A stretch of 64,000 nucleotides of DNA from an uncultured delta proteobacterium (GTDB taxonomy: Bacteria > Myxococcota_A > Polyangia > Polyangiales > Polyangiaceae). The position numbers and the translations under genes are program-made. The notes under the pieces were generated by a model, which saw only the letters and a program-made list of their open reading frames with translations, was not told where the DNA came from and made no database searches. The stretch covers positions 1,184,001 to 1,248,000 of the forward strand of contig CAWJCS010000006.1 of the NCBI GenBank assembly GCA_963841435.1. Reading direction: 5' to 3'. Position 1 is the first letter of the stretch. Each line of letters opens with the position of its first letter. Shown piece after piece: positions 1-64,000 of this stretch.

Positions 1-6
1 GCCGCC

Positions 7-1067
7 ATGCCACAGGATCTGCCAAAGGCCGCTCCCCGCGTCGTCCGAGAGCCGAAACCGGCCTGGCTCAAGGTGCGGGCGCCCGGCGGCGAGCGCTACG
101 CCTCGCTCAAGCAGACGCTGCGTAAGCTCGACCTTTACACGGTGTGCGAGGAAGCGCGCTGCCCGAACGTCGGCGAATGCTGGGCCGCGGGCACGGCCAC
201 CATCATGCTGCTCGGGCACACCTGCACGCGTGGCTGCCGCTTCTGTGCCGTCACGACGGGCAATCCGCGCGGCGCGTATGATCCGCGCGAGCCCGAGCAC
301 GTGGCGCGCGCCGTCGCCGAGCTCGACCTCGCCTACGTCGTGCTCACGATGGTCGATCGCGACGATCTCATCGACGGCGGCGCGTTGCAGGTCGCGCGCA
401 CCGTGCGCGGCCTTCGGGAACGCCGCCCCGAGCTGCTCGATCGAGACGCTCGTCGGCGATTTTCGTGGGCGGCTCGGCGACGTCGATACGGTGGTCGGTG
501 CCGGGCGCCGACGTCTTCGCGCACAACGTGGAGGTGCACGCGTCGCCTCACGCCGACGATCCGCGACGCGCGCTGCGACTACGATGGTTCGCTCGCCGTG
601 CTCCGTCACGCCAAGGAAGGCGCGCCTGAGCGCTTCGTGAAAAGCTCGATCATGGTGGGGATCGGAGAGACCGACGACGAGGTGCTCGAAACACTCTCGG
701 ACCTGAGAACGTCCGGCGTCGACATCGTGACGCTGGGCCAGTACCTGAGGCCCGACGCCGAAGCACGCTCCCGTGGCGCGTTACGTCCCACCCGAGACGT
801 TCGCGAGCTACGAGCGTGCCGCGCTCGACATGGGCTTTCGCCTTCGTCGTGGCCGGCCCGCTCGTGCGGTCGAGCTACCACGCTGCGGAAGGCTTCGTGG
901 CGGCGCGTCGGAGCACTGCCCAAGGCTCGACCCCGAGCGTGAGTTCCACCCCGGGCGTGAAGGTGCCCCCCGATGGCTTCGTGGAGCCTCGCCCTCTGCT
1001 CGCGGCGACGAGCGCCGTGCACGGAGGCGGCCTCATCGGACCGGAGCTTTGCTCAGGCGTTCGGTGA
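7..1067 (+). CDS. lipA: Lipoyl synthase (radical SAM), broken by several frameshifts
   Basis: CEEARCPNVGEC and CTRGCRFC motifs, TLGQYLRP, and the C-terminal GPLVRSSYHA are spread over ORFs 7..942, 230..640, 773..1099 and 816..1067. It sits next to a lipoate-dependent dehydrogenase cluster. Confidence 0.93.
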
Positions 1068-1179
1068 CCGGCGGGCCGAAAACCACGGATGGCACCTGAG
1101 GCCTTTCCCTGCGGAAGAGTCGGGACTAGCCTTTAAAACCCGCCAAGCTCGCGCGCTCCCCAGACCCCGAAACCCCTTC

Positions 1180-1746
1180 ATGACCGCGTCCGACTCGAGT
1201 CTCATCGGCAAGGTGGCAAAGCAGCTGAGCCGCCCGCCCTCCTACGCCGACAAGGGCCTGAAGGATTCGATCCTGGTCGCTGCCGCAGCGTCTTATGGGG
1301 CCAAGTCTCCCGACGATCTGACGCAGCCCACGGGCTTCGACCCAGAAGCCGCGCGGCTGTTCGAGGCGATCGTCGAAAGCGCATACCTCGTTGCGAACGC
1401 CGACGGAGAGTTCGACGCGACGGAGCGCGACGCGTTCCAGCACGTCGTGCTCTCGGCGTGCGATGGGCGCGTCGCCGAGCGCCAGATCATCGCACTGCTC
1501 CAGGACCTGAACGATCAGCTGGCGGAAGACGGTATCGACAAGCGGATTGAGATGGTCTCGACGGGTATCCAGCGTGGCGATCACGCGCGGGAGATCTTGC
1601 GCGTGGCGTCGTTTTTGGCACACGTGTCCGGGGGCGTGAGCGACGTGGAGCGCTCCGTGCTGGAGAAGCTCCGGGGAGCGCTCGGCCTCGATGGATCGGC
1701 CACGGCATCTGCGCTGGACGAGGTTCGAGCGGCCCTTTCCGAGTAG
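1180..1746 (+). CDS. TerB-family (tellurite resistance B-like) protein
   Basis: Two TerB-like half motifs, LVANADGEFDATE and LAHVSGGVSDVE; ATG at 1180 within ORF 973..1746. Confidence 0.75.
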   Translation: MTASDSSLIGKVAKQLSRPPSYADKGLKDSILVAAAASYGAKSPDDLTQPTGFDPEAARLFEAIVESAYLVANADGEFDATERDAFQHVVLSACDGRVAERQIIALLQDLNDQLAEDGIDKRIEMVSTGIQRGDHAREILRVASFLAHVSGGVSDVERSVLEKLRGALGLDGSATASALDEVRAALSE

Positions 1747-1815
1747 CCGGCCCGCGGGGGCCAGGCGGAAACCGTGCCGCGCGACGCGACGCGTCGTGCG
1801 GCCCCGATTGAGACG

Positions 1816-2943
1816 ATGAAGCGAGCACAGAACCGCCCTTTCCCGTACGACGACCCGAGCGCGATCGTCAGCGTGCTTCAGAGCGACGGTAGCCTCGACG
1901 AAGAGCACGACCCGGGGCTCAGTAGCGCCGAGGTCGTGAGCATCTATCGCAGTCTCGTGGAGACTCGCGCCTTCGACGAGCGCTTCACGGCGCTGCAGCG
2001 CCAGGGGCGCATCGGCTTCCACGTCGGCTCGCTGGGCGAGGAGGCGGCGATCCTCGGCTCGGCCTTCGCGATGCGGCAAAAGGACTGGCTGTTCCCCTGC
2101 TACCGCGAGTTCGGCGCGGCTCTCATGCGCGGGCTGCCGTTCCAGAAGCTCGTCGACAACATGTTCGGCAACGCGAACGATACCGTCAAGGGGCGGCAGA
2201 TGCCCTGCCACTACACGTGTCGCGCGATCGGTTGGGCGTCGATCAGCTCGCCCGTGGGGACGCAGATCACGCACGCCGTGGGCTTCGCCTGGGCCGCGAA
2301 GATCCGCCGCGAGGACGTGGCATCGCTCGTCTACTTCGGCGACGGCGCGACGAGCTCTTCCGATTTTCACAGCGGCGTGAACTTCGCGGGAGTGTTCCGC
2401 CTGCCCGTGGTGTTCTTGTGTCGCAACAACGGCTGGGCCATCAGCGTGCCCGTGGAACGCCAGACGGCGACGCAGACCTTCGCGGAAAAGGCCGTCGCGT
2501 ACGGCATTCCCGGCGTGCGCGTCGACGGAAACGACGTGTTCGCCGTGATTTCGGCGACCCAGAAGGCGGTGGAGCGGGGCGCTCGGGGCGAGGGGCCGAC
2601 GTTGATCGAAGCCATCACCTACCGCATGGGTGGCCACTCGACGAGCGACGACCCGAATCGCTACCGCGCCACCGAGGCGCTCGAGGCCTGGGCGGCGCGC
2701 GACCCCATCGAGCGTCTGCGGAGCTACCTCGCGCTCAACGACCTCTGGCACGCCGACGACCAGCAGAAACTCGAGGCCGACATCGACCGACGTTTCCGCG
2801 AGGCCGTGGCGCTCGCCGAACGCACGCCGCCGCCACCCCTCGAGACGATGTTCGACGACGTCTACGCGAGCGTCCCGTGGCACTTGGCCGAGCAGCGCAA
2901 CGAGCTCTTGCGCGGGCCGCGCGCGCCAGGGAGCCACGGGTAG
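1816..2943 (+). CDS. 2-oxoacid (pyruvate/branched-chain) dehydrogenase E1 alpha subunit
   Basis: TPP motif YFGDGATS...[14 protein letters not shown] and LQRQGRIGF. An alternative start lies at 1774. Confidence 0.93.
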
Positions 2944-2950
2944 GGTCGGG

Positions 2951-3927
2951 ATGTCGCAGATCAACATGGTCCAGGCCATCAACGATGCCCTTCGCGTCGC
3001 CATGCGGGAGGACGCGCGGGTCGTCGTGATGGGTGAGGACGTCGGTAAGGTGGGCGGCGTTTTCCGCGTCACCGCGGGACTGCACGACGAGTTCGGCGAG
3101 GAGCGCGTCATCGACACGCCGCTCAGCGAGAACGGCATCGTCGGCTCGGCCGTGGGGATGGCGCTCTACGGCATGTGCCCGGTCGTCGAGATCCAGTTCG
3201 CCGATTTCATCTGGCCCGCCTACGACCAGATCGTCAACGAGCTTGCCAAGTATCGCTATCGGTCGGGAGGCGACCACTCCGCCAAGATCGTGATCCGCAC
3301 ACCCGTCGGGGGCGGCATCCGCGGCGGGCACTACCACTCACAACATCCCGAGGCGGCGTTCGTGAGCGTACCGGGGCTCAAGGTCGTGATCCCGTCGAAC
3401 CCCTACGACGCCAAGGGCTTGTTGCTCGCCGCCATACGCGATCCCGATCCGGTCGTCTTTCTCGAGCCGAAGCGCGTCTATCGTGCCGCCAAGGGCGAGG
3501 TGCCCGAGGGCTCCTACAGCGTGCCGCTCGAGTCGGCCACGCATCGCGCGCGCCGGTCGTCACGTCACGGTGCTCGCTTACGGCGCCATGCTCTACGAGG
3601 CACTCGATGCCGCGCAGAAAGCCGCCCAGAAGGGCGTCGAGGCGGAGGTCATCGACCTCCGGACGCTCTGGCCCGTGGACATCGTCACCATTCTCGACAG
3701 CGTGAAACGCACCGGACGTCTCGATCATCGTCCACGAGGCTCCCCGGACGGGGGGCTTCGGCGCCGAGCTCGTCAGCCTGGTGACCGAGCGCGCGTTCTT
3801 CCACCTCGAGGCGCCGCCCATTCGGGTCACGGGCTTCGACACGCCGTTCCCGTACACGTTGGAGATGGAGTACCTGCCGCTCTCGCACCGGATTTTGCCG
3901 GCGATCCTCGGGGCGGTTCACCCGTGA
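2951..3927 (+). CDS. 2-oxoacid dehydrogenase E1 beta subunit (two frameshifts, ~3540 and ~3720)
   Basis: [28 protein letters not shown], then [10 protein letters not shown] in a second frame and GFDTPFP in a third, ending at TGA 3925-3927. Confidence 0.92.
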
Positions 3928-3973
3928 CCCGGTAGACACTCGGCTCGCCCCGGGCTAGAACCGCGCAGCAAGA

Positions 3974-5296
3974 ATGTCGAAGCTCGAGTTCAAGCTGCCT
4001 GACATCGGTGAGGGAGTCACCGAAGGCGAGATCGTCAACTGGCTCGTCCAGGAGGGCGACCCCGTGGCCGAGAACCAGGAGATGGTCGAGGTCATGACGG
4101 ACAAGGCGACCGTCACCATCGGCGCGCCAAAAGCCGGCAAAGTGGCCGAGCGCCGCTTCAAGGTGGGCGACACCGTCCCCGTCGGCGAGATCCTCATCGT
4201 CATCGAGCTCTCTGGCGGCGGTGCGGCTGTCGAGGCACCGAAGGCCGCGCCCGCTCCGGCTCCGGCCGCCGCGAGCTCGAGCGGACCGGTTGCGAGCGCC
4301 GTCGGGGATATCCGCGAGACGCTGCCGGGTATGACGCCCTCGCCGGCTCCAGCCCCCGCCGTCTCGCCGAAGAACGGCGACTTCTTCTCGGACAAGCCGC
4401 TCGCCGCTCCCGCCACGCGCAAGCTCGCCCGCGAGCTCGGCGTCGACCTCCGTCGCGTGGAGCCGTCCGGCTCGTCGGGGCGCGTGACGCGCGAAGACGT
4501 CGAGCGTCACGCCCAGGGGGCGCCCGCCGCTGCGGCGCCGGCCCCGGCTGCCGCGCCGCCGCCCGCCGCCGCACCCCCGCCCAAGGCGAGCGCGGGCGAC
4601 GAGCGCGTCCCCGTGCGTGGCCTGCGCAAGCGGATCTGGGAAAACATGGCGCGGTCGAAGCACACGGCCGCCCACTTCAACTACGTCGACGAATGCGACG
4701 TCGGGCGGCTGATCGAGCTGCGCGACCGTGCCAAGCCCCACGCCGAACGAGCGGGTGTCAAGCTCACCTTCCTGCCCTTCATCGTGAAGGCGGTCGTCGC
4801 GGCGCTGAAGCTGCACCCGCGCCTGAACACGCTCGTCGACGAGCAGGCGATGGAGCTCGTCGTCAAGAAGAGCTACGACATCGGCATCGCCATGGCGACC
4901 GACGCGGGCCTCATGGTGCCCGTCGTTCGCGGCGCGGATCGCTTGAGCGTCCTCGACATCGGGCGCGAGATCGACCGGCTCGCCAGCGCGGCGCGCGATG
5001 GAAAATCGCAACGCGAGGATCTCGGCGGGTCGACCTTCACCGTGAGCTCGCTAGGCAAGCTCGGGGGCCTGCTCGCGCCACCCATCATCAATCACCCGGA
5101 GGTGGGGATCATGGGCGTCCACGCGATCAAGAAGCGCCCCGTGGTGCGCGGCAACGAGATCGTCGTCGGCGACATCATGCTCCTCAGCTTCTCGTTCGAT
5201 CACCGCATCATCGACGGCGACGTCGGCGCTCTGTTCGCGCAGGAAGTGATCAGCTTTCTCGAGAATCCCGACCGACTTTTGCTCGAAATGAGCTAG
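3974..5296 (+). CDS. Dihydrolipoamide acyltransferase E2
   Basis: Lipoyl domain (EVMTDKA), peripheral-subunit-binding domain (AAPATRKLAREL) and catalytic DHRIIDG. Confidence 0.95.
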   Translation: MSKLEFKLPDIGEGVTEGEIVNWLVQEGDPVAENQEMVEVMTDKATVTIGAPKAGKVAERRFKVGDTVPVGEILIVIELSGGGAAVEAPKAAPAPAPAAASSSGPVASAVGDIRETLPGMTPSPAPAPAVSPKNGDFFSDKPLAAPATRKLARELGVDLRRVEPSGSSGRVTREDVERHAQGAPAAAAPAPAAAPPPAAAPPPKASAGDERVPVRGLRKRIWENMARSKHTAAHFNYVDECDVGRLIELRDRAKPHAERAGVKLTFLPFIVKAVVAALKLHPRLNTLVDEQAMELVVKKSYDIGIAMATDAGLMVPVVRGADRLSVLDIGREIDRLASAARDGKSQREDLGGSTFTVSSLGKLGGLLAPPIINHPEVGIMGVHAIKKRPVVRGNEIVVGDIMLLSFSFDHRIIDGDVGALFAQEVISFLENPDRLLLEMS

Positions 5297-5445
5297 GTTT
5301 CTGCTGCACGGCCGTTCGGCCTACATGCGCGCCCAGCCTCCCACATCGGCGCACCAGAAAACGCGAAGGTCAGACGAACGACGGCGTCGAGACCTCCGAA
5401 GCTCTCGCCTCGTCGAGGTTTCGGGGTTACCATTTTGATTCTGAA

Positions 5446-6492
5446 GTGTCTCGTTCCCAGGCAGCCATCGCACGCCGCTTCGGTGTGATTGCCGCACTGG
5501 TCGTCGTCACGGCGACCGGGTGGGCACACGCTCAAGGTGCGGAGCCGACGCCCGCCGAGCTGAAGGAAGCCGCCGAGGCCTTCGACCACGGACGCGAGGC
5601 ATACAAGGCCGAGCGTTTCGCAGAAGCAGCCGACCAGTTCGAGCTCGCCGATTCGAGCGCCCCGAGCAGCACGGCGCTCGGCCTCGCCCTTCGCTCTCGG
5701 GACAGGGCGGGCGATCTCGACCGCGCGGGGACGCTGGCGGCGCTGGCTCTCGAGCGTTACCCCGACGACCCGGACATCGCAAAAGTCGCCCCCGACGTGC
5801 TCACGCGCGCGCGCAGCGAGCTTTACGAGATCACGATCAGCTGCGACGAGGCCTGCGAGCTCGCGGACGGTACCAAGGTCGTGCACGGCGCGGCCGCCCG
5901 GCAACGCACGGTCTTTCTGACGTCGGGCACGCACGAGCTGCGTGCCGGGTTCGCCGACGGGCGCACGGTCGACAAGTCCGTCGGCGCCATCCCGGGCACG
6001 AACGGGACGCTTTCCTTCGAAGCGCCACCGCCCGAGCCCGAGGTCGCGGCCCCATCGGAGCCCGAGCCCGTGATCGCGTCCACAACGCCCGAGCCGACGC
6101 TCGACGAGGAGCCCAAGAAGCCCGGCGGGCTTTCGCCGGTCGTGTTCTACGTCGCGGCCGGAGCGACGGTCGTTGCGGTGGGTGTCACGGTTTGGAGCGG
6201 CCTCGATACCCTGAAAAATCCGGGCCAGGACCGCGTGCGCACGGAATGCCGGGAAGGCGACGTGAGCTGCCCGACCTACAAAGCTGGCCTCGCTCACCAG
6301 CGTCGCACCAACATCCTGATCGGGGTCACCGCCGGCCTCGGGGTCGCCACGGGCTTGATCGCTGCGCTCGCGGTGAACTGGAGCGGCGACTCCGCGCCCG
6401 CACAGGATGCCAAGCTCCACCCAGGGCCACGTGTCGAGCCGTTCATGGCGTTCGGTGACGGCGCCACGCTCGGCGCGCGGGGGACCTTCTGA
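5446..6492 (+). CDS. Secreted/membrane TPR- and PEGA-like protein typical of myxobacteria
   Basis: Signal peptide ending AHA, helical TPR-like N-terminus, Pro-rich linker and C-terminal hydrophobic segments. Its stop overlaps the kinase start (TGATG). Confidence 0.6.
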   Translation: MSRSQAAIARRFGVIAALVVVTATGWAHAQGAEPTPAELKEAAEAFDHGREAYKAERFAEAADQFELADSSAPSSTALGLALRSRDRAGDLDRAGTLAALALERYPDDPDIAKVAPDVLTRARSELYEITISCDEACELADGTKVVHGAAARQRTVFLTSGTHELRAGFADGRTVDKSVGAIPGTNGTLSFEAPPPEPEVAAPSEPEPVIASTTPEPTLDEEPKKPGGLSPVVFYVAAGATVVAVGVTVWSGLDTLKNPGQDRVRTECREGDVSCPTYKAGLAHQRRTNILIGVTAGLGVATGLIAALAVNWSGDSAPAQDAKLHPGPRVEPFMAFGDGATLGARGTF

Positions 6493-7955
6493 TGGTCGCG
6501 GCGCGGCTGTTCGAGCCCGGCACCGGTCGGCAGCGCGTCGATCGCTACGATCTCGTCGGCGAGATCGCCTCGGGCGGCATGGCCACCGTCTTCCTCGCGC
6601 GGCTCACGGGCGTGGGAGGGTTCCAGCGCTTCGTGGCGATCAAGCGGCTGCATCCGCACCTGGCCGGCGAGCAGGAGTTCGTGGAGATGTTCCTCGACGA
6701 GGCGCGCCTCGCCGCGGGTATCCACCACCCGAACGTCGTTTCCATCGTCGAGGTGGGGGCGAGCCCGCTCGGCTACTACCTCGTGATGGAGTACATCGAG
6801 GGGGATACGCTCGCGAGGCTCCTCGCGCGGGCCGCAGGCAAGGGTCAGCGGCTGCCCACGCCCATTGCGTTGCGCATCGTGCTCGACACGCTGTTCGGCC
6901 TGCACGGCGCTCACGAGCTCAAGGACGACAAGGGCAAGATCCTCGAGCTCGTCCACCGCGACGTTTCCCCGCAAAATGTGCTGGTCGGTATCGACGGCGC
7001 GGCACGCATCACCGACTTCGGCGTAGCGCGATCGATGAGCCGACTCACGTCGACGCGCGTCGGCCAGCTCAAGGGCAAGCTCGCTTACATGGCGCCGGAG
7101 CAGGCCCAGGGGGAAGGACTCGACCGCCGCGCCGACGTGTTCTCGGCGGGCATTCTCATCTGGGAGACGCTCGCGGCGAAGCGCCTGTTCAAGGCAGAGA
7201 ACGAGGCCGCCACGCTCTCGCGCGTGATGAACGAGCCCATTCCGGACCTTTTCCGCGTCGCGCCGCACCTGAGCCGTGAGCTCTCCGCCGTGGTCAAGCG
7301 CGCGCTCGACCGCGATCGGAACCGGCGTTTCTCGACCACACAGCAGTTCGCGGAGGCGATCGAGATCGCGGCAAAGGATCGCGACGGCATCGCTTCGGCG
7401 CGGGACGTGGCGGCCTTCGTCAAGGAGATGATCGGCCAGGAGATCGAGCAGCAGCGCGAGGCCGTGCGCGCCTGGCTCGCTCGCAGCGAGCCGAGCGAGG
7501 TGGGTGCGCTCGCCCAGCCCCAGGCGCCGTCGAGCGTTTCCGTGGCGGCGATGTCGTTGCCTGGCGAGGGCTCGCGCAGCGTCACGCACGAGGCGCTGTC
7601 GGGCGTGATGGCGCCGCGGCGCTCGAAGGCGCCGCTCGTCGCGCTCGTCATCCTGCTCTTCGGAGCAGCGGGGGCCGGGGGCTTCTTGGCGCTCGCGCAG
7701 TCAGCGCCGCCCGCCCCGACGGCCATCGTCGTGCCCGTTCCGGTCCCGCCGCCGGAGGCCCCCAAGCCGGCGGGGAGGTCGGAGCCCACTGCCGCGCCGG
7801 GCGAGACGGCGACCGTCGCCCCGGTGTCCCCGTCAGCGCTCCCGACGGCGACGGCGGAGCCCTCGACCCTCTCGCCCAAGCCCGCCCCACGGGCCCCGGT
7901 GCGCCCGCGGAAGAAGAAAGACGACGCGCTGGACGTGAGAAACCCGTACCGTTAG
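6492..7955 (+). CDS. Eukaryote-like Ser/Thr protein kinase with TM segment and Pro-rich tail
   Basis: GGMATV, VAIK, HRDVSPQN, DFG and YMAPEQ motifs. Confidence 0.95.
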   Translation: MVAARLFEPGTGRQRVDRYDLVGEIASGGMATVFLARLTGVGGFQRFVAIKRLHPHLAGEQEFVEMFLDEARLAAGIHHPNVVSIVEVGASPLGYYLVMEYIEGDTLARLLARAAGKGQRLPTPIALRIVLDTLFGLHGAHELKDDKGKILELVHRDVSPQNVLVGIDGAARITDFGVARSMSRLTSTRVGQLKGKLAYMAPEQAQGEGLDRRADVFSAGILIWETLAAKRLFKAENEAATLSRVMNEPIPDLFRVAPHLSRELSAVVKRALDRDRNRRFSTTQQFAEAIEIAAKDRDGIASARDVAAFVKEMIGQEIEQQREAVRAWLARSEPSEVGALAQPQAPSSVSVAAMSLPGEGSRSVTHEALSGVMAPRRSKAPLVALVILLFGAAGAGGFLALAQSAPPAPTAIVVPVPVPPPEAPKPAGRSEPTAAPGETATVAPVSPSALPTATAEPSTLSPKPAPRAPVRPRKKKDDALDVRNPYR

Positions 7956-7979
7956 ACGTGACGCCGCTCGATGGCCCGG

Positions 7980-8008
7980 TTGACAGGCCTCGGGGCGACT
8001 GCTAGTTG
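7980..8008 (+). promoter_or_regulatory. Putative sigma70 promoter for the prs-rplY-pth operon
   Basis: Perfect TTGACA, a 17-nt spacer, then TAGTTG with TG two bases upstream (extended -10 position); ~60 nt before prs. Confidence 0.5.
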
Positions 8009-8070
8009 TCCGCTCCCCGCCGGGCGGCCGCTCGGAAGAGTGCCGTAATTTCGCGGGTTTATGGTTAGCC

Positions 8071-9018
8071 GTGGCCCTCAAGCGAGTCTGTCTCTTCAGC
8101 GGCAACGCAAATCTCGAGCTCGCGGCCGAGATCGCGCGTGTGCTCGATACGCCACTCGGCGAGGCGCGCGTCACGCGTTTCAGTGACGCCGAGACGTTCT
8201 GCGAGATCCGCGAGAACGTGCGCGGGCTCGACACGTACATCGTGCAGCCGACCTCGTCCCCCGTGAACGACAACCTGATGGAGCTGCTCATCATGTGCGA
8301 CGCCCTGCGGCGTGCCTCGGCGGCGGCCATCACGGCGGTGATCCCCTACTACGGCTACGCACGCCAGGACCGCAAGGTCGCTCCCCGTACGCCGATCACG
8401 TCCAAGCTCGTCGCGGATCTGCTGGTTGCCGCCGGCATCTCGCGCGTGGTGTGCGTGGACCTGCACGCGGGGCAAATCCAGGGATTTTTCAACATCCCCT
8501 TCGACCACCTCTACGCGCTACCCGTCTTCCTCGACGACTACTTGAAGGTGAAGTTCGACAGGGAAGCGGTGTTCATCTCGCCCGACGCCGGCGGCGTGGA
8601 ACGGACGCGCGCGTACTCCAAGCGGCTCGACGCCTCACTCGCGATCGTCGACAAGCGTCGCGAGCGCGCGAACGTGAGCGAGGTGATGCATCTCATCGGC
8701 GACGTCAAGGGTCGCGACTGCATCATCGTCGACGACATCATCGACACGGCCGGCACGCTCTGCAACGCGGCGCGCGCCGTCATGAACAACGGCGCTCGTA
8801 GCGTCGTGGCTTGCGCCACGCACGGCGTCCTCAGCGGTCCCGCCGTACAGCGCATCGAGGACTCGCCGCTCTCCGAGGTCGTGGTGTCGAATTCGGTTCC
8901 GCTCTCGGAGCGCGCCAAGGCCTGCAAGAAGATCCGTACCATTTCGATCGCACGCCTCCTTGGCGAAGCGATTCGACGCATTCACAACAGCGACTCGGTC
9001 TCGTCGCTGTTCGTCTAG
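8071..9018 (+). CDS. prs: Ribose-phosphate pyrophosphokinase
   Basis: [22 protein letters not shown] and DDIIDTAGT motifs. Confidence 0.97.
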
Positions 9019-9030
9019 AGGAAGAACACG

Positions 9031-9720
9031 ATGGAACTCAGAAAAGTCAGCGCGACGCCTCGGGTGGGCATGGGTAAGAGCGAAAGCGGGCGTTTGCGGC
9101 GCACGGGGCAGATCCCGGCGGTGGCCTATGGTCGCGGGCAAGCCGCGCGTTCGCTCAGCGTCTCGCCGGCGGATCTCGCGGGCGTGCTCGGGAGCGCTCA
9201 CGGCAAGAACACGGTCATCGAGCTCAGCGTGGGCCAGAGCGAGAAGCTCACGGTGCTGCTGCGCGAGTATCAGCACCACCCGGTTTCGCGCGCCTTCCTG
9301 CACGCCGATTTCGTCCAGATCGCCCTCGACCAGCCCGTCGACGTCGAGGTGCCGCTCGAGACGACCGGCAAGCCGGTCGGCGTCGTGAAGGGTGGCGTCC
9401 TGCGCCAGGTGTTTCGCAAGATCCCGGTGCGCTGCCTGCCGAGCCTGATTCCCGTCAACGTCGTTCACGACGTGACGGCGCTCGACCTCGATGGACACGT
9501 CGCTGCCAAGGATCTCGGGCTCCCCGAGGGCGTGAGCGTGCGTCTGCCCCCCGCGCAGACCGTGATCGCCGTCGTCACCGAGAAGCAGGCTCCGGACGAG
9601 GCCGAGGAAGAGGCCAAGGCTGCCGCGGCGGGCGCGGCGACTGCGGCGGCGGCGGCTGCTGCCGCTCCGGCCGATAAGGCCGCCGAGAAGGCCCCGGAGA
9701 AGAAGTCCGAGAAGAAGTAG
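9031..9720 (+). CDS. rplY: 50S ribosomal protein L25/Ctc (long form)
   Basis: GQIPAVAYG, QHHPV...HADF and GVVKGG motifs; conserved prs-rplY-pth order. Confidence 0.95.
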   Translation: MELRKVSATPRVGMGKSESGRLRRTGQIPAVAYGRGQAARSLSVSPADLAGVLGSAHGKNTVIELSVGQSEKLTVLLREYQHHPVSRAFLHADFVQIALDQPVDVEVPLETTGKPVGVVKGGVLRQVFRKIPVRCLPSLIPVNVVHDVTALDLDGHVAAKDLGLPEGVSVRLPPAQTVIAVVTEKQAPDEAEEEAKAAAAGAATAAAAAAAAPADKAAEKAPEKKSEKK

Positions 9721-9722
9721 AC

Positions 9723-10298
9723 GTGCTCGTCGTGGGGCTCGGCAACCCCGGAGCGGAGTACGCCGCGACCCGGCACAACGTGGGCTTCGTCGTCGTGGAC
9801 GAGCTCGCGTCCCGGGCCGGTGGGCCGCCCTTCAGGAAGAAGTTCCACGGTGAGCTAGCCGAGGCGAGGGGCGTGGCGGCGCTCACCCTCCTCAAGCCCA
9901 TGACGTACATGAACGACTCGGGGCGCAGCGTCGGAGCGGCGGTCGCGTTCTTCAAAATCCCGCTTTCCGAGGTCATCGTGGTCCACGACGAGATTGATCT
10001 GCCTTTCGGGGAAATCCGACTCAAATCGGGCGGTGGGGACGCTGGGCACCGTGGCGTGCGCTCGCTCGTCGCCCACCTGCGCAGCCCCGATTTCGTGCGG
10101 GTGAGGGTGGGGGTGGGGCGGCCCCCGCCGGGATTTCGCGGTAGCGCCGCAGATTTCGTGCTAGAGGGCTTCGCGCCCGCGGAACGGGCGGAGCTCGGAC
10201 CTCTGGTCACGCGCGCCGCTGACGCCGCGGAGCTCATCGCGATCCGCGGGCTCGCGGCGGCGATGAACGAGATCCACCGCTCGAAGCTTCCGAGCTGA
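9723..10298 (+). CDS. pth: Peptidyl-tRNA hydrolase
   Basis: LVVGLGNPG, TRHNVGF, KPMTYMNDSG and GHRG motifs. Confidence 0.96.
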   Translation: MLVVGLGNPGAEYAATRHNVGFVVVDELASRAGGPPFRKKFHGELAEARGVAALTLLKPMTYMNDSGRSVGAAVAFFKIPLSEVIVVHDEIDLPFGEIRLKSGGGDAGHRGVRSLVAHLRSPDFVRVRVGVGRPPPGFRGSAADFVLEGFAPAERAELGPLVTRAADAAELIAIRGLAAAMNEIHRSKLPS

Positions 10299-10307
10299 CG
10301 GCGCTGG

Positions 10308-10354
10308 CTCCTTGCTCCCGGGAATTGTCCCGGGGGCCGCAAGTCCAGAAGGAG
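10308..10354 (+). promoter_or_regulatory. S6:S18 ribosomal protein leader (rpsF cis-regulatory RNA)
   Basis: CTCCTT pairs with the Shine-Dalgarno AAGGAG. The inner hairpin CCCGGGA-ATTG-TCCCGGG is followed by an unpaired CCG, directly before rpsF. Confidence 0.7.
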
Positions 10355-10360
10355 ATTGTC

Positions 10361-10903
10361 ATGAGCGAGACCACCCCGGCAAAAAGCCGCCTCCGAGAAT
10401 ACGAAACGATCTACATCCTGCGGCCCGACGTGACGCGCGACGCCCAGGAGCGCGTCGCCGCCCGCATGAACGAGGTGCTCGGCCGCGAGCAGGGGCGCCT
10501 CACCGCGATCGAGAACTGGGGGCGGCGCCAGCTCGCCTACCCCGTGGCCAAGCAGAAGCGCGGCGTTTACGTGTACCTGCGCTACCTCGGTGGTGGCGGT
10601 CTCGTGAGCGAGATCGAGCGCAACCTCAGGGTGCTCGACGAGGTCGTGAAGTTTCAGACCATCCAGATCAAGCTGGACGTCGACGCCGACGCGGTCACGG
10701 TCAACCCTGACGACGTGAAATTCGAGGCGGTCGAGCCGCCCCAGCCGGGCGAAGAGGAGGGCGAGCGCATCGAGCAGATCCTCGGCTTCGAGCGCGGTCC
10801 GGAGCGAGCGCGCTCCGAAGACGGCTACGGTGACGAGGAGGGCGACTTCAACGCTGAGGAGCCGCAGGGCGAGAACGCAGGCGCCAAGGAAGGTGGACGA
10901 TGA
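10361..10903 (+). CDS. rpsF: 30S ribosomal protein S6 with acidic C-terminal extension
   Basis: [12 protein letters not shown] and [10 protein letters not shown] motifs; AAGGAG RBS. Confidence 0.96.
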
Positions 10904-11166
10904 AAGACGCACCCAAGGACCGAGCGGACAAGGAGCCGGCGGGGTTCCGGCGCACGGGTCGCCGCCGCGGCTGCACGTTCTGCGCCGACGACGCTCCGCC
11001 CATCGAATACAAGGATCCGCAGTCTCTGCGCTACTTCGTGAGCGAGCGCGGCAAGATCGTGCCGCGTCGCATTTCGGGCGCTTGCGCCAAGCACCAGCGA
11101 GCGATTCAGCTCGCCGTGAAGCTTTCGCGCAACATTGCGCTCTTGCCCTTCACCTCCAACGATTGA
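10900..11166 (+). CDS. rpsR: 30S ribosomal protein S18 (Zn-binding C+ form)
   Basis: CTFC and [17 protein letters not shown] motifs. Confidence 0.96.
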
Positions 11167-11173
11167 GCGCCCC

Positions 11174-11632
11174 ATGGCAAGCACCGTGAAAGTGTTGCTG
11201 AAGAAGAACGTCGACAACCTCGGCGCCGGCGGTGAGGTCGTGAAAGTGCGGCCTGGTTTCGCGAGGAACTATCTGTTGCCCCACGGGTTCGCCGTGCCGG
11301 CAACCGCGGGGAACCTCGCCCGGGTCGAGGACCTGAAGCGCCTCGCGGCCCAGCAGACCGAGCAGGAGCTCGCGCAGGCCAAGGAGATCGGGGTTCGCCT
11401 CGGGGCCATGAGCGTGCAGATCGAACGCGCATCCGGTGAGGAAGACCGGATGTGGGGCTCGGTCACGGCGAAGGACATCGAAGAAGCGTTCGCGCGCATC
11501 GGCGTCGAGATCGACCGAAAGCGCATCCACCTTCCCGAGCCGATCAAGGAGTTCGGCCCCGTCGAGGTGTCGATCCGCTTGCACACCGCCGTGCAGGGAG
11601 CGCTCAAGGTCGAGATCGTAAAAAAGAAGTAG
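11174..11632 (+). CDS. rplI: 50S ribosomal protein L9
   Basis: LGAGGEVVKVRPGFARNYLLP and GSVTAKDI motifs. Confidence 0.96.
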   Translation: MASTVKVLLKKNVDNLGAGGEVVKVRPGFARNYLLPHGFAVPATAGNLARVEDLKRLAAQQTEQELAQAKEIGVRLGAMSVQIERASGEEDRMWGSVTAKDIEEAFARIGVEIDRKRIHLPEPIKEFGPVEVSIRLHTAVQGALKVEIVKKK

Positions 11633-11698
11633 GCCTGAAGCACGCGCGAGGCGCGCCCGTCGCCTAACGGATCACGTCGATGCAGGCGAAGGTCGCCG

Positions 11699-11728
11699 TT
11701 GACAGGTTCTAAAGAGTTGGGCTAAAAG
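11699..11728 (+). promoter_or_regulatory. Possible sigma70 promoter upstream of the dnaB leader
   Basis: TTGACA at 11699-11704 followed 18 nt later by TAAAAG; the -10 element is weak. Confidence 0.35.
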
Positions 11729-11963
11729 CCCAGGCTTCACTCGAGCGTGGCTTTCGCGCGACGAGTCACGAACGCCCCGGTGGTGCGCATGTGCCCCCGG
11801 GGCGTCGCTCATTTGGACCCCTGGGGACATCCTATGCACTCCATCTTGGCAACCACGGGATGCGCGCCGAGGCTGAAAATGGGGCGGCCCCGCGTGGGAC
11901 GCCGCGATCGGACATTGCCTTACCGCGCTCGATGGAGCGCGGGCGCTACGGTGAGGTCGGGCC

Positions 11964-13466
11964 ATGACGACCGCCCTCGACATCCCGCAGCAGGCTTCCG
12001 GTGGTGGCCGTGTGCCGCCCAACGAGCTCGACGCGGAGGCCGCGGTGCTCAGCGCCGTGCTGCTCGACGCCGATGCGTTCGATCGCGTGCAGGAGGTGCT
12101 CGCGCCGGAGCATTTCTACGCCGACGCGAACCGTCGCATCTTCGAAGCGGTCGTCGAGCTGAAGGGCGCGGCCGGGCAGCCGGTTGACATCGTGTCGGTG
12201 GCAGCCTGGCTGCGGGACCGCAATCGCCTCGCGCAGGTGGGCGGCACGCCATACCTCGCGCAGCTCGCCGACGGGACGCCCGCCGTCGCGCACGTGGAGC
12301 ACCACGCGAAGCTCATCCGTGAAAAGTGGCGGCTACGCCAGCTCATCGCGACGTGCCAGCGCTGCGTGGCGGAGGGGTACACGGGCTGCGAGGACGTGCA
12401 GGCCTTCATCGACTCGGCCGAGCAGGCCGTCTTCGACATCGCGCGAGTGCCCTCCGCCTCGAGCGTCGTCACGGCGAAGGACGCCATCCACAAGGCCTTC
12501 GACATCCTCACCGAAACGGCGCGTCGTGGCGGTGGCGTCACCGGCATCGAAACCGGTTTTCGGGAGCTCGACCGGCTCTGCTCGGGCATGCACCGCGGTG
12601 ATCTCTACGTCGTCGCGGCCCGCCCCGGCATGGGAAAGACCGCGTTCGTCCTCAACCTGGCCGTCAACGTCGCGAGCCCGCGCGGCGTACAGGCCCAAGG
12701 GGAGGGGGAGGCGTACTTCGAGCCAGCGGCCGAGCAGCCTGGGCACGGCGTGCTGTTTTGCTCGCTCGAGATGCCACGTGAGCAGCTCGCCGCGCGACTG
12801 CTCGCTTCCGAGGCGCGCGTCGACATGTCCGGCATCCGCAGCGGACGCCCGCAGCGCGAGGATTGGCCGAAGCTCACCGAAGCGGCTGCGCGACTCAGCC
12901 GATTACCACTGTGGATCGACGATACGCCCGCGCTCACCCTGCTCGACTTGCGCGCCAAGATCCGCCGTCTGCAGGCCGAGATCGCGCGCGGCGATTCGCA
13001 CGTGCCGGCGCAGGGGCTCGGACTCGTCGCGGTGGACTACCTGCAGCTCATGCAGGGCCGGCGCGACGCGCACAGCCGCGAGCAGGAGATCAGTGAGCTT
13101 TCCCGTGGGCTAAAACAGCTCGCCAAGGAGATGAGCGTGCCCGTGATCGCCCTGAGCCAGCTGAACCGCGCCGTCGAGACGCGCACCACGAAGGACAAGC
13201 GTCCTCAGCTGAGCGATCTGCGTGAAAGCGGCGCCATCGAGCAGGACGCCGACACGATCCTGTTCATCTATCGTGATTTTTACTACTTCAAGGACAACAC
13301 CGATCGCCGCAGCGTCGCCGAGATCATCGTGGCCAAGCAGCGCAACGGCCCCACGGGAACCTTCGAAACGCGCTACACCGACACGTACACACGCTTCGAC
13401 AACCTCGCGAACGAAGAATACGACTTCGACGAAGCAGACCGGTTCGCCGACCCGGGCCTGGGCTAG
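11964..13466 (+). CDS. dnaB: Replicative DNA helicase
   Basis: AARPGMGKT, SLEM, VDYLQLM and SDLRESGAIEQDAD motifs; no intein seen. Confidence 0.97.
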   Translation: MTTALDIPQQASGGGRVPPNELDAEAAVLSAVLLDADAFDRVQEVLAPEHFYADANRRIFEAVVELKGAAGQPVDIVSVAAWLRDRNRLAQVGGTPYLAQLADGTPAVAHVEHHAKLIREKWRLRQLIATCQRCVAEGYTGCEDVQAFIDSAEQAVFDIARVPSASSVVTAKDAIHKAFDILTETARRGGGVTGIETGFRELDRLCSGMHRGDLYVVAARPGMGKTAFVLNLAVNVASPRGVQAQGEGEAYFEPAAEQPGHGVLFCSLEMPREQLAARLLASEARVDMSGIRSGRPQREDWPKLTEAAARLSRLPLWIDDTPALTLLDLRAKIRRLQAEIARGDSHVPAQGLGLVAVDYLQLMQGRRDAHSREQEISELSRGLKQLAKEMSVPVIALSQLNRAVETRTTKDKRPQLSDLRESGAIEQDADTILFIYRDFYYFKDNTDRRSVAEIIVAKQRNGPTGTFETRYTDTYTRFDNLANEEYDFDEADRFADPGLG

Positions 13467-13522
13467 TCAGTCGCCGCGCCAAACGAAGCACCCGGCGGAA
13501 CGGGCGCCCGCCCGGGTCACGC

Positions 13523-14554
<1,032 letters not shown>

Positions 14555-15196
14555 CTACTGGCGCGGTGGCTTGAGGGGCAGGTGCCCGCGTCCCGGACCC
14601 GTCGGCTTGCGAGGCATCGGTTTCCTCGCAGCCTCTAGCACATCGAACGCGGCCAGCACGGCGTCGAGGCCGTAGGCACGTGCGCCCGCTTCGTTGAAGA
14701 CTTCCGGGACCCTGGAAAGCTTCAGAGCGACGCTCTTGCTGATGTCAACCTCGCGCTCGACGAAGGCCTCGAACGTCGCGTAGCCCTTGGCGTCGAACAG
14801 CCGAAAGTCCGCGATCTGCTTGAGGGTGCGACCGAGCTCGAAGAAGTTTTCCCCGAGATTCTTGCGCAGCGTTCGGACGCGGCCGAGCGCCGTGTGAAGC
14901 TCGCCGACGCGCGCCTTGATGTGCTCGGCGTGGTCCGGCGTGCGCAGCGTGGCGCGGGCGCTGCCGGGACGCGGCGGGTCGCGCAGGCGGGCAGCCGCCT
15001 CGGCCGCTCGGCGCTCGGCGTGGCGAGCCGCCCAGGGGGCCGCACCGCGGGCACCGAGCCGTCGCGGCGTCGCCACGGGGGCCGCGGGCACGGGCAATGT
15101 GTCGAGAACGGGCCGGACCGAGCTGCGGGCCGAAGCCGGCGGCTTGGACGGCCGGTGATCCGGTCTCGGCTTGGCCTTCGGTTTCGTCTTTCCCAT
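14555..15196 (-). CDS. Hypothetical basic protein with a DUF3102/plasmid-partition-like helical domain
   Basis: ATG at 15196; Lys/Pro-rich N-terminus followed by FFELGRTLKQI...GYATFEAFVERE. Confidence 0.55.
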   Translation of the reverse strand: MGKTKPKAKPRPDHRPSKPPASARSSVRPVLDTLPVPAAPVATPRRLGARGAAPWAARHAERRAAEAAARLRDPPRPGSARATLRTPDHAEHIKARVGELHTALGRVRTLRKNLGENFFELGRTLKQIADFRLFDAKGYATFEAFVEREVDISKSVALKLSRVPEVFNEAGARAYGLDAVLAAFDVLEAARKPMPRKPTGPGRGHLPLKPPRQ

Positions 15197-15290
15197 GTCC
15201 GCGCTCGCCCCCACACCCGGGGGATTCGAAGCTGGTCCCTGCCGGGACCCTATACTACCGGTGAGCCCGCGTGAAAAATAGGCATCCACA

Positions 15291-16382
15291 ATGAGCGAGC
15301 CGCTCCCCCGCTCAAGCCCCCTCGCGACGGGGCCCGATGGCCAACCGCTCAGGCGCGTCGCCGTCGTCGTCAACGGCAGGGCGAAGAACGTCACGAGCGA
15401 GGTGATCTCCACCCTGGACCGGATCCTCGAGGGCTCCGATCTGTTCGTGTCCCGTCGCATCGAGGACGCGCGCGAGATCGCCCGCACGCTCGTCGTGCGG
15501 GGCTACGACACCGTCCTCACGGGCGGCGGAGACGGCACGTTCACCGTCATGGTTACCGAAGTGGTTCGCGAGGCGCGCCGGCGCGGGGCGACTCTCCCGC
15601 GCTTCGGCTTGCTGAAGCTCGGCACCGGTAACGCACTCGCCTGGGTCGTCGGTGCGCGCGGCATCGACGGTGAGGAAGTGGGGGCCGACATCCGCCGACT
15701 CGGCGAGGAGGCGGGTAGCCGGCCCATGCGGCTCATCGAGGTCGAGGGGATCATCACGCCCTTTTGCGGCTTCGGGGCTGACGCGAGGATGCTCAACGAC
15801 TACGGCAGCGTGAAGTCGAAGCTCGGCCAGACGCCGCTCCGCAGGGTGGCCGCCGGCATCCCCGGCTACGCGCTCGCCGCGCTCACGCGCACGCTGCCGC
15901 ACATCGCGTTTTCGCGCATGGTCCGCTGCCGCGCCATCAACCGAGGTGGCGAAGCCTATCGCGTCGGCACGCACGGCAGCGTCGCGGGCCGTCCTCTGCC
16001 ACACGGCGAGGTGCTCTACGAGGGACCGATGCGGCTCGCAGCGCTTTCGACCATCCCGTACTATGGCTACGGCCTTCGGATGTTCCCGTACGCCGAGGAT
16101 CGCCCGCATCGCATGCAGCTCAGGATTACGAACATTTCGCCGCCGGAGTTCGTGCGACACCTGAGCGGGATCTGGAAGGGTGACTACGAGAACCCAAAGG
16201 TGTTGTTCGACTTTCTCGTAGACAAAGTGGAGCTCGAATTCGACCCCCCCGCACCCTTTCACGTGGGTGGCGATCCGCGCGGCGAGCGGGTGCGCGTCGA
16301 CGTGGAGCTCTGCCCGACGCCGATCGAGCTGGTCGATTTCTACGCGCCGCCGCGCTCGGAGACGCCGAGTGCGCGGCCCTGA
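15291..16382 (+). CDS. Diacylglycerol/lipid kinase family protein
   Basis: VVVNGRA, GGGDGT, LGTGNALA and CGFGADA motifs. Confidence 0.88.
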   Translation: MSEPLPRSSPLATGPDGQPLRRVAVVVNGRAKNVTSEVISTLDRILEGSDLFVSRRIEDAREIARTLVVRGYDTVLTGGGDGTFTVMVTEVVREARRRGATLPRFGLLKLGTGNALAWVVGARGIDGEEVGADIRRLGEEAGSRPMRLIEVEGIITPFCGFGADARMLNDYGSVKSKLGQTPLRRVAAGIPGYALAALTRTLPHIAFSRMVRCRAINRGGEAYRVGTHGSVAGRPLPHGEVLYEGPMRLAALSTIPYYGYGLRMFPYAEDRPHRMQLRITNISPPEFVRHLSGIWKGDYENPKVLFDFLVDKVELEFDPPAPFHVGGDPRGERVRVDVELCPTPIELVDFYAPPRSETPSARP

Positions 16383-16812
16383 GCCTCCGCCGAGAACGTC
16401 GCGGTTTCGCCCAGCCGTTTCGTGGCTCAGCGGCGCCTGCGCCCTGCTCGTCGCGGTCGCGGCGTCGAGCGCGTCCAGGGAGCTGGAGGCGGGCATGGCG
16501 TGCGCGGTGGAGCCGGGCACCGGCCGGCTGCTGTGCACCGTCACGGTCGCGGCGCCCGGTCGCTCCCTCGTCTGGAGCGACGCGCTAGTCGTCGCGGCCC
16601 CCCCCGGAGCGGCGCCGCTCCGGGCTCGCGTCACGAGCGCGCGGGGCAGCCCTGGGCGCATCCTGATTGGCTTCGTCTTGTCAACTGGCGCCGGGGGCCG
16701 CATCGACGTGCTCGCGCGCGCCGTGACTTGCCCGAAGGCACCCGCGAAGGGAGCGTGCCGGCCGGTCTCGCGGCGCGTGGCGTACGACCTTCCCGAGCTA
16801 GGCGGCGGCTGA
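16267..16812 (+). CDS. Hypothetical exported protein; true start unresolved (probably ~16380-16430)
   Basis: Signal-like hydrophobic stretch followed by a Cys-containing beta-rich domain; it fills the gap between co-oriented genes. Confidence 0.45.
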   Translation: MAIRAASGCASTWSSARRRSSWSISTRRRARRRRVRGPEPPPRTSRFRPAVSWLSGACALLVAVAASSASRELEAGMACAVEPGTGRLLCTVTVAAPGRSLVWSDALVVAAPPGAAPLRARVTSARGSPGRILIGFVLSTGAGGRIDVLARAVTCPKAPAKGACRPVSRRVAYDLPELGGG

Positions 16813-16861
16813 GCGCCCCGTGAACTTGCCCTAAAACGCGCCCGTGGGCTAGCCCGAGGGC

Positions 16862-17578
16862 ATGAACCTGCCGGGTCAACTCAGGCGCACCACGCTCGGC
16901 GACATGCTCGGCGCGCTGCACCGAGAACGCGCGAGCGGCGTACTCGAGCTCGTCGAGGCTCATGGCATCACCGCGGGCCGGAGCCATCGCATCTACCTGA
17001 CCGCGGGCCTCGTCAACCGCGTGGACTCGCCGCTCACCGACGCGCCGCTCGGCGAGCTTTTGCTGCGCGAGGGTGTCATCGAGCGCGAGCAGCTGCGGCA
17101 GCTACTCTCGCTCATGGTCGAAGAGCCCGGGCGCCGCTCGGGCGAGCTCCTGAGTGACGCGCGGCTCGCGAGTGACGCCGTGGTGTCCGCGGCTCTCAAG
17201 GCCCAGCTGCGTGCCCGGCTCGAAGCGGCGTTCCGCCTCGACGACGCCGAGATCCGCTTTCACGTGCGGCGCCCTGCGCCCGCGGGGGGACCGAGCTCGC
17301 TCCTCGCCGTGCGTGACTTCCTGCACGGCCGCCGCCGCGCGCGAGAGGCCAACGGGCCGCGCAGTGGCACGGAGTCGGGCGCCGCGGCCGCACGCGAGGC
17401 GTACCGCCTGCTGGGGCTCGAGCCGGGCGCTTCGACCGACAGCGTGCGGCGGGCCTTCCGCAAGCTCGCGACCGAGCACCATCCGGACCGGCACCCCGAA
17501 GCCAGTAGCGAAGAGCTCGTTTCGCTCGTCCGGCGTTTTTCCCGAATCACCGCCGCGTACCACCGCCTGGGTGGGTGA
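16862..17578 (+). CDS. DUF4388-like/GSPII-N domain protein with C-terminal J domain
   Basis: N-terminal LPGQLRRTTLGDML; C-terminal AYRLLGL...AFRKLATEHHPD. Confidence 0.8.
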   Translation: MNLPGQLRRTTLGDMLGALHRERASGVLELVEAHGITAGRSHRIYLTAGLVNRVDSPLTDAPLGELLLREGVIEREQLRQLLSLMVEEPGRRSGELLSDARLASDAVVSAALKAQLRARLEAAFRLDDAEIRFHVRRPAPAGGPSSLLAVRDFLHGRRRAREANGPRSGTESGAAAAREAYRLLGLEPGASTDSVRRAFRKLATEHHPDRHPEASSEELVSLVRRFSRITAAYHRLGG

Positions 17579-17610
17579 CGTCGCACCCGCGTTGCACGGG
17601 CGCGAGCGGC

Positions 17611-18348
17611 TCAGCCGGCGTTGCGGTAGAGCGCGCGGCCGACGAAGAACGGACCCATCTGCGCGATGAACTCCGCGGTCTGGCGCGTGCTGCGCATCGC
17701 CTGCACCACGTGCGAGAGCGGGTGGAGCGCCTTGCCGATGAGCCCGATCAAGAACTCGTTGTCGTTCGTGTCGAGCCCGTGGCACGCGAGCCGCACGTCG
17801 TGTGCGAGGTCTGCGGCCCCGTAGCTCTTGCCGATGGTGCCGTGCTCGCGCAGGATGCCACCCTGCTCTCGGGGCTCGAGGCGCGCGAAGGCACCGTTGC
17901 GACGGAGTGGGTACCAGATGGCCCATGGCCAGGCTTCGTTGAGCACGGTTTGCTTCGGCCGCTCGATGAGCCAGTGCTCGAGATCGGGCTCGTAGCCCGT
18001 GGAGTAGCTGCGGCCGAGCATCGTGAACTCGGGGCGCAGCGTCGTGCCTTTGAGCGCGGCGACGGCCGGGCGTACGTGGACGACGAAATCGGCCGGATCC
18101 TCGCTGAACGTGAGCAGCCCGAGGCCCCAGGGATCGTTCACGTCTTCGTAGACGACGCCGCCGATGCGCGCGCGGGAGAGCGCGCCCGCGAGTCGCTTCG
18201 CGGCCTCGCCTGGACCCTCGGTTTGCTCCGTGCGAAGCACCAGAAGCTGCATGAACAGGCGCCGGTCGAGCACCTGCGGTTGTCCGTCGCGCTGGGCCCC
18301 GTGCTCGCGCACGTCTAGGGTGCCCTCCGTCGCATGGCCGGTAGACAT
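17611..18348 (-). CDS. Chlorite dismutase/coproheme decarboxylase (ChdC/HemQ-like) family protein
   Basis: WYPLRR, proximal His in REHGTIG, and GLD..DNEF motif. Confidence 0.8.
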   Translation of the reverse strand: MSTGHATEGTLDVREHGAQRDGQPQVLDRRLFMQLLVLRTEQTEGPGEAAKRLAGALSRARIGGVVYEDVNDPWGLGLLTFSEDPADFVVHVRPAVAALKGTTLRPEFTMLGRSYSTGYEPDLEHWLIERPKQTVLNEAWPWAIWYPLRRNGAFARLEPREQGGILREHGTIGKSYGAADLAHDVRLACHGLDTNDNEFLIGLIGKALHPLSHVVQAMRSTRQTAEFIAQMGPFFVGRALYRNAG

Positions 18349-18388
18349 GCCGTGAGCTTAGCGCATCTCGTGATAAGCTCCGCCGGCT

Positions 18389-19705
18389 TTGGCCGCTGCC
18401 TCTCTACCACCACCCCCGGATCCGGGTCTCGCTCTGCCTTCCCGCCCGCTCGGCCTCGTGCACGCTCTGCCGGCCGGCATGCGCGACCTCTTGCCGGCGG
18501 AGGCCCGCGATCAGGCGGCGCTCGCGCGGCGGCTGCTCGACGCGTTCGCGCTGCACGGCTACGAGCTCGTGACGCTGCCGATCTTCGAGTACGCGAGCGT
18601 GCTGGAGCTCGGCCTCGGGGTGCTCGGCGAGGAGCAGCTCTTGCGCTTCGTCGAGCCGGAGACGGGCGCCGTCGTCGCGCTCCGGCCGGACATGACCGCG
18701 CAGATTGCGCGCCTCGCCGCGACGCGGATGGCGGACGCGCCCGATCCGATCCGGCTCTGCTATCAGGGCTCGGTCCTCAGGCGCCGGCGCGAGCGGGCGC
18801 GCCAGCGCCGCCAGATCCCCCAGGCTGGCGTCGAGTTGCTCGGGCTGCTCGGTCTCGAGGGCGACCTCGAGGTGCTCGGTATCGCGACCGACGCAGCCCG
18901 CGCCGCGGGCCTCACCGACTTCGCCGTCGACCTCGGCCACGCCGGCATCGCGGCGGCGCTCATCGGCTCGCTGCCCCGCGCTGCGCAGAGCGAGATCGTC
19001 GAAGCGCTCGCGGCGCGTGACTCGACCGAGCTGGCTCGCCGTGCGGAAAGGTTTGGCATGCGCGGAGCGCCGCTCGCGGCGCTGACCGCCCTGCCGGATC
19101 TGCACGGTGGAGAGACGGTGTGGGGGCCGGCCGAGAGCGCGCTCGGTAAGACCCCCGCCGCCCAATGCCTCGCGGAGCTCCGCCGGCTGTTCGACGCCGT
19201 GGGCGAGGCGAGCCTTGCGCCCCGACTCCTTTTCGACCTCGCTGAAACGCGCGATCTTGGCTACTACACCGGGACGGTTTTTCAGCTGCACGCGGCGGGG
19301 CCGGGGCGGGCGATTGGCGCCGGCGGGCGCTACGACGGGCTCTCCGAGCGCTTCGGGCGCGGGCGACCCGCTGCGGGCTTCGCCTTTGGCCTGGACGAGC
19401 TCGCCTGGGCACTCGAGCGGGCTGGCCGCGAGTCCGAGCCGGCCCAGCGGATGCTCGTCACGAACGGCGACTCCGCTGTGCTTGCCGCGCTCCGCGGGTG
19501 CAAAATTGCCTGTGCGCCCGCGCCCCCGAGCGATCTGCTCGCCCACGCCCAAGCCTTTCGCTACACACACCTCGTGGAAATCACCATGAACACCGCCACG
19601 CTCGTCCGGGTCTCCGATCTCGGTCGTGAGCCGTTGCCGCGCGACCCGCGTGCGCTCGGCGCGGCGGCGTTGGCATTGCTCGAGCGCGAGCGCACGAGCG
19701 ACTAG
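18389..19705 (+). CDS. hisZ: ATP phosphoribosyltransferase regulatory subunit
   Basis: LPAGMRD, LRPDMTAQIAR, QAGVEL, YYTG and GGRYD motifs; conserved hisZ-purA pairing. The start is uncertain. Confidence 0.9.
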   Translation: MAAASLPPPPDPGLALPSRPLGLVHALPAGMRDLLPAEARDQAALARRLLDAFALHGYELVTLPIFEYASVLELGLGVLGEEQLLRFVEPETGAVVALRPDMTAQIARLAATRMADAPDPIRLCYQGSVLRRRRERARQRRQIPQAGVELLGLLGLEGDLEVLGIATDAARAAGLTDFAVDLGHAGIAAALIGSLPRAAQSEIVEALAARDSTELARRAERFGMRGAPLAALTALPDLHGGETVWGPAESALGKTPAAQCLAELRRLFDAVGEASLAPRLLFDLAETRDLGYYTGTVFQLHAAGPGRAIGAGGRYDGLSERFGRGRPAAGFAFGLDELAWALERAGRESEPAQRMLVTNGDSAVLAALRGCKIACAPAPPSDLLAHAQAFRYTHLVEITMNTATLVRVSDLGREPLPRDPRALGAAALALLERERTSD

Positions 19706-19723
19706 CTCGGGAAACGAAGTCTC

Positions 19724-21037
19724 ATGTCAGTCGTTGCAATCGTGGGCGCCCAGTGGGGCGACGAGGGGAAGGGAAAGATCGTCGACATCTACACGGAGTT
19801 TGCCGACGTCGTGGTCCGCTACGCTGGCGGCCCCAACGCCGGGCATACGCTCGTGGTGGGGGACGACAAGCTCGTCGTGCGCCTCCTCCCGAGCGGTATC
19901 CTCCGCCCCGAGACGCTCAGCGTGCTCGGTCAAGGCATGGTCGTCGATCCCGATGTGCTGCTCGGCGAGATCGACGAGCTCGTGCGTCGCGGTCACCGCG
20001 ACGTGACGTCTCGGCTCGTCTTGAGCGACCGGGCTCATCTCATCTTGCCGTACCACGTGCTCGTCGACACTCTGCGCGAGACGCGAGCGCCGGAGGGTCG
20101 CGCCATCGGGACCACCAAGAAGGGCATCGGGCCCGCCTACGAGGACAAGGCGCGGCGCACGGGCCTGCGCGCCTGCGACCTTAGGCATCCCAAGCGCCTT
20201 TTTGAGCGACTCGAAGGGGCGCTCGACGCCTGGGCCCCGACGATCACGGCGCTCGGTGGCGAAGTGCCGAGCGTGGAGTCCCTGCTCGGACCGCTCGAGG
20301 CGGCGGCCGTGCGCCTCCTGCCACTCCTGCGCGACACGTCGGCGCTCGTGAGCAACGCCGTGCGCGAGGGCAAGCGTGTCATGCTGGAGGGCGCGCAGGG
20401 TACGCTACTCGATCTCGATCACGGGACTTATCCGTTTGTCACCTCGAGCTCCGCCGTGGCGGGCGGCGCTTCGGTGGGCACCGGCATCGGTCCGAACCGA
20501 ATCGGCACGGTGATCGGCATCACCAAGGCGTACACGACGCGCGTCGGCGCGGGTCCGTTTCCCACCGAGCTCGGCAACGCCGAGGGGGATCACCTGCGTG
20601 AGGTGGGGGCGGAGTTCGGCTCCGTCACGGGTCGCCCGCGCCGCACGGGCTGGCTCGATCTCCCGGCCCTGCGCTATGCGGCGCGTGTGAACGGATTCGA
20701 CGGCATCGCGCTCACCAAGCTCGACGTGCTCACGGGGCTCGACAAGCTGAAGGTCTGCGTCGCCTACGACACGCCGGACGGGCGCGTGAGCGATCTCCCG
20801 CTCGATCTTCTGGACGCCGGGGATGCGCTGCGCCCCGTGTACGTCGAGCTCGAGGGCTGGCGCGAGAAGCTCGAGGGCGCGCGCGTGCTCGACGAGCTGC
20901 CGTCCGCGGCGCGCGCGTACATCCGGTTCCTCGAGACGGAGACGGGCGCCCCGATCTACCTCGTGAGCGTGGGGCCGCGTCGCGCCGAAACCATCGTCCT
21001 TCATAACCCCTTCGTCGGGCGCGCGGCAGCGCCCTGA
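19724..21037 (+). CDS. purA: Adenylosuccinate synthetase
   Basis: GAQWGDEGKGK, NAGHT and EGAQGTLLD motifs. Confidence 0.98.
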   Translation: MSVVAIVGAQWGDEGKGKIVDIYTEFADVVVRYAGGPNAGHTLVVGDDKLVVRLLPSGILRPETLSVLGQGMVVDPDVLLGEIDELVRRGHRDVTSRLVLSDRAHLILPYHVLVDTLRETRAPEGRAIGTTKKGIGPAYEDKARRTGLRACDLRHPKRLFERLEGALDAWAPTITALGGEVPSVESLLGPLEAAAVRLLPLLRDTSALVSNAVREGKRVMLEGAQGTLLDLDHGTYPFVTSSSAVAGGASVGTGIGPNRIGTVIGITKAYTTRVGAGPFPTELGNAEGDHLREVGAEFGSVTGRPRRTGWLDLPALRYAARVNGFDGIALTKLDVLTGLDKLKVCVAYDTPDGRVSDLPLDLLDAGDALRPVYVELEGWREKLEGARVLDELPSAARAYIRFLETETGAPIYLVSVGPRRAETIVLHNPFVGRAAAP

Positions 21038-21059
21038 GGCTCGTCGCCCGGTCGCTCCC

Positions 21060-22034
21060 TTGGTGCTCCCCGGCCTGTTCGCGCCACCGACGCTAGGCTC
21101 GCCCGCCCAGCTCACGGCCGCTGCGGCCGCGAGCCCGCGCCCCGCGGAGTGCCGCCCGGCGGGGGTCGGAGAGTGGAGCTCGATCTGGTCCCGGGTCCGT
21201 CCACCGGCGCTCATCCAGTATTGCGGCACGCTCGCGCGCGGCTTCGCCGAGCTCGGCGGGCGTCCGAAGCTCTCGCTCGAGCTTGCCACGGCGGCGGGCG
21301 CGCTCCGGCCCGGCGAGCGTTTGCCCGAGCTGCTCGCAGGGCGGGCACTGTTTCGGCTCGGTCGCACCCGCGAGGCGTGGAAGCTGCTCGAGCCGATGCT
21401 CGCTCCGGACGCGCCGGTCCTGGACCACGCGCCGTCGCTGTTCGACGTTGCCCGCGCGGCGCTTTCGGTCGATGCCCTCGACGCGGCCGAGCGCGGCTAT
21501 CGCCTGCTCATCGCCCGGGCGAGCTTGCTCGGGTCCGCGGAAGCGCGCCGCGTCGCCTTCATCGAGGCAGCGAGCCTCGTGCTCTCGCGCGGCCCCGCCG
21601 GCATCGACAGAGCTCAGGGCTATCTCGCCGAAGCCCGCGCGCTGCCGCTCGCCGGCGATCGCGACCTGATGCTCGCGCTGAGCGCGCTTGCCCTGCACCG
21701 TGCGGGGCGCCGCGAACGTGCCCGGGCCCTCGCGCGCGAAACGGACGGCCCCTGGGATCTCGAAGCCGAGCTCACGCCACTCGAGAAGGACCGCGTCTCG
21801 GCCCTTTCGCTCGGCGGCCCGCCCGGCGACGTACCCGAGCCACGGCCGCTCGCGCTGCGGCGCATCCTTTTGCGCGACGGCGAGCTGCACGCCGCGATCG
21901 CCGTGCTTGCCGAGGGTCGCGACACGGCGCTGGCGCGCGCCCACTGGCGCGCCTTTCTCGAGAGCCCCCGGGGTAAGGGGCCGTGGGCCGCGCACGCGAC
22001 CGAAGCGCTGCGCGCGCTCGGTGGCAGACCGTAA
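21060..22034 (+). CDS. Hypothetical exported helical-repeat (TPR-like) protein
   Basis: Ala/Leu-rich helical ORF coupled to the next gene (TAATG). Confidence 0.55.
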   Translation: MVLPGLFAPPTLGSPAQLTAAAAASPRPAECRPAGVGEWSSIWSRVRPPALIQYCGTLARGFAELGGRPKLSLELATAAGALRPGERLPELLAGRALFRLGRTREAWKLLEPMLAPDAPVLDHAPSLFDVARAALSVDALDAAERGYRLLIARASLLGSAEARRVAFIEAASLVLSRGPAGIDRAQGYLAEARALPLAGDRDLMLALSALALHRAGRRERARALARETDGPWDLEAELTPLEKDRVSALSLGGPPGDVPEPRPLALRRILLRDGELHAAIAVLAEGRDTALARAHWRAFLESPRGKGPWAAHATEALRALGGRP

Positions 22035-23014
22035 TGGCCGCGCGTCGACTCGTCTCGGCGCTCGTCGCGCTCGGCGTCGCCTCGGCCTTGCTCGCCACCG
22101 GTCGCGCGAGCGCCGAGCCGTCGATCTGGGAGCGAGCGCGCCGGCCCAGCGCGGCGGCCGAGGCGCGCCTGCTCTCGGCGCTCGAGCGCACGCTCGACGC
22201 GCGCTCGCTGACCCAGGCGGAGCCTGTCATCGCGCGCGACCTCGCGCGCGCCGCCGTCGCGATGAGCGACCTTTCCGGCGTGCACGACCCTGTGGACCCG
22301 CGATTGCGCTGCGTGCTCGCCGACGCGCTGCTCGCCGCCGACGTTGGCCGCGAGGCGCAAGCCGCCGAGCTCGTGCGCGTCGCCGTGGCCGAGCTTCCCG
22401 ACGGTCCGCTACTGGCCGAAGCCTACCGGCTGCTCGGCCTCGCGCTTTCGCTTCTCGACGACGCGCCGGGCGCCCGCGACGCGCACACTCGCGGGCTTCG
22501 CCTCGAGGTCGACCCGGATGCTCGCGCCACGTCCTATTACAACCGGGCCGAATCGAGCCTGCGCCTCGGTGAGCTGGTGCCGGCGAGGAAGGACTACGAG
22601 CGGGCGCTCGATCTCGCGAACGACCCCGAGATCGTCGCGCTCGCGCGCTACGGGCTCGCGCTCGCTCTCGAACGGGCCGGCAATCTGCCGACCGCTTTCG
22701 ATGCGCTCGACGGCGCAGAGCGCATTCGCCTCCCGACTCCCCCCTATGCGACACCCGACCCGCTCGAGCTGCCCGGCGTGTTCTTCGTGCCGCCCTTCGA
22801 GCGCGCCTACATCGAGGCCCTGCGCGCCATGGCGCGCGCACGGCGCGAGCCCGCCGCGGCGGCGCGCACGAGTGAGCTCGAGGTTGCCGTGGCCGCCTGG
22901 GATCGCTACCTCGAGGCGGCGCCCGTTGCGGGACCGTGGGTCGAGAACGCGCGTGCTCACCGGGCGAGCTGCCTCGCGGCGATCCACGCGCGCCCGCGCG
23001 AGCGCGCGCGCTGA
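22034..23014 (+). CDS. Exported tetratricopeptide-repeat protein
   Basis: Signal peptide ending ASA; TPR motifs YYNRAESSLRLG and ARYGLALAL. Confidence 0.7.
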   Translation: MAARRLVSALVALGVASALLATGRASAEPSIWERARRPSAAAEARLLSALERTLDARSLTQAEPVIARDLARAAVAMSDLSGVHDPVDPRLRCVLADALLAADVGREAQAAELVRVAVAELPDGPLLAEAYRLLGLALSLLDDAPGARDAHTRGLRLEVDPDARATSYYNRAESSLRLGELVPARKDYERALDLANDPEIVALARYGLALALERAGNLPTAFDALDGAERIRLPTPPYATPDPLELPGVFFVPPFERAYIEALRAMARARREPAAAARTSELEVAVAAWDRYLEAAPVAGPWVENARAHRASCLAAIHARPRERAR

Positions 23015-23049
23015 CGCCGAGGGCGCGCGTTGCTGCCCGCTCCCAGGAT

Positions 23050-24255
23050 TCAGGCCGCGTGCGGCAGCTCGGGCGGCGCGCGCAGGATGCGGCTCACCCC
23101 CTCGGCGTCCTCGACGGCTTCGAACACGGGCCTGAGGTGGGGACCGCGCGACAGCTCGCCGAATGCCCCGCTGGCCGCCACCGCGCGAGCGCGCGGGCCA
23201 TCGAGAACGAGAAATATGTCGTGCAGGCCGCCTGGCTTGGGCGCGTCGATCACGTCGAAGATGCGCTTGCGATCCAGATGCAGCTCCTCGGAGCGTCGCT
23301 GGATGAGGACGCGCTTGTTGGTGACGAGGTAGCGGGTGTGTCGGACCAGGTAGCCGCTGCGGATCACGGCATCGTAAATGAGGTAACCCGCGATGCCCGC
23401 GAGGAGCAGCACCGTCGAACCCACGCCGAGAGCGAGCAGCGCGAACGCAGGGGAGCCGAACGAGAGTCCGCCTTCGTGGACGCGCAAGAGCGCCGGATAG
23501 CCTCCGAGCCCGACGCGCACGCCGCCGGCGAGCAGCATCCCCGCGAGCGCGAGCAACCCCCATTCGCGCTGTCCGCGGGGCACGAAGCGCCGGAGCTTCT
23601 GCCGCGGGCGGGCGGACCACACGACGTGCTCGCCCACGTCGAGCCGCTGCGTGAGGGGACGATCGGCAGCGCCGCGGGGCGCGAGCCGCTCCGCGCCGCG
23701 GACGATCGCCCAAACGCGGTCGGGCGCCTGCACGCCGACGAGTCGCAGCATGAGGCGGCGCCGCAGGGCACCGATTGGCACGGCACGCACGAGCTCGACG
23801 TCGCCGGTGTCGGGCCGGCTATCGTCCCAATAGATGCGGGCGAAGCTGATCGAGCGTCGCTCGATGGAGCGACGCAACGGTCCGTAGATCGCGATCACGT
23901 GCAGCTCGGTCACGACGTAGCGCGCGCGCGAAAGGAGCAGGCGCGGCACCTGCAGCACGGCGAGGCCGAGAGCGGCGCACCAGAACGCGAAGAACAAGAG
24001 GCCGCCGAAAGGCGCGTGCAGCACGAGCGCGACCACGATGGCAAACGAGAGCGTGATCCCCGAGCCGACGAACGACACGGCCGAGAGCGAGCGCTGCAGG
24101 GCGTTGGGCCGCACCACCGCGGGCCGGCCGGTCCACACGATGCGCTCGCCGAAGAGGGAATCGCGTAGCAAGGTTCGTGGGGATTCGGGCACGTACCCGA
24201 ATCTTCCCCAATCATTGGGGGTTTGTCGTCTGCGGTCAAAGTTGCCAGGCTTCAT
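23050..24255 (-). CDS. Membrane protein with two tandem TM-TM-bacterial PH (bPH) modules
   Basis: Internal duplication: GERIVWTGRP...RYVVTE and GEHVVWSARP...RYLVTNKRV. Confidence 0.7.
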   Translation of the reverse strand: MKPGNFDRRRQTPNDWGRFGYVPESPRTLLRDSLFGERIVWTGRPAVVRPNALQRSLSAVSFVGSGITLSFAIVVALVLHAPFGGLLFFAFWCAALGLAVLQVPRLLLSRARYVVTELHVIAIYGPLRRSIERRSISFARIYWDDSRPDTGDVELVRAVPIGALRRRLMLRLVGVQAPDRVWAIVRGAERLAPRGAADRPLTQRLDVGEHVVWSARPRQKLRRFVPRGQREWGLLALAGMLLAGGVRVGLGGYPALLRVHEGGLSFGSPAFALLALGVGSTVLLLAGIAGYLIYDAVIRSGYLVRHTRYLVTNKRVLIQRRSEELHLDRKRIFDVIDAPKPGGLHDIFLVLDGPRARAVAASGAFGELSRGPHLRPVFEAVEDAEGVSRILRAPPELPHAA

Positions 24256-24386
24256 CGCCGAAAGAAACGCAGGGCGCGCGCCTTTCTTTGGCTCCGGAGC
24301 GTGCTTGGAAGGCCGCGTTGGGCATGTCGGCGCGCCGCCCCCGCCGTCGCGAGCGGTCGTGGTCCGCCGCCGTGGTACGATCAGGC

Positions 24387-25832
24387 ATGCCGCGCCGGCT
24401 CCGGCTCAGCGTAGCCGCCTGCTTCGCTTTCGGAACCCATGCGCTCTGCGTCGCGCTTGTCGGGTTTTTGCTCGGCTGCGGCGAGAGCAAGGGCACCGAT
24501 CCGGACGTTGCCGCTGGGTCGTCGGGCAAAGGAGGCGGCCCCGGAGCGGGCGGGACCGGCGGCACAGGCGCGTCGAGTGGCGCGACGGGCGGCACGTCGA
24601 GCGGCGGGACCTCGTCGGGCTCGGGCGGCACGTCGAGCGGCGGTGCGAGCGGCGACGCCGGTGCTGCGGGCGAGGGGGGAGCCGCTGGCGCGGGACCACG
24701 GCCCGAAGTCGCGCTCGACCCGCGCTTCGAAAAGATCACGCTCCACCGTTCGTTTTATTGCGAAGGCAGCACGTTCGGCGACTTCGACCAGGACGGCGTG
24801 ACCGACGTCGCCATGGGCCCCGACTGGTATGCGGGCCCCGACTACGCCGAGCGCCATCCGATCTGGCCGCGACCCGATCCGCCGTTCGACGTGAGAAGCT
24901 ACTCGGACTGCTTCTTCCAGTGGGCGCGGGATTTCGACGCCGACGGCTACCCGGACGTGCTGGTCGTCGGGTTTCCGGGGCAGAACCTCACCTGGTACCA
25001 GAACCCAGGCTCGGCTGGCGGCGACTTCATTCGGCACGACGTGTTCTTCGGCGTCGACGGCGAGTCGCCCGCGTTCACCGACGTGACGGGTGACGGCGAG
25101 CCCGAGCTCGTGTTCATGACGGGCGGCGCGCTCGGCTTTGCCGGGCCGGACCCCACCGATCCGACGGCGGCCTGGGTGTTCCACCCGCTATCCGAGCCGC
25201 GCGCCTACCAGGCCTTCACGCACGGGCTCGGCGTGGGCGACGTTGACGGCGATGGTCACGCAGACGTGCTCGAGGCGACGGGTTACTTCGTCGGGCCGGA
25301 TTCGGTGGCCGGGTTTCCGCTCTGGGCGCGCGTCGACCAGGCCTTCGGTGGCGGCGGCGCTCAAATGGAAACGCGCGACGTTGACGGCGACGGAGATGCG
25401 GACATCATCGCGACGCTCGCTGCTCACGGCTACGGGCTCGCCTGGTACGAACAGGGGCCGGCGGGCGCGTCGCCGCCGTTCACCGAGCACGTCCTCGTGC
25501 CGGGTACCGATCCACTGCCCGACGACTCCGTGATCTTGCACGAGCCGCACGCCCTCGCGATGGCCGACATCGATGGCGACGGCCTCGACGACATCGTCAC
25601 CGGCGAGCGGCACTGGGGACACATCCCGGGCGGCGACGCGTCGTTCGACACGCCCGGGCGACTCTATTGGTTCGAGCACGTCGAGGGAAGCGATACGGCC
25701 TTCGTGCCCCACCTCATCGACGACGACTCGGGCGTCGGCACGCAGGTGACCGTCGGCGACGTGAACGGCGACGACCGGCCGGACATCGTCGTTTCGAACA
25801 AAAAGGGCGCCTTCGTCTTCCGCCAGCGCTGA
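24387..25832 (+). CDS. FG-GAP/VCBS repeat lipoprotein
   Basis: Lipobox LLGC, Gly/Ser/Thr linker and about seven DxDGDG Ca-binding repeats. Confidence 0.85.
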   Translation: MPRRLRLSVAACFAFGTHALCVALVGFLLGCGESKGTDPDVAAGSSGKGGGPGAGGTGGTGASSGATGGTSSGGTSSGSGGTSSGGASGDAGAAGEGGAAGAGPRPEVALDPRFEKITLHRSFYCEGSTFGDFDQDGVTDVAMGPDWYAGPDYAERHPIWPRPDPPFDVRSYSDCFFQWARDFDADGYPDVLVVGFPGQNLTWYQNPGSAGGDFIRHDVFFGVDGESPAFTDVTGDGEPELVFMTGGALGFAGPDPTDPTAAWVFHPLSEPRAYQAFTHGLGVGDVDGDGHADVLEATGYFVGPDSVAGFPLWARVDQAFGGGGAQMETRDVDGDGDADIIATLAAHGYGLAWYEQGPAGASPPFTEHVLVPGTDPLPDDSVILHEPHALAMADIDGDGLDDIVTGERHWGHIPGGDASFDTPGRLYWFEHVEGSDTAFVPHLIDDDSGVGTQVTVGDVNGDDRPDIVVSNKKGAFVFRQR

Positions 25833-25858
25833 CCGCGCGGCGCTGGCGCGCGAAGCGC

Positions 25859-26971
25859 TCAGGTCGCGCTCGGAGCAACGAACACGACCTCGACGCGTTC
25901 GTTCCGGGCCGCCGCTCCGGGCTGCTTGCGATCGAGGCCCGGCAGCGCATTGCCCACGCTGGTCGCCTCGACGCTCGGGGCGCCGTGCTCGACGAGCGCC
26001 GTGCGGGCGCGGTCGGCGCGCGCGGTTTCCACGGGCTCGGGCAGGCGAGCCGCGGCATGCACGACGACGAGCACGGGGAAATCCGGGTGGGTCTTCGCCA
26101 CGGCGGCAAGCTCCGTCATGCGCTGCCGAGCTTCCGTCGTGAGCTCGTCGCCCTTGCCGAACGGGTGCGTCAGCGTCACGACGACGCCGCGATCGTCGCG
26201 GCTCGGTCCGAGGGACGCCTCGCTCAACTCGGCGAGAAGGCGATCGGCGAGCGGGCTCGCGGGGTCCTTTTGGGTGCGCGGGCGTCGCGCGTTCGTGAGG
26301 GCCTTGAGGCAGGCCGTGCGCGCGGCGCGGGCCTCGTCGAGCGGCGCCATCGGAGCCTTCGGCAGCCGTGCCTCGAGATCGCTCACGCCCGCGCTCGCCG
26401 CCTCGAGCGTTTCGACCTTGGGGTCGATCAAGCGCGCCGACATGCAGAGCAACCGCGCCTGCGCCGCGAGCGCGCGTGCCGCGTCGCGCCGTGCGAGCTC
26501 GCGCTCGGGCGACGACGGCGGGCCGCTCTCGGGCATCGGTAGCGTCTCCCGGGCGACCTTGAGTCTGAGCGTGACGGCGCGGAGCTCCGCGTCGACCGAC
26601 GCCTGGGTCTCCGCCTGCTTCGCGAGCTCTGCTTCGCGGCTTGCGAGCTGGGCCGTTGCCGCCTGGGCGCGGGCCTGCGCGCGGAGCAGCGCGGCGAGCG
26701 TGACGGCGCGGTCGTAGGCGGCCGCGGCGCGCTCCCCGAGGATCTGCGCCGTGGCGCCGTCGCCGTCGTCGTGAGCCTGCTCGGCGCGGCGGCGAAGGTC
26801 TTCGGCTCGGGCCCAGGCCTGAGGCGCGCCGCGGCGCGCGACGGAGACCTGCGGGCTAGCGCTCGTGCGGTCGAGCTCGGAAAGAACGCGCGGCCGTGGC
26901 GCGGACGCGCACGCGAGCGTCGCGCAGGCGACGAGAGCGAAGCAAAGCTTCCCGAAAGGCACGCGGCTCAT
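25859..26971 (-). CDS. Lipoprotein with coiled coil and degenerate C-terminal OmpA-like domain
   Basis: Lipobox TLAC, DRGVVVTL and terminal RNERVEVVF. Confidence 0.7.
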   Translation of the reverse strand: MSRVPFGKLCFALVACATLACASAPRPRVLSELDRTSASPQVSVARRGAPQAWARAEDLRRRAEQAHDDGDGATAQILGERAAAAYDRAVTLAALLRAQARAQAATAQLASREAELAKQAETQASVDAELRAVTLRLKVARETLPMPESGPPSSPERELARRDAARALAAQARLLCMSARLIDPKVETLEAASAGVSDLEARLPKAPMAPLDEARAARTACLKALTNARRPRTQKDPASPLADRLLAELSEASLGPSRDDRGVVVTLTHPFGKGDELTTEARQRMTELAAVAKTHPDFPVLVVVHAAARLPEPVETARADRARTALVEHGAPSVEATSVGNALPGLDRKQPGAAARNERVEVVFVAPSAT

Positions 26972-27465
26972 TCTTCTTGCGCCTTCGCCTTTTTGCGCTG
27001 CTTCGCCGCTGGTGCGGGCGGCGGGGGCGGCTGACTCTGCTGGCGCTCGAGCTCGGCGAACTCCGCTTCGGTCCGCGCGCGCTGGGCGATCGTCTGCTCG
27101 ATCAGGGCTCGCGCGCGCTCGAGCTTGGCGTCGGCGTCGATGACCTTCCGCTCGAGCTCGTTCGCCTCGGCCTGTGCGGCGGCGAGTCGAGCGCGATCGC
27201 GGGCCGCCTCCGCCCATTCGAGCGCGAGCGCTTCGAGCTCGGCGCCGTGGCGGTGGTCGCCGGCGAGCCGTGCCCGATCGGCACGCACGAGCGCCCGGCG
27301 GGCTTCGGAAAGCGCTGCCGAAACGCCGGCTCCCGAGGCCTTTTGCCGGTCGAGCTGGGCGACGAGCGCGCGCGCGGCGTCACGAGGTTTCGGCGCCGCG
27401 TATGCCGGCGCGAGCGCCAACAGGGCCGTGAGGGTGACGGGGAGCCATCGCAGGCGTCGCTGCAC
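26968..27465 (-). CDS. Exported coiled-coil protein (DUF4398-like partner of the OmpA-like gene)
   Basis: GTG at 27465, signal peptide and heptad-rich helix; its stop overlaps the next start (ATGA). Confidence 0.55.
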   Translation of the reverse strand: MQRRLRWLPVTLTALLALAPAYAAPKPRDAARALVAQLDRQKASGAGVSAALSEARRALVRADRARLAGDHRHGAELEALALEWAEAARDRARLAAAQAEANELERKVIDADAKLERARALIEQTIAQRARTEAEFAELERQQSQPPPPPAPAAKQRKKAKAQEE

Positions 27466-27588
27466 GGGCGAACCAAGCCACCGACCTGGGGCGCGGTCAA
27501 GCCCGCGGCGGGCCGCGCCATGGGCTCCCGTCGGGGGCCGCGCGGCCGGGCTGCCGCGCGGGGCGGGAACCGGTGTAAGGAAGCGGTC

Positions 27589-28032
27589 ATGAGCGAGACA
27601 CGCCGCATGACCTGGGACGAGTACTTCATGGCCGTCGGGCGCGTCGTTTCGACGCGCTCGACCTGCGACCGCAAGCACGTCGGGGCCGTCATGGTGCGTG
27701 ACCGCATGATCCTCGCGACCGGCTACAACGGTTCGATCCGCGGCCTCGCACACTGCGACGACGAGGGTCACATGATGGAGGACGGGCATTGCGTGCGTAC
27801 CGTCCACGCCGAGGCGAACGCCATCGTTCAGGCTGCTCGCAATGGCGTGCGGCTCGAGGGTGCGGACATCTACGTGACGGCGTCGCCCTGCTTCGGATGC
27901 TTCAAGCTGATCGCCAACGCAGGCGTCAAGCGCATCGTTTTCGGAGAATTCTACCGAGACCAGCGCATTTTCGAGCTGAGCAAGACGCTGTCGATCGAGC
28001 TTTTGCACTTACCCATCGAGTCGATTCCCTGA
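27589..28032 (+). CDS. dCMP deaminase (ComEB-like)
   Basis: RSTC, TGYNG, HAEANA and PCFGC zinc motifs. Confidence 0.92.
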   Translation: MSETRRMTWDEYFMAVGRVVSTRSTCDRKHVGAVMVRDRMILATGYNGSIRGLAHCDDEGHMMEDGHCVRTVHAEANAIVQAARNGVRLEGADIYVTASPCFGCFKLIANAGVKRIVFGEFYRDQRIFELSKTLSIELLHLPIESIP

Positions 28033-28665
28033 GATTCGAAAGAGCGTCGTCGCGTCCTCGGACTGATGGCGCTGCCGCAGTCGCTCGAGCAAGAGCTCAC
28101 GCTCGTCGGGAACGGGCAGCTCCGTGAGCTGATTGGCTCGCGTTCTCAGCGCTTCGAGCGCGCGGCGTCGCCGCTCGGTGTAGTCGGGCGCGGTCGTCAC
28201 CGCCGCCGTGTCCGCCGGAGCCGGGCTCGCCGCGTCCGATGTGCCCGCGGCTTCGGGGGTGGAGGGCGTCGTCCCGGGCGTCGAGCCGTTCTCGGGGCTC
28301 GGCGGCGACGGCTCGGGAGGGCGTAGCGACGGGCGATCGCTCAGCTCGACCGCGCGATCGAGAAACGTCTTGGTCGAAGCGCCGTAGCGCTTGAAGCGCA
28401 CGCGCAGGCCGCCGGGGCGTGCTCCACGGGGCTCCACGTTCGCGAGCACGCGAGCCTCGGCTCGGATCGGGCGCGAGCCGTCACCGAGCGTCACCTCGAG
28501 CATCACCGCCGTACCGGGCGGCAGCTCGGCCTCGCCGATGAGCAGCATCGTGCGCGTGTCCATCGTCCACGCCTCGTGCTTGAGGTATTCGTCCGCATTG
28601 GGGTAGGGGCGAATCACGTGCAGGGCGAGCGGCTCGGACACGGATAGCCCAGAATCATGCCACAC
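28009..28665 (-). CDS. Hypothetical protein with degenerate PilZ-like (myxobacterial TIGR02266-like) domain
   Basis: Beta-barrel pattern LPPGTAVMLEVTL...AEARV...GGLRVRF followed by a Pro-rich linker; no RxxxR motif seen. Confidence 0.55.
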   Translation of the reverse strand: MWHDSGLSVSEPLALHVIRPYPNADEYLKHEAWTMDTRTMLLIGEAELPPGTAVMLEVTLGDGSRPIRAEARVLANVEPRGARPGGLRVRFKRYGASTKTFLDRAVELSDRPSLRPPEPSPPSPENGSTPGTTPSTPEAAGTSDAASPAPADTAAVTTAPDYTERRRRALEALRTRANQLTELPVPDERELLLERLRQRHQSEDATTLFRISGNRLDG

Positions 28666-28780
28666 GTCCTCCCGACGCTTCCACGCTCGTCGTCACGCCC
28701 AGCGACGGCGTCGACGGGCGGGCGGCGCCGCGGGCGCCCGGGCCCTAGCCGCCCTGGCCGGGCCGCGCTAAACGGCCCCC

Positions 28781-30076
28781 GTGCCCGGGCGTCGCAAGGT
28801 ACTGGTCGTCGGATCCGGCGGACGAGAGCACGCTCTCGCACTCCGGCTGCTCGAGTCCGACAGTGTGGGAGAGGTGCTCGTCACACCCGGAAACGCTGGG
28901 ACTCACCGTGCGCCACCGTGGCTCGCCGGCAAGGCGTTGCGGAGCCTGCCCGGCTCGCCGCTCGAGATGGCCCGCCGAGAAGCCCCCGATCTGACCGTGA
29001 TCGGTCCCGAGGCGCCGCTCTGCGAGGGCCTCACCGACGAGCTCGCCGCCGCGGGGCACCTCGTGTTCGGGCCGAGCCTCCTCGCCGCGCGGCTCGAGGG
29101 GAGCAAGGCTTTCATGAAGGAGCTCGCCGGGCGACACGGGGTGCCCACGGCTCGCTACCGAGTCGTCCGGGACCCGGCGGCGCTCGGGGCGGCCCTCGAC
29201 GCGTTCGATGCACCCCCCGTCGTCAAGGCTGACGGCCTGTGTGCCGGCAAGGGGGTGGTGGTCGCGGAGAGTCGCGCCGAGGCCGAGCGGAGCGCGGCCC
29301 GCATGCTGAGCGGCGAGGCGTTCGGCGAGGCGGGTCGCACGGTCGTGCTCGAGGAGCGCCTCAGCGGTGCAGAGCTGAGCGTGCACGCCATCGCCGACGG
29401 CGAGCGCTTCGTCCTATTGCCCCCCGCCCAAGATCACAAGCGCCTGCTCGAGGGCGATCGGGGCCCCAACACGGGCGGCATGGGCACGCTGTCGCCGTCG
29501 CCACTCGCGACCCCCGCGCTCGTCGAGCGTGTCGGTCGCGAGATCATCCAGCCGACGCTCGCCGGCATGGCGGCCGAGGGTCACCCGTTTCGTGGCGCGC
29601 TGTTCGCCGGGATCATGGTGAAACCCGACGGCGTGCCTTCGTTGCTCGAGTTCAACGTGCGCTTCGGCGACCCCGAGACGCAGGTGCTGACGCTAACCCT
29701 GGAGGGTGATTTTTGTGACGCCCTCGTGGCGGCCGCTCGGGGCGAGCTCGACCCGAACAGTCTGCGCGCGAGCGGCGAGCACGCCGTGTGCGTCGTGCTC
29801 GCTGCGCACGGATACCCCGAAGCGCCGCGCCGGGGCGACGCCATTTTGGGCCTGTCCGCGGCCGAGGCGTTGCCGGGGGTGCGCGTGTTCCACGCCGGGA
29901 CGGCGCTGTCCGGGGGCGCAGTCGTCACCGCGGGCGGCCGCGTGCTCGGTGTCGCGGCGAAGGCCGGCTCGCTCGGCGACGCGCACGCGCGCGCCTACGA
30001 GGCCGTGGCGCTGATTTCCTTCGACGGCATGCAGTTTCGCACCGACGTTGCCGCCGGAGCCCTCGGAGCAGCGTGA
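28781..30076 (+). CDS. purD: Phosphoribosylamine-glycine ligase
   Basis: GSGGREHAL, LEGSK, GPNTGGMG and EFNVRFGDPE motifs. Confidence 0.97.
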   Translation: MPGRRKVLVVGSGGREHALALRLLESDSVGEVLVTPGNAGTHRAPPWLAGKALRSLPGSPLEMARREAPDLTVIGPEAPLCEGLTDELAAAGHLVFGPSLLAARLEGSKAFMKELAGRHGVPTARYRVVRDPAALGAALDAFDAPPVVKADGLCAGKGVVVAESRAEAERSAARMLSGEAFGEAGRTVVLEERLSGAELSVHAIADGERFVLLPPAQDHKRLLEGDRGPNTGGMGTLSPSPLATPALVERVGREIIQPTLAGMAAEGHPFRGALFAGIMVKPDGVPSLLEFNVRFGDPETQVLTLTLEGDFCDALVAAARGELDPNSLRASGEHAVCVVLAAHGYPEAPRRGDAILGLSAAEALPGVRVFHAGTALSGGAVVTAGGRVLGVAAKAGSLGDAHARAYEAVALISFDGMQFRTDVAAGALGAA

Positions 30077-30702
30077 CCCCGCTCGTCGAGGCGCTCGAGC
30101 GCGGCTCGGTCGTCGCCATCGCCACGGAGTCGTTCTTCGGCCTGCTTGCCGACGCAACGAACCCGGCGGCGCTCGACTGCCTCGGCTCGCTCAAGCCGCG
30201 CGGCTCGGACAAGGCCGTCGGTCTCATCGTGCCGTCCCGCGAAAGTTGGGCTCCGCTCGTCGAGGCAATCCCCGACGGGGCGCGCGCGCTCGCCGACATG
30301 TTCTGGCCGGGGCCGCTCACGCTGGCCGTGCGCGCCGCCGCCCGTCTCGACCCGCGGATCACGGCGGACGGTCGTGTGGCGGTCCGCGAGCCCGGTGCTT
30401 CGCCCGCGAGCGAGCTTGCCCGTCGCTTCGGCCGGCCCTTGACGGCGACGAGCGCGAACCTTCCCGGGGCACCCCCCGCCGTCCTGTCGAGCGAAGTGGA
30501 AAGGAGCTTCACTGAGGCAATTTTCGACGGTCGTCTCGTGGTGGCACCCGGCGAAAGCCCGGGTGGCTTGCCGTCCACCCTGGTCGCCGTGGACCCGGGT
30601 AGCGTGCGGCTGCTGCGGCAAGGGGCCGTCCCGACCGACGCGCTGCTCGCCGTTCTCGGGCCCCTGGGCCTCGATCTTGACCGCGTCGCTTCCCGTGGCT
30701 AG
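30073..30702 (+). CDS. tsaC: L-threonylcarbamoyladenylate synthase (Sua5/YrdC)
   Basis: [18 protein letters not shown] and TATSAN motifs. Confidence 0.88.
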
Positions 30703-30712
30703 CAAGCCTGCC

Positions 30713-31792
30713 ATGGAAAGAGCGAAGAACTTCAATGCGGGCCCCGCGGCGCTGCCGCTCGCCGCCCTCGAGCGCGCCCAAGCAGAGCTCCTCGATCTCG
30801 CTGGCACTGGCATGAGCGTGATGGAGCACAGCCATCGCGGAAAGGCCTACGAGGCCGTTCACAACGAGGCGCTTGCCCTCGCACGTGAGCTTCTGGGCGT
30901 CCCCGACCAGTATCAGATCCTGCTGCTGCAGGGCGGCGCGAGCCAGCAGTTCGCCATGCTGCCCATGAACCTCTTGCCCGCGGGCAAGAGCGCCGACTAC
31001 GTCATCACGGGCTCGTGGTCGCAGAAGGCCATCAAGGAGGGCAAGTCGGTGGGCACGGTGCGCGTCGCGGGCACCACGGAGAAGGACGGCAAGTTCGGCC
31101 GCATTCCGGCGCAGAGCGAGCTCACGCTCGACGCGGGCGCCGCCTACGCCCACATCACGAGCAACAACACGATCTTCGGCACGCAGTGGCACGAGTTCCC
31201 GAGCACCGGCAGCGTTCCGCTCGTCGCGGACATGTCGAGCGACATCATGTGGCGCCCGATCGATGTCTCGAAGTTCGGTCTGATCTACGCCGGAGCCCAG
31301 AAGAACCTCGGCCCGAGCGGCCTCGCTCTCGTGATCGTGCGAAAGGATCTGGTCGAGGGCGGAAGAAAGGACATCCCCGCGATCTTCCAGTATCGCACGC
31401 ACGCCGAGAACAACTCGCTCTACAACACGCCACCGACGTTCTCGGTGTACGTGCTGCGCAACGTGCTCGACGAGCTGAAGAAGAACGGTGGCCTCGTCGC
31501 CATGGAGAAGAAGAACCGCGAGAAGGCGGCCCTCCTCTACGCTGCGATCGACTCCCGCCCCGATTTCTACGCTTCGCCCGTCGAGAAAGGCTCGCGTTCG
31601 ACGATGAACGTCGTCTTCACGTTGAAGACCCCCGAGCTCGAGGCGGAGTTCCTCGCCGAGGCCAAGAAGCAGAAGATGGAAGGCCTCAAGGGCCATCGCT
31701 CGGTCGGCGGCATGCGCGCGTCGATCTACAACGCGGTGCCGCTCGAGAACGTGCAGGCGCTCGCCGACCTGATGCGGAAGTTCAAAGCCTGA
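30713..31792 (+). CDS. serC: Phosphoserine aminotransferase
   Basis: [17 protein letters not shown] and [15 protein letters not shown] motifs. Confidence 0.97.
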
Positions 31793-32708
31793 GCCGGCCG
31801 TCGCCGAGCAGGCGGGCAATCAAGCTGCCCTTGCCGTCTCGCACGTCCGTGGACCCCGAGACGAGCAGGGGCAGCGATGCGAGCACGGCGAGGGCGCCGA
31901 TGCCGAGCGTGACGGCGCCCGCCGTTCGCGTGCCGGTCTGGTCCGCATAACGCCCGTAGCCATACAGGCCCATTCCCGTGAGCGAGATCGGGATCCCGAC
32001 GCCGAGCGCGAGGATGCCGTAGCTTCGTGAGGTAGCCGACCCGCCCTCCACCTTGACGAGGGCGGTGCCGGGGCCGTGCTCGATACGAAAACCGTTCGAC
32101 GGCGTCATGCCGGGCGCCGTCACACGCAAGAGCGCGCCCTGAACCACGATGGCGCGGTTGCACGGCGCGGCGCAGACACGCTCCCACCCGTGGTCCTCGA
32201 GGGTGCTTCTCGCTTCGAGCCACGAGCCTGGTCGATCGGAGGCGACGTGGACGACCGAGCGCTCGAGCGCGAAGGTGGACGAGCTTGCGACGTCGGCGCC
32301 TGCCGCCGTGCCGGCGGGGTTCGGCGCGCTCGCCGGAGCAGCGGGCACCGCCGTCGGCGCCGCGCTCGGTGCCGGGGTCTTAGTCGCCGGAGCGGATGCA
32401 TCGGGAGCGAGCGGCGCCGCGGGCTCGCCCGCGGGCGCCGGGCTGTCGGCTGGTGCGACCGCGGGTGCCGGTGCGCTCGCGCTCGACGATGGGAGTGGTG
32501 CGGGCGCGCCGGGCGACGCCTGCGGCGGAGGCGGGGCGCCACTCGGTCGAGCCGCCTCCGCGCGCGGCGCCCCGGCGGGGCTCGGCGCGCTCGGGCGGCC
32601 GGGCGCATCGGCGCTTGCGTACGATGCGAAAGAGGTCGTCACGACGAGTGCCGATACCCACATCTGGAGGTGGGTGGCGACGAATGTGGTCTTGGCCAGG
32701 CGCTGCAT
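31782..32708 (-). CDS. Hypothetical exported protein with Pro/Ala-rich linker and C-terminal TM pair
   Basis: Signal peptide, ~100-aa Pro/Ala region, CAAPC motif and two hydrophobic helices. Confidence 0.6.
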
Positions 32709-32897
32709 GTGGGGCGCGATTATCCCAGAAATAGTCACCCGAGGCCGAGCGTGCCGTCGCGCTCGGCGAAGCAAGGCGAAAAGGGCGCCGCCGAGGCCGA
32801 AGCGGAAGGATCTCGAGGTCGAAATTGCTGCACGAAGCCGAGACGACCCAGAAGACCCCCACAAACCTCGCGCGCTGCGCCCGGAAGAAGACAGCGC

Positions 32898-32945
32898 ACG
32901 AACCAGAAACGACCAAGCACGACCAGAACGACCAGAACGACCAGG
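32898..32945. repeat. Tandem 9-bp repeat ACGACCAGA (3 near-perfect plus 2 degenerate copies) in an intergenic tract
   Basis: acgaaccagaa-acgaccaagc-acgaccaga-acgaccaga-acgaccagg, read directly from the sequence. Confidence 0.8.
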
Positions 32946-33110
32946 AAACGAGAACAAAGAACGGGAAAGAACCAGAAGCGTGTCGTGAAAAATGAGCGAG
33001 CGGCCCGTGTCGAGTCGAACGCTCCTTGCCTAGCAAGACTGCCGAAGTCGAGGCTCGCGCGGCGAGGATTTGACCGAGCCGATCGATGAGCGCTAATCTC
33101 GAAACGTAGC

Positions 33111-33996
33111 GTGGGCGAGCCGTGCGCCACCACGCGCCATCGCGTGGCCCGTTACCGCCTTCGATTCCTGCTCCAGGAGATTGACCTGGGTTCCGGCGTC
33201 ACCGTCATCGGACGCAGCGCCGCCTGCCAGATTACCATCGACGACCCGCTCGTTTCGCGCGAGCACGCTCGCATCGTCGTCGATGGAGACGACATCACGG
33301 TCGAGGATCTCGGCTCGAGAAACGGCGTCCAGGTCGGTGGCAAGCCCGCGAAGGGCGTCGTGGCGCTCACCGATCAGGATCGGGTTCGCATTGGGTCGCA
33401 GGAGCTCGTCGTGTGCGTGATCGGCGGGACCGGCACGCCGCCGCAAAAGCGCACCACCGGGTTCATGTGCCACTGTGCCGACTGCGGGATGCCCTATCCG
33501 GCGGAAAGCCCGTCGTGCCCGGCTTGCGGCTCGGTGGCCCGCTCCCAGGAGGAGACGCTCTCCGGAGCGCGCTCCGAGCGCGACTGGTCGCTCGAGCTCG
33601 CTGCCGAGGCGCTCACGAGGGCGCTCGCCAAGAAGAGCTGGCCCGACGTTCGAGCGGCTCCTCCTGCGTGCCCGACTCCACGTCGAGCAACGCCTCACCG
33701 AAGACGGCCGCATCGACCGGCGGCCGCTCGAAGGCGTCGGCGATGCCGCCGTGGGGCTTGCCCTGGCGACGGGGGAGGTCTCTTGGGTCCGATGGGCACT
33801 TTCGCTCTACGCCACGCTCGGTCAGGTGCCGCCGAGCGGGCTGCCCCGCAGCCTTTCGACGTTCCCGCTCGCGCTCAGAGGCGCGCTCGCGCCGGCGGTT
33901 CGCCGCGTCGTCGATGCCATCAACTCGAAGGGGGGGCCGAGCGAGGAGGAGCGTGAAAGCTTCAACGAGCTCGTGCTCCTCGCGGGCGGGCCCTGA
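33111..33996 (+). CDS. FHA-domain protein 1 with CxxC...CxxC zinc ribbon (frameshift ~33650)
   Basis: IGRS...VSREHA...DLGSRNG and CADC...CPAC. The C-terminal half continues in ORF 33475..33996. Confidence 0.85.
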
Positions 33997-34018
33997 GCGA
34001 GCAGGCGAGGGAAGCAGC

Positions 34019-34753
34019 GTGCGTTACGTCCTTCGCCTCGGCCCCCGCGAGTTCGAGCTTCTCCGGGGCCGATTCGTGATCGGTCGCGCCGAGGGCTGCC
34101 AGCTCGCGCTCGACGACCCGCTCGTCTCGCGTACGCACGCAGCGCTCGTCGTGAGCGAAGAGGGCGTCGTGCTCGAGGACCTCGGGAGTCGGAATGGGGT
34201 TAGCGTCAACGGCGAGCGCGTGAGCGGTACGCGCCCGCTCGTGCCCAACGACGTGCTCACCGTGGGCAAGAGCGAACTGGTCCTGGCGCTCCGGCGCGAA
34301 TTTGCCGCCGAGACCCTGGCCCAGATGCCGACCCAGCGGCTGCCGCCCTTCGGGCTCATTGGCATGCTTGCCGAGAAGGCACTCGCGCTCGGTCGGGGCG
34401 ACGAGGCCGAGCGGCTCATGGGAGCCCAGATCGACCAGGTGGTCTCCGACGCGGAGAACGGGCGGCGCGTCGACCTGGCGAGCGCCGAGCGTGCCGCCGA
34501 GTATGCCCTGCGCATCGCCACCTCGACGGGCAACGCGGAACGCGCAAACTCGATGCTTCGCCTGTACGCTGCGCTGCGCCGCCCCTGCTCCACGAGCATG
34601 GTGGAGGAGCTCCACGCCGTGCTGCGCAAGGCAAGGCTGCCGCGGCTCGAGGCGCTCAGGAACTACGTCGCCGTCCTCAAAGAGCTCGAGCTGGGCCCGG
34701 CCGAACGCTTCGTGGCAAGCCGGCTGGAAGGCCTCGCGCGATCGCTCTCGTGA
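34019..34753 (+). CDS. FHA-domain protein 2
   Basis: IGRA...VSRTHA...DLGSRNG; GTG start at 34019. Confidence 0.88.
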   Translation: MRYVLRLGPREFELLRGRFVIGRAEGCQLALDDPLVSRTHAALVVSEEGVVLEDLGSRNGVSVNGERVSGTRPLVPNDVLTVGKSELVLALRREFAAETLAQMPTQRLPPFGLIGMLAEKALALGRGDEAERLMGAQIDQVVSDAENGRRVDLASAERAAEYALRIATSTGNAERANSMLRLYAALRRPCSTSMVEELHAVLRKARLPRLEALRNYVAVLKELELGPAERFVASRLEGLARSLS

Positions 34754-34832
34754 ACGGGCTCACGCGGAGAGGAGGCAGGGCTAGGTCGCCGGGCCGCGCG
34801 ACGCTCGACGTTCCCCGCCCGGCCGGGGTACC

Positions 34833-35696
34833 TTGTTGCTGGTGACGAGCGAGCGTGACCCGAAAGGCCTCTCGGGGGCGCCCAACAGCGGGCCTCGGCG
34901 TTTCTGGCTCGAGCACGACGGACCGAGCATCGAGCTCCGGCGCGGGCAGATGCTGATCGGGCGCAGCTCCGGCTGTCACATCGTGCTCGAGGACAACATG
35001 GTGTCGCGACGGCACGCCGAGCTTCGCGTATCGGACGACGCCGTGACGGTTCAGGATCTCGGCAGCGTCAACGGGATCTACGTCAACGGCGAGCGCGTGC
35101 GCGAGCCTCGACGACTGCGCGACGGCGATCGCCTGCTCGTCGGGCAGCGCGAGCTCAAGTTGAAGAGCCTCGAGCGCGACTCGATGCCTGCCATGCACGA
35201 TCGGCTCACGGCCGAGACCCTGGGCGGCGAGCTGCGCGTCCCCGCGCCGACGAGCGAGGACACGACGCACATCGGAGACGTGTTCGACGTGCTCGGCAGC
35301 GTCGCCAACAAGGTGCTCGCGTTGGATCGTGGCGACGAGGCGGAGCGCATTCTGTCGGGCGTGCTCCAGAGCGTTCTGCGCGAGGTCGCCGAGGGGCGCC
35401 CCGTGTCGTCGGCAACGACCGAGCAGGCCGCCGGCTACGCGGTGCGCATCGCCGCCGCGACCGGTCGGGCGCACTGGCTCGACTACACCATCGAGCTTTA
35501 CGGGACGCTCGGGCGCGTGCTGCCCGGTCCGATCGTCGATCAGCTCTACGACGTCGTGCGCAAGGCGCGCGGCATGAACGTGCAGGCGCTCAGGGCTTAC
35601 GTCGCGACGTTGCAGGGCGGTGCCGCGAGTCTGCGGCCTGCGGAGCGCTTCGTATTGCAGCGGCTCGAGGGGCTCGAGCGCGTGCTGTTGAGCTAG
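34833..35696 (+). CDS. FHA-domain protein 3
   Basis: IGRS...VSRRHA...DLGSVNG. Confidence 0.88.
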   Translation: MLLVTSERDPKGLSGAPNSGPRRFWLEHDGPSIELRRGQMLIGRSSGCHIVLEDNMVSRRHAELRVSDDAVTVQDLGSVNGIYVNGERVREPRRLRDGDRLLVGQRELKLKSLERDSMPAMHDRLTAETLGGELRVPAPTSEDTTHIGDVFDVLGSVANKVLALDRGDEAERILSGVLQSVLREVAEGRPVSSATTEQAAGYAVRIAAATGRAHWLDYTIELYGTLGRVLPGPIVDQLYDVVRKARGMNVQALRAYVATLQGGAASLRPAERFVLQRLEGLERVLLS

Positions 35697-36147
35697 CGGG
35701 GGCGCGCGACAGGCCGAGCGCGGCGGCCTCCTCGATGGCTGCGCGCAGGGCCGGGTCCATCACCTTGGCGAGCTCCGCGCGCACGGTTTCGGGTAGCTCG
35801 GCGCGTGGCCGCGGCGGACGCGCTCCCGAGATCACCGGCGCCGCGGGCGCCATCGGGCGGACCCGGAAGCGCAAGGACCGCACGGGGATGCCGAGGTCCC
35901 TGAGGCGGCCGAGTAGCTCGCCCGTGAAGAAACTGAGCTCCTGCGCCCACGCCGCCGAGGCCACGTGCAGCGTGAGCACGCCGCCGCGCAGCTTACCCGG
36001 CTCGGTGCGCGCCGCGATGCGGGCACCCACGGCGCGGCGCCAGCCTTCACGGTCGAGCACGACGCCACCGGCCTTGGCCGTCGCGTCGCGCGCGCCCTCG
36101 AGGAGCACGCCGAGCGGCGACGGCGAGCGCACGCGCCGGGGCGTCAC
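35590..36147 (-). CDS. dciA: DciA/DUF721 family protein
   Basis: W..AVG..IAARTEP...GGVLTLHVASAAWAQEL motif followed by a basic disordered tail. Confidence 0.8.
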   Translation of the reverse strand: MTPRRVRSPSPLGVLLEGARDATAKAGGVVLDREGWRRAVGARIAARTEPGKLRGGVLTLHVASAAWAQELSFFTGELLGRLRDLGIPVRSLRFRVRPMAPAAPVISGARPPRPRAELPETVRAELAKVMDPALRAAIEEAAALGLSRAPASSTARARAPRAAAIRSAPQAADSRHRPATSRRKP

Positions 36148-36201
36148 GAGCCGTCCCGGCGGCAGCGGGATCCGTCTGTCACGGGGGTGTGCTCCCCGGC
36201 G

Positions 36202-37134
36202 TTAAGGATTGACCACGAACGTTCGCTCGCCGCGCTCGAAGAAGCCGATGATCTGCCGAGCGGCCGCGAGACCGGCGTTGACGTTGGCCTCTTCTGTCTG
36301 CGCGCCCATCTTGTTGGGCGTGACGTAAACGCGCGCGGCGTACTTTTCCTTGAGGGTCGCGTAGGTCGCATCGCTTGGCGCGATGTCGGAGAGGTAGCGG
36401 AAATCGGCTCGCTCCGCGAACACCTCGAGCAGCTCCGCCTCGTTGATGATCTCTTTGCGGGCCGTGTTGACGAGCGTGCCGCCCTTGGGGAGCAGCGAAA
36501 GGAGCTTCTTGCCGATCGAGCCCTTGGTCTCCCCGGTCGCCGGGACGTGAAGCGAAACGTATTGGGCGCGGCGATAGAGCTCCTCCGCCGAGCCGACTGG
36601 CTCCACGCCAGCGGCCTGGAACGCCTCGGGCTTCACGAAGGGGTCGTACGCGAAGACCTGCATGCCGAAACCGCCCGCGATGGTTGCGACAGCGCGCCCC
36701 ACGGCGCCGAAGGCGTGCAGACCGAGGCTCTTGCCGCGGATCTCGCGTCCCGTCTTACCGTCGAACTTGCCACGTGCAGCGTAGATCATCATGCCGAAGA
36801 CCAGCTCGGCGACGGCGTTGGCGTTCTGACCGGGGGTGTTCATGACTGCAACCCCCTTCTGTTTGGCGGCGGCCGTGTCGATATTGTCGTAGCCAGCGCC
36901 GGCGCGGACCACGAGCGCGAGCTTCTTCGCGGCTCCGAGCACCTCGGGGTCGATGATATCGCTGCGCACGATGGCGGCGTCGGCGTCGCCGATGGCTTCG
37001 AGCAGCGGCGCCTTGCCCTTGTAGCTCTCGAGCACGCGCGCGGTGTAGCCGGCCCCTTCGATGATGGACACGACTTCCTTGCGAGCGGCTTCTGAGAATG
37101 GCTTTTCGGTGGCGAGCAGGACTGTCTTTGACAC
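36202..37134 (-). CDS. serA: D-3-phosphoglycerate dehydrogenase, short type IIIK-like
   Basis: RAGAGYDNID, NTPGQNANAVAE, NTAR and TPNKMGAQT motifs; no ACT domain. Confidence 0.85.
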   Translation of the reverse strand: MSKTVLLATEKPFSEAARKEVVSIIEGAGYTARVLESYKGKAPLLEAIGDADAAIVRSDIIDPEVLGAAKKLALVVRAGAGYDNIDTAAAKQKGVAVMNTPGQNANAVAELVFGMMIYAARGKFDGKTGREIRGKSLGLHAFGAVGRAVATIAGGFGMQVFAYDPFVKPEAFQAAGVEPVGSAEELYRRAQYVSLHVPATGETKGSIGKKLLSLLPKGGTLVNTARKEIINEAELLEVFAERADFRYLSDIAPSDATYATLKEKYAARVYVTPNKMGAQTEEANVNAGLAAARQIIGFFERGERTFVVNP

Positions 37135-37260
37135 GGTGAACCTCGTCGGGCTGGCGCGGCGTTTCGCGCGGCTACGACGCCATGCCTAATGGGCCGAGGG
37201 GCTCGCCGCAAGGTCGACCCGCTTCTTGCGGTTCGAGCCAGGCGGCGCTACCCTCGAAGC

Positions 37261-37478
37261 GGGCAGTCTTGGAAGGCAGGATCTCGATCGGCGCGAGTGG
37301 CGACTTGCCACACGAGAGCGCCGGCGGGGCCGACGCCGTGCTCGGTTTCAGCATCGCGACAGACGCGCGACCTTTCCGAAAGGGCGTCGCTGGGCTGACT
37401 CTTCTGTCGCCCAGGCCCGGCACCTGACGTTGTCTTTGCGGCCCGCGCCGACTGCGATCCGTTCTTCCAAGATCACCC
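37261..37478 (-). ncRNA. ssrS: 6S RNA-like long imperfect hairpin
   Basis: Nested inverted repeats (TCTTGGAAG/CTTCCAAGA, GGATC/GATCC, TCGGCGCG/CGCGCCGA, GCGACAGA/TCTGTCGC) surround a central bubble. G-U pairs favour the minus strand. Confidence 0.6.
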
Positions 37479-37593
37479 AGCTCGCGCCTAGCGGTTGACA
37501 TCCCGCGTCACCGCCGGGAGATTCCGGGGCAGCGCCGCGATCCCGGCCCGAGGGGCGCACGCACTGTCGCAAAAAAGTAAAAGGAGCGATCCC

Positions 37594-38181
37594 ATGAATT
37601 TCGAGGTTTCCCCGCTGCCGTACTCAAAGGACGCGCTCGCGCCCGTCATGAGCCAAGAAACGTTCGATTATCACTACGAGAAGCACCACAAATCCTACAT
37701 GACGAACCTCAAGGGCCTGCTCGAAGGCAAGCCCGAGGCTCAGAAGTCGCTGGTCGAGGTGATTCGCACGAGCTCGGCCGGTGTCTTCAACAATGCGGCG
37801 CAGGTCTACAACCACACGTTCTTCTGGGAGAGCATGAAGCCCGCTGGCGGCGGCGCGCCCCCGTCGGGCGACGTCGGCGACCTCATCGCCGGCATGGGCG
37901 GCTGGGACAAGGTGCGGGCCGACCTCGTGGCTGCGGGGATGGGGCGTTTCGGCTCCGGCTGGGCCTGGCTCGTGCTCGACGGCCAGAAGGGCGCCATCAT
38001 CAGCACCCCGAACGCGGAAACGCCGCTCACGACGAGCCAGGTGCCGCTGCTCACGGTCGACGTGTGGGAGCACGCCTACTACATCGACCACCGCAACAAC
38101 CGGAAGGCCTTCCTCGAGGCGTTTTGCGACAAGCTCATCAACTGGGACTTCGTCGCCAAGAATCTCAAGGCTGCCAAGTGA
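37594..38181 (+). CDS. sodB: Superoxide dismutase, Fe-type signature
   Basis: HYEKHH, FNNAAQVYNH, FGSGWAW and DVWEHAYY motifs; AAGGAG RBS. Confidence 0.93.
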   Translation: MNFEVSPLPYSKDALAPVMSQETFDYHYEKHHKSYMTNLKGLLEGKPEAQKSLVEVIRTSSAGVFNNAAQVYNHTFFWESMKPAGGGAPPSGDVGDLIAGMGGWDKVRADLVAAGMGRFGSGWAWLVLDGQKGAIISTPNAETPLTTSQVPLLTVDVWEHAYYIDHRNNRKAFLEAFCDKLINWDFVAKNLKAAK

Positions 38182-38188
38182 GGCGCAG

Positions 38189-38215
38189 GGCAGGGGTCGC
38201 GACGCGGCCCCTGCA
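38189..38215. terminator. GC-rich hairpin between convergent genes
   Basis: GCAGGGGTCGC...GCGGCCCCTGC inverted repeat just after the sodB stop; no U-tract. Confidence 0.4.
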
Positions 38216-38268
38216 GCTACGCTTCGGCGACGCCGAAGAAGTTGACGCGGGGTTCGGGCCGAAGGGTC

Positions 38269-38739
38269 CTAGGTTACTTCGCCGTTCGTCGGCAGGATGG
38301 GCGCCCACAGGAGCCGCGAGAGCAGCCGGTCGTCGATGATCATGCCGCGCTGGCTGAAGTGCAGGGCGTTTTCGGTGCCGTCCTCGCGCCACTGACCGAC
38401 GAAAACGATGCCGCGCCCGCGCTCGTCGTAGCCGAGCTCGACGACGGCGTTCTTGAGCCAGCGGCCGCCGCCCTCGAACTCGAGCGCCTCGGGGAGGGTG
38501 TAGAAGCCTTCGGCGGGTAGCTGCTTGAGCGTGCGCGCCCACGTCGGCGAGCGAAGTGGCGTGGTGGGCTCGCCCCAGAACCACCGATTGCGGCGGTTGC
38601 TGCCCGGTCGCACGACGAACTTGCCGCCGCCGTTCTGCGACTGACCGACGAAGACGAGCACGTTCTGAGGGAACGCCTCCTCGTGCCCGGGCATGGGCTG
38701 GGTGGTTCGATAGAGACCGTTGTCCGGCAAGTCCAGCAT
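38269..38739 (-). CDS. Hypothetical protein (Trp-rich, globular)
   Basis: Clean ORF with GC3-biased codons and protein-like composition; no recognisable motif. Confidence 0.6.
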   Translation of the reverse strand: MLDLPDNGLYRTTQPMPGHEEAFPQNVLVFVGQSQNGGGKFVVRPGSNRRNRWFWGEPTTPLRSPTWARTLKQLPAEGFYTLPEALEFEGGGRWLKNAVVELGYDERGRGIVFVGQWREDGTENALHFSQRGMIIDDRLLSRLLWAPILPTNGEVT

Positions 38740-38905
38740 GGTGCTCGATTCTCGTTCCGAGGAATCGAACCTTAGCATCCCGCCCGATCGCGTTGCCAGC
38801 GGGCGCGGTCCGCCGAGCCGGCCCCGTGACCGTAGGCCAAGCTCGCGTCTCGAGGCGACAAGACCCCGGATTTTTTATAGCCTCGGGCTCGAGCGAGGAC
38901 CAAAC

Positions 38906-39559
38906 ATGGCAAAGCCCAGAGGCTCGACCAGGACTACCCCGAAGCGGGCAACGAAACCGGTGAAAGCCGCGGCGAAGCGTGCAACGAAGACCACCAAGCG
39001 CGCGGCCGAGGCGAGCACGACCGCGAGGCCGACGAAGCCGAGCGCGAAGGCCAAGCCGAGCCCGAAGGCCAGACCGACGAGCACGACGGCCAAAGGCGGA
39101 ATCAACGTCGGGAAACGGGCGCCGCGCTTCCAGCTCAAGGACGAAAAAGGAAAGCTCGTGACCTCCGATGCCCTCGCCGGCGCCCCCTACGTCCTTTACT
39201 TCTACCCGAAGGATGACACCTCGGGTTGTACCAAAGAAGCTTGCGGGTTTCGTGACGCGTCACGCCATTTCGGCAAGCAGAAAGTGCGCGTCATCGGTGT
39301 GAGCCCGGATTCGGAAGCAAGTCACGCACGCTTCGCCCAGAAGTACGGGTTGCCGTTCACGCTGCTCGCCGATCCCGACAAGGTGCTCGCCAAGGCGTAC
39401 GGCGTGTGGGTGCTGAAGAAGAACTATGGTCGCGAGTACATGGGCATCAATCGCAGCACTTTCGTCGTGGATGCACAGGGTATCGTCCGCAAGGTTTTCC
39501 GCAGCGTGAAGGTGAACGGGCACGTCAACCAAGTGCTCGCCGTGGCGAGCACGCTCTGA
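38906..39559 (+). CDS. bcp: Peroxiredoxin BCP/PrxQ with basic N-terminal extension
   Basis: YFYPKDDTSGCTKEACGFRD and RSTFVVD motifs. Confidence 0.92.
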   Translation: MAKPRGSTRTTPKRATKPVKAAAKRATKTTKRAAEASTTARPTKPSAKAKPSPKARPTSTTAKGGINVGKRAPRFQLKDEKGKLVTSDALAGAPYVLYFYPKDDTSGCTKEACGFRDASRHFGKQKVRVIGVSPDSEASHARFAQKYGLPFTLLADPDKVLAKAYGVWVLKKNYGREYMGINRSTFVVDAQGIVRKVFRSVKVNGHVNQVLAVASTL

Positions 39560-39592
39560 GCGACCGACGAGGACGCGCGCCGCGAGCGCGCG

Positions 39593-40372
39593 TCAGGGCT
39601 CGCGCGCCGACGGCGGCCAGGTGACGGCCGGCATCGGAAACATGGGCTTCGCGAACAGGAAGCCCTGCCCGTAGTCCACGCCGGTATCGCGCAGGGCCGC
39701 GAACTCGTCGTTCGTTTCGATGCCCTCGGCGACGACGGTAGCGCTGAGGTCGGCGCACAGACGCACGACGTTCCTCACGAGATCCTGCTGGCGTTTGCTC
39801 TTGTCGACACCGACGATGAGCTCGCGATCGAGCTTCACGACGCGCGGCTCGAGATCGATGATGCGCTTGAGGTTCGAGTACCCGGCCCCCAGATCGTCCA
39901 CGACGAGGTACACCCCTCCGCGCACGCGCACTTCGCGCAGCACGTGCCGGCAGAGCTCGAAGTGCGTGAGCGGGACCGACTCGGTGATCTCGAGGTAGAT
40001 ATCGCTGTCGTGCGCGTAGATGGGGTCATCCGGCCGAACGAGCCAGGGCTCCTGGAGCTCCTGCGGGTGAACGTTGAGGAAAAGGGGCAGGCCACCTGCC
40101 AGGGGGACGGCAATCTCCCTCACCATCCGACCGAGCCGCCCCACGCACCCCGCGCTCACCGCTCTCTCGAACAGCACCGGAGGGCTGCTGAGCTTCTTCT
40201 GCGCGCAGCGCGCCAGCGCCTCGTACGCGAAGATCCCTCCGTCGTCCATGCGCACGATGGGCTGAAAGACCACGCTCAGCTCGTCCGCGCTCACGAGCGA
40301 CTGGAGGGCCATGTAGGAGTCGCGTCCTGCGGCCGCTGCGAGCGGCGACGCGAAAGGCAGCGCCTCACGCAT
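39593..40372 (-). CDS. Stand-alone EAL-domain c-di-GMP phosphodiesterase
   Basis: FQPIV, YEALAR, LEITES, DDLGAGYS, KLD, AEGIE and QGF motifs. The start is uncertain (40312-40444). Confidence 0.9.
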   Translation of the reverse strand: MREALPFASPLAAAAGRDSYMALQSLVSADELSVVFQPIVRMDDGGIFAYEALARCAQKKLSSPPVLFERAVSAGCVGRLGRMVREIAVPLAGGLPLFLNVHPQELQEPWLVRPDDPIYAHDSDIYLEITESVPLTHFELCRHVLREVRVRGGVYLVVDDLGAGYSNLKRIIDLEPRVVKLDRELIVGVDKSKRQQDLVRNVVRLCADLSATVVAEGIETNDEFAALRDTGVDYGQGFLFAKPMFPMPAVTWPPSAREP

Positions 40373-40876
40373 GGCCGGTGGAAGGGAGCTTGGTGGGGTC
40401 AGTCTCAATCTCCCGGGAACTTCGATGACATCGCAGGTATCCAACGTTTACGCTTAACACGCCGCCCAGACCCCTTCAACCAACGCCCGCCAATCTTTCG
40501 ATTCTCCCGAGTCAATCGGGCATGTCTTTTTTTCTGAGCGGCGTTCGGTCGAGTGAGAAGTCAGTCGTCGCGTGGGAGAGTCTCGTCTTCTGGTCCTCTG
40601 TGGTTCGCTTTCAGGTCTAGTCTTCTGGTGTCTCGTCCCCTTCGCCGGCACTCACGTTTTACCTGGCCCCTCCCGGAGAGCCGCTCCACGACTCGGCCGA
40701 CTGGCCACCCTCGGTTCTCCGCCCCGCGCTGCGCGGCTCGATGCTCTCGGTTCGTTTCGCCTCCCGGTGTATGGTGCCCTCCCGCTCGGGCCCAGAGAAC
40801 GCGCCCCCGCGGGCACACCCGCTATCCAGTGGACTCTAACGCAAGAGTGGTTTCGGTGACATTTCCAAAACGATGC

Positions 40877-41759
40877 GTGCTCCTCCCGGAAGTCGGCGCC
40901 CCGCGTCTCGGTTCGTGGGCTAGCAAGGCGCTTTGCGTCATCGTGGCGATACTGCTCACCTTTGCCTGCACCCCCGCGGGTAAGAAGAGCAGTGCGGCCG
41001 CTCGCATCGAGGTCGTCGAGCTCGTCAAGGCAGCGTCCGAGGACGTGCGAGAGCTCCACGACGGCCTCCCCGTGGGTGCCGACGCCTTCGCCAAGCTCCT
41101 TCCCGACACTGGCCTCACCGGCCTCGAACCGAGTGAGGCACGCGAGGCGTTGCTCAAGGTGCGCAACCGAGTTCAGGACCTCCGCGTCGCCAAGTTCGAC
41201 CTTCTTCGCCCTCGTCGCGCCCACGGGTGTCGTCGTGCGTAGCGATGGTGAGCAGGACCGGCTCGCGGGCAAGGACCTCTTTGGCTCCTTTCCGGGGCTG
41301 CGCGGCGCCCTCTCCGGAGCCCCGGTCGTCGCGCTCGGCTCCATGCCCGAGGCGGCCGAGGTGCGGGGCCGCCCCGACGCAGAGCGCGTGGTCGGCGCGC
41401 GCCTCGAGCGCGACGGCAAGGTGATCGGGCTCTACGCGAGCGGCTGGTCCTGGTCGGCCTACGCCTATCGACTCGAGAACGCCGCTCGCAGCACGGCTCG
41501 CAGCGCGCTCGAAGAGGGCGCGAAGATGCCGCTCATTTATGTCTACGTGATCGTTGGACGCGAGGTGTACGGCGCGCCCGTTTCTCCGGACGTGAACGTC
41601 AAGGCGGTGCGCGACCTCGACGTCGTGACGAAGATCCACGGCGCCGAGCCGTTCGCGACCGAGCTCGAGATCACGGGCAGGGAGTTCGGCATCGCGGCCC
41701 TGCGCGCCCCCGCGCTCGGCGACGGTATCGCCGTGAGCGTGCTGCGCAGCGAAACCTGA
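40877..41759 (+). CDS. Hypothetical lipoprotein, Cache-like alpha/beta region (frameshift ~41195)
   Basis: Lipobox TFAC in ORF 40553..41242; protein-like sequence continues in ORF 40962..41759. Confidence 0.55.
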
Positions 41760-41766
41760 GGCGACC

Positions 41767-41988
41767 TCAGCGCGACACGTGCCGGGCTGGACCGAGGCGC
41801 CCGAAGCGGTGCAGCGCCACGAACGAGACGACGATTCCTGCGACGGTGAGCCAGCGCGCGAGCTCGTCGTCGTTCAGTGCGAGCAGGATGCCGAAGAGCA
41901 TCGAGGCGGCGCCGATCACGATGAGGAGCCGCGCGCGGCGCTCGTCGCGCTCGATGCCCTGCTGGGCGCTTTTCTTGCTCACGGCCAT
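41767..41988 (-). CDS. Small two-TM membrane protein
   Basis: 73 aa with two hydrophobic helices; GGAG RBS. Confidence 0.6.
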   Translation of the reverse strand: MAVSKKSAQQGIERDERRARLLIVIGAASMLFGILLALNDDELARWLTVAGIVVSFVALHRFGRLGPARHVSR

Positions 41989-42531
41989 TTCTCCGCGTGA
42001 GCGCGCACGAGAAAGTCGCGCACGTCTCGTCGCAGCTTGAGCTCGGCGGTCACCGTCGTCTCCTGGTGCTCCTCGCCGACATGGTCATCGTAGAGGTAGT
42101 CGGTGTCGTGCAGCACGAGCACGCGCGCGTCGCTGTCCTCGCCGAGACCGCTGACGAGTTGCAGCGCGTCGCCCATGCTCGGGTCCCGGGGTGGCAACGC
42201 GGGGCCGAGCGCGTTGCGCTCGTTCGAACGTCACGTAGGCGACGCCGTACTTTCGACCCTGCGCTGCGACGTCAACCTGCAGCTGCCTGCCGGGTGCCAG
42301 AGCCACCGGTTTGCCGTGCACGGGTAGGTCGTGCTCGTCCTGGAATGCCTGAAGCACGATCTCCATCGCGCGCCGCTCGTCGAGCGGGCGTGTCGGGTTC
42401 GCGGCACGCGGTGGCGGCGATCCGCAAGCTTGGACGATCATCGTCACGACCAGCCAAGCGAGGCTCGCTCGCGCGCCCCGAGGGCGCGAGAGCCTGCTCG
42501 CGAGCCGGGCTTCCGCTGTCATTGGACGCAA
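41979..42531 (-). CDS. Hypothetical lipoprotein (frameshift ~42230)
   Basis: Lipobox VQAC in ORF 42085..42531; the C-terminus lies in ORF 41979..42197. Confidence 0.55.
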
Positions 42532-42572
42532 AAGGTAGCCAAGAGGGCGAGGTTTAGCTAGCTCTCGGCGAC

Positions 42573-43205
42573 ATGCCTCGTCCAGGTCCCTCGGCGGTCC
42601 CGACGCTGGCGCTCGCGGGGCTCCTTCTCGGCTGCGCGCCCAAATCGCTGCCGGATCCGCGCGACGCCGCCCGGACCTACGCGGAAGCAGCCGCCCGCGG
42701 GGACGCCGTCCGGATCCACGCCCTGCTGACCCACGAGGCCCAGCGCCGTTTCGGCGCCGAGGGGACGCGCCGCCGGGTGGCCGACGCCCGCCCCGAGATC
42801 GTCCGGAACGGCAGGGCGCTGCTCGCCCCCGGCGTGCGGGTCGAGGGCGAAGCGACCGTGCTTTTGGCGGACGGGGGTGAGGCGGCCCTGAGCCTCGAGG
42901 GGGACTCCTTCCGTGTCGACGCGGCGGCCACCCTGCCGAGCGCGGCGCGCACGCCGGCGCAGGCGCTCGACGGGCTCAGGCGGGCGCTGCAACAGCGAAG
43001 CTATGCGGCGCTCTTGCGCGTGCTCAGCGTGGACACGCGCGGCTCCGTCGAGGGCGACGTGCGCGCGCTCGTCGCCGGGCTCGAGGATGCGTCGTCGCTC
43101 GACGTGCGCGTGAACGGTGACCGCGCGGAGGTCGACGTGCCCGGGGGCCATGCGGTCTCGCTCAGGCGCGAGGGAGGTGTTTGGCGCGTGGAGGACGTGC
43201 GATGA
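42573..43205 (+). CDS. Hypothetical lipoprotein with two NTF2-like/DUF4878-like repeats
   Basis: Lipobox LLGC; repeated L..EGD.FRV and LRREGGVWRV ends. Confidence 0.6.
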   Translation: MPRPGPSAVPTLALAGLLLGCAPKSLPDPRDAARTYAEAAARGDAVRIHALLTHEAQRRFGAEGTRRRVADARPEIVRNGRALLAPGVRVEGEATVLLADGGEAALSLEGDSFRVDAAATLPSAARTPAQALDGLRRALQQRSYAALLRVLSVDTRGSVEGDVRALVAGLEDASSLDVRVNGDRAEVDVPGGHAVSLRREGGVWRVEDVR

Positions 43206-43960
43206 GCGGAGTCCCGCGCCGCGCGGCGCTCGGCGCTCTCGCGGCGGTCGTCCTTTCCGGGAGCCGGGCCGGCGCCTTCGGTGAGGCCGGCGCCTTCCGC
43301 GCGCGGCTGCTCGCGGCCGGTAAGACCACGCCGGCCGGCCCACGCGGCCTTGGCGCCGAGCGTTGGGGAGCCGAGCTCGTGAGGCGGACGAGCGCGCCCG
43401 CGGCGCTCGTGGGTGCGCCTGTCGCCGCCGACGCGCCGCGCCTGCTCGCCGAGCCGTTCGCCGTCTGGTCGGGACGCGACGACCCCGGGGCGCTCACCGC
43501 CGCGGAGGCGCGCGGTCTCGAGCGGTTCCTAAAGCTCGGTGGGACGCTCGTCGTCGACGATGCCGAGCCCGGCTCGGGCGCCTTCGATCGGGGTGCGCGC
43601 CGCGAGCTCGCGCGTGTCTTGCCGGAGTCGCCGCCCGTACACCTGCCCGAAGCGCACGTGGTCTACAAGACGTTCTACCTCGTGGAGCGCCCGGTCGGGC
43701 GCGTGCTCGGCCCACCCTACCTCGATGCCATCGTGCGCGGGCGCAACGCCCAGGTCCTGTTCCTTGCTCACGATTTGCTGGGCGCGCTCGCGCGCGCCGG
43801 CGAGGGATGGGCGTTTCCCGTCGAGCCAGGCGGCAGCGAGCAGCGCGAGCGCGCGATCCGCCTGGCCGTGAACATCGCCATGTACGTGCTCTGCTCCGAC
43901 TACAAGGACGACGTCGTGCATGCGCCGTTCTTGCTCCAGCGTCGGGGTCGGGCAAAGTAG
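43202..43960 (+). CDS. DUF4159 domain protein
   Basis: FLKLGGTLVVDD and NIAMYVLCSDYKDD motifs; twin-Arg-like leader. Confidence 0.8.
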   Translation: MSGVPRRAALGALAAVVLSGSRAGAFGEAGAFRARLLAAGKTTPAGPRGLGAERWGAELVRRTSAPAALVGAPVAADAPRLLAEPFAVWSGRDDPGALTAAEARGLERFLKLGGTLVVDDAEPGSGAFDRGARRELARVLPESPPVHLPEAHVVYKTFYLVERPVGRVLGPPYLDAIVRGRNAQVLFLAHDLLGALARAGEGWAFPVEPGGSEQRERAIRLAVNIAMYVLCSDYKDDVVHAPFLLQRRGRAK

Positions 43961-43987
43961 CCGGAAGCTCGGCTCGGAGCATTCACG

Positions 43988-46192
43988 TTGCAAGCTTGGT
44001 CGACTGCCGAGGGACTGTCGCCGCTCATGGCCTGGGTGGGCGTCGCCGTCGTGGCGGCGTGGCTCGCCTGGCTGTTCGTGGAGCTCCGCGGTGCACCCGA
44101 GCGGCGCGGCGTGCTCGCGCTGAGCGGCATCGCCGCGGCGGCCATCTGTCTGCTGGCTGTCTTGCGCCCGGTGCGCGTCACCTCGCGCGGCAGCCGCGTG
44201 GGACCGCGCGTCGTCGTGCTCGTCGATCAGGCGCGGCGGCTCCGGCTGCCCGAAGGGCGCGCCGATCGCCGGCAAGTGGCGATTTCGGCCGCGCGCGAGG
44301 TCGTCACTCGATTTGCCGACGCGCGCGTCGAGTTGCGCGGGTTCGGCGACGGCCGACTCGAACCGCTGTCGCTCGCAGACCGTCCGAGCACCGAGCGCTC
44401 GCTCGGCGAGGAGAGCGACCTCGGCGCCGCGTTGCGCGATCTGCTCGCGGAGCCCGGTGAGCGACCTGCGAGCGTCGTCGTCGTGAGTGACGGCCGGCTC
44501 GCTCGGCCCGCCGAGGGCATCGACGAGGCCGCTCTCGAGCGCATGATCGCGGCGCCCGGCGTCGTGCTCCACACGGTGCGCGTCACCGAAGACGCGCCAC
44601 GCGACGCGAGCGTGCGTCGCGTGGCCTTCGCGGGCGCCGCCGTCGCTCACCAGCCGTTCGTGCTGCACGTGACCGTCGGCTGTGCGGGCGGCCTCGCCTG
44701 CGACCGGGTCCCCGTGCGCGTCAGCGAGCTCAGGCGCGGGGGGCCCAAGGTGGAGCTTTCGCGTGGCGTCGCGAGCGCGACGAGTGGAGAGGCGACGCTC
44801 GATCTCGAGGTGACCATCGAGCGCGCCGGCCGGCGCGTGATCGAGATCGAGCTCGACGCCCCCGATGGCGACACGGTGAAGGAAAACGATCGGCGGATCC
44901 TCACGCTCGACGTGGCCCGGGAGCGGGTGAGGTTGCTGCACGTGGCGGGGCGTCCGACGTACGACGTGCGCCAGCTGCGCCGTTGGCTGAAGAACGACGA
45001 ATCGGTCGACCTCGTCGCATTCTTCATCTTGCGCACGAATGGCGACGACCCGAACGTTCTCGACGATACCGCCGAGCTGTCGCTGATTCCTTTTCCCGTG
45101 GACGCTTTGTTCACCGAGCACCTGCCGAGCTTCGACGCGGTCGTGCTGCAGGACATCGACGCCGTCGAATACAAGCTCGAGCCGTATTTGCCGGCGCTCT
45201 CGGCGTACGTGCGTGCGGGCGGCGGCCTGATCATGGTCGGCGGTCCTTCGGCGTTCGCGGGCGGCGGCTACGCCGGCTCGCCGCTCGAGGCGGTGCTGCC
45301 CGTCGAGCTTCCGAGGAGGGGCGAGCCCTACGATCTCAGGGGCTTCGAGCCCGTTCCCACGGCGGCCGGGCGCGTGGCTCCTATGCTGCGCGGGGCGTCC
45401 GAGCTGCTCGGCGACAAGCTGCCGCGCATGGAGGGGTCGAACACGCTCGGTCCCCCGCGCCCCTCGGCGATCGTGCTCTGGGAGCACCCGGGCCGGCGTA
45501 CCGACGCCGGCGGCGCGATGCCCGTGCTCGCACTATCGGAGACCGGTGACGGCCGTTCCATCGCGCTCGGCGTGGACGCGACCTATGAGCTCGGCTTCGG
45601 CGAGCTCGCCGAGCGGTCGAGCGGCCGCGCCTACGGCGCGCTCTGGGAGGGCCTGCTCGGCTGGCTCATGCGCGATCCGCGCTATGAGCTCGGGCGCGTG
45701 ACACTCCCTTCGCCGTGCATCGCGGGTGAGCCCACCGAGCTCGAGCTCGTGCCGCCTCCTGGCAGCGAGGGCGTGCTCACGCTCGTCATCGAAGCGCTGG
45801 GCCCGGACGTCTCGCCCGTCGTGGAGCGGCGCCTGCCGCCATCGGGTCGAACCGAGCACGTCGACATCGGACGCTTGCCGCCTGGCGGATACGGCGCTCG
45901 CCTGGCGGTCGGCGCGGCACCGCCCCTGCGCTTCGACTTCGCTTGCGAGGCGGGCGGCGCCGCGTTCGCGGACGTGCGCCCCGATCCAGCGCGGCTCGAG
46001 CGCCTGGCGCACGCGAGCGGCGGACGGAGCGTCGCGCCCGACGCCGTGGCCGATCTGCCCCGTCCCTCGAGCTCCGAGGTCACGGTCGAGCGCCGCACGA
46101 CGCCGCTTCTGCCCGCGTGGGCGTGGACCGCTGGCGCAGCCGCGGCGCTCGGTGCCCACTGGATCTTGCGGCGCAAGCACGGCCTCGCGTGA
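43988..46192 (+). CDS. Membrane protein with vWA-like and GATase1-like (DUF1355-type) domains
   Basis: N-terminal TMs, VVLVD...VVVSDG, DLVAFFILR, GGGLIMVGG and terminal WILRRKHGL. Confidence 0.75.
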   Translation: MQAWSTAEGLSPLMAWVGVAVVAAWLAWLFVELRGAPERRGVLALSGIAAAAICLLAVLRPVRVTSRGSRVGPRVVVLVDQARRLRLPEGRADRRQVAISAAREVVTRFADARVELRGFGDGRLEPLSLADRPSTERSLGEESDLGAALRDLLAEPGERPASVVVVSDGRLARPAEGIDEAALERMIAAPGVVLHTVRVTEDAPRDASVRRVAFAGAAVAHQPFVLHVTVGCAGGLACDRVPVRVSELRRGGPKVELSRGVASATSGEATLDLEVTIERAGRRVIEIELDAPDGDTVKENDRRILTLDVARERVRLLHVAGRPTYDVRQLRRWLKNDESVDLVAFFILRTNGDDPNVLDDTAELSLIPFPVDALFTEHLPSFDAVVLQDIDAVEYKLEPYLPALSAYVRAGGGLIMVGGPSAFAGGGYAGSPLEAVLPVELPRRGEPYDLRGFEPVPTAAGRVAPMLRGASELLGDKLPRMEGSNTLGPPRPSAIVLWEHPGRRTDAGGAMPVLALSETGDGRSIALGVDATYELGFGELAERSSGRAYGALWEGLLGWLMRDPRYELGRVTLPSPCIAGEPTELELVPPPGSEGVLTLVIEALGPDVSPVVERRLPPSGRTEHVDIGRLPPGGYGARLAVGAAPPLRFDFACEAGGAAFADVRPDPARLERLAHASGGRSVAPDAVADLPRPSSSEVTVERRTTPLLPAWAWTAGAAAALGAHWILRRKHGLA

Positions 46193-46238
46193 CCGCGCGG
46201 CGAGCGTGCCCGATTCGGATCTGGTAACCTGCGCGGCG

Positions 46239-48680
46239 ATGCTGCGGCTTCGCGCGCTGGCGCTCGTCGCTCCCTTGCTGCTCGTTGCCGGCAAGGCGCC
46301 CGCCTCGATATGGCCCACGGCGGCACGGCGCGTGGAGCGCGAGCTCGCCGCCGAGGACCCCGACGTGCGGCGTCGCGCCGCAGAGGCCATCGTCGACTTG
46401 CCGCGCGGCGCAGCGCGACGCCTGCTCGATCTTGCGCTCTCTGATCCCAGCCCCGACGTGCGCCTGGCCGCCGCGGAAGTCGCGACGCGCGTGCCGACGC
46501 CCGAGCTCGGCGCGCGGCTTTCGAGTTGGCTGTCCGACTCGGACAGCCGTATTCGCATCGCCGCTGCCGAGGCGCTCGCCGCCCATCCGGATCGCGCCGC
46601 GCTCGCTGCGCTCGGTCGCGCGTCGTCCGACGTCGACGCCGGGGTCCGCACCGCCGTCGCGCGCGCGCTCGGTGCGGCGGGCAGCCCCGAGGCGGTGTTG
46701 CCCCTGCTCGGTCGTCTCGACGACGCCGTGCCCGATGTGCGGCGCGAGGTCATCCTCGCTCTCGGCCGGTTGCGCGACCGGCGCAGCGTGATCCCGCTGC
46801 TCGCCAAGGTCGAAGACCCCGCGGCCGTCGTGCGCCGCGCCGCGGCGCTGGCGCTCGGCGCGCTCGGCGATGCACGTGCCGTGGGCGCGCTCGTGCTCGC
46901 GCTGCGCGACCAGGACGAAACCGTGCGCATGGCCGCGATCGAAGCCGTGGGGAGGCTCGGCGACCCCTCGGTGGTGGCGAGCCTGGTCGCGGTGCTCAGC
47001 GATGCCACAACCGCGGTTCGCGCTGAGGCCGTCAAAGCGCTCGGCCGGCTCGGCACGCCCGAAGCTACGACCGCCGTCGTGAGCGAGCTCGGGCGACGCG
47101 ACGCCGACATCGAGCCGTTGCTCGCCGCCATCCGTCTGGGCGGGAAGCGCGCCCTCGGACCCCTCCGCGTTTGCGTTGACGCACAGCGTGGTCTGCGCTC
47201 GGTCAACGGCTGCGTTCTTGCGCTCGGCGAGCTCGGCGACGAAAACAACGTCGAGCGTGTGCGGCGCGCCCTCGAGCGCGGCGACGCCTCGCCACGCGCC
47301 GCGATCCGCGCGCTCGGAACGCTCGGCCGGCCCGAGGCGTTGCCCACCGTGCTCGAACGCCTCTCCGACCCGGACGGCGCCGTGCGCCGCGAAGCGCTCT
47401 TGGCGCTCGCCAACTTGCTCGATCCCGCGCGGGCCGACGGGCGCGCCGTCGACCCGCTCGTGCGCGCCCTCAACGCTCGTGGACGCTCGTCGGAAGAACG
47501 CCTGGCCGTGCTGTCGCTGCTCGGTCGCAGCGGTGCGCGCCGCGCCGCCGTCGTGCTCGCCGACGTGGCTGCCCATTCGACGAGCGCCGACGTCGTCGCG
47601 GCGGCGCTCGAGGGGCTCGGGACGATCGGTCCGGCCGGCTACGACCGCGTTCTGCTCGAGGGGCTCGATCACGAGGACGGCGCCGTACGCACGGCGGCGG
47701 CGTTGGCCCTCAGGCGGGCCGGCTCCGCGCGCGTCGTCGGGCCGCTGCTCGACCGCTTCGAGGGCGCCGGCGGCCAGGATCGCGGTGCGCTCGGGATCGC
47801 CCTCGCCGGCGTCGCCGTGCACGGCGGCGGGCTGCCCGTCGTCGGGCGCCTGCTAGACGCCCTCGCCGTGAGCCGTGGCGCCGAGCGCGACGGGCTGATC
47901 GAGGCGCTCGGCGAGGTCGGTGCTCCGGCGCTCGCGGCACTCGGCACGCTATCTCGAAGCCGAGATCCCGCCGATCGGGCGAAGGTTGCCGAGGCGCTCG
48001 CCGGGCTGGACGGCGCGACGCCGCTGCTCGCGAAGCTCGGTGCCGACCGCGACCCGGGCACGCGCGCGGCCGCCGTCTGGGGGCTCGGATCGAGCGCGCG
48101 AGCGAGCGAGGCGTCGTGGCTCGCGCGAACGCTCGCCGACGAAAACGTCATGGTGGCCGCGAACGCGGCCGCGGCGCTCGGGCGCGTCGCAGCGAGAACG
48201 AAGGCCAACGTGTCGGCGGCGCTCTGCCGGGCGCTCGTTGACGAGCGTGCCGCCGTGCGAGCCAATGCGCTCGCCGGCCTCGTGCTCGCCTCCGCCGATT
48301 GCACCGACGCCGCCGTCACCGAGCTCTTGCTGCGCGACCGTTCCGAAAGCGTGCGGGCAGCGGCCGCGCGCCTGCTCCTGACGCGCGGCGGGCCGGAGGC
48401 GAGGGATGCCCTCTCGCGCTGCGCGGACGAGGACCAGAGCGCTCGCGTCGCCGCCGTGTGCAACGACGCCGTTCGCTCAGCGACGTCCCGCCGCGAGCCC
48501 GCTCTGGTGTTCGTCGTGCCCGTGGGGGAGCTGGACCCGGCGCCCGGCGCGCCGTTCGCGCTCGGTTTCGCCGATGGCACGGAGCGGCTGGGCTTGGCGG
48601 ATCGGCGAGGCGCCGTATTCGAGCGCAGCGCACCGTTCGGGTCGCTTTCGCTCGAGCTCTTTCCGAGCGGAGGCGATTGA
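46239..48680 (+). CDS. Exported HEAT/PBS-lyase repeat protein
   Basis: Signal peptide followed by about 20 L.D....VR..AA.ALG repeats. Confidence 0.85.
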   Translation: MLRLRALALVAPLLLVAGKAPASIWPTAARRVERELAAEDPDVRRRAAEAIVDLPRGAARRLLDLALSDPSPDVRLAAAEVATRVPTPELGARLSSWLSDSDSRIRIAAAEALAAHPDRAALAALGRASSDVDAGVRTAVARALGAAGSPEAVLPLLGRLDDAVPDVRREVILALGRLRDRRSVIPLLAKVEDPAAVVRRAAALALGALGDARAVGALVLALRDQDETVRMAAIEAVGRLGDPSVVASLVAVLSDATTAVRAEAVKALGRLGTPEATTAVVSELGRRDADIEPLLAAIRLGGKRALGPLRVCVDAQRGLRSVNGCVLALGELGDENNVERVRRALERGDASPRAAIRALGTLGRPEALPTVLERLSDPDGAVRREALLALANLLDPARADGRAVDPLVRALNARGRSSEERLAVLSLLGRSGARRAAVVLADVAAHSTSADVVAAALEGLGTIGPAGYDRVLLEGLDHEDGAVRTAAALALRRAGSARVVGPLLDRFEGAGGQDRGALGIALAGVAVHGGGLPVVGRLLDALAVSRGAERDGLIEALGEVGAPALAALGTLSRSRDPADRAKVAEALAGLDGATPLLAKLGADRDPGTRAAAVWGLGSSARASEASWLARTLADENVMVAANAAAALGRVAARTKANVSAALCRALVDERAAVRANALAGLVLASADCTDAAVTELLLRDRSESVRAAAARLLLTRGGPEARDALSRCADEDQSARVAAVCNDAVRSATSRREPALVFVVPVGELDPAPGAPFALGFADGTERLGLADRRGAVFERSAPFGSLSLELFPSGGD

Positions 48681-48683
48681 ATC

Positions 48684-49616
48684 GTGGTCGCGCCGATCGT
48701 GATCGACCTCGGGATCGCCGATCCGCCGCAAGAGTCGGTGCAAGTGCTCGCGAACGCCTGCTCCCAGGCCGCAACCGACACGACCTGTTACCTCGTGCGG
48801 CAAGCTCCCGAGGGTCCGTATGCCGCGATCGCCATCGTGACGTGGGAGGCGGACGATCGCGTTCGCATCGAGGTCGGTCTGAGGCGGGCGGAAGGTGCCG
48901 AATGGCGCTCGCGCGATATCGCTTTCCAGGTCGCCGACGCCGAGATCGAGCGGTATCGTAGCGTCGGGTTCGTCATCGGGACGCTCGCGAGCGCGGACAA
49001 ATCCGAGCTCGCGCGGCGACGCGAAGTACCGAGGGCTGCCCCGGCGTCCGTCGGACCGCCGCCCACCGAACGTCGGCGACCGCCTGCGAAAACCGCGCCC
49101 CCTCCCGAGTCCGCCCAGCCGGCGCGCGGCTTCATCGTCGTTGCGGCCGCGGGCTCGCGCGCGACATCCGAAGGCGCGCCACGCCTCGGCGGGCAGCTGC
49201 GCGCCGGAGTGCTCGTCTATCCTCGCCTGCTGCTGCTGCTCTCGACGGGAGCTTCGGCGCGCGCGCGCGACGATCAGGGCTTGGTGCTGAGCTGGTTGGA
49301 TGCAGGCGGCGGGCTCGGTTGGTCGCTAGGCCCCGGCTCGGGCCTGCGCCTCGAGCTCAGGCTCGAAGCCGTCGTCGAGCGACTGGCGGCTGAAGCCCGG
49401 ACGCCACGGGGCGTCAACACGCGCAGCCGGACGCAGCTGGCGGCGCGGCTCGGCGCGGACGGTGTCGTGCCGCTCGGCGGCTTCGTGTCGCTCGTGCTCG
49501 GCGTCGAGGCGCTCGGCCGTGGCTCCAAGACCTACTTCAGCGTCGAGGGAGCGCCGGCGGGCGCCACCGAGCTCGTGCAGCTAGGCGGTGCCCTCGGCGT
49601 CCGCCTCGATCTCTGA
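48684..49616 (+). CDS. Hypothetical protein with C-terminal beta-strand (barrel-like) domain
   Basis: Co-oriented ORF with alternating hydrophobic strands ending GVRLDL. Confidence 0.5.
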   Translation: MVAPIVIDLGIADPPQESVQVLANACSQAATDTTCYLVRQAPEGPYAAIAIVTWEADDRVRIEVGLRRAEGAEWRSRDIAFQVADAEIERYRSVGFVIGTLASADKSELARRREVPRAAPASVGPPPTERRRPPAKTAPPPESAQPARGFIVVAAAGSRATSEGAPRLGGQLRAGVLVYPRLLLLLSTGASARARDDQGLVLSWLDAGGGLGWSLGPGSGLRLELRLEAVVERLAAEARTPRGVNTRSRTQLAARLGADGVVPLGGFVSLVLGVEALGRGSKTYFSVEGAPAGATELVQLGGALGVRLDL

Positions 49617-49670
49617 CCGAAGGAGGCGCGCGTGGGGCTCGCTCGACCGCGCGCCCGGCCGGCGGGAAAA

Positions 49671-50474
49671 TCAAGGTGGGGGCAGCCCCTCGCAGCGGCC
49701 CGTGTTGAGGTCGCAGTAGCGGTAAGGTCCGCACTGGAACATGCCGGTGCAGGCTCGGCACTCGTACTGGGCGCAGATCGGCTTGTCGAGCGGGCAATCG
49801 AACGAATCGCGACAGTCCACGCACGTTCCACCCGGCTGCAGGCACCGATCCGGCGCACAGTGGAGGTCCACCGTGCACTCGACGCAGAAAAAGAAGAACT
49901 GGTCGCAGAAGGGTCGATCGAATGGACACTGGTCCGAGGTGCGGCAGCTCGGCGTGCATTCGTAGAGCCCCTGGTAGGTGTTGCAGGCCTTGCCCGGGCT
50001 GCAGTCGAAGTCGCTCAGGCAGGCGATGCAGCGACTCAAATTCGTAGTTCGATCACGGAAACAGATGGGGGTCCCCATCGGGCAGTCGGCGCTCGCGACG
50101 CACGCGATGGGTCCGGCGCCTCCTTGGTCGTCACCACCTTCCCCGGTGAGCGCACCGACGTTGCCAGTTCCACCTGCGGCCACGGCGCCCCCACGACCCG
50201 CGGCACCCCCGGCCGCTGCGGGCGGGTGGCCCCCGGAGCTCGTCCCCGAAGTTTGCGTTCCGGCCGCCGCGCCCGACCCACCGGCCGCACTCGAGCCACC
50301 CGCGCCGCCGGATCCCTTGCTCGCGCCGCTCGAGAGAAGATCGAAGTTTTCGCTCGCGCAGCCCCACGCCATGGCAAGCGCTACGGCGAGGATTCGGCTC
50401 GGGCGACTCATCCGGAGCGCCATTCTAGCCTCGCCACCGGGCAGGCGCCGCGCGTTGTGCGCTTCCGTGGCCAC
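49671..50474 (-). CDS. Cys-rich repeat lipoprotein
   Basis: Lipobox AWGC, Gly-rich linker and about six C...DC....P.C repeats. The start may be ~50423. Confidence 0.75.
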   Translation of the reverse strand: MATEAHNARRLPGGEARMALRMSRPSRILAVALAMAWGCASENFDLLSSGASKGSGGAGGSSAAGGSGAAAGTQTSGTSSGGHPPAAAGGAAGRGGAVAAGGTGNVGALTGEGGDDQGGAGPIACVASADCPMGTPICFRDRTTNLSRCIACLSDFDCSPGKACNTYQGLYECTPSCRTSDQCPFDRPFCDQFFFFCVECTVDLHCAPDRCLQPGGTCVDCRDSFDCPLDKPICAQYECRACTGMFQCGPYRYCDLNTGRCEGLPPP

Positions 50475-50620
50475 GGGAGATTTTCGGAGCAGGTGTCATC
50501 GGGCAGGCGAGCTTTGGGGACGTGCAGAAAGCGGCTGGCGAGAAAAAGGCTCGCAAAACCGGGAACAAGGCCGGCGTCGGGGTGCCTGCTCGCTGGGACA
50601 ATGAGGTACACTACTATCTA

Positions 50621-51259
50621 GTGACACAAGCGGTCAGAACCCTGGCGGCTCGCCTACGAGTCATCGACGGCGGCGCTGACCCCCGTGCCTCCGGGCCTAC
50701 CGACGAGGAGCTCGTCGAAGCCGTTCAAAAGGGCGATGCCGCCGTTGCGAGCCTGCTCTACGACCGCCTGCTGAGCGCCGTCGATCACGCGCTGTATCGG
50801 GTGTTCGGCCGGCGCGAGCACGACCACGACGACCTCGTTCAGGCCGCGTTCGAGCAGATCGTGCTGACGCTCTCACGTCGCTCCTACGCTCGCGCCTGCA
50901 GCCTGCAGACCTGGGCTTCGACCATTGCGACGCACGTTGCCTTCAATGCCCTTCGAGCCCGGCGCCGCGAACGGCGCGTGTTCGACCGAGATCCCTCGAG
51001 CACGGCGGACGCCGAGCCCGTGTCGAGCGCCAATCTCGAGCGCGCGGCTGGCGCGCGGGCTGACCTCGCGCGCGTGCGGTCGTCGCTGGTGCAGATGAAG
51101 CCCGAACGCGCCGAGACGGTGTTCTTGCACGACGTGCTCGGTCACGACCTTGCCGAGATCGCGCTGATGACGCGCGTCTCCGTTTCCGCTGCGCAGTCGC
51201 GGCTCGTGCGCGGCCGACGAGAGCTCAGGCATCGCTTGTCGAAGGAGGCGTCTCCGTGA
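50621..51259 (+). CDS. ECF RNA polymerase sigma factor
   Basis: Region 2 DDLVQAAF...LQTWASTIA; region 4 LAEIALMTRVSVSAAQSRLVRGR. Confidence 0.9.
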   Translation: MTQAVRTLAARLRVIDGGADPRASGPTDEELVEAVQKGDAAVASLLYDRLLSAVDHALYRVFGRREHDHDDLVQAAFEQIVLTLSRRSYARACSLQTWASTIATHVAFNALRARRRERRVFDRDPSSTADAEPVSSANLERAAGARADLARVRSSLVQMKPERAETVFLHDVLGHDLAEIALMTRVSVSAAQSRLVRGRRELRHRLSKEASP

Positions 51260-52359
51260 ACGTGCGCGACAGCGATCCGGATCTGGTGCGCACGTTGCGG
51301 GAGCTCGGCTCGGGTGGTGTCCCCGTCGCGGATGCCGGGCGCGCGGAATACCAGCGCGAGCGCGTCATCCGTGTGATCGGACGTGCGCTCCAAAGCGTGC
51401 GGAGCGCGCACCGCCGCGGCCGGCGCACTTTCGGGATCGTCGCCGCCGCGGCCCTGCTCGCGCTCGCGGTGGGCGGTGCTCGGCTGGCGCTCGGGAGCGG
51501 CACGGAAACCGCCACCGGCGACGTCGCGACGGGCGCCGTGGCGGCGCGCAGCGTCTTCGGCACCGTCACCGTCACGGGAGTCGGCGTGCCCCACGCGGCG
51601 GTGGTGGGTGATCTGTTCCGCGGCGGCGAGGCCGTCACGACGGCCCTCGATTCGAAGATCGATCTCTCGGTCGAGTCCGGCGTCGCCGCTCTCGGCGCGT
51701 CGAGCCATCTCGAGTTCATGACGCCCAATCAGAAGGAGCGGCGCGTGCGGCTCTCGGCCGGGCGCGTCAACGTGGACCTGCCCGTGAAGCTGCGCGGTGG
51801 GCGCCATCTGGTCGTCGAAACCCCGGATGTAGACGTGCTCGTGGTCGGTACCGCGTTCAGCGTGGGTGTGGACCGGCAGGGGACGGAAACGACGACGCGC
51901 GTCAACGTCCAGCGCGGGACGGTCTGGGTCGTGAAGGGTGGCCGGCAAGAAGCGGTGCTGGTTGCTGGTCAGTCGTGGCGTTCCGGGGCGCCCGTTGCCG
52001 CCACGACCACCGCTCCTGCGGAGTCTTCCGCGACGGCGCCGAAAGCCTCCGTTCGGGCGTCGCGGTCGGGCGATTCGGGAACCCTCGCCGACGAAAACCG
52101 AATGTTTCAAGCGGGTCTCTCGGCGCGCAACGCGGGCGACGCCCAGGCTGCCGCCGACGCGTTCGGTGCGTTGCTCGCTCGCTACCCCCGCTCCGTTCTG
52201 GCCGAGCAAGCCCTCGCCGAGCGCTTCCGCGCGCTCGGGCGTGCTGGCAATACTTCGTCGGCCGCGGCCGCGGCACGCCGCTATCTCGCGAGCTACCCCA
52301 GGGGTTTTGCGCGCGTTGAGGCGGAACGGGTCACACGGGGGTCTCTCGGCGCGCGTTGA
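51256..52359 (+). CDS. FecR-domain anti-sigma factor with C-terminal TPR
   Basis: One TM, VETPDVDVLVVGTAFSV FecR motif and YLASYPRG TPR end; overlaps the sigma stop (GTGA). Confidence 0.85.
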   Translation: MNVRDSDPDLVRTLRELGSGGVPVADAGRAEYQRERVIRVIGRALQSVRSAHRRGRRTFGIVAAAALLALAVGGARLALGSGTETATGDVATGAVAARSVFGTVTVTGVGVPHAAVVGDLFRGGEAVTTALDSKIDLSVESGVAALGASSHLEFMTPNQKERRVRLSAGRVNVDLPVKLRGGRHLVVETPDVDVLVVGTAFSVGVDRQGTETTTRVNVQRGTVWVVKGGRQEAVLVAGQSWRSGAPVAATTTAPAESSATAPKASVRASRSGDSGTLADENRMFQAGLSARNAGDAQAAADAFGALLARYPRSVLAEQALAERFRALGRAGNTSSAAAAARRYLASYPRGFARVEAERVTRGSLGAR

Positions 52360-52472
52360 TGAGCCGGGTGCGCGCGCATCGCACATCAGAGCCTGATTGC
52401 GAGAAGCCGAAGTTACTTAGGGGAGCGTGCGTCGGGTGATGACATCCACGTGCCGCCCTAGGAGGCTTCCCG

Positions 52473-53135
52473 ATGAGGTTTATCAACGTTGGTTTTGGTC
52501 TCGTGGTGTCCGGCGCCCTGGCTACGGCAGTCTCCGGATGCGGTGGTGGTGACGACGACGCGAACGCCCCAATCGTGCCGAGCACGGGCGGCAGCTCGGC
52601 CACGGGTGGCAGCTCCGGCACGGGCGGCACCTCCGGCACGAGCACGGGCGGCACGACGAGCACGGGCGGTACGGGTGGCACGCTGAGCACCGGCGGCACG
52701 AGCGGTACCGGTACTGGCGGTACGGGCGGCACATTGAGCACAGGCGGCACGAGCGGCACGGGCGGCACCGCTGGCATGGCGGGCGGCGGTGGTCGCTTCG
52801 GTGGCGACGCTGGCGGCGCCGGTATGGCGGGCGGCGGTGGTCGCTTCGGCGGCGACGCTGGCGGCGCCGGCATGGCTGGTGGCGGTGGTCGCTTCGGCGG
52901 CGACGCCGGTGGCGCCGGCATGGCTGGCGGCGGTGGCCGCATGGGTGGCAACGCTGGCGGCGGTGGCCGCATGGGTGGCAATGCCGGCAACGCTGGCGGC
53001 GGTGGCCGCATGGGTGGCAATGCCGGCAACGCTGGCGGCGGTGGCCGCATGGGTGGCAACGCTGGCGGCGGCGGCCGCATGGGCGGCAACGCTGGCGGCG
53101 CTGGCATGGCCGACGGCGGAACCGCCGGCGCCTGA
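52473..53135 (+). CDS. Gly-rich low-complexity lipoprotein with eight GGGGR[F/M]GG repeats
   Basis: AGGAGG RBS, lipobox VSGC, TGG repeats, then GGGGRFGGDA x3 and GGGGRMGGNA x5. Confidence 0.8.
   Translation: MRFINVGFGLVVSGALATAVSGCGGGDDDANAPIVPSTGGSSATGGSSGTGGTSGTSTGGTTSTGGTGGTLSTGGTSGTGTGGTGGTLSTGGTSGTGGTAGMAGGGGRFGGDAGGAGMAGGGGRFGGDAGGAGMAGGGGRFGGDAGGAGMAGGGGRMGGNAGGGGRMGGNAGNAGGGGRMGGNAGNAGGGGRMGGNAGGGGRMGGNAGGAGMADGGTAGA
52770..53110 (+). repeat. Coding tandem repeats (48-bp units followed by 30/39-bp units)
   Basis: GCTGGCATGGCGGGCGGCGGTGGTCGCTTCGGTGGCGACGCTGGCGGC-type unit x3, then GGCGGCGGTGGCCGCATGGGTGGCAA(C/T) x5. Confidence 0.9.
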
Positions 53136-53234
53136 GCGGTTCAGAGCTCGCGGCGAGCGCGGCGCCGGGGCGGCCCACGCCCCGGCGACGCGTGACGCGG
53201 CTCGAGCCCCCCGAGGGCGACTAAGCTCTTCCCG

Positions 53235-54752
53235 ATGCGGCTCCTGGGTCGCCTGAAGAGCGTTTATCTCGGCGCCGACGAGCGCAGTCTCGCCGCGGGG
53301 CGCATCGCGCTCGCGGTCGTTCTGCTGCTCGATCTCGCGCGCCGCGCGCGCGAGATCGACACCCTCTACTCCAACGATGGGCTCTTGCCGAACCACACGG
53401 TGCTGTGGCGGCCGTCGTCGAGCCACGTCTTCTCTTTCTTCTTCATGGCGTCGCACGGCTACGAGGCGGCGCTCGGCTTCGCGCTCTGTGCGCTCGTCTA
53501 CGCGGGCCTCCTCTTCGGCCATAAAACCCAGTTCTGCCAAGTCGCGAGCCTTCTGTGCGTGCTCAGCCTGCACGGCCGCACGCAATTCGCGCAGAACGGC
53601 GGCGACAACGTGCTCGGCGAGCTCTGCCTGTTCGCGGCGTTCTTGCCGCTGGGGCGTCGCTACGCGCTCGATGCCCGCGAACAGGCCGCCGGGCAGCGCG
53701 ATGTCCGGTCGCTCGCCATGCTCGCGCTACGTCTCCAGATTGCCACGATCTACGCGTTCAACGCGCTGCAGAAGACGGGACCGACCTGGCGCGACGGGAG
53801 CGTCGTCCACTACATGCTGCACCAGGACGGCATCGTCACGATGCTCGGGGCCTGGCTGCGCGACCGGCTCACGCTGGGCGAATCGGCCGTCATGACGCAT
53901 GCGGCGCACGCGATCGAGGCGGCGTTGCCGTTGTTGATCCTGTCTCCGGTCGCCGTGCCCCACGCGCGGCGCCTCGCAGCAGCGCTCATGCTCGCCTTGC
54001 ACGGTGGCTTTGCGCTGGCTCTGAACCTCGGGATCTTCTCCTTCGCGATGCTCGCGTTCGCCCCATTTTTACTGCCGGGGGAGGACATCGAGCGTTTCGT
54101 CGGCTGGCTCGATAGAACTTCGAAGCGCCACCTCGGCGACACGCGACGACGACTCGTCGCATGGCGCGATCGCTTGCCCCAGGTGACTTCGCGAGGGCGT
54201 CCGGCCCGAACGGAGCCGCACCGGCGCCGTGCGCTCGTGCGACTCGGCGAGGTGACGATCGTCGTCATCATGGGCGTGGCCGGTTGCCAGGAGCTGGTCG
54301 ACAACCCCGTCACGGGGGTCGACCTCTCGTGGCGTCCGCGCGCCGTGGGCGTCGCCGTCGATTACCTGCAGATGCTCGAGGCCTGGGCGATGTACGCGCC
54401 CGACGCGCCCACCACCGACACGAACCTCTGGGTCAACGCCGTGACGCGCGACGGCCGCCACGTCGATCCGTTCAACGAGCGGGCGAGCCCCGGCGCACCC
54501 CGCCCGGGCGGCGCGATTCCCGCGCATCTCGGCCAGAGCTGCCTGCTCTACGCCTACGCGCTCCGCATCCCCTACCAGCCGGCGTACCACCGAGCGCTCG
54601 GCGAATGGATCCTGCGTTACCCGGAGCGCACGGGGCACGCCGGGGACGAGATCCGCTCGTTTTCCGTCTACGCCGTCGAGGACGAGAGTCCCCCGCCGGG
54701 AGAGCGCGAGCCACGACGGGCGAAAGCGCGGTTCTTATTCGGCTATCCGTGA
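53235..54752 (+). CDS. HTTM-domain (SdpB/vitamin-K carboxylase-like) membrane protein
   Basis: D.RSLA..RI, YSNDGLLP, NGGD, K.GPTWRDG and C-terminal WAMYAP motifs. Confidence 0.82.
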   Translation: MRLLGRLKSVYLGADERSLAAGRIALAVVLLLDLARRAREIDTLYSNDGLLPNHTVLWRPSSSHVFSFFFMASHGYEAALGFALCALVYAGLLFGHKTQFCQVASLLCVLSLHGRTQFAQNGGDNVLGELCLFAAFLPLGRRYALDAREQAAGQRDVRSLAMLALRLQIATIYAFNALQKTGPTWRDGSVVHYMLHQDGIVTMLGAWLRDRLTLGESAVMTHAAHAIEAALPLLILSPVAVPHARRLAAALMLALHGGFALALNLGIFSFAMLAFAPFLLPGEDIERFVGWLDRTSKRHLGDTRRRLVAWRDRLPQVTSRGRPARTEPHRRRALVRLGEVTIVVIMGVAGCQELVDNPVTGVDLSWRPRAVGVAVDYLQMLEAWAMYAPDAPTTDTNLWVNAVTRDGRHVDPFNERASPGAPRPGGAIPAHLGQSCLLYAYALRIPYQPAYHRALGEWILRYPERTGHAGDEIRSFSVYAVEDESPPPGEREPRRAKARFLFGYP

Positions 54753-54762
54753 CGAGGCGACG

Positions 54763-55827
54763 CTAGTCGGTGTCCCACCAGAAGTAGCTGTGGATGCGAA
54801 ACTCCTGCTCGGGGAGCTTCTTTCCCTCGAGCTCGCCCGCGAAGTGAGCGTCGTAGCTCGACATGGGATTCGCGCGCATCACGAGGCGGCCGCGCAAGGT
54901 GTCCCCGATGTGAACCTCGAGGGGCTTCGCGAAAACGAAGCGCAGCTGCGCCCAGTGCGTGCGTGGCGCGTCGGGCGCCGTGCTCAAAACGACGCGCTCG
55001 GTCGTGCCCTCGAAGGTGACGTCGAACCAGCCGGCGAGCCCGTGAATCGTGCCGGGGTGTGTCGCGACGAACTCGAACGGAAGCACGATCTCGGCGAGGT
55101 CGTCGAGCGGTACCGTGCGAAAGTCGAAGCCGTGCACCACGGGGCTTGCCATGAGCAGGCGGGGAGGGACGAAGCCGAGCGCCGGCATCGCGGAGAGTTC
55201 CTCCGCCGCCACCGACCCGAGGCCCGACAGGTCAACGCCGAAGAAATCGGTCTGCTCCCAGAACTTCTTACGGGAGACGCGGCCCTCGAAAAGCTTCTGA
55301 TCGACGAAGGGGGCGAGCCAGAGCCGACCGGTCGTTGGAAAGAGCGTGCCGCCAGGGCGGAGGAAGCGATCACGCGCGATCAGGAACGCCTCGACCATCC
55401 GCTCGTGGAACAGGAAAAATCCCCACGGCTCCGAGATGATCACGTCGATCGGCTCGGGCATGGAGAGCTCGGCGAGCTGGCCCTTGACGATGACGACCCG
55501 GTCGCTCATGCCATTGTGCTCGAACAGGCGGCGCGCATGCTCGGCCGTTGCCGTTCCCTCGACGGCGTACACCTTGCGAGCGCCGGCGAGCGCCGCGAAC
55601 GCCGACAGGATCCCCGTGCCCGCGCCCACGTCGAGCACGACCTTACCCGCGAAGTCGGCGCGATTGCCGACGATGCCCTGCCGGTAGGCGCCGGTGCGCT
55701 CGCGATCCTCGAGCATCGCCTGTTGGTTCGCGAGGAAGTGGTAGTGGGCCGAATGGACGGCACCCCACTCCGGGAGCACGGGAACGAGCTTGCTCCCGGC
55801 GTCCGGTTTCGGGCTCGAAGACGCCAT
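54763..55827 (-). CDS. Protein arginine N-methyltransferase, CARM1/PRMT4-like
   Basis: QQAMLED..RT..Y, VLDVGAGTG, VYAVE, DVIISEPWGFFLFHERM (double-E loop), FLRPGG, HGLAGWFD and LSTAP..P.THW motifs. Confidence 0.9.
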   Translation of the reverse strand: MASSSPKPDAGSKLVPVLPEWGAVHSAHYHFLANQQAMLEDRERTGAYRQGIVGNRADFAGKVVLDVGAGTGILSAFAALAGARKVYAVEGTATAEHARRLFEHNGMSDRVVIVKGQLAELSMPEPIDVIISEPWGFFLFHERMVEAFLIARDRFLRPGGTLFPTTGRLWLAPFVDQKLFEGRVSRKKFWEQTDFFGVDLSGLGSVAAEELSAMPALGFVPPRLLMASPVVHGFDFRTVPLDDLAEIVLPFEFVATHPGTIHGLAGWFDVTFEGTTERVVLSTAPDAPRTHWAQLRFVFAKPLEVHIGDTLRGRLVMRANPMSSYDAHFAGELEGKKLPEQEFRIHSYFWWDTD

Positions 55828-55850
55828 CGTAGAGCTCTTGGATCGAGGGC

Positions 55851-57170
55851 TCAGCCGCCCTTTGCCGCACAGCGCATGGCGCACTGCAGGTCGCCGGAGG
55901 AACAGCCGCACTTGCTGCGCGGCTTGGCTGGCGCGGCCGCAGGCTCGCTGCCGCCGCTCGTGCTCGAACCCGAGCTCGACGACGACTTCTTCGTGGAGGT
56001 CACGCGGCGAGTCGTGGTCGTCCTCTTTTTCTCGGGCTTGTCGGGTCCCTCGTCGTCCGCCGACCCCGTGGGTGGTGGGGCCGCCGTGAGGGTCGGGGTG
56101 GGGGTCGGCGTTGGTGCTGCTGCCGGGGGAGGAGGCGGCAGTGGCGCCTCGACGACGGGCGGCGGCGGAGCCGGACGCAGGATGACGGCGAGCGCCACGA
56201 TCACGGCGGCGGCGACGATGGCGATGGCGATGAAGAGGCCCGTCTTGCTCTTCTGTGGCGACGCGAGATCCGCCGCCGTGAGCCCGCCGCCGAGCGGTGA
56301 GCCCAGGCCGAGCGGGGCCGAGACGCCGAGCGGCGCCGTGCCGAGCGGTGACATCGCCGGGGCCGCAGTGAGTGGCTGGGCCGCGGCGGCGCCCTCGGAC
56401 TTCACGGCGGCGGCCGTGAGTGCCTTCAGATCGATGAGACCCGAGTCGTCACGGCTCGCGGTCGTGGAGGAGCCGCGTGGAGCCGGCGCCGACCGCGACG
56501 GCGACGACGCCGACGCCAACGTCAGCGCGCTCAGCGAGAACAGCACCGACGACTCATTGCGCGCGCCGGTTGCTCCAGCCAACCCGCCGCCTCCCAATCC
56601 CCCGGGTTCGGGAGCGCTGGTCGCGACGTCCTCCTCGCTGCCGGCGCGGTCGATGCGTCCGAAGAGGTCGCTGCCCGCTGCCCGCGCGGGCCGAGCGGCC
56701 GCTCTCACGGGGCTTGGTTGGGGCGGCGGCGCTTCGGACTTGGCTTCCCAGGGCGATGCCGCGGGGGCCGGCGCCGCTTGCGCGTGGCCTGCCGCCGCGT
56801 GCAGCGCTTCCACGATCTCGTCAACCTCGGACAGCGCCTTCCAATCCTCGAAGCCGTCTGCCCAAACGTACGTTTCGCCCGTGATCTGGCCTGCATTGTA
56901 GGCTGCAACGATCTCGGCGACCGGCATCGTGCGCTGATCGCCGTCACCGAGGTCCACCGAATACTCAGGGCCTGTTTCCGCCTGTTCGCTCATGGGATGC
57001 TCTTCTGCCGGTTCCCCGCCCGTTGAAGCCGTGACGGACGGAGGGTTCACCTTACCGTCGATGACGATGGTCGCGCCGCACTTGCGGCAGCGGATCTTCG
57101 CCAGCCGAGACACCACCTTCTCGTCGGAGATGGAGTACTTCGCGGAGCAGGAGGGACAACTTATCTTCAC
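55851..57170 (-). CDS. Zinc-ribbon + GYF_2 domain membrane protein (AgmX/GltJ-like)
   Basis: CPSC...CRKC, TYVWADGFEDW, RNESSVLFSL, TM helix, Pro-rich stalk and 4-Cys C-terminus. Confidence 0.8.
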   Translation of the reverse strand: MKISCPSCSAKYSISDEKVVSRLAKIRCRKCGATIVIDGKVNPPSVTASTGGEPAEEHPMSEQAETGPEYSVDLGDGDQRTMPVAEIVAAYNAGQITGETYVWADGFEDWKALSEVDEIVEALHAAAGHAQAAPAPAASPWEAKSEAPPPQPSPVRAAARPARAAGSDLFGRIDRAGSEEDVATSAPEPGGLGGGGLAGATGARNESSVLFSLSALTLASASSPSRSAPAPRGSSTTASRDDSGLIDLKALTAAAVKSEGAAAAQPLTAAPAMSPLGTAPLGVSAPLGLGSPLGGGLTAADLASPQKSKTGLFIAIAIVAAAVIVALAVILRPAPPPPVVEAPLPPPPPAAAPTPTPTPTLTAAPPPTGSADDEGPDKPEKKRTTTTRRVTSTKKSSSSSGSSTSGGSEPAAAPAKPRSKCGCSSGDLQCAMRCAAKGG

Positions 57171-57482
57171 GCTTGGCCTCGTGAGGGACCCGGGCTGGGG
57201 TACAGGGATACTATCATCGGAAAGAGACCGCTCCGGTCCAGCGGTCGCATCATTAACCAAGCAATACGGAGCGCTCTGCGATTCGGTCTGGCCTGCCTAG
57301 CAGACGGTGAAACGGGCGCCGGAGCGCACCCTTTTAGCTAGATTCGCCCGTGAGCGCCAGCTTCAAGGGCGAGAGCCTGCCCGACCGAGTTCGACACCCC
57401 CTTCTTCCAAAGGCTTTGCTAGTTTTTGGGGGCTCGGGGCCGGGAGGGTCGGAAAACGCTGGGATTTGGAGGCCTTCCCGGG

Positions 57483-58146
57483 TCAAGGCTCGCCCTCCGG
57501 CCCCCGGCCCAGCCGGGAAAGGGCGGTCAGCGCGGCGATTCGCTCGGCGAGCTCCGGATTTTCGCCGTCCTCGGCACGCAATGCACGAAACAACTCGTGC
57601 GTCGCGGCCGCGAGATCGCCTTCGGTGATTCGCGCTTCCGCGCGCTTGGCGTAGAGCTTCGCCGCCTTCGAACGGCAGAGCTCGTCGAGTGAACGAGCTC
57701 CCGTGTCGGCCCGATCGGCCGTCGTGCCGTCGGAGTCAACATCGAGCCGGAGCTCGCCCTTCGCGAGGGCGAGATCGTAGGCCGCGCGACGCTCCGGCAC
57801 GATGAGCGCCTGGTACGCCTCGACGCCCCGCCGGAAGACTCGCAGGGCAATCCGACGCGCAGCGTCATCGCCGCGCGACTGGGCGTCGGGGTGGAACGCC
57901 AGGGAAAATTCGTGGAACGCGCTTCGGATCGCGTCGGCGTCCGCAATCTCGAGGACGCCGAGGATCTCGTAGTAGCTCGCGTCGTCGAGCACGCCGTCCC
58001 ACGCCATCAGGTGCGCGAGATTCGAGCGACGCCGCGTCCTCGGCGGGCTCGAGAGGATCGAAGCCGGCGTCGGGTGACGGCTCGATGGGCGGCCGGCTCG
58101 AGCCCGGACCAGCGCCGTCGTCGCCCGCATCGTTTGCTTCGCTCAT
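57483..58146 (-). CDS. J-domain protein (probable frameshift ~58020 in the N-terminal part)
   Basis: YYEILGV...FHPD...EAY..L....RRAAYD; adjacent to the Hsp70 gene. Confidence 0.8.
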
Positions 58147-58163
58147 GTAAAAACGAGCACCGC

Positions 58164-60420
58164 TCAACCGGTGCGCTGGGCGGCGTGACGCGCTGCGAGG
58201 CCGGCGACGTGTTCGGGCTCGGGAATGGCGACCATGTGGACCTTCGCCAACGTCTCTCGCCCGGTCTGCACGTCGCGTGCGCTCACCTCGAGCAGACCGT
58301 CCGTGTCGAGCGCGAAAGTCACCGCGACCTCCACCGTGCCGCGCGAGCCTGCGCGCAGACCCGTGAGCTCGAGCTCTCCGAGCAACGTGTTTTCAGCGAA
58401 CCGACTCGACTCGCCCTGACCGATGCGCACTCGTACAATCGTCTGGTTGTCGGATGCCGTGACGAAGTTTCGTCGCTTGCTGCAGGGCACGGGCGTGTTG
58501 CGAGCGATCAACGAGTCGGAGTAACCGCCGATGGTCTCGACGGAGAGCGTGAGCGGCGTCACGTCGATGAGCACGGGAGGTGGAGCCGCGAGCGGCATGG
58601 GGGCGGGCGCTGGGAGCGGAGCGGTGAGCGCTGCGGCCGCCGCCGCGGGAGCGGGCACCGAGGGCAGCGGGGGACCGGCGTCCGCGGGCGGCGGCATGGG
58701 CGGTGCGGGGCCGACCCGCGTGGGAGCGTCGTCGGGCACCTCGGGAAGCGGCAAGGACGCTTCGTCGAGATCCTCGAGCTCGGCGGGCTCGAGTAGCTCG
58801 ATGTCGTGGACGCTCGTCGAGGCCGGCGGAGGGGGTGGGGGCGGCGGAGGGGGCGGAGGTAGAGGTAGGGGCGGTAGCCGTGGCGCTGCGCGCCCAGGGG
58901 TGTCCGGTGGAGACAGCGGTGGCGCGAGCGCTGCCGTGCGGGCCGCGTCGCCGAGGCCGCTGCCGGTCTTCGTCCGCGCGCGGGCGCCGAGGCCGAGCAG
59001 CGTCGACCCTTCACGGTGCGTCGGGGTCTCGGGCGTGAGCGCCGCGGGCGGCTGCGCAACGCCCGGTCGCGTCACCATGCCGCGGCGTGGCTCGAACGGC
59101 TTGGTCTCGGGTGCGACCTCGCCCTCGGCCACCATGCTGCTCAGCCTGACGCGCCCGGGTTCGGCGGGGCCGCCGCTCGCGTCGCCGCTCGGTCGCGTCG
59201 TGCGCGCGACGCCGCGCTGCGTGTTCGCAAGGCGTGCAGGCACCGGCGGCGCGGGCACCGGGGCGCGTCGCCGCTCCGTTCCCGAAAGCGCGCTCGCCTG
59301 AATCGCGGCGCCCACCGCGACGACCTCGTCGGGGCTGACGTGGTGGTTTCCTTCGCGGCGGAAGAATTCCTCCACGCGCCGGCGAACGAGGGGAATTCGT
59401 GTCGACCCGCCGACCAGCAGCACCTGATCGAGGTCGGTCACGGAGAGCCGCGCCACGCCGAGCGCCTCGCGGCAAACGTCGAACGTCTGATCGACGATCG
59501 GCGCGATCGTGATCTCGAGCTCGCCCCGCGTCATCTCGAAGTTGAAATCGATCGAGCGCCCGTCGGGACCGTGCACGACGTCCTCCATCGAGACGCTCGC
59601 GGAGTCGTCCGTCGAACAGGCGCTGCTTCAGATCCTCGGCGGCAATCCGGAAGCGGTCGAACAGCACCGGGTCGGTGCGCACGTCGTAGCGGTGCTTGCG
59701 GAGGAAGAGCTCCGCCATGCGCTCGGCGATCGCGACGTCGATGTCGTCGCCGCCGAGGAACGTGTTGCCGGCCGTCGCGAGCACCTCGAAAACGTTGTTC
59801 GACAGATCGAGCAAGGTCACGTCGAACGTGCCGCCGCCGAAATCGTAGACGGCGATGCGCTCGGCGCTGTCCTTGCCGTAGCCGTACGCAAGCGCGGCGG
59901 CCGTGGGCTCGTTGAGGATGCGCAGCACCTCGAGTCCCGCGACGCGTCCGGCCACCTTCGTGGCGGCACGTTGCAGGTCGTTGAAATTTGCCGGCACGGT
60001 GATGACGGCCTGCTCGACGGGCACTCCGAGCGCGGCCTCGGCCACGGTCTTCGCCTTACGCAGCACGAACGCGCTGATCTCGGGCAGCGTGTAGGTTTCG
60101 CCGCGCGCGAACACGAGCGTGGACTGGCCGGGGCCCTCGCGCATCTCGAAGGGCAAGCGCGAACGCGCGCGCCGGACCTCCTCGGTGTCCCAGCTGCGTC
60201 CGATGAGCCGCTTGACCGAGTAGATCGTGCTCCCGGGGTCGATGATGCGGCGATCCTTGGCCGTGCGTCCGACGAGCACGCTGCCGTTCGGGTGGAAGGA
60301 CACCACCGAGGGAATCAGCGTGTTTTCCCGCTCGTCCGGCAGTGGCTGAGCTTCGCCGTCCCGAACGGCCGCGACGACGGTGTTGGTCGTCCCGAGGTCG
60401 ATGCCGACGACCTCGCTCAC
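58164..60420 (-). CDS. Hsp70/DnaK-family paralogue with Pro-rich insertion (frameshift ~59615)
   Basis: GIDLGTTN, TVPANF, NEPTAAA, DFGGGTFD, VGGSTRIP and DVTPLTL motifs across ORFs 59011..60870 and 58164..59588. Confidence 0.92.
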
Positions 60421-60968
60421 GACCGTACCCCCGCTTCGATCTCGATCTCGCGAAGCACGGCGTCGTACCAACGCGCGATCGTCCCTTCGAACGGCCACAT
60501 CCAGCCGTAGGCGCCGCCCGTGAAGCGTTCGACGATGGTCTTGCGAAGCGACGGCGAGCGCGCGCTCTCGAGCCCGCGCAGGTGTGCCGTCGCGCGCAGC
60601 GTCTCGCGATAGGCTTCCCACTCGAGCCGCGCGCGACCGTACGCGAGCCCGATGGGGAAGAACGGGACGAGGTAGACGAATGCCATCAAGGCAAGGCCGT
60701 AGCGTCGGCGCTGGCGGAGGTGGACGCGCTCGTGGTGGAGCACGATCGCGCGGTCGATGTCGGGTGTGTCGTCCCAGGCGAACGGCGTGTAGAGCGTGTA
60801 GCCGAGCACGGTGTGGTAGCGGGTGAGGTACTCGCGCTGTGCCCCGAGCGTGAGGACGCGCAACAACCAATCGATGGCGACCGAGAGTGGGTCGCCACGC
60901 TTGGGCACGAGTCGGAATGCGGGGAATTCCTCCGTGATTTCAGCGATCAAGCCCTCGGCGAGCGCCAC
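60417..60968 (-). CDS. Hypothetical protein with HExxH (zincin-like) motif
   Basis: VLHHERVHLRQ followed by a hydrophobic segment and EWEAY. Confidence 0.6.
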   Translation of the reverse strand: MALAEGLIAEITEEFPAFRLVPKRGDPLSVAIDWLLRVLTLGAQREYLTRYHTVLGYTLYTPFAWDDTPDIDRAIVLHHERVHLRQRRRYGLALMAFVYLVPFFPIGLAYGRARLEWEAYRETLRATAHLRGLESARSPSLRKTIVERFTGGAYGWMWPFEGTIARWYDAVLREIEIEAGVRS

Positions 60969-61004
60969 GGGCCCGAGGCTAGCACCCTGCGGCCCGAGTT
61001 GGGG

Positions 61005-61940
61005 TCAGATCTGTGGCGCACCGAGCCGCTCGCCGGGGCGGAGCACGCGGCCGTTGACGAGGTCGCGTCCGCTCACCTCGCGCCGTCCCTCGGCTGTGGC
61101 CCTCACGATCTCGATCGAGCCGCTTCCGGTCAACACCCAGGGCGAGCCGCCTTCCACCTGCACGGTACCCGGCGGGCCCGGCCGGTCGGCTTCGCTCGCG
61201 CGAACGGCGCCGAGGCGCAGCGTCTTCGGCCCGATCGTCGTGAACGCACTCGGGCGCGGCGCGAGCGCTCGCACCTGGTTCGTGATGCTCGACGCCGACG
61301 CCGAAAAGTCGACGCGCCCGTGCTCGCGCTCGAGCGGCGGCGCGAGCGTGGCGAGCGACGCGTCTTGCGGTTCGGGGCGGAGCTCGCCCCTGACGGCGCG
61401 AGCGAGGTCACGATCGACGACCGTGGCCGCAAGCTCCCCGAGGCGCACGGCGAGCTCACCCCCGGTTTCGTCGGCGCCAATCGCGATGGTGTGGCGGCTG
61501 AGCACGGCGCCCGTGTCGAGTCCCTCGTCCATCTGCATGAGCGAGATCCCCGTCTCGGTCTCGCCGTGTAAAATGGCCCACTGGATGGGCGCCGCACCCC
61601 GGTAACGCGGCAGGAGCGACGCGTGCAGGTTGAGCGCCCCCGCGGGCGCGACGCCGAGCACGTCGGGCGGCAGGATGCGGCCGTACGCGAGCACGAGCAG
61701 CACGTCCGGATGTCTGGCGTCGAGCCAGGCGCGAAGCGCGCCGTCGCGCACTTTGGGCGGCTGAAACACCTCGAGCCCGCGCTCGGCCGCTTCGAGCTTG
61801 ACGGCCGGAGGGCGCAGCTCGAGTCCCCGGCCTGCAGGCCGATCGGGCTGGGTCACGACTCCCACGACCTCCGCCACTTTCGTGAGAGCGGCGAGGGAGG
61901 GGACGGCGATCGCCGGTGTGCCGAAGAAGATCGCGCGCAT
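61005..61940 (-). CDS. fmt: Methionyl-tRNA formyltransferase
   Basis: FFGTP, VTQPDRPAGRG, NLHASLLPRYRGAAPIQ and MDEGLDTG motifs. Confidence 0.96.
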   Translation of the reverse strand: MRAIFFGTPAIAVPSLAALTKVAEVVGVVTQPDRPAGRGLELRPPAVKLEAAERGLEVFQPPKVRDGALRAWLDARHPDVLLVLAYGRILPPDVLGVAPAGALNLHASLLPRYRGAAPIQWAILHGETETGISLMQMDEGLDTGAVLSRHTIAIGADETGGELAVRLGELAATVVDRDLARAVRGELRPEPQDASLATLAPPLEREHGRVDFSASASSITNQVRALAPRPSAFTTIGPKTLRLGAVRASEADRPGPPGTVQVEGGSPWVLTGSGSIEIVRATAEGRREVSGRDLVNGRVLRPGERLGAPQI

Positions 61941-62173
61941 GGCCAGGTCGCAGGCGGGCAACGGCAGACTAACAGAGGGCGGGTCAACCCGCCGAAGCCA
62001 CCAAGCGGCTCACCGAGCCCCCGATGCGCCAGCCCGCTCGGGACCCGGCCGCGAGGCTAGGTCGCCCGAGGGCGCGAGCCCTCGGCAAAGCAGCCCCGGG
62101 GGAGCGTGGGAGCAAATCGGAACGGAGGGGGCTGGCTTTGTCGTCGGGGCTGATTACGTTGCGATTCTAGGCC

Positions 62174-64000
<1,827 letters not shown>

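Follow-up and report, generated by a model that had tools for sequence, protein, structure and literature searches.

A once-gained insertion encoding a Gly/Arg-repeat lipoprotein, an HTTM-family membrane protein and a CARM1-type arginine methyltransferase next to an ECF sigma/FecR pair in Polyangiaceae

Gene content of the locus

The window, i.e. the whole stretch of 64,000 nucleotides that was analysed, comes from a soil myxobacterium of the Polyangiaceae (genome G000). Between a FecR gene and a Zn-ribbon/GYF gene it contains three adjoining genes, all of them real, that code for a Gly/Arg-repeat lipoprotein, an HTTM-family membrane protein and an arginine methyltransferase of the PRMT family (Table 1). 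The ECF sigma and FecR genes, whose presence upstream of the trio had been noted in the initial annotation and is borne out by their Pfam and NCBIfam matches, share 4 bp, and the lipoprotein gene comes next in the same orientation. The actual start of the sigma gene may lie 3' of position 50522. The lipoprotein and HTTM genes share a strand and are separated by 100 bp. The HTTM and PRMT genes are convergent, with a gap of 10 bp, and it was correctly pointed out before that the two are not co-transcribed. On the minus strand, the stop of the Zn-ribbon/GYF gene precedes the PRMT start by 23 bp.

Table 1. Features of the locus, in window coordinates.
Feature	Coordinates	Strand	Evidence
ECF-type sigma-70 factor	50522..51259	+	Pfam Sigma70_r2 5.8e-10, Sigma70_r4_2 5.2e-9; NCBIfam sigma70-ECF 3.3e-15
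FecR-type anti-sigma, C-terminal TPR/YfiO-like region	51256..52359	+	Pfam FecR 7.4e-7, YfiO 2.7e-7, TPR_6 1.6e-6
Shine-Dalgarno AGGAGG, 7 nt 5' of lipoprotein ATG	52460..52465	+	read off sequence
Gly/Arg-repeat lipoprotein, 220 aa	52473..53135	+	ORF; no Pfam or NCBIfam family
Tandem DNA repeats coding Arg-bearing units	52769..53119	+	TRF
HTTM-family integral membrane protein, 505 aa	53235..54752	+	Pfam HTTM 7.3e-10; AF2 model; Foldseek
CARM1-type type I PRMT, 354 aa, catalytic core only	54763..55827	-	PRMT_C 9.8e-23; profile vs PDB
Zn-ribbon + GYF_2 protein, GltJ-like N-terminus	55851..57260	-	Pfam Zn_ribbon_4 2.5e-10, GYF_2 6.2e-9
J-domain protein, in conserved flank	57483..58130	-	Pfam DnaJ 1.4e-11

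The arrangement resembles other ECF sigma/FecR modules with downstream envelope genes, in that a protein with sigma-70 regions 2 and 4 and a FecR protein are followed by an envelope lipoprotein on the same strand. It differs from them in that the Pfam and NCBIfam scans turned up no TonB-dependent transducer in the genes they covered. The two genes would represent a conserved envelope-signalling pair. In the flank, the NCBIfam GltJ match of the Zn-ribbon/GYF protein is partial and well under its cut-off, and the J-domain protein has an orthologue in 37 of the 47 genus genomes. A promoter and terminator scan, which does not cover ECF-type promoters, returned no sigma-70-like promoters, and terminator-like sites were no commoner than in shuffled sequence.

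The Gly/Arg-repeat lipoprotein

Almost half of the lipoprotein consists of Gly (100 of 220 residues, 45%), and it also contains 11 Met and nine Arg. One of these (R2) lies within the signal peptide; the eight Arg of the mature region are all found in GGGGRFGG (three) or GGGGRMGG (five). This composition had been described before and is confirmed, with one qualification. The region is built from tandem DNA repeats (TRF: period 48 with 4.0 copies and 89% matches at 52769-52962, period 30 with 5.5 copies at 52923-53105, and period 69 with 2.8 copies) and the contexts of all eight Arg arose as copies of these, so that the presence of every mature Arg in one motif reflects repeat expansion rather than eight independent selections.

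The lipoprotein signal ascribed to the protein by the initial annotation is also recovered. The N-terminus reads MRF-INVGFGLVVSGALATA-VSG followed by C23, as is typical of SPase II signals, with a positive n-region, a hydrophobic h-region and a lipobox (MRFINVGFGLVVSGALATAVSG before Cys23). Behind it come a Thr/Ser/Gly linker and the G4R[F/M]G2 repeats, and no globular domain. The product would be a Sec/SPase-II lipoprotein whose mature chain comprises an intrinsically disordered linker and Gly-Arg-(Met/Phe) tandem repeats. The plus frame is taken as the coding frame because of this signal and the AGGAGG in front of the ATG. An ORF on the minus strand (52331-53107), whose PPMRPPPP repeats have the Pro/Met/Arg look of CARM1-type targets, was rejected, since all frames are open in the GGN-rich tract, the Shine-Dalgarno sequence belongs to the plus frame, and the plus-frame lipoprotein signal is kept in orthologues with diverged repeats.

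A tblastn search with the lipoprotein (default composition statistics) gave no matches, and orthologues were located by position and by reading ORFs. Positional homologues alike in build were found in five genomes and eight metagenome contigs, and the signal is built in the same way in orthologues and paralogues. The family appears to be small, fast-evolving and lineage-specific, with repeats that would lengthen through DNA slippage.

PRMT1 and CARM1 have substrate preferences, and for CARM1 Pro/Gly/Met-rich contexts have been reported. Like the eukaryotic GAR/RGG and Pro/Gly/Met-rich substrates of PRMTs, the lipoprotein has Gly-rich tracts of low complexity in which Arg recurs at regular intervals, and it is Met-rich too. 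However, its motif is GGGGR[F/M]GG rather than RGG, the repeats contain no Pro, and it belongs to the exported lipoproteins instead of the nuclear or RNA-binding proteins.

The HTTM-family membrane protein

The membrane protein had been labelled HTTM/SdpB-like. The HTTM part of this label holds, with a Pfam match (PF05090) of 39.3 bits against a cut-off of 27.7 and a GGCX-type predicted fold; the SdpB part does not, as the NCBIfam family (TIGR04033) requires 178.4 bits and was matched with 38.2. By sequence the protein had no matches in the PDB, and a fold search was required. With the AF2 model (pLDDT 77, pTM 0.81) as Foldseek query, the top 16 matches were all human GGCX (best E 2.5e-8, TMq 0.50), in alignments of 490-526 columns at 11-15% identity (13-15% for the 15 matches with E <0.001). 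The model thus predicts a fold like that of the vitamin K carboxylase GGCX over its full length, with a membrane domain and a C-terminal beta-rich extracytoplasmic domain. Within a Y..N-A..K.G..W stretch, Lys K180 is invariant in 14 homologues and may be the counterpart of the catalytic Lys of GGCX, K218. While the predicted fold is like that of GGCX over its full length, the locus differs from the GGCX and SdpB systems in containing no propeptide-type or SdpC-like substrate gene. The genome yields five matches to the protein, the trio copy included.

The CARM1-type PRMT

In a profile search against the PDB, CARM1 was the best match of the PRMT (1.9e-104, 352.9 bits), followed at lower scores by plant PRMT4.2 (249.2 bits), PRMT6 (225.6) and PRMT1 (214.2). 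The earlier assignment to the PRMTs is upheld and can be narrowed to a CARM1-like enzyme. Profile positions 23-341 align to the catalytic core of CARM1, and the PRMT_C match (PF22528, residues 196-351) corresponds to the C-terminal beta-barrel/oligomerisation subdomain. The key residues of motif I (VLDVGAGTGILS) and post-I (KVYAVE) are invariant in six orthologues and align to the CARM1 motif, the likeness extending over VLDVGAG.GILS. The double-E loop (SEPWGFFLFHERM), with E134 and E143 invariant in the same comparison, aligns to SEPMGYMLFYERM of CARM1, and T291, H292 and W293 of the THW loop are invariant among orthologues.

In eukaryotic CARM1, the core is flanked by N-terminal and C-terminal regions. 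No such accessory domains were found in the bacterial protein, of which the core alone aligned and no further Pfam domain was found; at 354 aa, it leaves no room for them. Judged by its sequence, the protein is a type I PRMT of the CARM1 kind that comprises the catalytic core alone. It probably methylates arginine, since none of its catalytic motifs is disrupted. It has no signal peptide and is probably cytoplasmic.

PRMT-family arginine methylation is viewed as a eukaryotic trait. Beyond the Polyangiaceae, the nearest relatives of the window enzyme are eukaryotic (44-48% identity; rotifers, Fonticula and a bicosoecid), and other PRMT homologues of the Polyangiales are PRMT6-like. Within the Polyangiaceae, the CARM1-type clade is present in 11 of 383 family genomes and in about 80 metagenome clusters (at least 52% identity). 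JGI annotation labels such proteins 'CARM1'; a literature search found no paper on bacterial CARM1-type PRMTs or on the PRMT/HTTM/lipoprotein trio.

A single insertion in one clade

In 14 of 16 genus loci without the PRMT, HEAT-up310-ECF-FecR directly abuts ZnGYF-DnaJ, with no HTTM or PRMT gene in between (the other two are incomplete). When 21 loci were placed in a tree, the seven that bear the trio formed one clade (93/94 support), sister to the trio-less G013. A single gain explains this distribution, and the conservation of the trio consequently counts as one event. In one Polyangiaceae clade, three genes would have been inserted once between the FecR and Zn-ribbon/GYF genes.

The trio context was found in five further genomes (G049, G043, G044, G014 and G005) and in 13 of 18 metagenome loci. 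Among the trio-context metagenome loci that extend far enough, the Gly/Arg lipoprotein is present in eight of eight and HTTM in 10 of 11, the one clade exception being contig L178, with no HTTM gene next to the PRMT. The PRMTs of the clade are 57-67% identical to the window copy. That the trio is retained at this divergence could reflect selection on the unit, although synteny of the flanking genes is kept just as well. Outside the clade, PRMT and HTTM were never seen together in the PRMT loci examined. A comparison of gene neighbourhoods, as proposed by the initial annotation, shows that the linkage is kept within the clade and that the trio is not repeated in independent lineages.

The Gly/Arg lipoprotein family, for its part, exists independently of PRMT and HTTM. 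A pure Gly/Arg lipoprotein is encoded 3' of FecR in G016 (L119:3318-3995), a genome with neither a PRMT nor an HTTM match, and GGRDG repeats occur in G023, where a PRMT match is likewise absent. A paralogue in the window's own genome (C5:442081-442713) and three further copies in G049 have no PRMT, HTTM or ECF gene nearby. A Gly-rich lipoprotein follows FecR in five of 14 relatives without the trio. What the initial annotation had observed holds up, and its interpretation does so in part. On balance, the locus is best described as a conserved ECF/FecR locus with a once-gained three-gene insertion, and we infer that the three genes do not form an obligate system.

Possible targets of the PRMT

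The PRMT could also act on cytoplasmic proteins, its nearness to the lipoprotein being incidental. Candidate targets would be an RGG-tailed RRM protein (G000:C3:522135-522554), proteins of the ribosome, chaperones, or the Zn-ribbon/GYF-DnaJ-Hsp70 unit. The lack of a signal peptide fits this, as do the short distance to the Zn-ribbon/GYF gene, with which (and with DnaJ-Hsp70) the PRMT gene is probably co-transcribed, the RRM-RGG ORF itself, and matches to an RGG-type array pattern in 43 of 47 genus genomes. Most CARM1-type PRMT loci, moreover, have no adjoining Gly/Arg lipoprotein. However, the ZnGYF-DnaJ-Hsp70 unit is present in genus genomes without PRMT and missing from three other PRMT contexts (B, C and D), so that a conserved link is lacking; for the RRM-RGG protein, no tie to the PRMT was found either. 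Also left unexplained is the adjacency in contig L129 (see below). This account could apply, although it probably does not.

Alternatively, the PRMT may methylate the repeat Arg of the lipoprotein in the cytoplasm before Sec export, with the HTTM protein as bystander. One argument for such a pair comes from L129, which belongs to another genus. Here, a CARM1-type PRMT gene (6962-8041, +) is followed after 90 bp by a different Gly/Arg lipoprotein gene (8131-8784, +), preceded by a GGGAGG ribosome-binding site of its own; the neighbourhood is unrelated to the trio context. The two genes are thus adjacent in two unrelated neighbourhoods, and this class of lipoproteins is rare: an explicit rule retrieved two ORFs in 7.78 Mb of G000, and the L129 genome yielded the Gly/Arg protein itself plus four weak matches. 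The intact PRMT motifs and the Met-rich repeats of several PRMT-linked copies, which recall the contexts preferred by CARM1, point in the same direction.

The linkage of PRMT and Gly/Arg protein that had been proposed is hence found once more, but it is absent from eight other CARM1-type loci (L126, L127, L176, L180, L187, L207, L208 and L209). None of 20 PRMT6-like loci has a Gly/Arg lipoprotein. A degraded lipoprotein gene was considered 3' of the PRMT in L127, L180 and L187; blastn and tblastn of the gap gave nothing. Also against the pair are the Gly/Arg lipoproteins of the PRMT-less G016 and G023, and the Lys that replaces part of the repeat Arg in some trio-clade copies (G005, L181 and L182). 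The topology caveat raised initially, a cytoplasmic enzyme versus an exported substrate, stands as well; methylation, if any, would have to occur before export. Pointing the other way, in a hand count among the matches listed (at least three chained pattern matches, focal loci left out; related genomes are not independent), four extra Gly/Arg-array loci were found in two of six PRMT-positive genomes (G000 and G049) versus three in three of 41 PRMT-negative ones. As a whole, the two-component scheme must be called unlikely. Action of the PRMT on the lipoprotein is given a similarly low probability, the Gly/Arg lipoprotein family being the best available candidate substrate. Taken together, L129 and the trio might point to a genuine pair of enzyme and substrate, in which case 'not obligate' may undersell the association.

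Larger schemes fare worse. In the three-part system put forward initially, the lipoprotein precursor would receive methyl groups from the PRMT and be matured or modified by the HTTM protein at the membrane, with ECF/FecR in control. The genes are contiguous and, L178 excepted, stay together in all clade contigs that reach far enough; the lipoprotein gene comes after FecR in the same orientation, and the HTTM protein has a predicted GGCX-like fold with an extracytoplasmic domain, and the invariant K180. Yet the trio is a single evolutionary event, the linkage of HTTM never recurs outside the clade (there is no HTTM gene in the 15-kb L129 locus), the 11 other HTTM paralogue loci examined have no Gly-rich neighbour, and G016 has the lipoprotein and no HTTM match. 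SdpB membership fails, and a leader, protease and exporter were not found among the neighbours scanned. The three-part system is quite improbable, and no specific evidence was found that the HTTM protein takes part.

Even less probable is a periplasmic modification of the lipoprotein by the HTTM protein, e.g. a quinol-dependent Asp carboxylation in RFGGDAGG, with the PRMT unrelated. The close spacing of the two genes on one strand and the predicted fold are consistent with it, as is the carboxylation of an aspartyl residue by the bacterial HTTM enzyme MloH, according to a preprint (bioRxiv 10.64898/2026.08.19.745780). Against it, the pairing is not repeated (no HTTM gene adjoins the lipoprotein paralogues or the G016 copy, and none of the other HTTM paralogues examined has a Gly-rich neighbour), and the repeats of orthologues do not conserve the Asp. 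Very little likelihood is likewise given to a dual modification cassette, in which a horizontally shared PRMT methylates the precursor repeats in the cytoplasm and the exported lipoprotein then receives a quinol-dependent modification from the HTTM protein, as an output of ECF/FecR. Nothing supports the RiPP-like locus that was also suggested: the N-terminus is a lipoprotein signal, and neither a protease nor an ABC exporter nor a RiPP recognition element was found in the nine neighbour proteins scanned.

Significance

The CARM1-type enzymes of soil Polyangiaceae form a clade that is itself little studied. The occurrence of the PRMT beside a Gly/Arg lipoprotein in two unrelated neighbourhoods provides a concrete and cheap substrate hypothesis for mass spectrometry. 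Should this hypothesis fail, the three genes would be unrelated and the locus an ordinary insertion confined to one lineage. Should the dual cassette be true, it would be the first described bacterial PRMT substrate system, as far as literature searches show, and would supply a bacterial homologue of GGCX with a physiological substrate. If the substrate hypothesis is true, the methylation of Arg in disordered envelope proteins of bacteria would become accessible to study, with implications for gene exchange between myxobacteria and eukaryotes.

Organization of the locus

The window derives from a genome of 7.78 Mb in six contigs and has a GC content of 70%. Between the genes of a FecR-type anti-sigma factor and a Zn-ribbon/GYF protein lie three genes (hereafter the trio), which encode a Gly/Arg-repeat lipoprotein, an HTTM protein and a PRMT. 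The PRMT and HTTM genes are convergent, with their stops 10 bp apart, and the PRMT gene shares its strand with the Zn-ribbon/GYF gene, whose stop lies 23 bp before the PRMT start.

Features of the trio and its flanks in the window
Feature	Position	Strand	Basis
ECF sigma factor	50522-51259	+	family-library match
FecR/TPR anti-sigma factor	51256-52359	+	family-library match
Gly/Arg-repeat lipoprotein, 220 aa	52473-53135	+	ORF reading
HTTM protein	53235-54752	+	Pfam 39.3 bits, cut-off 27.7
PRMT	54763-55827	-	PRMT_C 9.8e-23
Zn-ribbon/GYF protein	55851-57260	-	family-library match
J-domain protein	57483-58130	-	family-library match
Hsp70	58164 onward	-	HSP70 profile match

Downstream of the J-domain gene, the Hsp70 region (58164-60870, minus strand) is read as two overlapping ORFs. 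The first (59011-60870) spans positions 1-267 of the HSP70 profile and the second (58164-59588) positions 287-380 and beyond, while the orthologue in the related genome G014 is a single ORF of 838 aa. The split marks a frameshift or pseudogene, unless it comes from an indel in the assembly. The gene that diverges from that of the ECF factor (49671-50474, minus strand) encodes a 267-aa lipoprotein in which a linker rich in Gly is combined with a C-terminal domain rich in Cys; it gave no family match in Pfam or NCBIfam and keeps this position in many loci of the genus.

The Gly/Arg-repeat lipoprotein

The lipoprotein gene is preceded by a Shine-Dalgarno sequence (AGGAGG) 7 nt ahead of its ATG, and the product begins with a lipoprotein signal whose VSG|C lipobox contains Cys23. 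The protein contains 100 Gly and nine Arg, of which R2 belongs to the signal peptide. According to the initial annotation, the eight mature arginines all sit in GGGGRFGG or GGGGRMGG, and translation of the ORF bears this out (three and five copies, respectively). The Arg-bearing region consists of tandem DNA repeats (period 48, 4.0 copies, 89% matches; period 30, 5.5 copies), and the context is the same around every mature Arg because of this tandem-repeat expansion. An antisense ORF (52331-53107, minus strand) with PPMRPPPP repeats was judged non-coding; its repeats arise because CGCATG encodes Arg-Met when read on one strand and Met-Arg when read on the opposite strand.

Within the clade that carries the trio, the gene upstream of HTTM always encodes a lipoprotein signal, a CGG(D)DD motif, a Thr/Ser/Gly linker and repeats rich in Gly, in which Arg recurs at intervals. 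These units vary by genome (GGGGR[VT]GG, GFGQGGRTGGQGGS, GGGGRATMG, MGGRGGMGGR), and part of the Arg is replaced by Lys in some copies. A Gly-rich lipoprotein also follows FecR in 5 of 14 loci that lack the trio. The copy in genome G016 (L119, 3318-3995) is made of pure Gly/Arg repeats (GGRFGG, GGRLGG, GGRMG), and that genome gave no PRMT match and no HTTM match at 1e-20. G023, another genome without a PRMT match, encodes a lipoprotein with GGRDG repeats and a Cys-rich domain. Three further unlinked copies occur in G049. The window's own genome contains a paralogue with GGGGR[FM]GGNAGTA repeats (contig C5, 442081-442713), near which no PRMT, HTTM or ECF gene was found. The lipoprotein family is not tied to the PRMT and HTTM enzymes. 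By reading, the neighbors of the paralogue include large secreted or lipoprotein ORFs, and a CxxxCxxC-type ORF nearby is radical-SAM-like as judged from its motif.

Exactly two ORFs in the window's genome satisfy an explicit rule (lipoprotein signal present, length up to 330 aa, a mature chain with at least 35% Gly and no Cys, and at least five Arg, at least 80% of them in Gly context). At the DNA level, loci were defined as at least three chained matches to the pattern GGRxGG...GGRxGG; this pattern misses many copies, the focal loci were left out and the genus tally takes in the unpublished genome G046. Among the matches listed, a hand count gave four loci, spread over 2 of the 6 PRMT-positive genomes, versus three, spread over 3 of the 41 PRMT-negative ones. 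The count is weak evidence that such loci are commoner where a PRMT is present; relatives among the genomes are not independent.

The PRMT and its relatives

The PRMT is a bare catalytic core of 354 aa without a signal peptide. A profile of six orthologues matched CARM1 catalytic cores best (1.9e-104, 352.9 bits), with lower scores for plant PRMT4.2 (249.2), PRMT6 (225.6) and PRMT1 (214.2 bits). The orthologues show no variation in motif I, in the two Glu of the double-E loop (SEPWGFFLFHERM) or in the THW loop. Judged from its sequence, the enzyme is probably active and located in the cytoplasm. It shares at least 52% identity with about 80 protein clusters from metagenomes, followed at 44-48% identity by eukaryotic proteins from rotifers, Fonticula and a bicosoecid. 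The other homologues of the order (30-40% identity) are PRMT6-like, a lineage of type I PRMT homologues that is scattered across other Polyangiales genomes (L155-L173). Both lineages together account for the 22 of 401 genomes that match the window PRMT at 1e-30 or better. A literature search, at the level of listings, returned no work that deals with CARM1-type PRMTs of bacteria or with the trio; JGI annotation already labels such proteins 'CARM1'.

The HTTM protein

The gene had been described as HTTM/SdpB-like. The HTTM assignment holds, whereas the score for the SdpB family lies far below its cut-off (38.2 versus 178.4). A sequence search against the PDB gave no match. With an AlphaFold model (pLDDT 77, pTM 0.81), the top 16 Foldseek matches were all human GGCX at full length (best E 2.5e-8; TMq 0.50; 490-526 columns aligned). 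K180 is invariant among 14 homologues and may be the counterpart of the catalytic Lys of GGCX. For bacterial HTTM proteins, a preprint (bioRxiv 10.64898/2026.08.19.745780) describes an HTTM+DUF5819 pairing and MloH, an aspartyl carboxylase. The genus shows an expanded HTTM family, with five matches in the window's genome; in several genomes, HTTM proteins some 700 aa long are encoded in tandem pairs (e.g. in the window's genome, contig C4, 668391-671470). No HTTM match at 1e-20 was obtained for G016 and seven other genomes; this genus tally, too, includes G046, on which no particular claim depends.

Conservation and origin of the trio

A PRMT match at E<1e-100 was found in only 6 of 47 genomes of the genus (G000, the window's own, and G005, G014, G043, G044 and G049). 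In the latter five, the contig-covered parts of the block HEAT-up310-CysRich-ECF-FecR-[lipoprotein-HTTM>][<PRMT]-ZnGYF-DnaJ are colinear with the window. With the J-domain gene as anchor (a tally of orthologues that also counts G046), 16 loci without PRMT were retrieved, two of them incomplete. In all 14 informative loci, FecR and ZnGYF are directly adjacent and convergent, with the same flanks and no HTTM or PRMT in between. A maximum-likelihood tree of ECF, FecR, DnaJ and the N-terminal part of ZnGYF from 21 loci groups the seven loci with the trio as a single clade (93/94 support), for which the trio-less G013 is the sister. Going by this tree, a single gain suffices to account for the trio.

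The same setting (context A) is shown by 13 of 18 metagenome loci. Of the 11 that extend to the HTTM side, 10 contain HTTM (in L178 another gene comes after PRMT), and all eight with sufficient reach carry a Gly/Arg lipoprotein. The retention of the trio in context A is real; since the flanking genes are equally syntenic, it counts as one evolutionary event.

PRMT in other neighborhoods

CARM1-type PRMTs occur in 11 of 383 representative genomes of the family, at 12 loci, and three neighborhoods exist besides context A. In context B (L129, L127 = L210, L180) three GGDEF regulators lie upstream and a PPi-type phosphofructokinase downstream; context C (L126, L176, L208, L209) contains an EF-hand-like lipoprotein and a second methyltransferase; context D comprises L187 and L207. 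In L129, a gene on the same strand begins 90 bp after the PRMT (6962-8041, plus strand); it has a ribosome-binding site of its own (GGGAGG) and encodes a Gly/Arg lipoprotein of 217 aa whose repeats are of the GVGGRGQGG type. That genome has only four further matches to this lipoprotein, all weak. The eight other non-A loci showed no Gly/Arg lipoprotein neighbor and no remnant in the gaps. A rough, post hoc estimate of our own, assuming at most five such genes among about 9,000 and nine loci examined, puts chance adjacency at about 1e-2. The arrangement in L129 is, post hoc, suggestive of a link between PRMT and lipoprotein.

No HTTM gene was found in the 15-kb L129 locus, and around 20 PRMT6-like loci no HTTM gene or Gly-rich ORF was seen out to about 5 kb, or as far as the shorter contigs extend. 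Among the loci examined, the linkage of the initial annotation recurs in a second neighborhood for PRMT and lipoprotein, but not for PRMT and HTTM.

Several further features were observed at these loci. G463 (= G434) has two CARM1-type copies (C3, 258443-259471, and C28, 116270-117328) in contexts B and D, and a Gly/Arg lipoprotein adjoins the context-B copy only. The second class I methyltransferase of L126 (8064-9143, minus strand, 359 aa) is convergent with the PRMT; it gave generic Methyltransf_25 and PrmA-type matches and no PRMT_C match. Just downstream of the PRMT in L180, reverse-transcriptase/maturase-like ORFs (1567-2753, minus strand) look like a group II intron insertion.

Possible substrates of the PRMT

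In the favored reading, the lipoprotein, a member of a fast-evolving family of disordered Gly/Arg-repeat proteins, is encoded behind an ECF/FecR envelope-signaling pair. The genes for a GGCX-fold HTTM protein and a CARM1-type PRMT would have arrived with or next to the lipoprotein in a single event, restricted to one clade. Methylation of the lipoprotein by the PRMT would have to precede Sec export. The lipoprotein family is the best candidate substrate, a tentative choice that we consider rather doubtful.

About equally likely, the PRMT acts on a cytoplasmic RGG protein instead. A cytoplasmic candidate, of a kind that is classical among PRMT substrates, is encoded on contig C3 of the window's genome (522135-522554, minus strand): 139 aa, with an apparent RRM-type RNA-binding domain recognized by eye in the N-terminal sequence and an RGG/GGR-rich C-terminal tail. 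A three-part system of PRMT, HTTM protein and lipoprotein is considered improbable, since adjacency in one lineage is all that speaks for the involvement of HTTM. The RiPP-like locus proposed initially found no backing, as family scans of the neighboring proteins revealed no RiPP features.

With the lipoprotein family as the tentative substrate, the locus is of interest mainly as a cheap, testable hypothesis on what a PRMT of this kind may methylate.

Follow-up and report, generated by a model that had tools for sequence, protein, structure and literature searches.

[quoted passage not shown] The gene is present in a single copy in the 7.78-Mb, 6-contig genome. A longer version beginning at a GTG at 55911 (382 aa) was rejected, as it overlaps the upstream gene and the N-termini of the orthologues align with the ATG start. 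Between the TGA of the upstream gene (55851-55853) and this ATG (55825-55827) lies a spacer of 23 nt, as the first-pass annotation had described, and the two genes share the same orientation; the PRMT gene is thus probably co-transcribed with the upstream gene, which encodes an inner-membrane protein with a zinc ribbon (ZnR) and a GYF domain. The surrounding gene row also includes chaperone-like genes and fmt. A proline-rich reading frame at 52331-53107 on the reverse strand, whose PPMRPPPP repeats had suggested a PGM-like substrate of CARM1, was rejected as the antisense frame of the glycine-rich lipoprotein gene, because a signal peptide and lipobox are kept on the other strand in two related loci (L013 and L022) and the proline-rich frame is not kept in L022. 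A sequencing-run search for this stretch returned no RNA runs and a single DNA run, from a soil metagenome, which contained 0.08 of the words.

Table 1. Features of the methyltransferase locus, in window coordinates
Feature	Residues of P0001	Coordinates	Strand	Remark
Gly-rich lipoprotein, GGGGR[FM]GG repeats		52473..53135	+	Between FecR-like gene and HTTM gene
HTTM-domain membrane protein		53235..54752	+	Convergent; Pfam, locus comparison
CARM1-type protein arginine methyltransferase CDS, P0001, 354 aa		54763..55827	-	TAG stop 54763-54765
THW loop in beta-barrel	290-292	54952..54960	-	
Dimerisation arm including FWEQTDFFGVDLS	186-214	55186..55272	-	Predicted dimer contacts
Double-E loop EPWGFFLFHE	133-142	55402..55431	-	Clade-specific Trp135
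Post-I, VYAVE	86-90	55558..55572	-	
Motif I, VLDVGAGTG	64-72	55612..55638	-	SAM-binding glycine loop
Upstream gene: MJ0042-type Zn-ribbon, GYF_2, one TM helix, Pro-rich tail		55851..57170	-	Likely start GTG 57170, as in orthologues
J-domain protein		57483..58130	-	Part of conserved Hsp70-like/DnaJ/ZnR-GYF/PRMT row
Hsp70-like gene		58164..60432	-	Same row; frame changes between 59617 and 59603 in assembly

All of the PRMT elements named in the first-pass annotation are present in P0001, and recomputing the positions of the double-E and THW loops returned the same values. The N-terminal helix, QQAMLEDRERTGAY, occupies residues 35-48. In motif I, V64, D66, G68, G70 and G72 are invariant in a 29-row alignment, as are Y87, A88 and E90 of the post-I segment. 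P0001 falls in a bacterial clade of 77 proteins, together with 76 related bacterial-type proteins from metagenomes, and E90, which we take to be the SAM-ribose binder as in PRMTs, is Glu in 66 and Asp in 11 of these members. The catalytic residues are intact throughout the clade: E133 is Glu in 76 of 77 rows (with one gap) and E142 in 77 of 77, T290, H291 and W292 are each kept in 77/77, and R44 and the N-terminal helix residues are kept in 76-77. The segment FWEQTDFFGVDLS spans residues 189-201, and HGLAGWFD residues 262-269. The structural features of a type I PRMT, namely a Rossmann domain with motif I and the post-I acid, both glutamates, the THW loop and barrel, and the arm with its predicted dimer, are thus all found in P0001, which is apparently, to judge from its sequence, an active enzyme.

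Profile, sequence and fold comparisons support the placement of P0001 in the PRMT family and, specifically, in the CARM1/PRMT4 subfamily. The Pfam PRMT_C profile matches residues 168-323 with 81.6 bits against a cut-off of 27 (E = 8.3e-23). The 21 top PDB rows are all CARM1 (299-301 bits, E = 1.3e-88) and cover residues 27-333, a core with 26 residues before it and 20 after it, whereas the best non-CARM1 matches reach 189 bits (3r0q) and 175-178 bits (PRMT6/2/1). The matches to the PRMT_C profile and to the solved CARM1 cores are far beyond chance. The AlphaFold (AF2) model (pLDDT 93.5, pTM 0.89) shows a helix-loop-helix at residues 177-213 and strands within 216-344; in Foldseek its 41 top matches are all CARM1 (TM 0.88-0.92, rmsd 1.2-1.6 A), and PRMT2/6/1 come next (TM 0.79-0.83, rmsd 2.4-4.5 A). 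The close likeness to CARM1, which the first-pass annotation had drawn from the motif blocks, is borne out in both sequence and fold. The double-E loop points the same way: other type I PRMTs have an SEW-x-G form, whereas P0001 and the CARM1 family have SEP-x-G, with Pro134 of P0001 matched by Pro in 76/77 clade rows and in 114/135 other CARM1-family rows, against Trp in 11/16 rows of the PRMT6-like outgroup.

A ring-type homodimer was also predicted for P0001, in which the arm (residues 186-214) packs against residues 71-105 of the second copy, with at least 83% of contacts in common between runs and a partner pLDDT of at least 88. Its ipSAE was 0.82 against 0.00 for the best control, and 20 of 30 proteins with structures solved as pairs, but 1 of 23 solved as single chains, attain this mark; since CARM1 dimers have already been solved, this pass may reflect likeness to them. 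The predicted dimer of P0001 is of the same ring type as that in the solved CARM1 structures.

The assignment to PrmA or to a small-molecule methylase was rejected. PrmA, the ribosomal protein L11 methyltransferase, has the class I Rossmann SAM fold in common with P0001, but the NCBIfam prmA profile yields 34.6 bits where its cut-off is 183, falls well short of the match to CARM1, and covers only residues 57-132; confined to the Rossmann part, it leaves the C-terminal PRMT domain unexplained. Automatic labels for these genes read 'class I SAM-dependent methyltransferase' at NCBI and 'histone-arginine methyltransferase CARM1' at JGI, and neither tells the role of the protein in a bacterium.

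Compared with the mouse and human CARM1 cores (PDB 5lkj, 3b3f and 5dx1), P0001 shows 42-44% identity over about 335 columns of a structural alignment, and 42-48% with eukaryotic CARM1 cores overall, the whole substrate-side architecture being kept. N-terminal helices, Rossmann domain, arm and barrel follow one another as in CARM1, and the double-E loop, the THW loop and a QQ-x-M-x-D-x-x-RT helix are shared. The protein had been described as a complete eukaryote-type, CARM1/PRMT4-like arginine methyltransferase; its catalytic core is indeed whole, whereas, in the alignment, the N-terminal PH-like domain (Pfam PF11531) and the C-terminal activation domain of animal CARM1 are absent. As both are also missing from the aligned fungal, Fonticula and stramenopile homologues, they mark animal CARM1 rather than the subfamily. 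Other differences from animal CARM1 are a His in place of the Asn ahead of the second Glu, as in many non-animal homologues, and a C-terminal tail ending in YFWWD instead of the PFFRY segment. Unlike the mouse and human CARM1 genes, the P0001 gene is bacterial, intronless and located in a probable operon.

The Met of the CARM1 SEPMG motif occupies a pocket position linked to product specificity in PRMTs. In P0001 it is replaced by Trp135, as the first-pass annotation had noticed, and the replacement is a trait of the clade: Trp is found in 71/77 clade rows, in 0/145 other CARM1-family rows and in 0/16 outgroup rows, and the other CARM1-family rows (135-145 of them) always have Met, Ile, Leu, Val or Phe. 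By this comparison, Trp135 is a substitution inside the CARM1 family, with the loop itself retained. A second bacterial CARM1-like group (P0080-P0092 and P0122, including one named Deltaproteobacteria MAG) is 45-49% identical to P0001 and sister to its clade, but has Met or Leu at the pocket position and a longer C-terminal tail; none of its members was found among the 400 sampled genomes of the phylum.

The PRMT gene resembles its neighbours in composition, with a GC content by codon position of 0.68/0.46/0.87 and a GC3 of 0.80-0.91 in the adjacent genes. The layout Hsp70-like/DnaJ/ZnR-GYF/PRMT/HTTM recurs in five other Polyangiaceae MAGs (L013, L015, L020, L022 and L023), that is, in 5 of 11 related loci, and in the others (L014, L016-L019 and L021) the PRMT gene has different neighbours. 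Four congeners have syntenic flanks and lack exactly the HTTM and PRMT genes, and locus comparison thus shows this pair to be a two-gene indel, gained or lost together. In two genomes (G323 and G399), HTTM orthologues were observed in a different gene context. By the indel analysis, the PRMT gene is tied to the convergent HTTM gene no less closely than to the upstream ZnR/GYF gene, for which the evidence of a link is adjacency in the five loci above. Taken together, the composition, the recurring junctions and the syntenic flanks uphold the view of the first-pass annotation that the gene is native; on these comparisons it is a chromosomal gene stably inherited in Polyangiaceae and not a contaminant. 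Eukaryotic HSP70 is a substrate of CARM1 and PRMT7; by this analogy Hsp70 is only a lead as a target, and the Hsp70 and DnaJ genes occupy the same place in congeners without the PRMT gene.

Outside this genome, a CARM1-type gene was detected in 2 of 400 genomes of the order, in 0 of 400 of the phylum and, within the genus, in 1 of 13 further species. CARM1-type proteins were also found in animals, a plant, fungi, Fonticula, Rozella and stramenopiles. The earlier statement that PRMTs are regarded as characteristically eukaryotic needs correcting: bacterial homologues are known, and 27 of the 100 genomes examined from this bacterial family contain a PRMT6/1-like paralogue distinct from P0001. 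These Myxococcota enzymes (e.g., L002) have the fold and catalytic motifs in common with P0001 but are only 29-39% identical to it; the best solved relative of the L002 type is PRMT6 (186 bits, against 132 for CARM1), and the double-E loop is of the SEW type. At NCBI they go under names such as '50S ribosomal protein L11 methyltransferase' and 'prmt6'. Since PRMT homologues were already known in bacteria, the surprise lies in the CARM1-specific affinity and not in the PRMT fold as such.

The core-only CARM1 homologues of Fonticula alba, Rozella allomycis, chytrids and oomycetes are single-domain proteins of approximately 350-460 aa, 38-42% identical to P0001 in the 29-row alignment. Encoded by eukaryotic nuclear genes, these holomycotan and stramenopile proteins are the nearest named neighbours of P0001 in the maximum likelihood (ML) tree; like P0001 they have a His before the second Glu, and unlike it they have Met, Ile or Leu in the pocket. 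In the tree, P0001 lies on the CARM1-family side, the branch to the PRMT6-like outgroup having a support of 100/99; a homology search with L002 for eukaryotic outgroups returned only bacterial and metagenome relatives, so the trees were rooted on bacterial PRMT6-like proteins, with named eukaryotic PRMT1/6 left out. The careful ML tree places a bacterial clade of 23 rows (the P0001 clade and the second group; 100/99) within a larger clade of 51 rows (100/97) that also contains holomycotan sequences, many of the rows near the bacterial clade being metagenome proteins without an assigned domain of life. Among 10 such neighbours looked up exactly, two clusters carried names, Paramicrosporidium and Nitrososphaerales, the latter label deriving from a 1.4-kb contig. 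Nesting inside eukaryotes, as suggested by a quick tree, is not claimed here, as approximately unbiased (AU) tests do not reject the alternative: keeping the 31 named eukaryotes together, apart from the bacteria and the outgroup, made the tree only 6.98 lnL worse (p-AU 0.268), and on the quick tree the constrained topology was even better (p 0.767). The most economical explanation is that a core-only CARM1 gene was acquired from a eukaryote, on the fungal/holomycotan side in the best tree, and then spread within Polyangiaceae; the direction of this transfer is not statistically secured.

These comparisons bear on the alternatives to a resident bacterial enzyme of eukaryotic derivation. It is conceivable, though rather unlikely, that a bacterial stock gave CARM1 to the eukaryotes, or that both inherited an older gene, the clade in either case not being a late import. 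The AU tests leave room for eukaryote monophyly with the bacteria outside, the PRMT6/1-like paralogues occur in the same family, and a review (PMC3417536) derives eukaryotic PRMTs from a bacterial radiation. However, the CARM1 type is rare and patchy in the order, phylum and genus, its gene sits in a two-gene indel, and the best tree nests the clade among holomycotan sequences. A chimeric or contaminated assembly, with a piece of eukaryotic DNA wrongly joined to bacterial sequence, would account for the eukaryote-like best matches, and nothing beyond these matches speaks for it; the neighbour-like GC3, the intact and intronless frame, the same junctions with bacterial genes in five independent MAGs and the 76 bacterial-type relatives in metagenomes leave it practically no probability, and it is already refuted as far as sequence comparison can go.

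The product might also act elsewhere than on arginines of the bacterium's own proteins. Polyangiaceae are soil predators or degraders, and an effector delivered into fungal, amoebal or other eukaryotic cells, where it would methylate CARM1-type targets such as histone H3 or RNA-binding proteins, would fit both this habit and the retention of a substrate-side architecture so similar to that of eukaryotic CARM1. Predicted PRMTs of Legionella, of unknown function, are listed in a review (PMC10117894) among methyltransferases that are possibly host-targeting. Nevertheless, we regard an effector as improbable: the translated N-terminus has no hydrophobic or signal-like stretch, the 23-nt spacing makes co-transcription with an inner-membrane ZnR/GYF gene probable, within a row that also contains chaperone-like genes and fmt, the 44-64 kb that were examined showed no genes of a secretion system, and the change of the pocket Met to Trp across most of the clade speaks for an enzyme adapting away from its eukaryotic counterpart and against mimicry. 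A PRMT-fold enzyme acting on a peptide natural product, a small molecule or a ribosomal protein would agree with the weak PrmA-type matches over the Rossmann part, but these stay far below the cut-off and confined to that part, both glutamates, the THW loop and the N-terminal helix residues are kept almost without exception in the clade, and no biosynthetic genes lie nearby, so that a target other than protein arginine is very improbable.

We therefore consider that P0001, a native protein comprising the CARM1/PRMT4 core only, is probably a cytoplasmic, homodimeric, SAM-dependent protein arginine N-methyltransferase, derived from a eukaryote and methylating bacterial proteins. By analogy with solved CARM1, SAM would bind the Rossmann domain through motif I, E90 of the post-I segment and R44, and the guanidinium group of the substrate would be held between E133 and E142 of the double-E loop and His291 of the THW loop. 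In the model, two subunits would form a head-to-tail ring, each arm placed on the Rossmann domain of the partner. The gene looks expressed and would be co-transcribed with that of the GltJ-like Zn-ribbon/GYF membrane protein. The substrates would be arginines in bacterial proteins, presumably proline-flanked ones as for CARM1; the upstream protein, through its disordered linker, or the partners of that protein may be among them. We may further speculate that the exchange of the pocket Met for Trp135 makes the pocket narrower and alters the product, perhaps in favour of monomethylarginine. A more far-reaching reading, which we consider quite unlikely, is that a core-only CARM1 from a fungus-like eukaryote was domesticated as a two-gene mobile unit with HTTM, inserted behind the ZnR/GYF gene and refitted with a Trp in its pocket that alters the methylation product, to serve as a eukaryote-style regulatory arginine-methylation switch on bacterial proteins; its targets could include arginines flanked by proline, which the GYF domain would read. 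If this domestication did occur, it would be the first bacterial instance of such a switch made out of an enzyme of eukaryotic origin.

In eukaryotes, the methylation of arginine by PRMTs is a regulatory mark of central importance; in bacteria it is, to our knowledge, almost unexplored. Our literature searches retrieved no report of a CARM1-type enzyme from myxobacteria. Here a bacterial PRMT homologue is assigned to one eukaryotic paralogue, CARM1, and not only to the PRMT fold. The gene of this soil myxobacterium thus offers a bacterial system for asking what a CARM1-type enzyme does outside eukaryotes, in a cell without chromatin or a spliceosome. Its genomic setting is defined by a probable operon with the gene of a Zn-ribbon/GYF membrane protein and by an indel in common with an HTTM protein. 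The system would also allow one to ask whether the Trp alters the product type and in which direction PRMT genes have moved between Myxococcota and eukaryotes.

The open reading frame at 54763-55827 on the minus strand translates into 354 residues, and every element of the arginine methyltransferase (PRMT) motif set named in the first-pass annotation was found in this translation, with the coordinates of the double-E loop and of THW in agreement. The co-oriented upstream gene has its stop codon at 55851-55853, which leaves the claimed gap of 23 nt before the PRMT ATG; a longer GTG start at 55911 was rejected, as it would make the two genes overlap, and the starts of the orthologues line up with the ATG.

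Features of the window protein and of the gene upstream of it
Feature	Residues	Window position	Strand	Description
QQAMLEDRERTGAY	35-48			window protein
Motif I, VLDVGAGTG	64-72			window protein
Post-I, VYAVE	86-90			window protein
Double-E loop, EPWGFFLFHE	133-142	55402-55431	-	window protein
FWEQTDFFGVDLS	189-201			window protein
HGLAGWFD	262-269			window protein
THW	290-292	54952-54960	-	window protein
ZnR/GYF protein		55851-57170	-	MJ0042-type Zn ribbon, GYF_2, disordered linker, one TM helix, Pro-rich outer tail

The profile search proposed in the first-pass annotation placed PRMT_C above its cut-off (Pfam, 81.6 bits against 27, residues 168-323, together with generic class I methyltransferase domains) and PrmA far below: Pfam PrmA covers residues 60-132 only, and NCBIfam prmA, whose cut-off is 183 bits, reached 34.6, so that an identity as PrmA was rejected. 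The affinity to CARM1 was also borne out, since the best 21 rows of the PDB sequence search were CARM1 catalytic cores (299-301 bits, E ~1e-88, residues 27-333), followed by 3r0q (189 bits) and by PRMT6, PRMT2 and PRMT1 (175-178 bits). With the AlphaFold2 model (29-row alignment, mean pLDDT 93.5, pTM 0.89), the best 41 Foldseek matches in the PDB were all CARM1 (TM 0.88-0.92, rmsd 1.2-1.6 A), ahead of PRMT2/6/1 (TM 0.79-0.83, rmsd 2.4-4.5 A). The structure prediction of the dimer, likewise proposed earlier, gave an ipSAE of 0.82 (best control 0.00; of proteins solved as pairs, 20 of 30 attain this mark, and of those solved as single chains, 1 of 23), with at least 83% of contacts common to runs, a partner pLDDT of at least 88 and the arm (186-214) lying on residues 71-105 of the partner copy. 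Because CARM1 dimers have already been solved, this predicted dimer is best read as likeness to them and not as independent proof. Taken together, the profile, sequence, fold and dimer results identify the window protein as a type I-style PRMT that is complete and falls in the CARM1/PRMT4 subfamily; its SAM site and arginine clamp are intact and a dimer arm is present. Animal CARM1 has N-terminal PH-like and C-terminal domains; the window protein is without both, as are the fungal, Fonticula and stramenopile homologues.

Homology searching with the window protein yielded 2,870 proteins at E <=0.001 among 8,000 scored candidates. The best 120, which were listed, are headed by metagenome or MAG proteins of ~340-390 aa (52-68% identical to the query), with shorter bacterial-type and eukaryotic proteins (45-49% identical) lower among these listed matches. 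In a FastTree phylogeny of 238 rows, the window protein fell within a 77-member group (support 1.0), in which both double-E glutamates, THW and Arg44 are conserved in 76-77 members, and purifying conservation is evident across these 77 relatives. The Met to Trp exchange in SEPMG, already remarked in the first-pass annotation, extends well beyond a single protein: of the 77 rows, 71 have Trp directly after SEP, 5 have Leu and 1 has a gap. In the 10 rows of a second, sister bacterial group this residue is Met (7) or Leu (3); in the other 135 CARM1-family rows it is Met (85), Ile (31), Leu (16), Val (2) or Phe (1), and never Trp; and in the 16 rows of the PRMT6-like outgroup it is Met (10), Leu (5) or Arg (1). 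The exchange is thus a conserved trait of the clade. This pocket position has been linked to product specificity in PRMTs, and the Trp may alter the product type.

The host genome (7,783,927 bases, 6 contigs, completeness 95%, contamination 2.7%), in which the window spans C6:1184001-1248000, carries the CARM1-type gene in single copy; a sequencing-run search matched a single soil run (0.08 of words). Scanning a single genome for each species recovered 11 related loci, 54-68% identical, in 10 Polyangiaceae MAGs and one uncultured delta proteobacterium. Five of them (L013, L015, L020, L022 and L023) have in common the row Hsp70-like, DnaJ-like, ZnR/GYF and PRMT, with the PRMT gene co-oriented 23-30 nt behind ZnR/GYF, and in the other six its neighbours differ. 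A convergent membrane-protein (HTTM) gene is present in all four syntenic loci with sufficient flank, and beyond it the longer flanks of L013 and L022 also hold FecR-like and ECF sigma genes. To the extent that comparison can show it, a contaminant or chimeric join is excluded by this recurrence and by a GC content at codon positions 1/2/3 of 0.68/0.46/0.87, with GC3 of 0.80-0.91 in adjacent genes; the likeness in GC and the native status held in the first-pass annotation both stand. The PRMT identity between syntenic genomes (58-66%) lies inside the range of the flanking genes (50-80%), as would be expected under joint vertical descent. Compared with its intact 806-aa orthologue in L015, the Hsp70-like gene of the window (58164-60432, minus strand) shifts frame by one base at 59603-59617, where the ATPase-domain part meets the remainder; the shift is either genuine or an artefact of assembly. 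At L014 7064-8143 (minus strand), a second, convergent class I methyltransferase comes after the CARM1-type gene; it shares 41% identity with window-protein residues 61-148 and has no PRMT_C match.

Four congeneric genomes without the PRMT (G323, G428, G337 and G399) keep both flanks of window 52360-55850, namely orf310, sigma and FecR-like on one side and ZnR/GYF, DnaJ-like and Hsp70-like on the other; the row extends in three of these genomes via a small ORF and fmt to a Lon-like gene, and the G323 contig ends earlier. The interval from FecR-like to ZnR/GYF is <300 bp in three and holds a single lipoprotein gene in G323, and no HTTM or PRMT remnants were found in the four at E 1e-8. Gain or loss therefore involved the HTTM and PRMT pair as a unit. 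For sigma, PRMT-bearing genomes show 77-80% identity to one another and 56-71% to the PRMT-less ones, and flanking genes in general place the PRMT-bearing genomes closer to one another, a pattern that fits one gain in a subclade; loss in the PRMT-less genomes is a possible alternative.

Among 400 other genomes sampled from the order, two matched the window protein at E <=1e-70, one among 13 other species of the same genus and one in another genus of the family. At E <=1e-60 the sister-group protein P0083 had no match in a phylum-wide sample of 400 other genomes, and it matched the window's own genome at 8e-103. In the same family, 27 genomes out of 100 hold a different PRMT, 29-39% identical to the window protein; its representative in L002 is nearest PRMT6 (186 bits, against 132 for CARM1) and has >1000 bacterial and metagenome relatives. 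Thus, in the Myxococcota genomes sampled, PRMT folds are common and it is the CARM1 type that is rare. This PRMT6/PRMT1-like family (L002-L012), far more widespread in Myxococcota, is labelled L11 methyltransferase, precorrin methylase, RNA methylase or prmt6 in public records. A CARM1-family metagenome protein, P0204, is labelled 'Nitrososphaerales archaeon', a doubtful binning because its contig measures only 1,381 bp.

A third homology search, with a Fonticula query, supplied named CARM1-family proteins from animals, a plant, chytrids, Mucoromycota, Rozella, oomycetes and other stramenopiles. From 493 proteins, 92 rows, partial ones included, were picked (15 window-clade, 8 sister-group, 31 named eukaryotes, 28 unnamed and 10 bacterial PRMT6-like), the last alone serving as root, with named eukaryotic PRMT1/6 absent from the rows. 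In IQ-TREE (LG+C20+F+G4 PMSF; bootstrap not fully settled), the two bacterial groups united (23 rows, support 100/99) inside a 51-row clade (100/97) with Rozella, Paramicrosporidium, Fonticula, chytrids and Mucoromycota, separate from the animal plus plant and stramenopile clades. The tree with bacterial homologues suggested in the first-pass annotation has the window protein on the CARM1-family side, apart from the PRMT6-like outgroup. The best tree that keeps the 31 named eukaryotes together against bacteria and outgroup was only 6.98 lnL worse than the careful tree, a difference that the AU test does not reject (p-AU 0.268), and better than the quick tree (p 0.767). Based on the distribution and the best tree, a eukaryote-to-bacterium transfer of the CARM1-type gene is tentatively favoured.

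The PRMT would methylate arginines of cytoplasmic bacterial proteins, and the first candidate targets may be the linker of the ZnR/GYF protein or its partners. CARM1 prefers proline-flanked arginines, and by this analogy the linker is a candidate; it is conserved, with invariant R156, R163, R172, R204 and R240, including the stretch RAAA[RK]P[AV]R. The Zn ribbon scores 54 bits over positions 1-53 of the gliding-motility model GltJ, whose cut-off is 450; the protein is thus GltJ-like in its Zn-ribbon and GYF architecture, but not GltJ. ZnR/GYF orthologues were present in all five congeners searched, which are also without PRMT. The HTTM protein is as closely linked to the PRMT, with no obvious connection. 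Two genes from the PRMT lies a Gly-rich lipoprotein (window 52473-53135, plus; L013 5994-6653, minus; L022 8681-9406, minus), with a signal peptide and lipobox, then GGDDD, and tandem GGGGR[FMVT]GG repeats resembling eukaryotic glycine-arginine-rich motifs. The antisense Pro-rich ORF at 52331-53107 (PPMRPPPP repeats) is probably no gene, its frame not being conserved in L022.

Predicted PRMTs of unknown function have been listed in Legionella (PMC10117894). No account of a CARM1-type enzyme from myxobacteria came up in full-text literature searches. Automatic annotation at JGI names many relatives 'histone-arginine methyltransferase CARM1', and NCBI 'class I SAM-dependent methyltransferase'. 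What is new here is a bacterial core-only CARM1 clade with a conserved pocket Trp and its own genomic setting; such a clade is interesting, though not unprecedented, and its enzymatic role is predicted from sequence.
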